A stretch of DNA of 32,000 nucleotides from Halalkalibacterium halodurans (GCF_004376175.1 NZ_SNUY01000017.1:28529-60528), one strand, 5' to 3'; positions 1 through 32,000 are shown, numbered from the stretch's first letter. The notes: a model not told the origin generated them from the letters alone. Translations and numbers: made by a program.

Positions 1-133
1 AAAACCCTAAATCTCCAGCCATGTTTTGATATGGCACGCGATACGCCGCACTTAACACCTTCGCGAACAATGCCGCAACAGAAACAGAAAGCGCCCCACG
101 CAGAAACGGACGAATGGTTTCGTTGTTTTGCAT
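1..133 (-). CDS. N-terminal fragment (44 codons) of a MurJ/SpoVB-family membrane protein (YabM-like). The gene continues beyond the left edge of the window.
   Basis: ATG (rc of 131-133) is preceded by GGAGAAACGCCA. The translation MQNNETIRPFLRGALSVSVAALFAKVLSAAYRVPYQNMAGDLGF is hydrophobic and resembles MurJ/SpoVB N-termini. Its position after spoVT matches yabM in B. subtilis. It is too short to appear in the ORF track. Confidence 0.5.
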   Translation of the reverse strand, partial: MQNNETIRPFLRGALSVSVAALFAKVLSAAYRVPYQNMAGDLGF

Positions 134-159
134 TGGCGTTTCTCCTTTTTTTTCTTGTC

Positions 160-195
160 ATTATACCATAGGTTGACATATAAAGTTGGACGTTT
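160..195 (-). promoter_or_regulatory. Candidate sigma-A promoter for the yabM-like gene
   Basis: The minus strand reads TGGTATAAT (extended -10; TATAAT is rc of 160-165). The -35 is poor (CAACTT at 17 nt). Confidence 0.35.
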
Positions 196-231
196 GTTAG
201 CAAAACTTGGATTCCAACCAATCGCTTAAAG

Positions 232-264
232 TAGAAAAGCCATTCCTTCCTCGGAAAGAATGGC
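232..264 (-). terminator. Rho-independent terminator after spoVT
   Basis: Minus strand: GCCATTCTTTCC-GAG-GAAGGAATGGC hairpin (239-264) followed by CTTTTCTACTTT. Confidence 0.6.
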
Positions 265-271
265 TTCGTGA

Positions 272-811
272 TTATTGCTCCATTTGACGGGCAAGGAAGC
301 TCGCTGCTGTTTCTGCCAGCTTTTGTTCCACTTGTCCTTGTAATGTTTCATCTTTATTAAAGATCACCACTGCCCCGATTGGATCTCCATTTGCAATAAT
401 TGGTGCAATGACGCAGCCTTTAAGTTCTTCTTGCTGTTCACCAACAAGGTTGTATTCGCCCGCATCTGTATGGACGATTGATTTTCTGTCGTTCATTGCC
501 GACTCTATCATGTCCCCGATGCTTTTATTTGTATAATCCTTCTTCGAGCTTCCAGCCACCGCGATGTACGTATCACGATCAGCGATAAGCACACTATGAT
601 TCAGACTGTCGTAAAGCGCTTCTGCGTATTCTTTTGCAAAATCACCAAGCTCAGAAATAGGCGAGTATTTCTTTAGGATGACTTCTCCATCACGATCCAC
701 AAAAATTTCGAGAGGGTCCCCTTCGCGGATGCGCAACGTTCTTCTGATTTCCTTTGGAATCACTACACGCCCCAAGTCATCGATCCGTCGAACAATTCCT
801 GTTGCTTTCAT
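272..811 (-). CDS. spoVT: Stage V sporulation transcription regulator SpoVT (AbrB-type SpoVT/AbrB N-domain plus GAF-like C-domain)
   Basis: The 179-aa product begins MKATGIVRRIDDLGRVVIPKEIRRTLRIREGDPLEIFVDRDGEVILKKY, which as recalled closely matches B. subtilis SpoVT. Synteny next to mfd agrees. Confidence 0.95.
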   Translation of the reverse strand: MKATGIVRRIDDLGRVVIPKEIRRTLRIREGDPLEIFVDRDGEVILKKYSPISELGDFAKEYAEALYDSLNHSVLIADRDTYIAVAGSSKKDYTNKSIGDMIESAMNDRKSIVHTDAGEYNLVGEQQEELKGCVIAPIIANGDPIGAVVIFNKDETLQGQVEQKLAETAASFLARQMEQ

Positions 812-970
812 ACCTATGATGCCTCACTTTCTTCTGATGGAATAACTTCTGGATGTAAGTAAAGATGATCCTGTTTACGTGTTAGTATCTTTGTTTCCAG
901 AAGAACTATTCACCATTCGAAGAAAAAAGACATCCTTTTGCCGTTTTACTCCTTCCTTGGGATATCAATA

Positions 971-3900
971 TTAGGAAACCGAATTAACTGGAGACGGTTG
1001 TTTTTTTACATCCGCCAGTGAAGCCAAGAGCGTTTCTGTTACTTCCAGCAATTGATTTGTCCCTAGCTGCTTTGTTTTTAACGTTAATTTTATTCGCTCA
1101 CCTTCAGTCCCAAGACCAACTTGCTGATCGAGCTTATGAATGACTTCAAACAGCTTAGCGCCATCAATCCCTTCTGTCGTTTCTGGCGAAAGGAGAATAA
1201 TCCATTGACCCTTTGACTCCACAATGCTTTCGACGCCTTCTTGATAGGCTAAAATTTTTATCGTCGTTAGCTGTAGAAGGTCACTTACTTCTTGAGGATA
1301 TTCACCGAACCGATCAAACATTTCGTCCTTTAAGTCGTTGATCTCTTCAATCGTCTCGACCCCACGGAACCGTTTGTACATTTCAATTTTTTGCTTTGCG
1401 TCTTGAATGTATGAATCCGGTATATAAGCATCCACTTGTACATCAATTTCCACGTTTCGTGGTTCTTCTTTCGGCTGTTCGCCTTTTCGTTTTTCAATGG
1501 CTTCCTTCAACATTTGTGAGTATAGATCAAAGCCAACCGATTCAATAAAACCATGCTGCTGCGCGCCAAGCAAATTACCGGCACCACGGATCGCTAAATC
1601 TCGCATCGCTATTTTAAATCCAGACCCGAGCTCCGTGAATTCCTTAATGGCTTGGAGTCGCTTTTCTGCAACTTCGGACAACACTTTGTCACGCTGATAC
1701 GTGAAATAGGCGTAAGCCACCCGATTGGAGCGTCCGACCCGTCCGCGGATTTGATACAGTTGGGACAAGCCCATTTTATCGGCACCGTGGATGATGAGCG
1801 TGTTAACATTTGGAATGTCCACACCTGTTTCAATAATGGTCGTCGTTACTAACACATCGCTCTCCCCTTCTAAGAAGGCGAGCATAATCGACTCTAATTC
1901 GCTTTCTTTCATTTGCCCGTGGGCAAAAGACACTCGGGCATCTGGGACGAGCATAGAGATTTCATTTGCCATTCGCTCGATGTTTTCCACACGATTGTAA
2001 AGAAAATACACTTGTCCACCACGGGATAGTTCACGCTCAATCGCTTCTCGCACAAGAGGGCTGTTATATTCTACCACATAGGTTTGCACCGGAAAGCGGT
2101 TCTCTGGTGGTGTTTCGATGACAGAAAGATCACGGACGCCGAGCATCGACATGTGAAGTGTTCGCGGGATCGGGGTTGCCGTTAATGTTAGAACGTCAAT
2201 ATTTGCCTTTAACTGTTTAATTTTCTCCTTGTGCGTCACCCCAAAGCGCTGCTCCTCATCGACAATGAGCAAGCCGAGATCTTTGAACTGAACATCCTTG
2301 GACAGCAGACGATGGGTACCGACCACAAGGTCAACCGATCCTGCTTTTAGTCCTTTAAGCGTTTGTGACTGTTCCTTTCGAGAACGAAAACGACTAAGAA
2401 CCCCAATGTTAATTGGATAATCAGCGAAGCGCTCCTGGATCGTCTCAAAATGTTGCTGCGCTAAGATGGTCGTTGGCACGAGAATCGCCACTTGCTTTCC
2501 GTTCATAATGGCCTTGAAAGCAGCGCGAATCGCCACCTCTGTTTTCCCATAGCCAACGTCACCACAAAGAAGCCGATCCATCGGACGCTCTTTTTCCATG
2601 TCTTCTTTTATCTCTTGAATCGCTCGAAGCTGATCTTCTGTTTCTTGATATGGAAATGATGCTTCAAACTCCGCTTGCTCTGGTCCATCTGGGGCGAATG
2701 CAAACCCTTTGCTCGCTTCTCGCTCAGCATACAGCTTGATTAAATCATCAGCAATGTCTTCCACTGATGACTGGACACGGCGCTTTACCTTTTTCCAATC
2801 GCTTTTTCCTAGAGAGTACAGCTTTGGATCTTTATCTTCGGCGCCCACATATTTTTGCACTTGATCGATTTGTTCTACAGGAACGTATAGTTTATCGTTA
2901 CCTGCATAGCGAATGTGTAAATAATCCTTGTGAACCCCATTAATTTCTAAGGTTTCGATTCCTAAATATTTCCCGATCCCGTGGTTCGTATGGACGACTA
3001 AATCGCCTACTTTTAACTCGCTATAGTTTTTAATTCTTTCGGCGTTCGATAGTTTTTGTTTCCGCTGTGGCCGCTTCACCTTTTTCGCAAATATTTCTTC
3101 TTCTGTAATCACCACTAGCTTGTGCAGGGTCAATTCAAAGCCGCTCGTTAATGCACCGACCATAATTTGCGCCTGACCTGGCGTAAGTGGAGCTTCCCCA
3201 TCTACAACGAGGGCTTCTATTCCTTCCTCAGCTAAGACATGGTTTAGTCGCTTCGCCCGCTCCCTCGTCGCTGCAATGAAAACGGTCGCAAATTGTGATG
3301 AAATCCAGCGCTTAACTTCCGATTGAAGCAGTGGCATTTGTCCATGAAAGTTTTGCATCGATTTGCATTGGAAGCTAATAATATTTTGCGGATTCGTAGA
3401 CGGCACGTGACGCACGAAAAGCGACAAGTAAACGATCGGTAAGACGCCTTGCTTCATCTGCTCTAGAACTGAGTGAGCTAAGGTTACATCGTGGACAATT
3501 TCCCCTTGTTCAATAAGCGTCGTATGCCATTCCGCCTCTTCTTTCTCTAAACTTTCGGACATTTCTTTAACCCTACTCATTTCGTCAACAAAAATGACCC
3601 CAGTGGAAGGTACGTATGAAAAAAGGCTGTACGTATCATCGTAAAAAAGAGAAATGTATTTGTACATCGATGGAAACGGATGTTTCTGCTTCAGCTCACT
3701 AATATCAAAAGAAATTTGTTCGGTTAGTTTTTCTTTTACTTCTTTTTTCTTTACTTTTTTTAACGTTTGACTGAGACGGTCCTCTAAGCGTGATGCCCCT
3801 TGAATAAAATGCTCTTCATCCATAATGATTTCCGCCGCTGGTCCAATGACAACTTCGGATAGCGAGTCCTTTGAACGCTGGTCTTCAATCGTAAATGTCC

Positions 3901-4516
3901 GAATCGAATCAATTTCCGTGTCAAACAATTCAATTCGAATTGGGTCCTCCTCTGTTAAGGGATACAGATCAATAATGCCCCCACGGACACTACATTCTCC
4001 CGGGGTCGTCACCATATCAACACGAGTAAAACCATTGCGAACAAGCCGTCTAATCAACGACTCCAAGTCACCTATGTCATCCCCAACACTTAAACGAATT
4101 TGGCTTTCCTTCCATAAGGAAGAAGGAGGCAATAGACGCCGCAGGCCTGCTAATGGAACGACTACGATTCCTGAAAATCCAGCTACGAGCTGATTTAATA
4201 CGTCAATGCGTTGCGCTTTCATTTCCGGGCTAGCAATCGCAATTTCTGATGAAATCAAATCGTTAACGGGATAGAGTAGTACATGATCCGCCCCTACGAG
4301 TTCGACAAGATCCTCAAAGATTTTCTGTGCTTGATACAAATTATAGGTAATGACAAGCTGTGGCCGTCTCGTCTCCTTATATAAAGCAGCCATAACGGCA
4401 GGCCTAGCAGACCCTGACAATCCTGAGACGAGTTGTTCCTTCATATTCACTTCCAAGCCCTGTACAATCGCTTGTGTGTCTTCCTGTTCTTGAATAAAAC
4501 GTTGTAAACCTAGCAT
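971..4516 (-). CDS. mfd: Transcription-repair coupling factor Mfd
   Basis: Superfamily-2 helicase motifs are present ([43 protein letters not shown]), plus an UvrB-homology N-terminus and a TRCF C-terminus. The start was trimmed to ATG at 4514-4516 (MLGLQRF...), preceded by GGGGGAAAGG. The ORF-track start at 4549 lacks an RBS. Confidence 0.95.
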
Positions 4517-4569
4517 ACCTTTCCCCCTAAAGCCTTCTGCTACAAGCATTTCATTAAAAACGCCTTAAA

Positions 4570-4588
4570 GCAGGGGGTCCTCCCCTGC
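4570..4588 (-). terminator. GC-rich hairpin between fin and mfd (weak terminator or attenuator)
   Basis: Minus strand: GCAGGGG-AGGAC-CCCCTGC followed by TTTAAGGCGTTTTT. The U-tract is interrupted. Confidence 0.35.
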
Positions 4589-4691
4589 TGTAGGTATAAA
4601 TCAATTCGCTTCATGACATTCTATGAAACTTTTGAAAATCCTCTTCCTCTTTTTTAAAAATCCTACTGATGTCACTGTTGTTTGGAAACAG

Positions 4692-4718
4692 AAAAATGCT
4701 TTGGTCTAAAACCAAAGC
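4692..4718 (-). terminator. Rho-independent terminator after fin
   Basis: Minus strand: GCTTTGGT-TTTAG-ACCAAAGC hairpin (4698-4718) followed by ATTTTTC. Confidence 0.7.
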
Positions 4719-4752
4719 GTTGACAAAGCCAACGAGTTCTTATGGTTGTCAT

Positions 4753-4986
4753 TTATTGAATATGTGACGTAACATCCAGTTCATATAGGTTTGGATTCCG
4801 AATGTAGGCTTCATGACAATCTTCGCAAATAACGTGAATCGTCATGTCTCCACTGTCATTATATGTCACCATCGAGGCTCTTTCCTCTTCAGTCAAATGA
4901 TGAAGTCCTAACTGTTCAGATGTATGTCTACCTTCTAATTGACCAACTTTCGTTTGACAATGGCGACATTGATAATGAATCGTCAA
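4753..4986 (-). CDS. fin: Anti-sigma-F factor Fin (YabK), a zinc-ribbon protein
   Basis: The 77-aa product has CRHC...CEDC cysteine pairs and ends RNPNLYE...HIQ, resembling B. subtilis Fin/YabK. Its position between pth and mfd agrees. Confidence 0.85.
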   Translation of the reverse strand: MTIHYQCRHCQTKVGQLEGRHTSEQLGLHHLTEEERASMVTYNDSGDMTIHVICEDCHEAYIRNPNLYELDVTSHIQ

Positions 4987-5068
4987 CGCAAGTCCCCTCC
5001 GTTCTAGATCATCAGTTGCTTTTAGTATGAACGGAAGTGGAACGAGCTATACCTCATCGGATCTAGCT

Positions 5069-5626
5069 TTAATTAAATGTATTCATCACTTCAAGAAATG
5101 GTTTCTTTGTAAAAGCTTCTGCTGCCTCTGCCGAGAGATCAATCGCCTCCGAGATGGCGTCCTTTTCCTCTGGGCGATAGCGCCCAAGCACGTGCTGAAC
5201 GACCGTTTCTCCTGGTGCCGGCCTGTCGACCCCGACACGAATTCGTTTAAAATCACTCGTGCCTAGGTGAGCGATCAAAGATTTCATCCCATTGTGGCCA
5301 CCAGCGCTTCCTTTTTGACGAAGGCGGATTTTACCTACTGGCAAATCTAAATCATCATAAATCACGAGTAGGTCTTCCACTTCCATGTTATAGTATTCAA
5401 GGAATGGGCGGACCGATTCTCCTGATCGATTCATAAAAGTCTGGGGCTTTAACAAAAAGATCTTTTCTCCATCGATTCGACCTTCCCCATAAAGTCCGTT
5501 CGCTTTCGACTGCTTGATCTCAATATTCAAGCGGCGAGCGACGGCATCTACTACATCAAAACCGACATTATGCCTCGTGCCATCATATTTAGCACCAGGG
5601 TTTCCTAAACCGACGATTAGCTTCAT
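5069..5626 (-). CDS. pth: Peptidyl-tRNA hydrolase
   Basis: MKLIVGLGNPGAKYDGTRHNVGF... is the canonical Pth N-terminus. The product is 185 aa. Confidence 0.95.
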   Translation of the reverse strand: MKLIVGLGNPGAKYDGTRHNVGFDVVDAVARRLNIEIKQSKANGLYGEGRIDGEKIFLLKPQTFMNRSGESVRPFLEYYNMEVEDLLVIYDDLDLPVGKIRLRQKGSAGGHNGMKSLIAHLGTSDFKRIRVGVDRPAPGETVVQHVLGRYRPEEKDAISEAIDLSAEAAEAFTKKPFLEVMNTFN

Positions 5627-5680
5627 CTATATCACCTTTTTAGTGTCCCTTTCACAGTTACTAAAAACAGTATAACAACA

Positions 5681-5707
5681 GAAAAGGTATAACCACAAGG
5701 GTCATAC
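5681..5707 (-). terminator. Rho-independent terminator after ctc/rplY
   Basis: Minus strand: GGTATGAC-CCTTGTG-GTTATACC hairpin followed by TTTTCTG. A- and T-runs flank it on both sides, so it may be bidirectional. Confidence 0.6.
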
Positions 5708-5791
5708 CTTTTTAAAGGTTGTTTAGAGCAGCGCCATTTCTAAGGCTGCGTACGTACTTTACAGCTGTCTTGTGATGGACACAAATTGACT

Positions 5792-6439
5792 TTATTCTTC
5801 TTTTGCCTCTTCAGCAGGCTCCTCTTTCTCATTGATTACTTCTGGCTCATTATCAGTCACTGCTGCTTCCGTCTCTTCTTCCTTCTCCGTGGCAGGAGGT
5901 TGGACAGTTACGACGGTTTCTTCGTCTTCGTTTACGACTTGAACAGGGACGTTCCCTCGCACATCCCTTATTTGAATGGAATCCCCAATCGTTAAGGATG
6001 ACACATCGAGCGTGATTTCTTCCGGAATGTCTGCTGGCAAACTACGAACCGTGATTTCATACATAAGCTGAGAAAGGACACCGCCCTCGGATACTCCTCT
6101 CGCTTCCCCTGTTAATCGAACAGGAACATTTGCTTCAATCTCAGAGGACATATCCACTTCGAAGAAATCAATATGCAAATAATCGCCTTTTAACGGATCC
6201 ATTTGCAAATCATGGACCATCACTTGATGCTTCGTGCCTTTCTCTACTTCAAGTGAGATCAATCCGTTTCGGCCCACTTCTCGAACCGTTTTTAAAAAGT
6301 CTACAGCCTCGACGCTAATTGGTTGGCTTTTCGTCTTATTTCCATAAACAACGGCCGGCACATACCCTTGTTTACGAATTTTTCTTGTAACAGAGCCACG
6401 TAGATCTGGCCGTTTCTCTGCTTTTAAGCTCATTGCCAT
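5792..6439 (-). CDS. rplY: Ribosomal protein bL25 / general stress protein Ctc, with an acidic C-terminal tail
   Basis: The L25/Ctc fold sequence is recognisable (KAEKR...GYVPAVVYG...). The start was trimmed to ATG at 6437-6439, preceded by GAGGTGATAAA. Confidence 0.9.
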   Translation of the reverse strand: MAMSLKAEKRPDLRGSVTRKIRKQGYVPAVVYGNKTKSQPISVEAVDFLKTVREVGRNGLISLEVEKGTKHQVMVHDLQMDPLKGDYLHIDFFEVDMSSEIEANVPVRLTGEARGVSEGGVLSQLMYEITVRSLPADIPEEITLDVSSLTIGDSIQIRDVRGNVPVQVVNEDEETVVTVQPPATEKEEETEAAVTDNEPEVINEKEEPAEEAKEE

Positions 6440-6481
6440 TTTTATCACCTCTACGTTTTTTACAGTTGCTCTCTTTCATCT

Positions 6482-6507
6482 TTTCCCTGAGCATCCCTTT
6501 TTCAAAC
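6482..6507 (-). promoter_or_regulatory. Sigma-B-type promoter candidate upstream of ctc
   Basis: The minus strand reads GTTTGA-14 nt-GGGAAA, against the consensus GTTTAA-N12-15-GGGTAT. B. subtilis ctc is a classic sigma-B gene. Confidence 0.45.
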
Positions 6508-6539
6508 GGAGAAATTTAAAAACAGCAGAAAAAAGCCGA

Positions 6540-7490
6540 TTAATCAAATAATAAACTTACAGAAGAATGTTCATGAACACGGACAATGGCCTCTGCCATG
6601 AGCGGTGCTACAGACAACGTAGTAATCTTATCAATTAATTTTTCTTCTTCAAGCTCAATTGTATTCATGACGACAAGCTCTTTGATTTTCGAATTTTTGA
6701 TTCGCTCGATCGCAGGTCCTGATAAGACAGGGTGGGTGCAACATGCGTACACTTCTTTTGCCCCGTGTTCAACGAGGGCGTTTGCTGCTAATGTGATTGT
6801 CCCCGCTGTATCGATAATGTCATCAATAATAATTGCTGTTTTCCCTTCAATATGACCGACTATATTCATTACTTCTGCCACGTTTGGTTTCGGACGACGT
6901 TTATCAATAATCGCAATCGGTGCTTTTAACCGGTCGGCTAGCTTGCGGGCACGCACCACGCCTCCATGATCAGGGGAAACGACAACGACATCATCCAAGC
7001 CCTTTTTCTCAAAGAACTCAGCTAAAATCGGAACGCCCATAAGCTGATCAACCGGAATGTCAAAAAAGCCTTGAATTTGTGTCGCATGTAAATCAAGTGT
7101 CAAAACACGAGTCGCTCCGGCTGTTTCTAGTAAATTAGCCACCAATTTTGCAGTAATTGGTTCACGAGCTCTCGCCTTGCGATCCTGTCTCGCATATCCA
7201 TAATAAGGGATCACCACATTAATGGTTTTCGCCGATGCACGCTTCACCGCATCAATCATAATCAGGAGCTCCATAATATGCTCGTTTGCCGGAGCAGCTG
7301 TTGATTGAATTAAGAAAACATCGCAACCTCGAATGCTTTCTTCAATGTTGATTTGCACTTCTCCATCGCTAAAGCGAGTGACTGAGCTTTTCCCCATCGG
7401 TACACCGATTCGTTCTGTAATCTCATAAGCCAACCCTTTATTTGAATTGAGCGTAAACACCTTTAAGTTGGGGTCACCGTAGTTTGCCAT
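6540..7490 (-). CDS. prs: Ribose-phosphate pyrophosphokinase (PRPP synthetase)
   Basis: The 316-aa product has the PRPP-binding loop [11 protein letters not shown] and motifs DLHA..IQGFF. Confidence 0.95.
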
Positions 7491-7514
7491 GTTTCCTTAA
7501 ACCTCCACCATAAA

Positions 7515-8882
7515 TTAATTGTTTTTTTTCGTTACATAGTGTTCTTTATTTGTTTGCCGTGCGCGTGCGATCGAGAGTGCATCACTTGGCACATCTTCTG
7601 TTATTGTAGATCCTGCTGCTATTAAAGCCCCTTTTCCGATCGTGACAGGGGCAATTAAGTTAGAGTTGCAGCCGATAAATGCATCGTCCTCGATTTTCGT
7701 TAAAAATTTGTTTTTCCCATCGTAATTCACGGTAATGGATCCACAACTAAAGTTCACCCGCTCGCCAACTTCAGCGTCACCAATGTAGCTCAAATGTGAT
7801 GCCTTGCTCTCTTTTCCAATGGTTGACTTTTTTACTTCAACAAAATTACCAATCCGTACATCATCATGGATCATTGATGCAGGGCGAATGTGCGAAAATG
7901 GTCCAATAGATACACGCTCCCCCACTTCGCTATTATGAACAACCGATTGCTTAACTGCCGTTTTGTTCCCGATTTTTGAATCTTTTAATTCCGTATGGGG
8001 ACCAAGCACGCATCCTTCACCGATGGTCGTTTGTCCAAGCACCATCGTTCCCGGATAAATCACGGTATCTTGACCAATTGTTGCATCAGGTGATACGTAC
8101 GTTTGCTCAGGATCAATGAACGTAACCCCTTTTCTCATCCATGCTTCATTGATACGACGCTTCATCACCTGCTCCGCTTGAGCTAAAGCGACCCTGTCGT
8201 TAACCCCTAAAGTTTCCTCAACATGGGCCGTTTTGTATGCCGCTACCTTTTCCCCTTTAGTTTGAAGGATTTGGATCACATCAGGAAGGTAGTATTCCCC
8301 TTGGGCGTTATTGTTACCAACTTCTTTCAACGCTTGAAATAACGCCTCATTGTCAAAGCAGTACGTCCCTGTATTGACTTCTGTAATTTGCTTCTCTTCA
8401 GAAGTCGCATCTTTGTGCTCAACAATTCGTTCAACAAGTCCCTTATCGTTCCGTACAATTCGCCCATATCCTGTTGGATCAGCCAATTCGGCCGTTAGCA
8501 CAGTCGCCTTGGCTTGCTCTTCTTCATGATAGGACATCACATGATCGATTGTTTCGGCTGTCAACAACGGTGTATCACCGCACAATACGATCGTTACTCC
8601 TCGTCTTCCGCCAAGAGCTGATTCTGCTTGAAGTACAGCATGTCCTGTCCCAAGCTGTTCCTCTTGCAAAGCATAGGAGACACGCTCTCCTAGCTGTGAC
8701 TTTACAGCATCCGCACCGTGCCCTATAATTGTCACAATTTCGTCAAATCCGAGGGCTGAGACTTGGTCAACGACGTGTTGAACCATTGGCTTTCCACAAA
8801 CTGAATGGAGCACCTTATAAAGCTTTGACTTCATCCTCGTCCCTTGTCCAGCGGCAAGTATGACCGCAAATCGATTGCTCAT
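7515..8882 (-). CDS. glmU: Bifunctional UDP-N-acetylglucosamine pyrophosphorylase / GlcN-1-P acetyltransferase
   Basis: [11 protein letters not shown] nucleotidyltransferase signature, C-terminal hexapeptide-repeat (LbH) domain, RBS GGAGGGG. Confidence 0.95.
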
Positions 8883-8916
8883 CGTTCCCCTCCAACTGTT
8901 CCATTTTTCCCTTACG

Positions 8917-8945
8917 AATATATCTTAAAACGGTTGTGTTTTCAA
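8917..8945 (-). promoter_or_regulatory. Sigma-A promoter candidate for glmU-prs
   Basis: The minus strand reads TTGAAA (rc 8940-8945), a 17-nt spacer, then TATATT (rc 8917-8922), about 35 nt upstream of the glmU ATG. Confidence 0.5.
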
Positions 8946-9007
8946 GAAGAGAAATCCGGAAAAACAAGCGTTATACCGCCCCTTTTGTTGCTGGATGAAG
9001 ATGGAAC

Positions 9008-9037
9008 AAATAAAAAAGCGCAAGAACTTACTTGCAC
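9008..9037 (-). terminator. Second hairpin plus U-tract in the spoVG-glmU spacer
   Basis: Minus strand: GTGCAAG-TAAGTT-CTTGCGC (7 bp, one U.G pair) followed by TTTTTTATTT. Confidence 0.45.
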
Positions 9038-9099
9038 TAGCAATAAGAAAGGAAACGGTCCCATATGAATAGGAGAGGATTTTCCCCTTTTGAATTTAT

Positions 9100-9137
9100 A
9101 AAAAAAGACCTCACTTCCACCTAGTTGGAGTAAGGCC
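9100..9137 (-). terminator. Rho-independent terminator after spoVG
   Basis: Minus strand: GGCCTTACT...AGTGAGGTC imperfect hairpin followed by TTTTTTT. Confidence 0.6.
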
Positions 9138-9147
9138 TGGCTGTTTA

Positions 9148-9501
<354 letters not shown>

Positions 9502-9688
9502 CTATATTCCTTCTTTTTCCGAAAGAATTTTTGTGAATTTTGATTCGAAGTTTTTCTCCTTGATGATGAACTGGCTTCATCAGTAGCACAGGTACCTTTA
9601 AAGGATAAAAAACGCTCGGAATACTTGGCTTATGAGCAATCGTTTTTTCTGAGCCTCTCATGCACAAAAAAGTAAACTTTCTACAGCG

Positions 9689-9723
9689 TTAAAAAAACAT
9701 GCTTCTAGGAACGAAGCATGTTT
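9689..9723 (-). terminator. Rho-independent (bidirectional-looking) terminator after yabJ/ridA
   Basis: AACATGCTTC-loop-GAAGCATGTT perfect 10-bp stem (9696-9722), flanked by an A7 run and a T/A7 run. Confidence 0.75.
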
Positions 9724-9732
9724 AAAAAAATG

Positions 9733-10107
9733 CTATTTCACGAGAGCAATAACCTCGATTTCTACAAGGACATCTTTTGGTAAGCGAGCCACTTCTACAC
9801 AAGAGCGTGCCGGCTTATGTGTTTGGAAGTATTCCCCATACACTTCATTAATACGTGGGAAGTCATTCATGTCTTTAATAAATACCGTCGCCTTTACAAC
9901 CGTGTCCAGTGAAGCTCCAGCTTCTTTTAGAACGGCTTGAAGATTTTTAAACACTTGATGTGTTTGCTCTTCCACCGTTCCTTGAACAAGTTCTCCCTCA
10001 GCAGTCAGTGGAATTTGGCCTGAACTGTAAAACATATTGTTTACGACAATCCCTTGTGAATAGGGTCCAATGGCATCTGGTGCTTGGTTCGTATGTACAA
10101 CCTTCAT
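9733..10107 (-). CDS. ridA: RidA/YjgF-family enamine/imine deaminase (YabJ)
   Basis: The 124-aa product contains ...[26 protein letters not shown]...[25 protein letters not shown], the typical RidA/YabJ sequence. Its start overlaps the purR stop (ATGA). Confidence 0.93.
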
Positions 10108-10952
10108 GATTGGTCCTCCTTTAATGTCATCATATACTCTAATACATTACCTGGTTCGACAAGAATTGTTTTTTCCCTCTCATTCAACTGACAAATGCGT
10201 GCAACCGATAAGTAGTCATCCACAAGTCGTTCCTCTGCTTCGCCTGACTCCACGAGGACACCTATCCCAGCAACCTCCGCTTGAAATTCATGGAGCAGGT
10301 CCATCATTCCTCGGACAGTACCACCGGCTTTCATAAAATCATCCACAATAAACACGTTGGAGCCTGGGCTCAAGCTCCTTCTTGCAAGCGTCATCGTTTG
10401 AATACGCTTAGATGAACCTGACACGTAATTAATACTAACCATTGATCCTTCTGTGACTCGGTGATCACGTCTGACAATGCTTACTGGAACGTCTAGATGC
10501 TGCCCGACTGCATACGCGAGAGGAATCCCCTTTGTCGCCACCGTAATGACCGCATCAATTTTTTTGTGCGAAAGGATGGCAGAAAACAATCGCCCGACCT
10601 CCTGCATAAAACGAGCATCTCCTAACATGTCCATCATATAAAGATAGCCACCCGGTAAAATACGGTCTGAGATGGAAAGCTTCTCACAAACTGCCCCGAC
10701 TAGCTGGCGAGCTTCGTCCTCCCCCATGGAAGGAATGAACTTAACCCCACCGCTTGCACCAGGAACGGTTAAAAGCATTCCGATCCCTTCGCTTTCAAAA
10801 ATTTCTTTTATAATCACCAAATCTTCACTAATTGAAGATTTTGCCGATTGATACCGTTCTGAAAAATGGGTAAGTGGGATCAGCTCGTGGGGATGTTGCA
10901 ATAAAAAATACGTCATATCAACAAGGCGCCCACTGCGCTTTAACTTTTTCAT
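10104..10952 (-). CDS. purR: Purine operon repressor PurR (PRT-fold)
   Basis: [41 protein letters not shown] and the PRPP motif [13 protein letters not shown] are present. The start was trimmed to ATG at 10950-10952 (MKKLKRSGR), preceded by GGAGGG. Confidence 0.93.
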
Positions 10953-11012
10953 AATGCCCTCCAGCAAAAACCGAATATTTAAAGTAAATATACCATTTTC
11001 ATACGGTTTCTA

Positions 11013-11885
11013 TCAAGAGCCGGCCGATCCAATTATCCGAACCGCATACACTTGATGGCAAAAACCCCGTAGCCCATTGTAGATCCGTTGAACTCGCGAT
11101 TCCTTCGACACGAGACCAAAAACAGTGGGGCCACTTCCGCTCATTAATACCCCATCAGCACCAAAGCGCCTCATTTGTTCTTTAATGTTTCTTACCTCTG
11201 GGTAAAGATCGAGGGTAACCGATTCAAGGACATTGTGCAAGTGATGACAGATGCCATCAAAATCTTTCCCCTCGATCGCAGCAATCATGTGTTCTGTTGT
11301 TGGATGGTCAATCGCAGATACATTTAGTCGTTTATAAACATCAGCGGTGGATACACCGATGGGCGGCTTTGCTAAAATAACCCAACACGGTGGCGGTGAG
11401 GCAATCCGTTCTATGATTTCCCCACGTCCTGTGGCCCTTGCTGTCCCTCCATATACACAAAACGAAACATCAGAGCCTATTTCCGCTCCAAGAACCGCTA
11501 ATTCATCCAAAGATAACCCGAGCTGCCATAGATCGTTCAGCCCCCTTAATGTGGCGGCAGCATCACTGCTTCCACCAGCTAAGCCAGCTGCTACTGGGAT
11601 TCGCTTTGTTATGTAAATGGAGACCCCTTCGTTTACGTGATAGCGCGCTTTTAGCAAAGCCGCTGCTTGGTACGCTAAGTTCTTTTCATCATTTGGTACA
11701 AAGCCTTCAGAGACATCGACCGAAATAAGCCCATCTTCACGGAGTGTTAAATCAATCCGATCGGCAAGGTCGACTGTTGTCATAATCATGTCTACTTCAT
11801 GATAACCGTCTGGTCGTTTATGTAAGACATCGAGAGATAAGTTGATTTTAGCTGGGGCCTTCACTGACTGTTTCACACGCTTCAC
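11013..11885 (-). CDS. ispE: 4-diphosphocytidyl-2-C-methyl-D-erythritol kinase
   Basis: [11 protein letters not shown]..., the GHMP kinase motif [15 protein letters not shown], and [10 protein letters not shown] are present. The ORF begins with GTG at 11885. An alternative GTG at 11876 has a better-spaced GAAGGTGA. Confidence 0.9.
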
Positions 11886-12038
11886 CTTCTATGTTCCATT
11901 TGCTTAGGCTATTTTATCATTTTGGACAGAAACAAGCCAGACCGTGTAACAAATGGCGCAAGAAAGCTGTCTTTTTTTGGGCGAAACAGGGGAGAGGAGC
12001 CTTCTCGCTTAATCGATTCCCTCCCCCATTGAAAAGAG

Positions 12039-12063
12039 AAAAAAGGGCTGGTGACCCAACCCC
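12039..12063 (-). terminator. Rho-independent terminator after sspF
   Basis: Minus strand: GGGTTGG-GTCA-CCAGCCC followed by TTTTTTC. Confidence 0.7.
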
Positions 12064-12081
12064 TAACATATCGTAACATTG

Positions 12082-12267
12082 TTAACGTGAAGATTCTCTC
12101 TCTGCTAATTGCTGCTCAGCAAGCTCAATGGCACGCTTCACCATGTTTCCTGCATCACGTGCACGAATGCCTCCCCAACCTTCTTGTTGGACGGTATCGT
12201 AGAACCCTAACTCTTTCGCAATTTCTTCCTTTAAGCGATCTGACATGATTCCACGTCTTCGACTCAT
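12082..12267 (-). CDS. sspF: Small acid-soluble spore protein, alpha/beta-type-related (SspF)
   Basis: [54 protein letters not shown] matches the SspF pattern. The start was trimmed to ATG at 12265-12267, with GAGGAG 9 nt upstream. The longer ORF-track start is implausible. Confidence 0.88.
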
Positions 12268-12312
12268 GACGCAACAGCTCCTCGCTTGATAATCAATGTT
12301 ACGACATACACT

Positions 12313-12345
12313 TAGTATGTACAGGAAGACATGAAATATGGCCCT
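12313..12345 (-). promoter_or_regulatory. Forespore (sigma-G/F-type) promoter candidate for sspF
   Basis: The minus strand has CATACTA (rc 12313-12319), an exact match to the sigma-G -10 pattern CATnnTA. The -35 is only approximate (GCCATA region). Confidence 0.4.
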
Positions 12346-12366
12346 TTGAAAAAAATCCAAAGGGCC
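12333..12366 (-). terminator. Hairpin/terminator after veg
   Basis: GGCCCTTTG-loop-CAAAGGGCC perfect 9-bp stem (12340-12366). The downstream U-tract on the minus strand is weak (ATATTT). Confidence 0.5.
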
Positions 12367-12391
12367 AATGTATGTCGATTCATGAAGTGTT

Positions 12392-12658
12392 TTACAGCTT
12401 TAGCGTCGTTGTTGCACCGTCATCCTCACAGACCGTCAGTTCAACTGTCTCTGTCAAGATATCCGCATAACTGTAAGATACACGCTCAAACGCATGTTGA
12501 TCTTCATCCAACTTAATAATAAACACAGAAGGGTATGTTTCTTCTAGCAAACCCGAACGTTCCGTCGTCTTGCGTCGCCCACCATTTGCTTTAATCGTAA
12601 TTCGTTTGCCTACGTTAGCATCAAGGGCACGCTTAATTTCCACCAAGGTTTTTCCCAA
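12392..12658 (-). CDS. veg: Veg protein (biofilm/vegetative small protein)
   Basis: ...[58 protein letters not shown] is highly similar to B. subtilis Veg as recalled. TTG start with GGGGTG upstream. Confidence 0.92.
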
Positions 12659-12686
12659 TTATAACACCCCGCTTCTCTCTGTGAAT

Positions 12687-12716
12687 AGTATAACATGGTT
12701 AGGATGAAAATGTCAA
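12687..12716 (-). promoter_or_regulatory. Proximal sigma-A promoter of veg
   Basis: The minus strand reads TTGACA (rc 12711-12716), an 18-nt spacer ending in TGT, then TATACT (rc 12687-12692). Confidence 0.6.
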
Positions 12717-12727
12717 GAAAATAAAAA

Positions 12728-12757
12728 ATTATATCAACTTAACCTTGTTATTGTCAA
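12728..12757 (-). promoter_or_regulatory. Distal consensus sigma-A promoter upstream of veg
   Basis: The minus strand reads TTGACA (rc 12752-12757), an 18-nt spacer, then TATAAT (rc 12728-12733). Both hexamers are perfect. Confidence 0.5.
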
Positions 12758-13031
12758 CGATTTAAATTCGATTTTTTTCGCGGTTGATTGTCTATATTTA
12801 TCATGTACGAAAAGGATGAAATTTATGTAAGGATTTGAACTTCTTTTTGTTTGAAGATATGAATAAAATTTGCAAAATTACAGGCTGATCGCCATTGCAA
12901 AAGAGCTTTGATCACCAGGTACAATCAAATTGGACGTATTCTTATTTTATTAAAGCTAAGGGAAAAACAGCTGCTAAAAAAGCAACGATTGAATCGTAAG
13001 CCATAACACGTCTCGCTTGTCTTTGTAACGA

Positions 13032-13057
13032 GAAAAAACTCGGCAATATGCCAAGTT
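13032..13057 (-). terminator. Rho-independent terminator after yabG (looks bidirectional)
   Basis: Minus strand: CTTGGCA-TAT-TGCCGAG hairpin followed by TTTTTTC. On the plus strand it is followed by TTTTTC. Confidence 0.65.
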
Positions 13058-13071
13058 TTTCTGAACATGTG

Positions 13072-13947
13072 TTATGAATCCTCTTGTTCTTCCAAAGCTT
13101 TTAAAGGCATCCCTTTTCGCATGACACCCTTCGTCTCGATCCCTCCTAGACCTTTTTCCCCTGTAATCGTATTTCGGAGTACTTCTGATAAGGAAACACG
13201 TTCCATAAACGATGTAATACTAATACGGGAAGCTATATACACCGGGTCTAGAGCATGAATGTTCACTCGATTGGGTGAGCTTGCAAAATTAGCTCCTGCT
13301 TTGATCAGTGTTTCAAAATGGGATTGGCAAGCCCCTGCAAAAATCACAAGTTCATCCCGCTGAGGCACATAGCGTCTCGCAATCCTTACACATTCCGCAA
13401 AAAATTTTGTATGCCGATAAGCTTTAAGGTCCTTTTCCGTCCCACGGTTTTTTAAATACGCATCATGTCCTGTCACAACAATAATATCCGGCTGTACCAT
13501 TTCGATAAGAGAGGCGATCTGTTCCGGCATCTCTTTTTCTGAAACGTGGACTCCATACACAGGCACGCCCAATCGATCATACACTTCCGTACACTTGCGT
13601 AAGTACAGAGGGTCACCATCCATATGAAGCACCCTACCTCGCATTTCAAAAAACGCTGCATCGTTCGTATAACCTGAGGAGGCTTCATATTCATCCCGTT
13701 GCTTCATCAAACTGTAATCCTGTCTAAAAAGCTTATAACACTGCTCCTCCGCTTGTAAAAACTCCTTTTTCCTTCGCTTGCGTTCTGATTCTTGAATCAA
13801 CACAAGGTCATGGTAAGGAGCATCAGCCGCAAGGCGCATATCCTCACCAATTAACTCCACAAAATCATTGTGGAGGGCTACAATACGAAAAAGTAAATCA
13901 CATTGATACGATTTTCTCGCAACGATATCCCCAACCTTTGGCTTCAT
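13072..13947 (-). CDS. yabG: Sporulation-specific coat protease YabG
   Basis: GDIVARKSYQCDLLFRIV..., VTGHDAY...AYRHTK, and LVIFAGACQSHFETLIKAGANFASSPNRVNIHALDPVYI match YabG closely. Confidence 0.92.
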   Translation of the reverse strand: MKPKVGDIVARKSYQCDLLFRIVALHNDFVELIGEDMRLAADAPYHDLVLIQESERKRRKKEFLQAEEQCYKLFRQDYSLMKQRDEYEASSGYTNDAAFFEMRGRVLHMDGDPLYLRKCTEVYDRLGVPVYGVHVSEKEMPEQIASLIEMVQPDIIVVTGHDAYLKNRGTEKDLKAYRHTKFFAECVRIARRYVPQRDELVIFAGACQSHFETLIKAGANFASSPNRVNIHALDPVYIASRISITSFMERVSLSEVLRNTITGEKGLGGIETKGVMRKGMPLKALEEQEDS

Positions 13948-14001
13948 CGAAAAAAAACCCCTCCTTCTTCAGCCTATGTAAGGAAAGGAGGGGAGGTTCC
14001 A

Positions 14002-15425
<1,424 letters not shown>

Positions 15426-15532
15426 GACGTCCTCCCATCTCTTTCTATGTTCCTCCCTCATTATACGACCTTCCTGGATGAAAGGAAAACGCGGATTCGG
15501 TACTCGTTATCCGTGAGTAAACTTCAATCGAT

Positions 15533-15568
15533 TAAAAAAAGAAACACAGAGCAAAAAATGCCCTGTGT
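15533..15568 (-). terminator. Rho-independent terminator after yabE
   Basis: Minus strand: ACACAGGGC-ATTTTTT-GCTCTGTGT 9-bp stem followed by TTCTTTTTTT. Confidence 0.65.
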
Positions 15569-15587
15569 CAATGCTTTAGTGTTTGGA

Positions 15588-16889
15588 TTAATCAAGAATG
15601 GTGACTTTCACCGTTTTTCGGCCCCAACGCTGCGCTTCCGCAGTTGACGGCATATGAACGTCGATTTTGTTTCCGACGATCGCGCCACCAGCGTCGCCAG
15701 CAATCGCTGTACCATAACCTTCAACGTGGACTCTGCTACCTAACGGAATAACATTAGGGTCGACAGCGATCACCTTCATGTTACGGTTGTTATTCAGGTT
15801 AATTCCTGTCGCTGTCACACCAGAGCAACCACTGCAGTTAGCTGTATAGGCTGTTGCTGTTACGGTAAATGTCTTCCCACCGCCTGAAGAAGATGAAGAG
15901 GATGAGGATGACTCACTCTTGCTCGATTGATCAGATTTTGATGATGAGGAGGAAGACGATGATGACGATGATGACGATGATGAGGAGGATGATCCGCTAC
16001 TCCGAGAGACATTCTCCTGCACCTTCCTCGTTCCAACCGCAACAACCCGATCTTTACTTTCTTCGACGGTTTCTGTTTTCACTAATTCACGAGAAACTTC
16101 TTCCCCGTCTTCCAAAATAACTTCATAGTGATGGGCAACTTTTCCTTCTTGCCCTTCTTCTACGACTTTTTCTTTTCCGCTATCTAGCTTTTCATCTTTT
16201 CGAGTCACTGTTGCAAATGCAACAGATTCTTCCACTACATCGGTGACTTTTTCCACTCTGATGACTCGGATGTCCGTTTCTTGATCAATCTCGTCTGATA
16301 GCTCAGGTTCAACCCGATCAAGTTCGCCCAATTCAATTTCTTCTCTTTCTAAAAAGTCAGCGACAGTAGTCGAAGTTGTCCATACTTTGCGCTCTTCACC
16401 GTCACTTATGAGCTCAACTTGAAAAGCAGATTCATAGTTTAACTCTAGACCTTCGGTAATCGCGGTTTCTAAGCTTGGCTTAAGCTTATCATGCTTCTTG
16501 ACTTGTAAATCTATTTCGTCGATAAGTTGCTCAACAGTATCAGCTGTCGTCCAAATCGTCTTCTCTTCACCATCGAACGTGGCAAACACTTGTACGGCTT
16601 TTTTCCAAGAGACCGTCATATTCCCTGAAATTTCCGCATCAAGGGCTGGTTCGATCAAGTCATGTTCTTGATAATCCCAACCTTGTTCAGCCATAAGGTC
16701 GGCAACAGTACTAGCATGGGTTTTGACTACATACTCTTCCCCATCCACTTGAACTGTGACCGTTGCTTTTGAAGACTCATGTACCGCAAAAGCAATAATG
16801 GCAACAAAGAGAATCAGACTAATGATGGAGATGACGAGCCCCTTCATGGACCTGGGTCCAGACGAAGATGTGCTTACATTCGATTCCAT
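15588..16889 (-). CDS. yabE: YabE-like cell-wall protein: N-terminal TM helix, 3 x DUF348 repeats, G5 domain, Ser-rich linker, C-terminal 3D (RlpA/MltA-like) domain
   Basis: Three DGEE(K/Y)..W/KT...TV.D(L/F) repeats are visible, followed by a G5-like block and the C-terminal TATAYTA.CSGCSG.TATG...IAVDP..IPLGS. Synteny between yabD and rnmV agrees. Confidence 0.88.
   Translation of the reverse strand: MESNVSTSSSGPRSMKGLVISIISLILFVAIIAFAVHESSKATVTVQVDGEEYVVKTHASTVADLMAEQGWDYQEHDLIEPALDAEISGNMTVSWKKAVQVFATFDGEEKTIWTTADTVEQLIDEIDLQVKKHDKLKPSLETAITEGLELNYESAFQVELISDGEERKVWTTSTTVADFLEREEIELGELDRVEPELSDEIDQETDIRVIRVEKVTDVVEESVAFATVTRKDEKLDSGKEKVVEEGQEGKVAHHYEVILEDGEEVSRELVKTETVEESKDRVVAVGTRKVQENVSRSSGSSSSSSSSSSSSSSSSSSKSDQSSKSESSSSSSSSSGGGKTFTVTATAYTANCSGCSGVTATGINLNNNRNMKVIAVDPNVIPLGSRVHVEGYGTAIAGDAGGAIVGNKIDVHMPSTAEAQRWGRKTVKVTILD
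15876..16007 (-). repeat. In-frame trinucleotide-type simple repeat encoding the poly-Ser linker of YabE
   Basis: Plus-strand GA(A/T/G)-rich triplets (gatgatgacgatgatgacgatgatgaggaggatga...) translate on the minus strand as SSGSSSSSSSSSSSSSSSSSSKSDQSSKSESSSSSSSSSGGG. Confidence 0.9.
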
Positions 16890-17118
16890 GTGAAATGATT
16901 CCTCCCTTTCAAGGATCGAATTATAAATAGTTCACCTCACTTTGTCAACTCTTTTTCGATTTTTTGAATTCAACCTGTGCTCCTATTATCCTAAATTTTG
17001 CTCAAGTTGAAAACAAAAATCTCTCGACACGTCCACTTTATGCCTTGCGCAAGTTATGTAGAACTTCTCCGCATGTCCCTTTCGTTAGACAGACATTTAC
17101 ATAAACAGACACTATCTG

Positions 17119-17889
17119 TCAGCGAACGATGTCAAATAATTTTCGAGCATTTGCCGTCGTTACTTTTGCCACTTCTTCGTACGGGATGTCTTTAAGCTCG
17201 GCAATTTGCTCTGCTACTAGTTTAACATAAGCAGGCTCATTCCGTTTCCCACGATATGGATGCGGCGCTAAATAAGGGCAATCGGTTTCAATGAGCAGCC
17301 GATCCAAAGGTACTTCCTTCGCAACTAATTTCGGGCGTTTTGCATTTTTAAATGTCACAGGACCTCCAAGGGAAATGTAAAAGTTCATCTCCATACATTC
17401 ACGAGCAATCTCGACACTCCCACCAAAGCAGTGCATAATCCCACCGACCTGCCCAGCGTCTTCCTCCCTAAGCACATCCACAATATCGCGATCAGCATCA
17501 CGATTATGAATCACAATTGGTAATTTCACTTTTTTCGCTAATGCAATTTGCTTCCGAAACACTTCTTTTTGCACGTCCTTCGGTGATTTATCCCAATGAT
17601 AATCAAGGCCCATCTCACCGAGAGCAACGACTTTTGGGTGGCCTGCCAGCTCTTCAAGCCACACTAAATGCTCATCCTTCATGTCGATCGCATCCACTGG
17701 ATGCCAACCTACTGCGGCGTAGATAAAATCATACCGCTCAACTAACGCGAGCGCGCGATGAATCGTCTTCTCATCAAATCCGACAACGACCATTTCTTTC
17801 ACGCCAGCTTCTTGTGCCCGCTTGATCACTTCCTCTTGATCCTCATCGAATTGGTCCGCATTTAAATGGACATGTGTATCAAACAACAT
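17119..17889 (-). CDS. tatD: TatD-family metal-dependent DNase/hydrolase (YabD)
   Basis: MLFDTHVHLN..., ALGEMGLDYHW, and ETDCPYLAPHPYRGKRNEPAYV are present. The start was trimmed to ATG at 17887-17889, preceded by AGAGGTG. Confidence 0.93.
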   Translation of the reverse strand: MLFDTHVHLNADQFDEDQEEVIKRAQEAGVKEMVVVGFDEKTIHRALALVERYDFIYAAVGWHPVDAIDMKDEHLVWLEELAGHPKVVALGEMGLDYHWDKSPKDVQKEVFRKQIALAKKVKLPIVIHNRDADRDIVDVLREEDAGQVGGIMHCFGGSVEIARECMEMNFYISLGGPVTFKNAKRPKLVAKEVPLDRLLIETDCPYLAPHPYRGKRNEPAYVKLVAEQIAELKDIPYEEVAKVTTANARKLFDIVR

Positions 17890-17951
17890 GACAGACACCT
17901 CTATATTCGCTATTTTATAATAATAAAAACTTTATGTTTTTGACCCATTGG

Positions 17952-17986
17952 AAAAAGCAAGGGGAGAAGTAGTCCTCCTCCCTTCC
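17952..17986 (-). terminator. Terminator after metS
   Basis: Minus strand: GGAAGGGAGGAGG...CTTCTCCCCTTGC imperfect hairpin followed by TTTTTCC. Confidence 0.5.
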
Positions 17987-17993
17987 ACCCGCA

Positions 17994-20009
<2,016 letters not shown>

Positions 20010-20046
20010 TTATACGGGATCGAATCGCTTTCCTAAAACAAACTAG

Positions 20047-20322
20047 AAAAAGCCCTCATCCCATTGGGACGAGAGCCTAGTGCTCACGCGGTACCACCCA
20101 TGTTTTCCAATCACTTCACAATGATTGGCTCATGAAGTCACGTTGACTTCTCTGTTAACGCCAGCTACGTTCCTCCCTCATGTTTAAAAGCAACACTCGA
20201 AAGAAAACCCTCCCAGGACCATCTTCCAGCTGCCCCCTATACCGGTTCCCAGCTCCCCCGGCTCTCTGCTTAGCATGACGCAAATAGGTCAATCAGCTGT
20301 ACTCATCCCTTCATCAGGTCTC
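20047..20322 (-). promoter_or_regulatory. T-box riboswitch leader of metS (Stem I, T-box sequence, terminator/antiterminator)
   Basis: The following are read on the minus strand. A GA/K-turn-like CUGAUGA and an AGUA S-turn half precede the stem CAGCUG. These are followed by the AG-bay AGAGAG and the distal loop GGGAGCUGGGAA. The stem closes at CAGCUG, followed by the specifier loop GAAGAUGG, with AUG at 20220-20222. The T-box core GGGUGGUACCGCG is rc of 20087-20099. An 11-bp terminator GCUCUCGUCCC-AAU-GGGAUGAGGGC plus UUUUU lies at 20047-20076. Confidence 0.85.
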
Positions 20323-20368
20323 TTATCACGTTGTGTTCTTACGCTCATTTTCACCTTGACTTAGCCAA

Positions 20369-20398
20369 AATATACCGAACAACCCTCATTCCTGTCAA
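20369..20398 (-). promoter_or_regulatory. Sigma-A promoter candidate for the metS T-box leader
   Basis: The minus strand reads TTGACA (rc 20393-20398, overlapping the herA-like TGA stop at 20395-20397), an 18-nt spacer, then TATATT (rc 20369-20374). Confidence 0.55.
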
Positions 20399-22227
20399 GG
20401 GCGGTCATAAACAGTGGCGAACGGTGTTTTTTGCTTTTTTAGTTTCCCTGCATCACAAAGTCGTTCCAACTCTTTTTTTAACTCGCTTACATCCCACCGC
20501 TTACCTGTCTGTTTATGAAGCGCATCCATATGATTCATAACACTTGTCTCGGCCAGCGGTAAAAACGGCTCAAGGGCACTGATTAGCTCGTCATCTCCTT
20601 GGGTTTTCCGTTCCTGTAGTTCATCGAATGGATTGACCGTATGTGGACTCGTCGAATGGGCTAGCCGGATACGAACAGCCATTGTTCGCCCCATTATAGC
20701 GGATGACACAAACACATCTCCTGATCGCAAATATGGCAAACGTTTTCCTTCTTCATTTGTTAGATCGGTTTCTTCCTTAATCGTCTGAATGTCCGTGCCA
20801 CGCACCGTTCGGAAAACGAACTTCGAATTGAGCTGAGCCGTAATCGTCTCATCAAGCAAGGTTGGCCGCTGCGTCGCAAAAATGAGAAACACGCCATATT
20901 TCCGTCCTTCCTGAGCGATTTCCTTCAGTACTGGCTTTGCAGGGGCCTCATATCCTTTTGGTGCAAAGTTATGGGCCTCATCGGTGACAATGACAAACGG
21001 TGGAAAGAAATCCCCCTGCTCGTGCTGCAGCTTCGCATCCTTATAGGCTCTTCTTTTTCCGTATAATGCTCCAACGACATAGCTTGAAAACACTTGGAGC
21101 AACCAGACTGCTCCTTGAACGACAACAAGCTGTCCGCGGTGCAAGCTCTCTTCAATGACACGGATGCTCTGCTGAAATAACCCAGCTTGATTGAGACGGT
21201 ACAGTCGCCATTGAATCCCTTTAACAGAGGCAAGGGGTAAGCTTCCATATTGCTCGAGTAGTTTTTTGTACGATTGATATCGTTCAATCTCTTCGCGACT
21301 CATTCCGCCGTCATGTAGCAAGTTGTCCACCTTTTGCCGACCGATTTCAAGGGCGTCCGCCAAATTCCCAACCCGGTCACTAAATGACTGGTAGCTATCC
21401 TTTCGTTTATGGAGCGATTGAATGACGTTCACCATCGATTCGGACAATGAACCAGCCGCTTGCAATAGGCGCTCCACATCCCGCGTCGATAATGCCGAGA
21501 AATCCACTCCCACATCACGACCGATTTGCACGACGGTATAGTTCGATTGATAGGAAGGAGCATCCTCCTGTCCTTCGGCTTTAGCTGAAAAATTCATCTC
21601 AAAGTGAGGATCGAACACAAGGGTCGGGATCTCGAGCTTCATCAGCTCCTCCAACATGACTCGAAGGCCGAACGACTTTCCTGAGCCCGATCCACCGAAC
21701 ACACCGATATGGGGATATTGTTGCATCGCGCGAATATCAAAAATAAACGGAACCCCTTCCTGCTTCCGCGTCTGTTCTTGTTCACGAATTTTCATTAATC
21801 CTTTCAATTCGTCTGGAAGCGTCTCTGCTACATATTCCGTAGACTTAACCTCTCCTAACACAAGACCATCTTCAGGCCTTGCTTTCACTAACAGAGGAGC
21901 GATTTCTGCAAAAGACGGATGTCGTACACTCGCACCTGTCTGAATCGGTTGGATCGCCTCTTCAAACAGACGCACCTTCGCTAAATGAATATCATCTGAG
22001 CCAATATCGTATCCGAGTTGCTCTAACGTTTGCAGCACTTGCTGATCCACGATCCCTTTATCAAACCCCATCGGGATGTAGCGATTATAGGAAAAGGTCT
22101 CCACCACTTCCCCTTTCGGATCGAACAAATCTTCATCCTCAAGAACGACCATTTCGTTCATACGAAATTTGTGTTCTTTTGAGGCCACATAGACTTCATG
22201 CTGGGTCGTAATCCCGACTACTTGCAT
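20395..22227 (-). CDS. HerA-like FtsK/HerA-superfamily ATPase (DUF87-type), 610 aa
   Basis: Walker A is GVFGGSGSGKSF (aa 175-186; GGSGSGKS is nt 21673-21696). Walker B is PFVIVTDEAHNF (aa 410-421). The downstream IFATQRPT motif follows, and about 225 aa of largely helical insert lies between Walker A and Walker B. The N-terminal roughly 100 aa is beta-rich, consistent with a HAS-barrel. RBS AAGGAGAG precedes the ATG. The gene starts 24 nt after the upstream nurA-like gene. Confidence 0.8.
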   Translation of the reverse strand: MQVVGITTQHEVYVASKEHKFRMNEMVVLEDEDLFDPKGEVVETFSYNRYIPMGFDKGIVDQQVLQTLEQLGYDIGSDDIHLAKVRLFEEAIQPIQTGASVRHPSFAEIAPLLVKARPEDGLVLGEVKSTEYVAETLPDELKGLMKIREQEQTRKQEGVPFIFDIRAMQQYPHIGVFGGSGSGKSFGLRVMLEELMKLEIPTLVFDPHFEMNFSAKAEGQEDAPSYQSNYTVVQIGRDVGVDFSALSTRDVERLLQAAGSLSESMVNVIQSLHKRKDSYQSFSDRVGNLADALEIGRQKVDNLLHDGGMSREEIERYQSYKKLLEQYGSLPLASVKGIQWRLYRLNQAGLFQQSIRVIEESLHRGQLVVVQGAVWLLQVFSSYVVGALYGKRRAYKDAKLQHEQGDFFPPFVIVTDEAHNFAPKGYEAPAKPVLKEIAQEGRKYGVFLIFATQRPTLLDETITAQLNSKFVFRTVRGTDIQTIKEETDLTNEEGKRLPYLRSGDVFVSSAIMGRTMAVRIRLAHSTSPHTVNPFDELQERKTQGDDELISALEPFLPLAETSVMNHMDALHKQTGKRWDVSELKKELERLCDAGKLKKQKTPFATVYDRP

Positions 22228-22251
22228 CTCACACTCTCCTTTTTCCTAAAC

Positions 22252-23205
22252 TTAATAAGGCCGTTCCTCACGCTTCTGGGAAAAGTAGCGTTCCTTTAGC
22301 TCCGTTTCTAAATACTGATCGACCATCGCTTCGACTAGTTTATCTGATAGCCGCACCTCACGATCAACAATATCAAGGAAGAGAGGAATCCCCCTACCGT
22401 CTTCAGGAGTCATCGTTGCTAAGAAATCAGCAACATCGTTCATCTCCTCCGCCTGCTCTTCTAACATATCAAACCCTGTAATAGCCGGACTACTGCTAGC
22501 CCTCATCCAGACAGATCGGAGCCCAGCTTTCTGTTGAATGCTTTCAATATATAAACTCTCCCTTTTATGCAATACACCGAATAACAAATCCCGATCATAG
22601 ACAGTTTGGTGTTTAAACATCGTCGTAAAAGGGGATAGACTACCAATATTCCTTGTTGTTATCTCCTCTGACACGCCAACAAGAAGGGTCCCTCGCTCTA
22701 GGGCCCTGTTTCTAAGTACTTCCCACTCCTCTGGAGCATCGATTCGATAATGGTACAAGGCGCCATCCATCATTAAAATGGCAAGTTCTGCTTGATCCAT
22801 TAAATCTAGTGCTGCTTTAAGTTCAAGCTTCGACAAAATGTGGGCTCGCCATTTCAGCGGCTCCGTCTCATCCTCAGGTGAGTCAAGAAGAGGTGAATAG
22901 ACGTCTGTTTTTTTCGTTTCAACACCTTGGAGTGTTTTCGCTAAAGCTTGAAATAAATAGAGCACATGAGGAGGCGATCCCTTTGTCTGATTAACCGACC
23001 CATCCACAGCTCCGATCTGCTTATTATCAAGCCAACGAGCAATCATTTCGCTCCCTAAAGGCTCCATTTGTCGAAAGACAGCTCCTGAAATCGATAAAGA
23101 GTGTCGAATTTTGTCTACTTCGAGTGACGAAATAGTTGACCTTTCTTTTAAGATATCGTTAATTTTCGTCAGTTTTTCTATTAAATCTGAAGAGATTTCA
23201 ATCAT
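22252..23205 (-). CDS. NurA-like nuclease (RNase H-like fold), 317 aa from the preferred start
   Basis: The ordered motifs are IGAVDGS, KLELKA, ILMMDGALY, VGVSEE and GIPLFLDIVDRE. This is the order and spacing of NurA acidic catalytic motifs as I recall them. The preferred start is ATG at 23203-23205 (MIEISSD...), preceded by GAAAGGATGAAAAT. The ORF-track TTG at 23256 has no RBS. Confidence 0.7.
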   Translation of the reverse strand: MIEISSDLIEKLTKINDILKERSTISSLEVDKIRHSLSISGAVFRQMEPLGSEMIARWLDNKQIGAVDGSVNQTKGSPPHVLYLFQALAKTLQGVETKKTDVYSPLLDSPEDETEPLKWRAHILSKLELKAALDLMDQAELAILMMDGALYHYRIDAPEEWEVLRNRALERGTLLVGVSEEITTRNIGSLSPFTTMFKHQTVYDRDLLFGVLHKRESLYIESIQQKAGLRSVWMRASSSPAITGFDMLEEQAEEMNDVADFLATMTPEDGRGIPLFLDIVDREVRLSDKLVEAMVDQYLETELKERYFSQKREERPY

Positions 23206-23295
23206 ATTTTCATCCTTTCGTTTACGTAATACGTTGATATAAAAGGAATCTAGCAAAAAGGAAAAAATTACATTGAATTTTTCTCAAAAAAGTAA

Positions 23296-23324
23296 TTGAC
23301 TTGTTTTGGAAACATTGGTATTCT
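23296..23324 (+). promoter_or_regulatory. Sigma-A promoter candidate of abrB
   Basis: TTGACT (23296-23301), a 17-nt spacer, then TATTCT (23319-23324). Confidence 0.5.
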
Positions 23325-23341
23325 TAGTTCAGATAAAAAAA

Positions 23342-23358
23342 TGTCGAATTATGACACA
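23342..23358 (+). promoter_or_regulatory. Tandem Spo0A-box-like operator downstream of the abrB promoter
   Basis: TGTCGAA (23342-23348, an exact 0A-box consensus) is followed after 3 nt by TGACACA (23352-23358, degenerate). This lies about +11 to +28 from the predicted start and resembles the arrangement I recall for B. subtilis abrB. Confidence 0.55.
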
Positions 23359-23400
23359 TTTTATAAAACAGATTTATTTTTTTCGGGAGGAGAATTTTCT

Positions 23401-23691
23401 ATGAAATCTACTGGTATTGTTCGTAAAGTTGATGAACTTGGTCGTGTGGTAATTCCTATTGAGCTTCGTCGTACATTAGACATTGCTGAGAAAGATGCTC
23501 TTGAAATCTATGTCGACAATGATCGCATCATCTTGAAAAAGTATAAGCCAAACATGACTTGTCAAGTAACTGGTGAAGTATCTGACGACAACCTTTCTCT
23601 TGCAGAAGGAAAGATCATCTTAAGCCCTCAAGGTGCGAAAGATATCTTAAAAGATCTTCAAGATTACGTATCACGTACAACACAATCCTAA
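23401..23691 (+). CDS. abrB: Transition-state regulator AbrB
   Basis: MKSTGIVRKVDELGRVVIPIELRRTLDIAEKDALEIYVDNDRIILKKYKPNMTCQVTGEVSDDNL is nearly identical to B. subtilis AbrB as recalled. The start was trimmed to ATG at 23401, with GGGAGGAG upstream. It is the only plus-strand gene. Confidence 0.95.
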   Translation: MKSTGIVRKVDELGRVVIPIELRRTLDIAEKDALEIYVDNDRIILKKYKPNMTCQVTGEVSDDNLSLAEGKIILSPQGAKDILKDLQDYVSRTTQS

Positions 23692-23704
23692 TTGAAGGTT
23701 GCTC

Positions 23705-23736
23705 AGCTCTGGCAAATGCCAGAGCTTTCTTTTTTA
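23705..23736 (+). terminator. Rho-independent terminator after abrB
   Basis: AGCTCTGGCA-AA-TGCCAGAGCT stem followed by TTCTTTTTT. It abuts the convergent rsmI stop. Confidence 0.75.
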
Positions 23737-24603
23737 TTCTTGGTGATATATGTTGTAAATATCTCGCTTCGGTACCCCGCGGTCTGTCGCCACTTGTTTA
23801 ATGGCCTCTTTTGAACGAAATCCTAGTGCAATATAATGTTCTACATGCTGAACGGGTGACAAAGACTCCCACCATACTTCTTCAGGCTCAACCTTCTCTC
23901 CATTCCCCTCCACGATCAGACAGAACTCTCCCTTGATCGTAGCTTCTCTCGCCCAATGAACCGCTTCCTCTAACGTTCCTCGTAAAAACTCTTCATATGT
24001 CTTCGTCAATTCCCGGCAAATGCTCACATGGCGATTTCCTAGTATGAGCAGCATATCGTCAAGCGTGTCCTTTAGACGATGGGGAGATTCGTAAAAAATC
24101 AACGTCGCTTTTGTAGGCTTTGTCTCTTCTAACGCTTGGCGGCGCTGCTTTTTTTGCCGTGGGAGAAAGCCAATAAATTGAAAGCTTTCCGTCGGTAAAC
24201 CTGAAGCGATGAGCGCTGTAACAGCAGCATTCGCCCCTGGAATCGGGATGACGGCAATGCCCTCCTTAATCGCCGATACCACGAGCTCATACCCCGGATC
24301 GGAAATGGCAGGCATCCCCGCATCGCTAACGAGAGCGATCGTACGCCCTTCTATTAAATCATCGATCAATCGCTTGCCCATCGTCTCTTTATTGTGCTCA
24401 TGATAGCTCACAAGCTTCGTGGCAATGTCAAAATGGTTGAGCAGCTTTTTCGTCTGCCGTGTATCCTCTGCCGCGATTTGATCTACTTCCTTTAACGTCC
24501 GAATCGCACGAAACGTCACATCTTCCAAATTTCCAATCGGGGTGGCTACAAGATAGAGCGTTCCCTTGTCATCACGTTGTTGATAGCTTTGTTGTGTTTT
24601 CAT
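23734..24603 (-). CDS. rsmI: 16S rRNA (cytidine1402-2'-O)-methyltransferase (YabC)
   Basis: GTLYLVATPIGNLEDVTFRAIRTLKEVDQIAAEDTR and SDAGMPAISDPGYELV form the tetrapyrrole-methylase-fold RsmI signature. Confidence 0.93.
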   Translation of the reverse strand: MKTQQSYQQRDDKGTLYLVATPIGNLEDVTFRAIRTLKEVDQIAAEDTRQTKKLLNHFDIATKLVSYHEHNKETMGKRLIDDLIEGRTIALVSDAGMPAISDPGYELVVSAIKEGIAVIPIPGANAAVTALIASGLPTESFQFIGFLPRQKKQRRQALEETKPTKATLIFYESPHRLKDTLDDMLLILGNRHVSICRELTKTYEEFLRGTLEEAVHWAREATIKGEFCLIVEGNGEKVEPEEVWWESLSPVQHVEHYIALGFRSKEAIKQVATDRGVPKRDIYNIYHQE

Positions 24604-24856
24604 ATGGACCCCCTTTTAATGACACGAGCTGTTCCTTTTTCCGCCGTGACAGATGTTTCACTTCATATTCCCACCGCATCGCTTCTTCTTTAGATGGGAA
24701 GGCCCAAGTGGCAACGAGCCGAAATGGTCCTCTCCCCCGTGTATACTTGGCTCCTTTTCCACTAGCATGCTTTTTTATGCGCCTGTCTACATCTGTCGTG
24801 TATCCGGTATACCAGCTACCATCTTTACATTCTAATATGTACACGTAATGATTCAT
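24572..24856 (-). CDS. yazA: GIY-YIG domain protein (UPF0213, YazA-like)
   Basis: YVYILECKDGSWYTGYTTDVDRRIKKH...RWEYEVKHLSRRKK is present. It overlaps rsmI by 32 nt and yabB by 4 nt (ATGA). Confidence 0.88.
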   Translation of the reverse strand: MNHYVYILECKDGSWYTGYTTDVDRRIKKHASGKGAKYTRGRGPFRLVATWAFPSKEEAMRWEYEVKHLSRRKKEQLVSLKGGPYENTTKLSTT

Positions 24857-25596
24857 TGTCCCGCAAACACCTGCTGAAATTCTATCGTGTATTTCCCATT
24901 TCCATCATAGACAGTGAGTGGAGGGAGAACCTTTACTCCTGAATTACCGCCAAGCATACCTTCAATTAGAACGATATTCGCCTCCGCGCCTGCCTTCGGG
25001 TGGATGAATTGTAGCCGCTTTGGCTCGATGCGATACCGCTTCATCCCTTCGATTAATTCAGTTAATCGCTCGGGCCGGTGAACAATTGCTACTTTCCCTC
25101 GGTTCTTTACCATCTGGCTACTCACTCGTAACACATCATCAAGGGAGCAATGAATTTCATGACGAGCAATGGCCAAATAAGGGTTATCATTTAGCAAATC
25201 TTCATTCAAATTAGCAAAATACGGTGGGTTGCATGTCACCACATCAAAGGAATGCATCGGCATGTTCTTCGGCAGATCTTTAAGGTCTAAATTCATAAAC
25301 GTAAGCTGTTGCTCAAGGTCATTTAATTGACTGTTGCGGATCGCCATCTCAAACAAGCGTTCTTGAATCTCCACTCCGACCATTCGTGCCTTTGAGCGCT
25401 CCGTTAAGAGAAGAGGAACAATCCCATTTCCTGTACAAAGATCGAGTATGTCCCCTTTTTGTATCGGCAAATAGACAAATCGGGCAAGCAAAACGGCGTC
25501 CATTGAAAACGCAAACACATTTGGACTTTGAATCACTTGCCGCGTTCGTCCAGGTGTATAATCTATGCGCTCATCGTCGTATGTTGGAATCATCAC
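24853..25596 (-). CDS. yabB: SAM-dependent methyltransferase, tRNA (adenine37-N6) TrmN6/YabB-like
   Basis: The SAM motif ILDLCTGNGIVPLLL and the catalytic VVTCNPPYF (NPPY) are present. The start is GTG at 25596 or ATG at 25593, with GAGGAGGG upstream. Confidence 0.88.
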   Translation of the reverse strand: MMIPTYDDERIDYTPGRTRQVIQSPNVFAFSMDAVLLARFVYLPIQKGDILDLCTGNGIVPLLLTERSKARMVGVEIQERLFEMAIRNSQLNDLEQQLTFMNLDLKDLPKNMPMHSFDVVTCNPPYFANLNEDLLNDNPYLAIARHEIHCSLDDVLRVSSQMVKNRGKVAIVHRPERLTELIEGMKRYRIEPKRLQFIHPKAGAEANIVLIEGMLGGNSGVKVLPPLTVYDGNGKYTIEFQQVFAGQ

Positions 25597-25615
25597 CTAA
25601 GTCCCTCCTCATGAG

Positions 25616-25644
25616 CAAAAAAGCCTTTTCACCGGGAAAAGGCT
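25616..25644 (-). terminator. Rho-independent terminator after yabA
   Basis: Minus strand: AGCCTTTTC-CCGGT-GAAAAGGCT 9-bp stem followed by TTTTTTG. Confidence 0.75.
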
Positions 25645-25657
25645 ATCGCTTTATACA

Positions 25658-26008
25658 TTAGTCTTGATTTAAAAATGACAGGCAAAACAGGCAATCTTCT
25701 CCGTTTTTACGAAGGCTACCGTAATGAGTATTGCAAATATGAAATCCTTCTTGATAAAGACGGGCCAGATTATCATAGCCTTCTCCGACAAACGGCTTTC
25801 TCTCTTTCGTCACTTGCTCTTTCTCTTCCGTTTCTTCTAGTTCAGGCTCCCCTAATCGCTCACGTAGATGCTCATTCTCAATCGTTAAAAAATGATTTTC
25901 TTCGATTAAGTAAGCCAATTGCTCCTTTAGACCCCCAAGCTCCCGGTGCAGCTCACCGATCCGTTCCTCAAGTTGACTCACTTGTGTAAAAATCGCCTTT
26001 TTGTTCAC
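25658..26008 (-). CDS. yabA: DNA replication initiation control protein YabA
   Basis: An N-terminal coiled coil is followed by the C-terminal zinc motif [43 protein letters not shown] start with GAGGTGG upstream. Confidence 0.92.
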
Positions 26009-26023
26009 GTATCAACCACCTCA

Positions 26024-26851
26024 TTATTCTGTGGCTTCAGCGGAAACAGCCCCTCGTTCTAATAGTTCCTCTAGGGAAAACTCCAGCACCCGCTCTCCTT
26101 CAAACAGATGAACTTGAACGAGTCGCTCCAGCATGTTTAACCCGACAACCTTTCCTTTCCCATGAGGTGTATCAATCGTTTCGCCAAGATCCGGCAGCTC
26201 CTGCTTCGCTGATTCATACATATCATTTTCATATTTTAAACAGCACATCAACCTGCCACAAAGGCCAGAGATTTTCGCTGGGTTTAACGAAAGGTTTTGA
26301 TCTTTCGCCATTTTGATGGACACAGGTTCGAAATCACCTAAAAAAGAGGAGCAGCAAAGGATTCGCCCACACGGCCCTATACCGCCAAGCATTTTTGCCT
26401 CATCACGAACACCGATTTGCCGCAATTCGATTCTCGTACGGAAAACCGAGGCTAAATCCTTAACAAGCTCCCGGAAATCAATACGACCATCGGCTGTAAA
26501 ATAAAACAATACCTTATTCCGATCAAACGTGTACTCCACGTCTACGAGCTTCATATCGAGCTGATGCTCCATAATTTTCTGAACACAGACGTCATAGGCT
26601 TTTTTTGCAGCCTCTTTATTTTCTTGAACCGCTAGCTTGTCCTTTTCGGTCGCTACGCGAATCACTTGCTTAAGCGGTAATACAACATCGTTGTCCCCGA
26701 CTGTTTTTTTCTCAATGACGACATTGCCGTATTCAACGCCTCGAGAAGTTTCCACAATAACACTCTCTCCTCGAGGAATGTCTAAGTCACCTGGAGAAAA
26801 GTAATAGATTTTGCCCGCTTTTTTAAAACGAACACCAACAACATGATGCAA
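26024..26851 (-). CDS. ricT: PSP1-domain protein RicT (YaaT), component of the RicAFT complex
   Basis: VVGVRFKKAGKIYYF..., IELRQIGVRDEAKMLGGIGPCGR.LCC..FLGDFEPVSIKMAKDQNLSLNP.KISGLCGRLMCCLKYEND is present. TTG start with AGGAGGG upstream. Confidence 0.92.
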   Translation of the reverse strand: MHHVVGVRFKKAGKIYYFSPGDLDIPRGESVIVETSRGVEYGNVVIEKKTVGDNDVVLPLKQVIRVATEKDKLAVQENKEAAKKAYDVCVQKIMEHQLDMKLVDVEYTFDRNKVLFYFTADGRIDFRELVKDLASVFRTRIELRQIGVRDEAKMLGGIGPCGRILCCSSFLGDFEPVSIKMAKDQNLSLNPAKISGLCGRLMCCLKYENDMYESAKQELPDLGETIDTPHGKGKVVGLNMLERLVQVHLFEGERVLEFSLEELLERGAVSAEATE

Positions 26852-26855
26852 TCTT

Positions 26856-27842
26856 TTATCCCTCCTGTAATCTGAGCATAAGCTTCTCCATCACAAGCTG
26901 TGGAGATACATTCGCACTCAGATGACGTTTCGCCTCAATAATGGCAGTCATTCCTTTACGGACTTTATGTTGTGAGAGGGCAAGCGCTTGTCGTGAAAGG
27001 GCCTCTTCCTCGCCAACGTAGGTGAACGCCTCTTCTTTTCCCACTTGTGTATATAAAAGGTCTCGAAACCATAAAAGAAGTAACTCTAATCCAAGCTCCT
27101 GTTTCGGGCGATCATCAAAGTGTGGTAACCATTGATCTTGAACCGTTAGTAACACTTGATTCGGCCGAGATTGGAGCTCTTCCATCAATTGTAACACTAG
27201 GCTTCGTGCTTGTGCAATCCACTCATCTGCCACAAACGCCATCGCTTCCTCAAAACTTGTTGTCAAACTTGCTAAGAGATTGGAAACGGATTCAGATATC
27301 CCCCCTTCTTCCAGTAATTTCGCAAATGCTTGCACCTCAAGCGGAGCAAAGGATAAAACCTGACTGCGCGACTTAATGGTAGGGAGCATGTTTTGCAGTT
27401 GTTCCGTCAACAATATTGCCACCGTATCTGCGAGTGGCTCTTCTAAAAATTTAAGCAGACTGTTCGCTGCACTAGTTGTCATTTTATCTGCATGGTTGAC
27501 GATGTACACTTTTTTTGCGGATTCCATCCCACGATAGGAAAATTCCTTTTGTAAATGCTCGACTTGATGTTTCTTGATCGACTGACCATCTGGCTCGATG
27601 AAATGAACATCCGGATGATTGCCATGCTCAATGCGCTTGCATTCTTTACACGTTTGACAAGGCTCAACTCCAGCTCTCTGTGCACAAAAGAAGCTCTTCG
27701 CTAAGTGAAGAGCCATGCGCTTTTTCCCAGTTCCCCGGTTCCCATCAAAGATGTAAGCATGAGCGAGTCGCCCTTTAGCCAAACTGTTTTTTAGCATCGT
27801 TGCGACAAATGGTTGGTTTTTGGCGAGATTTTCCCAAGTCAT
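26856..27842 (-). CDS. holB: DNA polymerase III delta-prime subunit
   Basis: LAHAYIFDGNRGTGKK (P-loop-like), the zinc module C..C..C, and clamp-loader AAA+ architecture are present. The start was trimmed to ATG at 27840-27842 (MTWENL...), preceded by AAGGAGGGGTCGCCT. Confidence 0.9.
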   Translation of the reverse strand: MTWENLAKNQPFVATMLKNSLAKGRLAHAYIFDGNRGTGKKRMALHLAKSFFCAQRAGVEPCQTCKECKRIEHGNHPDVHFIEPDGQSIKKHQVEHLQKEFSYRGMESAKKVYIVNHADKMTTSAANSLLKFLEEPLADTVAILLTEQLQNMLPTIKSRSQVLSFAPLEVQAFAKLLEEGGISESVSNLLASLTTSFEEAMAFVADEWIAQARSLVLQLMEELQSRPNQVLLTVQDQWLPHFDDRPKQELGLELLLLWFRDLLYTQVGKEEAFTYVGEEEALSRQALALSQHKVRKGMTAIIEAKRHLSANVSPQLVMEKLMLRLQEG

Positions 27843-27858
27843 AGGCGACCCCTCCTTG

Positions 27859-28200
<342 letters not shown>

Positions 28201-28206
28201 TCATTT

Positions 28207-28839
28207 TTAAAGTGATAGCCTTTGCTTTATCATGCGGACGGCATCAGCAACAACTTGATCAAAGGACTGGTTTGCATCAATCTCCACTACTCGTTCGGGG
28301 TACGTCTCGACTATCCGTTCATAACCTTCTTTTACTTTTTGGTGAAACGTAAGGGCCTCTTGGTCCAAGCGATTTTGCTCTCTTGACTGATCACGATGAA
28401 TTCGTGATAAACCTACGTCTGGATCTACACGAAAAAGCAAAGTTAAGTCCGGATAACGTCCTTCAATGGCAAATTCATTTATCGCTAAAATATCCTCAAA
28501 CCCAATACCTCTTGCATATCCCTGATACGCCAAACTACTATCAATGAAGCGATCGCATAGGACGACATGCCCTGCTTCCAGTGCTGGCAACACTTTTTCA
28601 ACCAGGTGCTGTCTACGGGCTGCTGCATAAAGCAATGCTTCTGTTCTCGGGTCCATTCTTGTATGGTCAACATCCAATATGATGGAACGAATTTGCTCAG
28701 CAATGGGGATTCCCCCTGGCTCACGGGTCCGTACGACCGATCGGCCGTTCTCTCTTAGCATTTCCTCAATCGCATCTAGCGCAGACGTTTTCCCTGCGCC
28801 TTCTCCACCTTCAACTGTAATAAAACAACCTTTCGTCAT
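28207..28839 (-). CDS. tmk: Thymidylate kinase
   Basis: [15 protein letters not shown]-loop, DRF...SSLAYQG motif, 210 aa. Confidence 0.95.
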
Positions 28840-30284
28840 GTCATAGCCTCCAACGTAAACACATACAACCCTTGTTGCTCAGAAGGTCTCCCCTGAAAAC
28901 GGGCCCCTGCCTCCTGCAACTGCTGAAATTGGGCAATTAACTGTTCTGTGATTTTTTCCCCTTTTAATAGGAGAGGTACCCCTGGGGGATAAGGGATAAC
29001 CGTTGCTCCACTCACTTTCCCCACAGCCTCTTCCACGGCAACCTCTTCAATTGAATATCGTTTTTGTTCATCATATGATAGATCAAGCGACGTGTGTGCT
29101 TGCCACGATAACGATAGGGGGCAAGCTTTACTTATTTGCTCAAGCGCAGGAAGCCGCTTGGTTGCTCGGCACATTTTGTCGATGATTTCCTCTTGTCGGA
29201 CTTTCTGTAAAGGGGTTAGCCCCCACATAAGCAAAACATGACGATCGTCTGCCAGCTCTGAGTATATCCCCTCTTTTTCAAGTTCCGTTTGCAAGGCAAA
29301 TCCTGTTGCCCCTTCTACTGTAATCACCGTTTTTAATGGATCGGTGGGTAGCGGGGAAAATGTAGCAACCGACAAACGCTCGACCTGTTCAATCCGCCTA
29401 TTTATCTCCGCGATGGAATCGAGCGTATCTTTTACATTCGTGAGATCCTCTAAAAATCCTCTTGCTGCATCTAATGAGGCAAGAATCGGATAGGATGGGC
29501 TGCTCGACTGCAAAATCTGCAATTGCTCTCGAATGGAATCCTTGATTTTCGAATGTAGTCCATGAGCAAAGTGAAGATAGGAGCCCATTGTTAAGGCGGG
29601 TAAGGTTTTATGCGCAGATTGAACGACTACGTCGGCCCCTTGCTCAAGTGCTTGTTTCGGAAATGGATCACCTACCGGAAAATGTGCTCCGTGCGCCTCA
29701 TCCACAAGTACGTACAATCCAGCTTCTTTCGCCATCTGGACGAGCGGACGGATCGAGCGGGCAACCCCATAATACGATGGATATGTTAAAATAAGTGCTT
29801 TCCCATTCGGGTGTTCTATTAGTGCTTGTTTTAACGTTTGTTCGGTAATACCTGTTGGCAATTGCGTTCTCTCATCGTAGGCTGGTGAAAGAAAGATTGG
29901 ATGGACCCTTGCCATCGCTAACCCATTCATCACCGATTTATGCGAATCCCTTTGTACAAAAACAGTATCGCCAGGCTCAAGTGTACCTAAAATCATTGCC
30001 AAATTACCAACCGTCGAGCCATTGACTAAAAAACACGTCGCTTCTGCCCCGACGTAGCGGGCTGTCAAAGCTTGAGCCTCTGCAATAACTCCTTCGGGGT
30101 CATGGAGATCATCAAGGCCGGTTAGCTCCGTTACATCAAGGGATAAAATGCTTTGAAAATATGAACAGGCATCCTTATGAAAAAGAGCCCCCTGCTTATG
30201 GCCTGGAACATGGCACGAGATAGGTCCCCCGCGATCATGCTGAACGAGCCGTTCAAATAGCGGCAATGTTGAGGCTTTTTTCAT
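28836..30284 (-). CDS. yaaO: Orn/Lys/Arg decarboxylase family (fold-type I PLP) protein, YaaO-like
   Basis: The 482-aa product has S.HK (QSAHKTL) for the PLP lysine, and its size and order match B. subtilis YaaO. Its stop overlaps the tmk start (ATGA). Confidence 0.88.
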
Positions 30285-30312
30285 GTTATGCTACTCCTTC
30301 TGTGTTTCTTCC

Positions 30313-30342
30313 ATTATAACGATTGACACTCACGTGGGGCAA
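30313..30342 (-). promoter_or_regulatory. Possible sigma-A promoter for the yaaO-tmk-... operon
   Basis: The minus strand has TATAAT (rc 30313-30318), with TTGCCC 18 nt upstream. The -35 is weak. Confidence 0.35.
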
Positions 30343-30551
30343 GTCCGCTAGTAGCATTTACACTCAAACATGTAAAGAGAACACAAACCTTTTGTCACTT
30401 CAATAAGAAGTGCCCGCTTACCAAGGAGAGAAAGAAATCCTAGAGAGCTTGCGAGTCGATGATGACTGATCATAAGGCGCTCTTGGGACGTTCGCCTCGT
30501 GTTTGGTGCCTGGTGCTAGAACTCTCTGGTTATCTCCTTTCCTATCTAATG

Positions 30552-30583
30552 AAAAAAGTGATAAGCCGTTTCGACTTATCACT
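30552..30583 (-). terminator. Rho-independent terminator after csfB/gin
   Basis: Minus strand: AGTGATAAG-TCGAAACGG-CTTATCACT 9-bp stem followed by TTTTTTC. Confidence 0.75.
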
Positions 30584-30590
30584 TACCACC

Positions 30591-30791
30591 TTATGTTTTC
30601 GGAAGGGCGATCTTTTTTAAACGGCGGACAAAATGGTAGTATGCCATATCCTCAATTTCCGTCTTCACTATTTCCTGTTCACAACCTTCGCAAATAAATG
30701 ATTCGAATAATTGAATACCTGATGGCCTCGGTTGTTCGCAAATGACGCACCTTTTTCGTTCCTGTACGGTTGTACCCTTTGGCTCGTTCAT
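30591..30791 (-). CDS. csfB: Anti-sigma-G factor CsfB (Gin), zinc-binding
   Basis: CVICEQ...FICEGCEQ double CxxC pairs and the C-terminal YYHFVRRLKKI resemble B. subtilis CsfB. The start was trimmed to ATG at 30789-30791 (MNEPKG...), preceded by GGGGGTGAAGTGG. Confidence 0.85.
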   Translation of the reverse strand: MNEPKGTTVQERKRCVICEQPRPSGIQLFESFICEGCEQEIVKTEIEDMAYYHFVRRLKKIALPKT

Positions 30792-30819
30792 CCACTTCAC
30801 CCCCGTTATCATCCTTGTC

Positions 30820-30848
30820 AAAAAACGCCCTGCTTAAACGCAGATGGC
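30820..30848 (-). terminator. Hairpin plus U-tract upstream of csfB, insulating it from the rRNA/repeat region
   Basis: Minus strand: GCCATCTGC-GTTTAA-GCAGGGC (bulged stem) followed by GTTTTTTG. Confidence 0.45.
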
Positions 30849-30981
30849 TTCAAATTTTCATTCTTTTCAGCGTTTTGCTACTTTTGATTCCTTTCTACAT
30901 CGTACGTTTCAAGTGGTATTCCCGTGCCTATCCGATCAAGGAAATCGAGAGGAAAAATTAAGTTTCCCCCTATCCGTTAAA

Positions 30982-31003
30982 CTCTGGCTCTCCTTGTAGA
31001 AAC
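30982..31003. repeat. Partial (3'-end) copy of the 128-nt repeat unit
   Basis: ctctggctctccttgtagaaac compared with ctcttggtcctccttgtagaaac at 31399-31421. Confidence 0.6.
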
Positions 31004-31040
31004 GATTTGAACTAAAAAGAGGCTGGGACAAAACCCGGTA

Positions 31041-31092
31041 AATAAAAAATAGAGAGGCACTCATCCCAATAAGTCTGGGTGGGTGTCTCTCT
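31041..31092 (-). terminator. Long hairpin terminator closing the repeat region
   Basis: AGAGAGGCAC(TC)ATCCC...GGGT(GG)GTGTCTCTCT forms a stem of about 16 bp (31051-31092). On the minus strand it is followed by ATTTTTTATTT. Confidence 0.6.
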
Positions 31093-31293
31093 TCCCTTTT
31101 TATCCTCTGCTAAACTTTGTTGTTGATTTTCGCTACAGGATGCTCGCTTGTCTCGGGCATTGCCTCAGCTTCCTCGGGAAAACCGCCCTGCGAGACCTTC
31201 GCCGAATGCTTTTCTTTGGCGCCTTTTCATGGTGTGACCATCGGCTTTCCAGTGATGACTCTGCTCCTTCGGATCAACGCTCTTCAGCGCTCT

Positions 31294-31421
31294 TTTCTAC
31301 TTCAGATGACCGGCGAGCTTTTTTGTCAGCTACGCTCGTTCCCTCCTGTCACGTATGTTGGTATACGCTCAGTCCGTCTCTCCCTTGCTTCCGCAAATCT
31401 CTTGGTCCTCCTTGTAGAAAC
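31294..31421. repeat. 128-nt direct repeat, copy 1 (on the 3' side of the 5S gene in gene orientation)
   Basis: It aligns without gaps to 31593-31720 with about 12 mismatches, counted by eye. Confidence 0.9.
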
Positions 31422-31440
31422 AATTTTACTTTTTGACAAT

Positions 31441-31468
31441 AAAAAAGCACAACCCGATTGGATTGTGC
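31441..31468 (-). terminator. Rho-independent terminator immediately after the 5S rRNA
   Basis: Minus strand: GCACAATCC-AATC-GGGTTGTGC 9-bp stem followed by TTTTTTATTG. Confidence 0.8.
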
Positions 31469-31474
31469 TTTATC

Positions 31475-31590
31475 GCTTGGCAGCGTCCTACTCTCGCAGG
31501 GGGAAGCCCCCAACTACCATCGGCGCTGAAGAGCTTAACGACCGTGTTCGGCATGGGAACGGGTGTGGCCTCTTCGCTATCGCCACCAAA
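31475..31590 (-). rRNA. rrf: 5S ribosomal RNA (116 nt)
   Basis: The minus strand reads TTTGGTGGCGATAGCGAAGAGGCCACACCCGTTCCCATGCCGAACACGGTCGTTAAGCTCTTCAGCGCCGATGGTAGTTGGGGGCTTCCCCCTGCGAGAGTAGGACGCTGCCAAGC, a near-canonical Bacillus 5S sequence. Confidence 0.95.
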
Positions 31591-31592
31591 CC

Positions 31593-31720
31593 TTTCTACG
31601 TCAGATGATCGGCGAGCTTTTTTGTCAGCTACGCTTGTTCCTTCCTGTCACGTATGTTGATATACGCTCAGTTCGTCACTCGCTTGCTTCCGCAAATCTC
31701 TTGATCCTCTTTGTAGATAG
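31593..31720. repeat. 128-nt direct repeat, copy 2 (immediately 5' of the 5S gene in gene orientation)
   Basis: See copy 1. It starts 2-3 nt from the 5S 5' end. Confidence 0.9.
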
Positions 31721-31722
31721 TT

Positions 31723-31744
31723 ACGGCTTCCGATCAACGTCGCA
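31723..31744. repeat. 22-nt perfect direct repeat, copy 1
   Basis: acggcttccgatcaacgtcgca is identical to 31877-31898. A degenerate relative (cttcggatcaacgc) lies at about 31266-31280. Confidence 0.9.
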
Positions 31745-31876
31745 TTTTGGTGTCATCTTCACTCCTCCAGATCCTCACGTACCGTGTGTACGCTCCGGTC
31801 TGTCGTCGCTCAATTCCTAAAACTGCTCGTTTCTCGAAACCCTTTTCTTTGGACCTAAGAGAATAATCTCTTGATC

Positions 31877-31898
31877 ACGGCTTCCGATCAACGTCGCA
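31877..31898. repeat. 22-nt perfect direct repeat, copy 2
   Basis: acggcttccgatcaacgtcgca. It is preceded by aatctcttgatc, as is the end of the 128-nt unit. Confidence 0.9.
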
Positions 31899-32000
31899 CA
31901 TGGTGCGATGTTGTATCGAAGCTTCTTTGGAGAACAAGATTCTCTCAAAACTAGATAATGGGACGCTTCTCGAGTTCGAGACGTTGCTTTTGATTTGTTT

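Follow-up and report, generated by a model that had tools for sequence, protein, structure and literature searches.

Organisation of the nurA-herA locus

We analysed a 32,000-nucleotide stretch of the Halalkalibacterium halodurans genome (GCF_004376175.1, NZ_SNUY01000017.1:28529-60528), hereafter the window. Matches at 100% confirmed Halalkalibacterium (Bacillus) halodurans as the organism. Two co-oriented genes, nurA and a herA-like gene, lie between abrB and metS within the wider gene order yaaT-yabA-yabB-yazA-rsmI-abrB / metS-tatD, which was read from the window ORFs and from related loci. The features of the locus are as follows.

17994-19976, minus strand: metS, flanking the pair on the herA side
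20050-20078, minus strand: terminator hairpin of the metS T-box leader (terminator scan)
20062-20323, minus strand: metS T-box leader (Rfam RF00230, 89 bits against a cut-off of 93, E = 2.9e-19)
20398..20369, minus strand: predicted sigma-70-like metS promoter TTGACA-18-TATATT, overlapping the herA stop (promoter scan)
20062..20398, minus strand: downstream boundary of the nurA-herA unit (metS promoter and T-box leader)
20395..22227, minus strand: herA-like gene, 610-aa HerA/FtsK-superfamily ATPase (Pfam, phmmer, AF2/Foldseek, homologs)
22228..22251, minus strand: nurA-herA spacer of 24 nt, holding the herA RBS AAAGGAG at 22236-22242 (sequence read)
22252..23205, minus strand: nurA, 317-aa NurA-family nuclease with a predicted RNase H-like fold (Pfam, AF2/Foldseek, homolog alignment)
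23211..23218, minus strand: nurA RBS AAAGGATG, 5 nt upstream of the ATG (sequence read)
23206..23400, no strand assigned: divergent abrB-nurA intergenic region (promoter scan, sequence, 40-locus alignment)
23296-23324, plus strand: abrB promoter TTGACT-17-TATTCT (promoter scan; conserved)
23342-23348, plus strand: Spo0A-box-like TGTCGAA (sequence)
23401-23691, plus strand: abrB, flanking the pair on the nurA side

The ORFs and the sequence agreed with the initial annotation, which had described two co-oriented genes 24 nt apart, each with its own RBS, between abrB and metS. The longest nurA ORF encodes 334 aa (22252..23256, minus strand), and translation from the ATG within it at 23205 yields 317 aa. 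The nurA start was placed at 23205 because NurA homologs of 312-325 aa begin at the same Met, and the lengths and N-termini of these homologs ruled out the TTG at 23256. In related loci, a GGAGG-like block was the sole conserved element immediately 5' of nurA. The nurA-herA spacer was mostly 12-60 nt among 80 related loci, which fits the expectation for an operon, and nurA and the herA-like gene form a genuine two-gene operon. The pair is also a discrete unit, since metS has its own predicted promoter and a T-box leader, in which the T-box motif GGGTGGTACCGCG is visible. In some lineages, lineage-specific and unrelated genes lie between herA and metS. The neighbours of the pair are abrB, rsmI, metS and tatD, and no Mre11/Rad50 (SbcCD) genes adjoin it, as had been described.

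The region upstream of nurA was then compared among loci. In an alignment of 40 alkaliphile loci, the abrB promoter block was kept and the nurA-proximal ~90 nt were not. Neither the promoter scan nor the alignment of related loci revealed a recognisable conserved promoter upstream of nurA; the nurA promoter must lie within 23206..23400. Within the 250 nt upstream of nurA, the LexA/DinR Cheo box (CGAACN4GTTCG) had at least 3 mismatches in 81/81 loci, and the best match in these loci was no better than in shuffled sequence. The pair was therefore rejected as a member of the SOS (LexA/DinR) regulon, and, without an SOS box or a recognisable nurA promoter, nothing ties nurA-herA expression to DNA damage.

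The upstream gene encodes a NurA-family protein

Pfam PF09376 matched the 317-aa protein at residues 63-285 with 148 bits (cut-off 21, E = 4.4e-43), covering 252 of the 254 profile positions, and the motifs AVDGS, KLELKA, MMDGAL, GVSEE and LDIVDRE were found in the translation. Alignment of 85 homologs showed that E128, D147, D204 and D278 are invariant, with conservation of 90% or more for D68 and D281. In the AF2 model (pLDDT 89.5), the acidic residues lie on a strand (63-73), a helix (116-138), a second strand (141-147) and a second helix (275-284). These residues are probably of the metal-binding type, as judged by conservation and model position.

Foldseek ranked S. solfataricus NurA (2ygk; E = 1.1e-11, TM 0.61) first for this model and T. 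kodakarensis NurA second to fourth, with EndoV and the PIWI domains of Argonautes ranking next. The predicted fold is RNase H-like (PIWI/EndoV-like) and nearest to solved NurA. Identity to the solved NurAs was 11-14%, and a profile built from 85 Firmicute NurA sequences detected none of them. The 317-aa protein is a member of the NurA nuclease family (PF09376), and its RefSeq name is already 'DNA double-strand break repair nuclease NurA'.

The downstream gene encodes a HerA-family ATPase

The 610-aa protein carries a Walker A motif (GGSGSGKS, 178-185), a Walker B motif (VIVTDEAH, 412-419) and an ATQRPT block (451-456). GGSGSGKS, VTDEAH and ATQRP were invariant in 64 homologs, and the region of the QRP motif (residues 453-455) aligned to VSQRP of S. 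solfataricus HerA. The Pfam DUF87/HerA central domain (PF01935) matched with 56 bits (cut-off 23, E = 6e-15); FtsK_SpoIIIE and AAA_10 matched as well. The AF2 monomer model (pLDDT 86) was divided into the following regions.

~residues 1-155: N-terminal beta-rich domain, with strands between 2 and 127 (AF2 model)
~residues 248-400: helical insert of the RecA-like core (AF2 model)
~residues 530-610: clade-specific C-terminal tail (AF2 model)

The best PDB match by phmmer was S. solfataricus HerA 4d2i. In Foldseek, the model matched T. kodakarensis HerA 9x1m_A over 645 columns (E = 1.1e-27, TM 0.60-0.63) and 4d2i (E = 6e-27, TMt 0.72), and the best-matching T. kodakarensis HerA was the NurA-bound form. 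The ATPase belongs to the HerA family (DUF87), and the model predicts a full-length HerA architecture, with an N-terminal barrel and a RecA-like core with a helical insert. The profile-HMM and fold searches proposed in the initial annotation thus placed both proteins in the families named there (HerA/FtsK clade and NurA-like); every motif quoted was present, as were the beta-rich N-terminus and the insert between Walker A and B.

We also scored the ATPase against the NCBIfam equivalogs NF040819 and NF040937 (DSB repair helicase HerA) and NF042943 and NF042944 (anti-phage-associated helicase HerA). The scores were 43-67 bits against cut-offs of 800-970, with only residues ~395-525 covered. HerA equivalog models gave 61-67 bits, and the score fell short of the archaeal HerA cut-offs by more than 10-fold. 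The ATPase was therefore rejected as an equivalog of either group, and is a HerA-family member equivalent to neither of these characterised HerAs.

Comparison with known HerA-NurA systems and proposed mechanism

HerA:NurA complexes have a 6:2 architecture with DNA threading (PMC12977600, PMC5448004). The archaeal complexes (S. solfataricus 4d2i/2ygk; T. kodakarensis 9x1l-9x1p) combine the same HerA ring ATPase and RNase H-like NurA module, gave the best fold matches for both window proteins, and have the Walker A, Walker B, QRP and acidic NurA motifs in common with them. In contrast to the archaeal mre11-rad50-herA-nurA cluster, the window pair lacks the mre11-rad50 linkage; identity in structural alignments was only 11-20%, and the window ATPase has an extra ~80-residue C-terminal tail relative to archaeal HerA.

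Among bacteria, only D. radiodurans (7f6d, 7wrw/x) and T. thermophilus (nurA-hepA) have pairs that were studied biochemically or genetically (PMC8708640). Their pairs resemble that of the window in being bacterial, in the order nurA then herA, in having no Mre11/Rad50 partner and in a non-repair gene context conserved within the lineage (PMC5448004). However, D. radiodurans HerA matched the window ATPase weakly in sequence (E = 6e-5) and less well in fold than did the archaeal HerAs (2e-18 vs 1e-27).

The same 2021 review already counts Firmicutes among the bacteria with NurA/HerA homologs (PMC8708640), and we found no functional study of NurA/HerA in Firmicutes in the literature. In view of the RefSeq name and the review listing, the initial annotation overstated the novelty. 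The pair is a new, divergent NurA-HerA member of a family whose presence in Firmicutes was already known.

The proposed mechanism follows the homologous complexes solved for S. solfataricus, T. kodakarensis and D. radiodurans, from which the ability of the Firmicute proteins to form a complex, the polarity of the nuclease and the activity of the ATPase are all carried over by analogy. Most likely, dsDNA ends would be fed by a HerA hexamer to a dimer of NurA. The 610-aa ATPase would form a hexameric ring, whose N-terminal barrel face would dock the NurA dimer. ATP hydrolysis, involving K184 of Walker A, D416/E417 of Walker B and R454 of the QRP motif (a putative arginine finger by alignment to S. 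solfataricus HerA), would thread linear dsDNA through the ring towards NurA, where the strands would be parted and cut at an active site of the RNase H-like, metal-dependent type (D68, E128, D147, D278). DNA ends would thereby be resected or degraded.

The junction is conserved and the pair co-diverges with its neighbours

We scanned species genomes with two peptide patterns of the ATPase, and 246 of 185,579 genomes matched, which is a lower bound on the spread. Of these 246, we compared the loci of 80 genomes; all were retrieved via the ATPase, and the claims below cover pair-carrying genomes. The results showed an identical rsmI-abrB / nurA-herA / metS-tatD junction in 80/80 loci, and in every one (80/80) nurA directly precedes herA in the same orientation. 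The loci come from alkaliphilic Bacillaceae, Thermoactinomycetaceae and Halanaerobiales, three deeply separated groups of Bacillota, and from unclassified Bacillota MAGs; the pair is retained in the three named groups and in some other lineages.

All-against-all distances of HerA followed those of MetS (r = 0.92, slope 0.92), the same was found for MetS against YaaT, and the HerA-MetS correlation persisted within groups (0.81 and 0.92). Pairwise distances of NurA and HerA were likewise correlated (r = 0.92-0.95), with a mean of 0.34 for HerA versus 0.53 for NurA. Median identities to the window proteins in three groups were 77/61/56% for HerA, 81/65/52% for MetS and 54/38/35% for NurA. Where the pair is present, purifying selection on the ATPase is about as strong as on methionyl-tRNA synthetase. 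The genomic coupling and co-evolution of nurA and herA are consistent with a HerA-NurA pair.

At 0.45-0.485, the GC content of the pair showed no composition break relative to the window, in which it ranges from 0.38 to 0.48. There was no tRNA in the window, flanking repeats were limited to short, chance-level matches, and no recombinase-like ORF (integrase/transposase) was found in or beside the unit. These checks of GC, repeats, tRNAs and ORFs agreed with what had been noted by eye, and a genomic island or mobile insertion was rejected on the same grounds (composition, flanking direct repeats, tRNA, recombinase).

Since the junction is shared by 80/80 loci and the pair co-diverges with flanking housekeeping genes, the pair is most likely an ancestral resident. 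The initial annotation had seen it as wedged into the junction, an old, domesticated insertion; the conserved junction and the co-divergence speak against that description. Most likely, nurA-herA has resided in the origin-proximal cluster of Bacillota since ancient times and was passed on vertically. In the close relatives Salipaludibacillus, Salisediminibacterium and Marinococcus, the abrB-metS junction is empty and without remnants, so that close relatives can do without the pair. In B. subtilis 168, abrB and metS are direct neighbours, and this arrangement is most likely the derived state, reached by loss. The pair was most likely lost repeatedly without remnants, in B. subtilis, in many other lineages and in close relatives of H. 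halodurans. Vertical descent with losses is based here on synteny and co-divergence, not on a reconciled gene tree.

Physiological role of the pair and alternative explanations

Taken together, the locus is probably an operon for a HerA-NurA-type nuclease-translocase, an old vertical resident with an accessory role in chromosome maintenance or repair. The role is the least certain part: accessory chromosome maintenance or recombinational repair through DNA-end processing is favoured over mobile defence, and dispensability would suit a repair role and an accessory or conflict-related one equally well. Of the functions offered in the initial annotation, end resection and defence or stress, defence is not favoured in view of the PADLOC and phage searches and the fixed locus.

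A more specific reading, which we hold only tentatively and think unlikely as a whole, is that the pair is a machine for chromosome maintenance that was already present in Bacillota before Halanaerobiales and Bacilli diverged and has been transmitted vertically, neither an archaeal import nor a defence system, and with a specific, unrecognised role. This role could possibly be the processing of broken or trapped DNA in replication restart, sporulation or germination, perhaps controlled by Spo0A/AbrB via the intergenic region common with abrB. If true, the ancestral Bacillota origin would overturn the view of bacterial NurA-HerA as sporadic archaeal acquisitions, and spore formers would gain a third end-processing system beside AddAB and RecJ.

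An anti-phage or anti-plasmid role is rather improbable. The HerA ring would then serve for sensing and as a scaffold, and NurA would be an effector that is toxic or degrades DNA, with foreign linear DNA threaded and destroyed, analogously to Sir2-HerA and DUF4297-HerA. Those assemblies likewise consist of two genes, an ATPase and an effector, and their HerA rings matched in fold (E 1e-17 to 1e-22), with 8xau, 9c1n and 8wiv (E 1e-20 to 1e-22) ranking near the top. However, their effector is Sir2 or DUF4297 whereas here it is NurA, and the top matches were the NurA-partnered archaeal HerAs. In PADLOC-DB v2, the HerA models and mad8 matched the ATPase core (E 1e-18 to 1e-22), but these matches were partial, the HerA models covering the C-terminal core, and no model matched NurA (0 hits). 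With its components not all matched and its locus invariant in 80 genomes, the pair was rejected as a known anti-phage system of that database. NurA had no match in the phage genomes searched, and neither protein had one in the viral contigs searched. Defence genes are typically mobile, located in variable islands and fast-evolving. The nurA-herA locus, in contrast, is fixed in 80/80 genomes across orders within a housekeeping cluster and probably vertically inherited; it co-diverges with MetS and YaaT, its HerA is as slow-evolving as MetS, and no defence, integrase or mobile genes adjoin it. Absence from close relatives, and hence dispensability, would suit defence, as would the lack of an SOS box upstream of nurA and a NurA-less sister branch of the ATPase on Firmicute megaplasmids, but those relatives are only 30-40% identical and lack an adjacent NurA in 3/3 examined contexts. 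According to a 2026 study (PMC12977600), the archaeal complex degrades both strands and may serve an antiviral function instead of resection.

That an H. halodurans ancestor acquired the pair horizontally at the abrB-metS junction, for example from an archaeal source, is very unlikely. The adjacency of abrB and metS in B. subtilis 168 and the ATPase patterns in so few species genomes (246/185,579, a lower bound) point towards it. Tabulation of the metS-abrB junction, as the initial annotation had suggested, gave results on both sides: the three close relatives with an empty junction favour insertion, and the pair in 80/80 ATPase-retrieved loci opposes it. Because the junction and orientation are identical in Thermoactinomycetaceae, Halanaerobiales and unclassified Bacillota MAGs, transfer would need repeated independent insertion at one site without integrase or repeats. 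HerA and NurA distances follow the flanking genes both between and within groups, composition is unbroken, and both proteins show only generic-family closeness to archaeal sequences (14-20% identity in structural alignments). The Thermus and Deinococcus nurA-herA genes have been read as archaeal imports (PMC12977600, PMC5448004) at lineage-specific loci, which would suit insertion, whereas the Bacillota pair occupies one junction across orders and, unlike in that interpretation, co-diverges with housekeeping genes.

An FtsK/SpoIIIE-like DNA pump for segregation, sporulation or DNA transfer, with NurA as an accessory trimming trapped or broken DNA, is hardly credible: low-scoring matches to FtsK_SpoIIIE, TrwB and VirB4-type models, the far stronger conservation of the ATPase than of NurA and the origin-proximal position beside yabA and the abrB/Spo0A-controlled region would agree with it, but HerA fold matches (E 1e-27) far exceed FtsK sequence matches (E 6e-5), NurA is always coupled to and co-evolving with the ATPase in the chromosomal branch, and the globular, N-terminally beta-rich model suggests that a membrane anchor of the SpoIIIE/FtsK kind is absent. 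Many named carriers of the pair belong to endospore-forming groups, which also suits a pump. So does an effect of the Thermus HerA and NurA homologs on DNA transfer (PMC5448004).

Relatives of the ATPase on megaplasmids and metagenomic contigs

NurA-less relatives of the ATPase were found on the megaplasmids B. thuringiensis BTB_502p, P. polymyxa pSC2 and C. perfringens pJFP838A. They align with the window ATPase over the full length with the same domain layout, and differ from it in having no adjacent NurA and in lying on 300-720 kb plasmids. In B. thuringiensis, P. polymyxa and metagenomic contig L089, the gene upstream of the ATPase encodes a protein of ~215-220 aa that no Pfam family clearly claims; its copies in B. 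thuringiensis and L089 are 37% identical and both carry an ABC/SMC-like GGG...FLDEP...THD signature. In C. perfringens pJFP838A, the gene upstream is instead one for a membrane protein of the Bax1-I family. A further contig (L088) carries an ATPase of 45% identity, with a NurA C-terminus ending 18 nt upstream.

The nurA-herA pair and its boundaries

The nurA and herA genes lie on the minus strand between abrB and metS, and the following features define the pair and its flanks.

17994-19976, minus strand: metS
20062-20323, minus strand: metS T-box leader with a terminator hairpin (Rfam RF00230, 89 bits, E = 3e-19)
20369-20398, minus strand: strong sigma-70-like metS promoter, TTGACA-18-TATATT (11/12 match), overlapping the herA stop codon
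20395..22227, minus strand: herA ORF, 610 aa (ORF listing)
22252..23256, minus strand: nurA ORF in its longest form (ORF listing); ATG at 23205 gives the 317-aa protein
23401-23691, plus strand: abrB

The ORFs confirmed the initial annotation of two co-oriented genes encoding 610-aa and 317-aa proteins: exactly 24 nt separate the nurA stop from the herA start, and this spacer contains AAAGGAG. Since NurA homologs are 312-325 aa long and share the same first methionine, 23205 is the true nurA start; the sequence upstream of nurA is AAAGGATG. Database entries from Halalkalibacterium (Bacillus) halodurans match both proteins at 100% identity, and the translations contain every motif quoted in that annotation (GGSGSGKS, VIVTDEAH and ATQRPT in HerA; AVDGS, KLELKA, MMDGAL, GVSEE and LDIVDRE in NurA). 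The wider gene order in the window is yaaT-yabA-yabB-yazA-rsmI-abrB on one side and metS-tatD on the other, which we take to be the origin-proximal order of B. subtilis.

The default Rfam scan missed the metS T-box because its 89 bits fall just under the gathering cut-off of 93 bits. With its own promoter, followed by a T-box leader and terminator, metS is under separate control, and nurA-herA is thus a discrete two-gene unit.

Both proteins are very divergent members of the NurA and HerA families

NurA matched Pfam PF09376 over nearly the entire profile (148 bits, E = 4e-43). An AlphaFold2 model built with 85 homologs (pLDDT 89.5) gave S. solfataricus NurA as the best solved-structure match (2ygk, E = 1e-11, TM 0.61), followed by T. 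kodakarensis NurA and then by the RNase H-like nucleases EndoV and Argonaute PIWI. Across the 85 homologs, E128, D147, D204 and D278 were invariant, with D68 and D281 close to invariant; in the model, these acidic residues sit on the strands and helices that bear metal ligands in RNase H-like sites. Sequence searches of solved structures by phmmer and by profiles of 26 and 85 sequences returned no NurA chain up to E = 10, so the tie to solved NurAs comes from Pfam and fold comparison. NCBIfam has no model for this NurA.

HerA matched DUF87, the HerA central domain (E = 6e-15), as well as FtsK_SpoIIIE and AAA_10. Its closest solved relative by sequence was S. solfataricus HerA, with an alignment limited to the C-terminal core. 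The predicted HerA model (pLDDT 86) aligned over about 640 columns with NurA-bound T. kodakarensis HerA (E = 1e-27) and matched S. solfataricus HerA at E = 6e-27, whereas defence-system HerAs gave poorer matches (1e-20 to 1e-22) and D. radiodurans HerA (2e-18) also ranked below the archaeal proteins. The Walker A, Walker B and QRP residues were invariant in 64 homologs. Matches to the NCBIfam HerA equivalogs (archaeal repair and anti-phage) were partial, at 43-67 bits against cut-offs of 800-970. An exhaustive comparison with 1.84 billion cluster representatives showed that the HerA clade is sharply bounded, with about 60 full-length representatives (215-712 bits, 28-55% identity) beyond which scores fell below 100 bits and the matches were generic HerA cores. 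The Pfam and fold results thus bear out the original identification of a HerA-like ATPase and a NurA-like nuclease, and both are very divergent members of their families.

The pair occupies one junction across Bacillota

A GTDB scan with the ATPase alignment (one genome per species) found relatives in 246 species. The best 80 of the 246 were retrieved and probed with the window's own flanking proteins; having been retrieved through the ATPase, these loci inform on the position of the pair in genomes that carry it, and not on the frequency of its absence. The results showed that herA was immediately preceded by nurA, in the same orientation, in 80/80 loci, with a spacer of mostly 12-60 nt in the related loci. 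Wherever the contig extends far enough, the pair was downstream of yaaT-yabA-(yabB)-(yazA)-rsmI-abrB, with abrB on the opposite strand, and upstream of metS-tatD, again in 80/80.

Table. Identity of HerA to the window protein in each group
Alkaliphilic Bacillaceae (about 40 species): 74-82%
Salsuginibacillus: 64%
Thermoactinomycetaceae (about 30 species): 58-63%
Halanaerobiales (Halanaerobacter, Orenia, Fuchsiella, Halonatronum, Natroniella): 55-56%
Unclassified Bacillota MAGs: 53-63%

A conserved third gene between herA and metS was considered and rejected, as the ORFs and DNA there differ lineage by lineage. In Halalkalibacter urbisdiaboli (L001 11964-15645), a 3.9 kb stretch between herA and metS holds long overlapping minus-strand ORFs in several frames, in which a peptide recurs (…CLLRRLPART.RTP…); the stretch resembles a long array of tandem repeats that has been inserted ahead of the metS leader, after herA. 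The Halanaerobiales carry a gene for a membrane-anchored protein of about 410 aa directly downstream of herA, in two copies in Orenia. On the other side of the pair, rsmI and abrB in many Thermoactinomycetaceae (loci L039-L060) are separated by an additional 1.9-3.1 kb, which the alkaliphiles lack, and the cluster of these Thermoactinomycetaceae has no detectable yabB homolog.

A 5S rRNA gene is located at window positions 31475-31590 on the minus strand, about 9 kb from herA, and the contigs of many alkaliphile and Thermoactinomycetaceae drafts end 8.5-10 kb from herA on the same side (L004, L006, L009, L013-L016, L045, L048, L051 and others). The 5S gene and these recurrent breaks are consistent with an rRNA operon whose distance from herA is conserved, and hence with synteny that extends further.

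The pair diverges with its housekeeping neighbours and has probably been lost from close relatives

Median identities to the window proteins in alkaliphilic Bacillaceae, Thermoactinomycetaceae and Halanaerobiales were 77, 61 and 56% for HerA, 81, 65 and 52% for MetS, 81, 69 and 57% for YaaT, and 54, 38 and 35% for NurA. In all-against-all pairwise protein distances from 68 loci, HerA correlated with MetS (r = 0.92, slope 0.92) and with YaaT (r = 0.91) about as MetS did with YaaT (r = 0.92), and NurA correlated with HerA (r = 0.92). The HerA-MetS correlation also held within groups (alkaliphiles, 0.81; Thermoactinomycetaceae, 0.92). These correlations between and within groups indicate that the pair diverges along with its housekeeping neighbours. 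The evolutionary rate of HerA is about as low as that of methionyl-tRNA synthetase, and NurA changes about 1.6 times faster. The pair is under strong purifying selection, the coupling of nurA and herA is obligate, and the two genes co-evolve.

Empty junctions, with abrB next to metS and no nurA-herA, were found in Salipaludibacillus, Salisediminibacterium selenitireducens and Marinococcus halophilus, whose MetS proteins are 75-79% identical to that of the window; no pseudogene remnants of the pair were detected in these junctions, even at E = 10. In B. subtilis 168, abrB and metS are presumably direct neighbours as well, which would make it one such loss. The simplest interpretation is that the pair has resided at this junction since ancient times by vertical descent, with many clean losses. 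The initial annotation had described it as wedged in, an old domesticated insertion; given the same junction in 80/80 loci and the co-divergence, it is better described as ancestral and lost elsewhere. It is much less likely that three deeply separated groups each received an insertion at one site without any integrase, repeat or tRNA. The absence of island marks noted earlier was upheld: base composition is unbroken, a tRNA scan of the whole window found none, and the repeats around the pair are short and at chance level. A phage or viral origin was rejected, as tblastn of NurA against 50,697 phage genomes gave no match, IMG/VR contigs yielded no confirmed relative of either protein, and the HerA model showed only weak resemblance to viral proteins, with TM values of 0.44 or less.

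In Paenibacillus polymyxa (CP002213.2, 3410783-3426801; locus L086), the MetS nearest to that of the window is 76% identical, and its gene is flanked by fur, yidD, dsbD and spore photoproduct lyase, outside the origin-proximal cluster, which points to relocation of metS, or to a second copy, in this genus. The closest Paenibacillus MetS (P0499) was dropped as junction evidence, since its unrelated context is uninformative on the junction.

Regulatory sequences upstream of nurA

The divergent region between abrB and nurA is 195 nt long and holds the abrB promoter with a Spo0A-box-like TGTCGAA.

23296-23348, plus strand: abrB promoter TTGACT-17-TATTCT and Spo0A-box-like TGTCGAA, strongly conserved in about 40 alkaliphile genomes
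23347..23320, minus strand: sole, weak sigma-70-like nurA promoter candidate TCGACA-16-AAGAAT, overlapping the abrB -10 region on the opposite strand

No conserved nurA promoter was found: the conserved blocks in alkaliphile genomes were the abrB promoter and Spo0A box, and the roughly 90 nt nearest nurA were unconserved except for the RBS, which was also the sole conserved element upstream of nurA in Thermoactinomycetaceae. The candidate TCGACA-16-AAGAAT was rejected because it is inseparable from the overlapping abrB -10 region. Its back-to-back placement with the abrB promoter and the Spo0A-box-like element raises the possibility, from sequence, that nurA-herA may be co-controlled by Spo0A/AbrB. 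A second TGTCGAA is present at 23102-23108, inside the nurA coding region and 240 nt from the first. No LexA/DinR (SOS) box was found within 250 nt upstream of nurA in 81 loci, and with neither this box nor a conserved promoter motif, sequence evidence for damage-inducible expression is absent.

Proposed mechanism and role

By homology with the solved complexes of S. solfataricus, T. kodakarensis and D. radiodurans (PMC12977600, PMC5448004), a HerA hexamer would dock a NurA dimer on its N-terminal face and use ATP to drive linear dsDNA into NurA, which would separate the strands and then cut. The fixed housekeeping locus, vertical descent and slow evolution favour accessory chromosome maintenance or recombinational repair through the processing of DNA ends, a role we consider slightly on the probable side. 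A role in defence is unlikely, with several observations in its favour: the pair is dispensable in close relatives, an SOS box is lacking, HerA rings are common defence scaffolds, and a 2026 study proposes an antiviral function even for the archaeal complex (PMC12977600). In PADLOC, no model matched NurA, and HerA gave only partial HerA-core and mad8 hits.

Comparison with known HerA-NurA systems

RefSeq already names the 317-aa protein "DNA double-strand break repair nuclease NurA" (the 610-aa protein is an "ATP-binding protein"), so the novelty implied by the initial annotation was overstated; the pair is a divergent representative of HerA-NurA and not a new type of system. Our literature search, which covered NurA in halodurans, in Firmicutes and in anti-phage contexts, with the founding comparative papers outside its scope, found no study of a Firmicute NurA-HerA. 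New here are a junction conserved across orders, divergence of the pair in step with housekeeping genes, an ATPase conserved to a degree similar to MetS, cleanly empty junctions in close relatives and a NurA-less sister branch on megaplasmids.

HerA-NurA is the main DNA-end-processing machine under study in archaea, and its true cellular role is now questioned (PMC12977600). Among bacteria, only the Deinococcus and Thermus systems have been studied, and there the pair is viewed as an archaeal import (PMC12977600). In contrast, the Bacillota lineage keeps one fixed junction in a housekeeping cluster across very deep divergences, with an ATPase as slow-evolving as an aminoacyl-tRNA synthetase, and has nonetheless lost the pair cleanly in many relatives, close ones included. 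This natural presence/absence system makes repair versus defence directly testable, and some close relatives may be amenable to genetics (Shouchella clausii, H. halodurans, Alkalihalophilus pseudofirmus). These cells already have AddAB, RecJ and SbcCD, and what HerA-NurA adds to them can be asked. For DNA-repair specialists, a vertical, housekeeping-like bacterial NurA-HerA is mildly surprising and experimentally useful.

Megaplasmid relatives without NurA

Distant full-length relatives of HerA (30-40% identity) are encoded on 300-720 kb Firmicute megaplasmids of B. thuringiensis, Paenibacillus, Brevibacillus, Aneurinibacillus, Jeotgalibacillus, C. perfringens and Clostridioides. NurA adjoins the ATPase in none of the three plasmid contexts examined, which are listed here with a metagenomic contig.

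L081 6256-8848: B. thuringiensis Bt407 plasmid BTB_502p, NurA-less ATPase and upstream gene
L082 6159-8836: P. polymyxa pSC2, NurA-less ATPase and upstream gene
L083 6241-8794: C. perfringens pJFP838A, NurA-less ATPase and upstream gene
L089 622-3396: metagenomic contig, 37%-identity ATPase and upstream 221-aa partner

The upstream gene in B. thuringiensis, P. polymyxa and L089 encodes a protein of about 215-220 aa whose Pfam family is not clear. The B. thuringiensis and L089 proteins, at 37% identity to each other, both have a coiled coil and a "GGG...FLDEP...THD" motif; they look like the C-terminal half of an ABC/SMC ATPase. The gene preceding the ATPase in C. perfringens pJFP838A codes instead for a Bax1-I family membrane protein. 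On another contig, the C-terminus of a NurA ends 18 nt upstream of a 45%-identity ATPase. These contexts divide the ATPase clade into a NurA-partnered chromosomal branch and a NurA-less large-plasmid branch; to our knowledge, the latter is uncharacterised. Neighbours of the megaplasmid ATPases include dnaE, secA, a metallophosphoesterase and T4P/T2SS ATPases.
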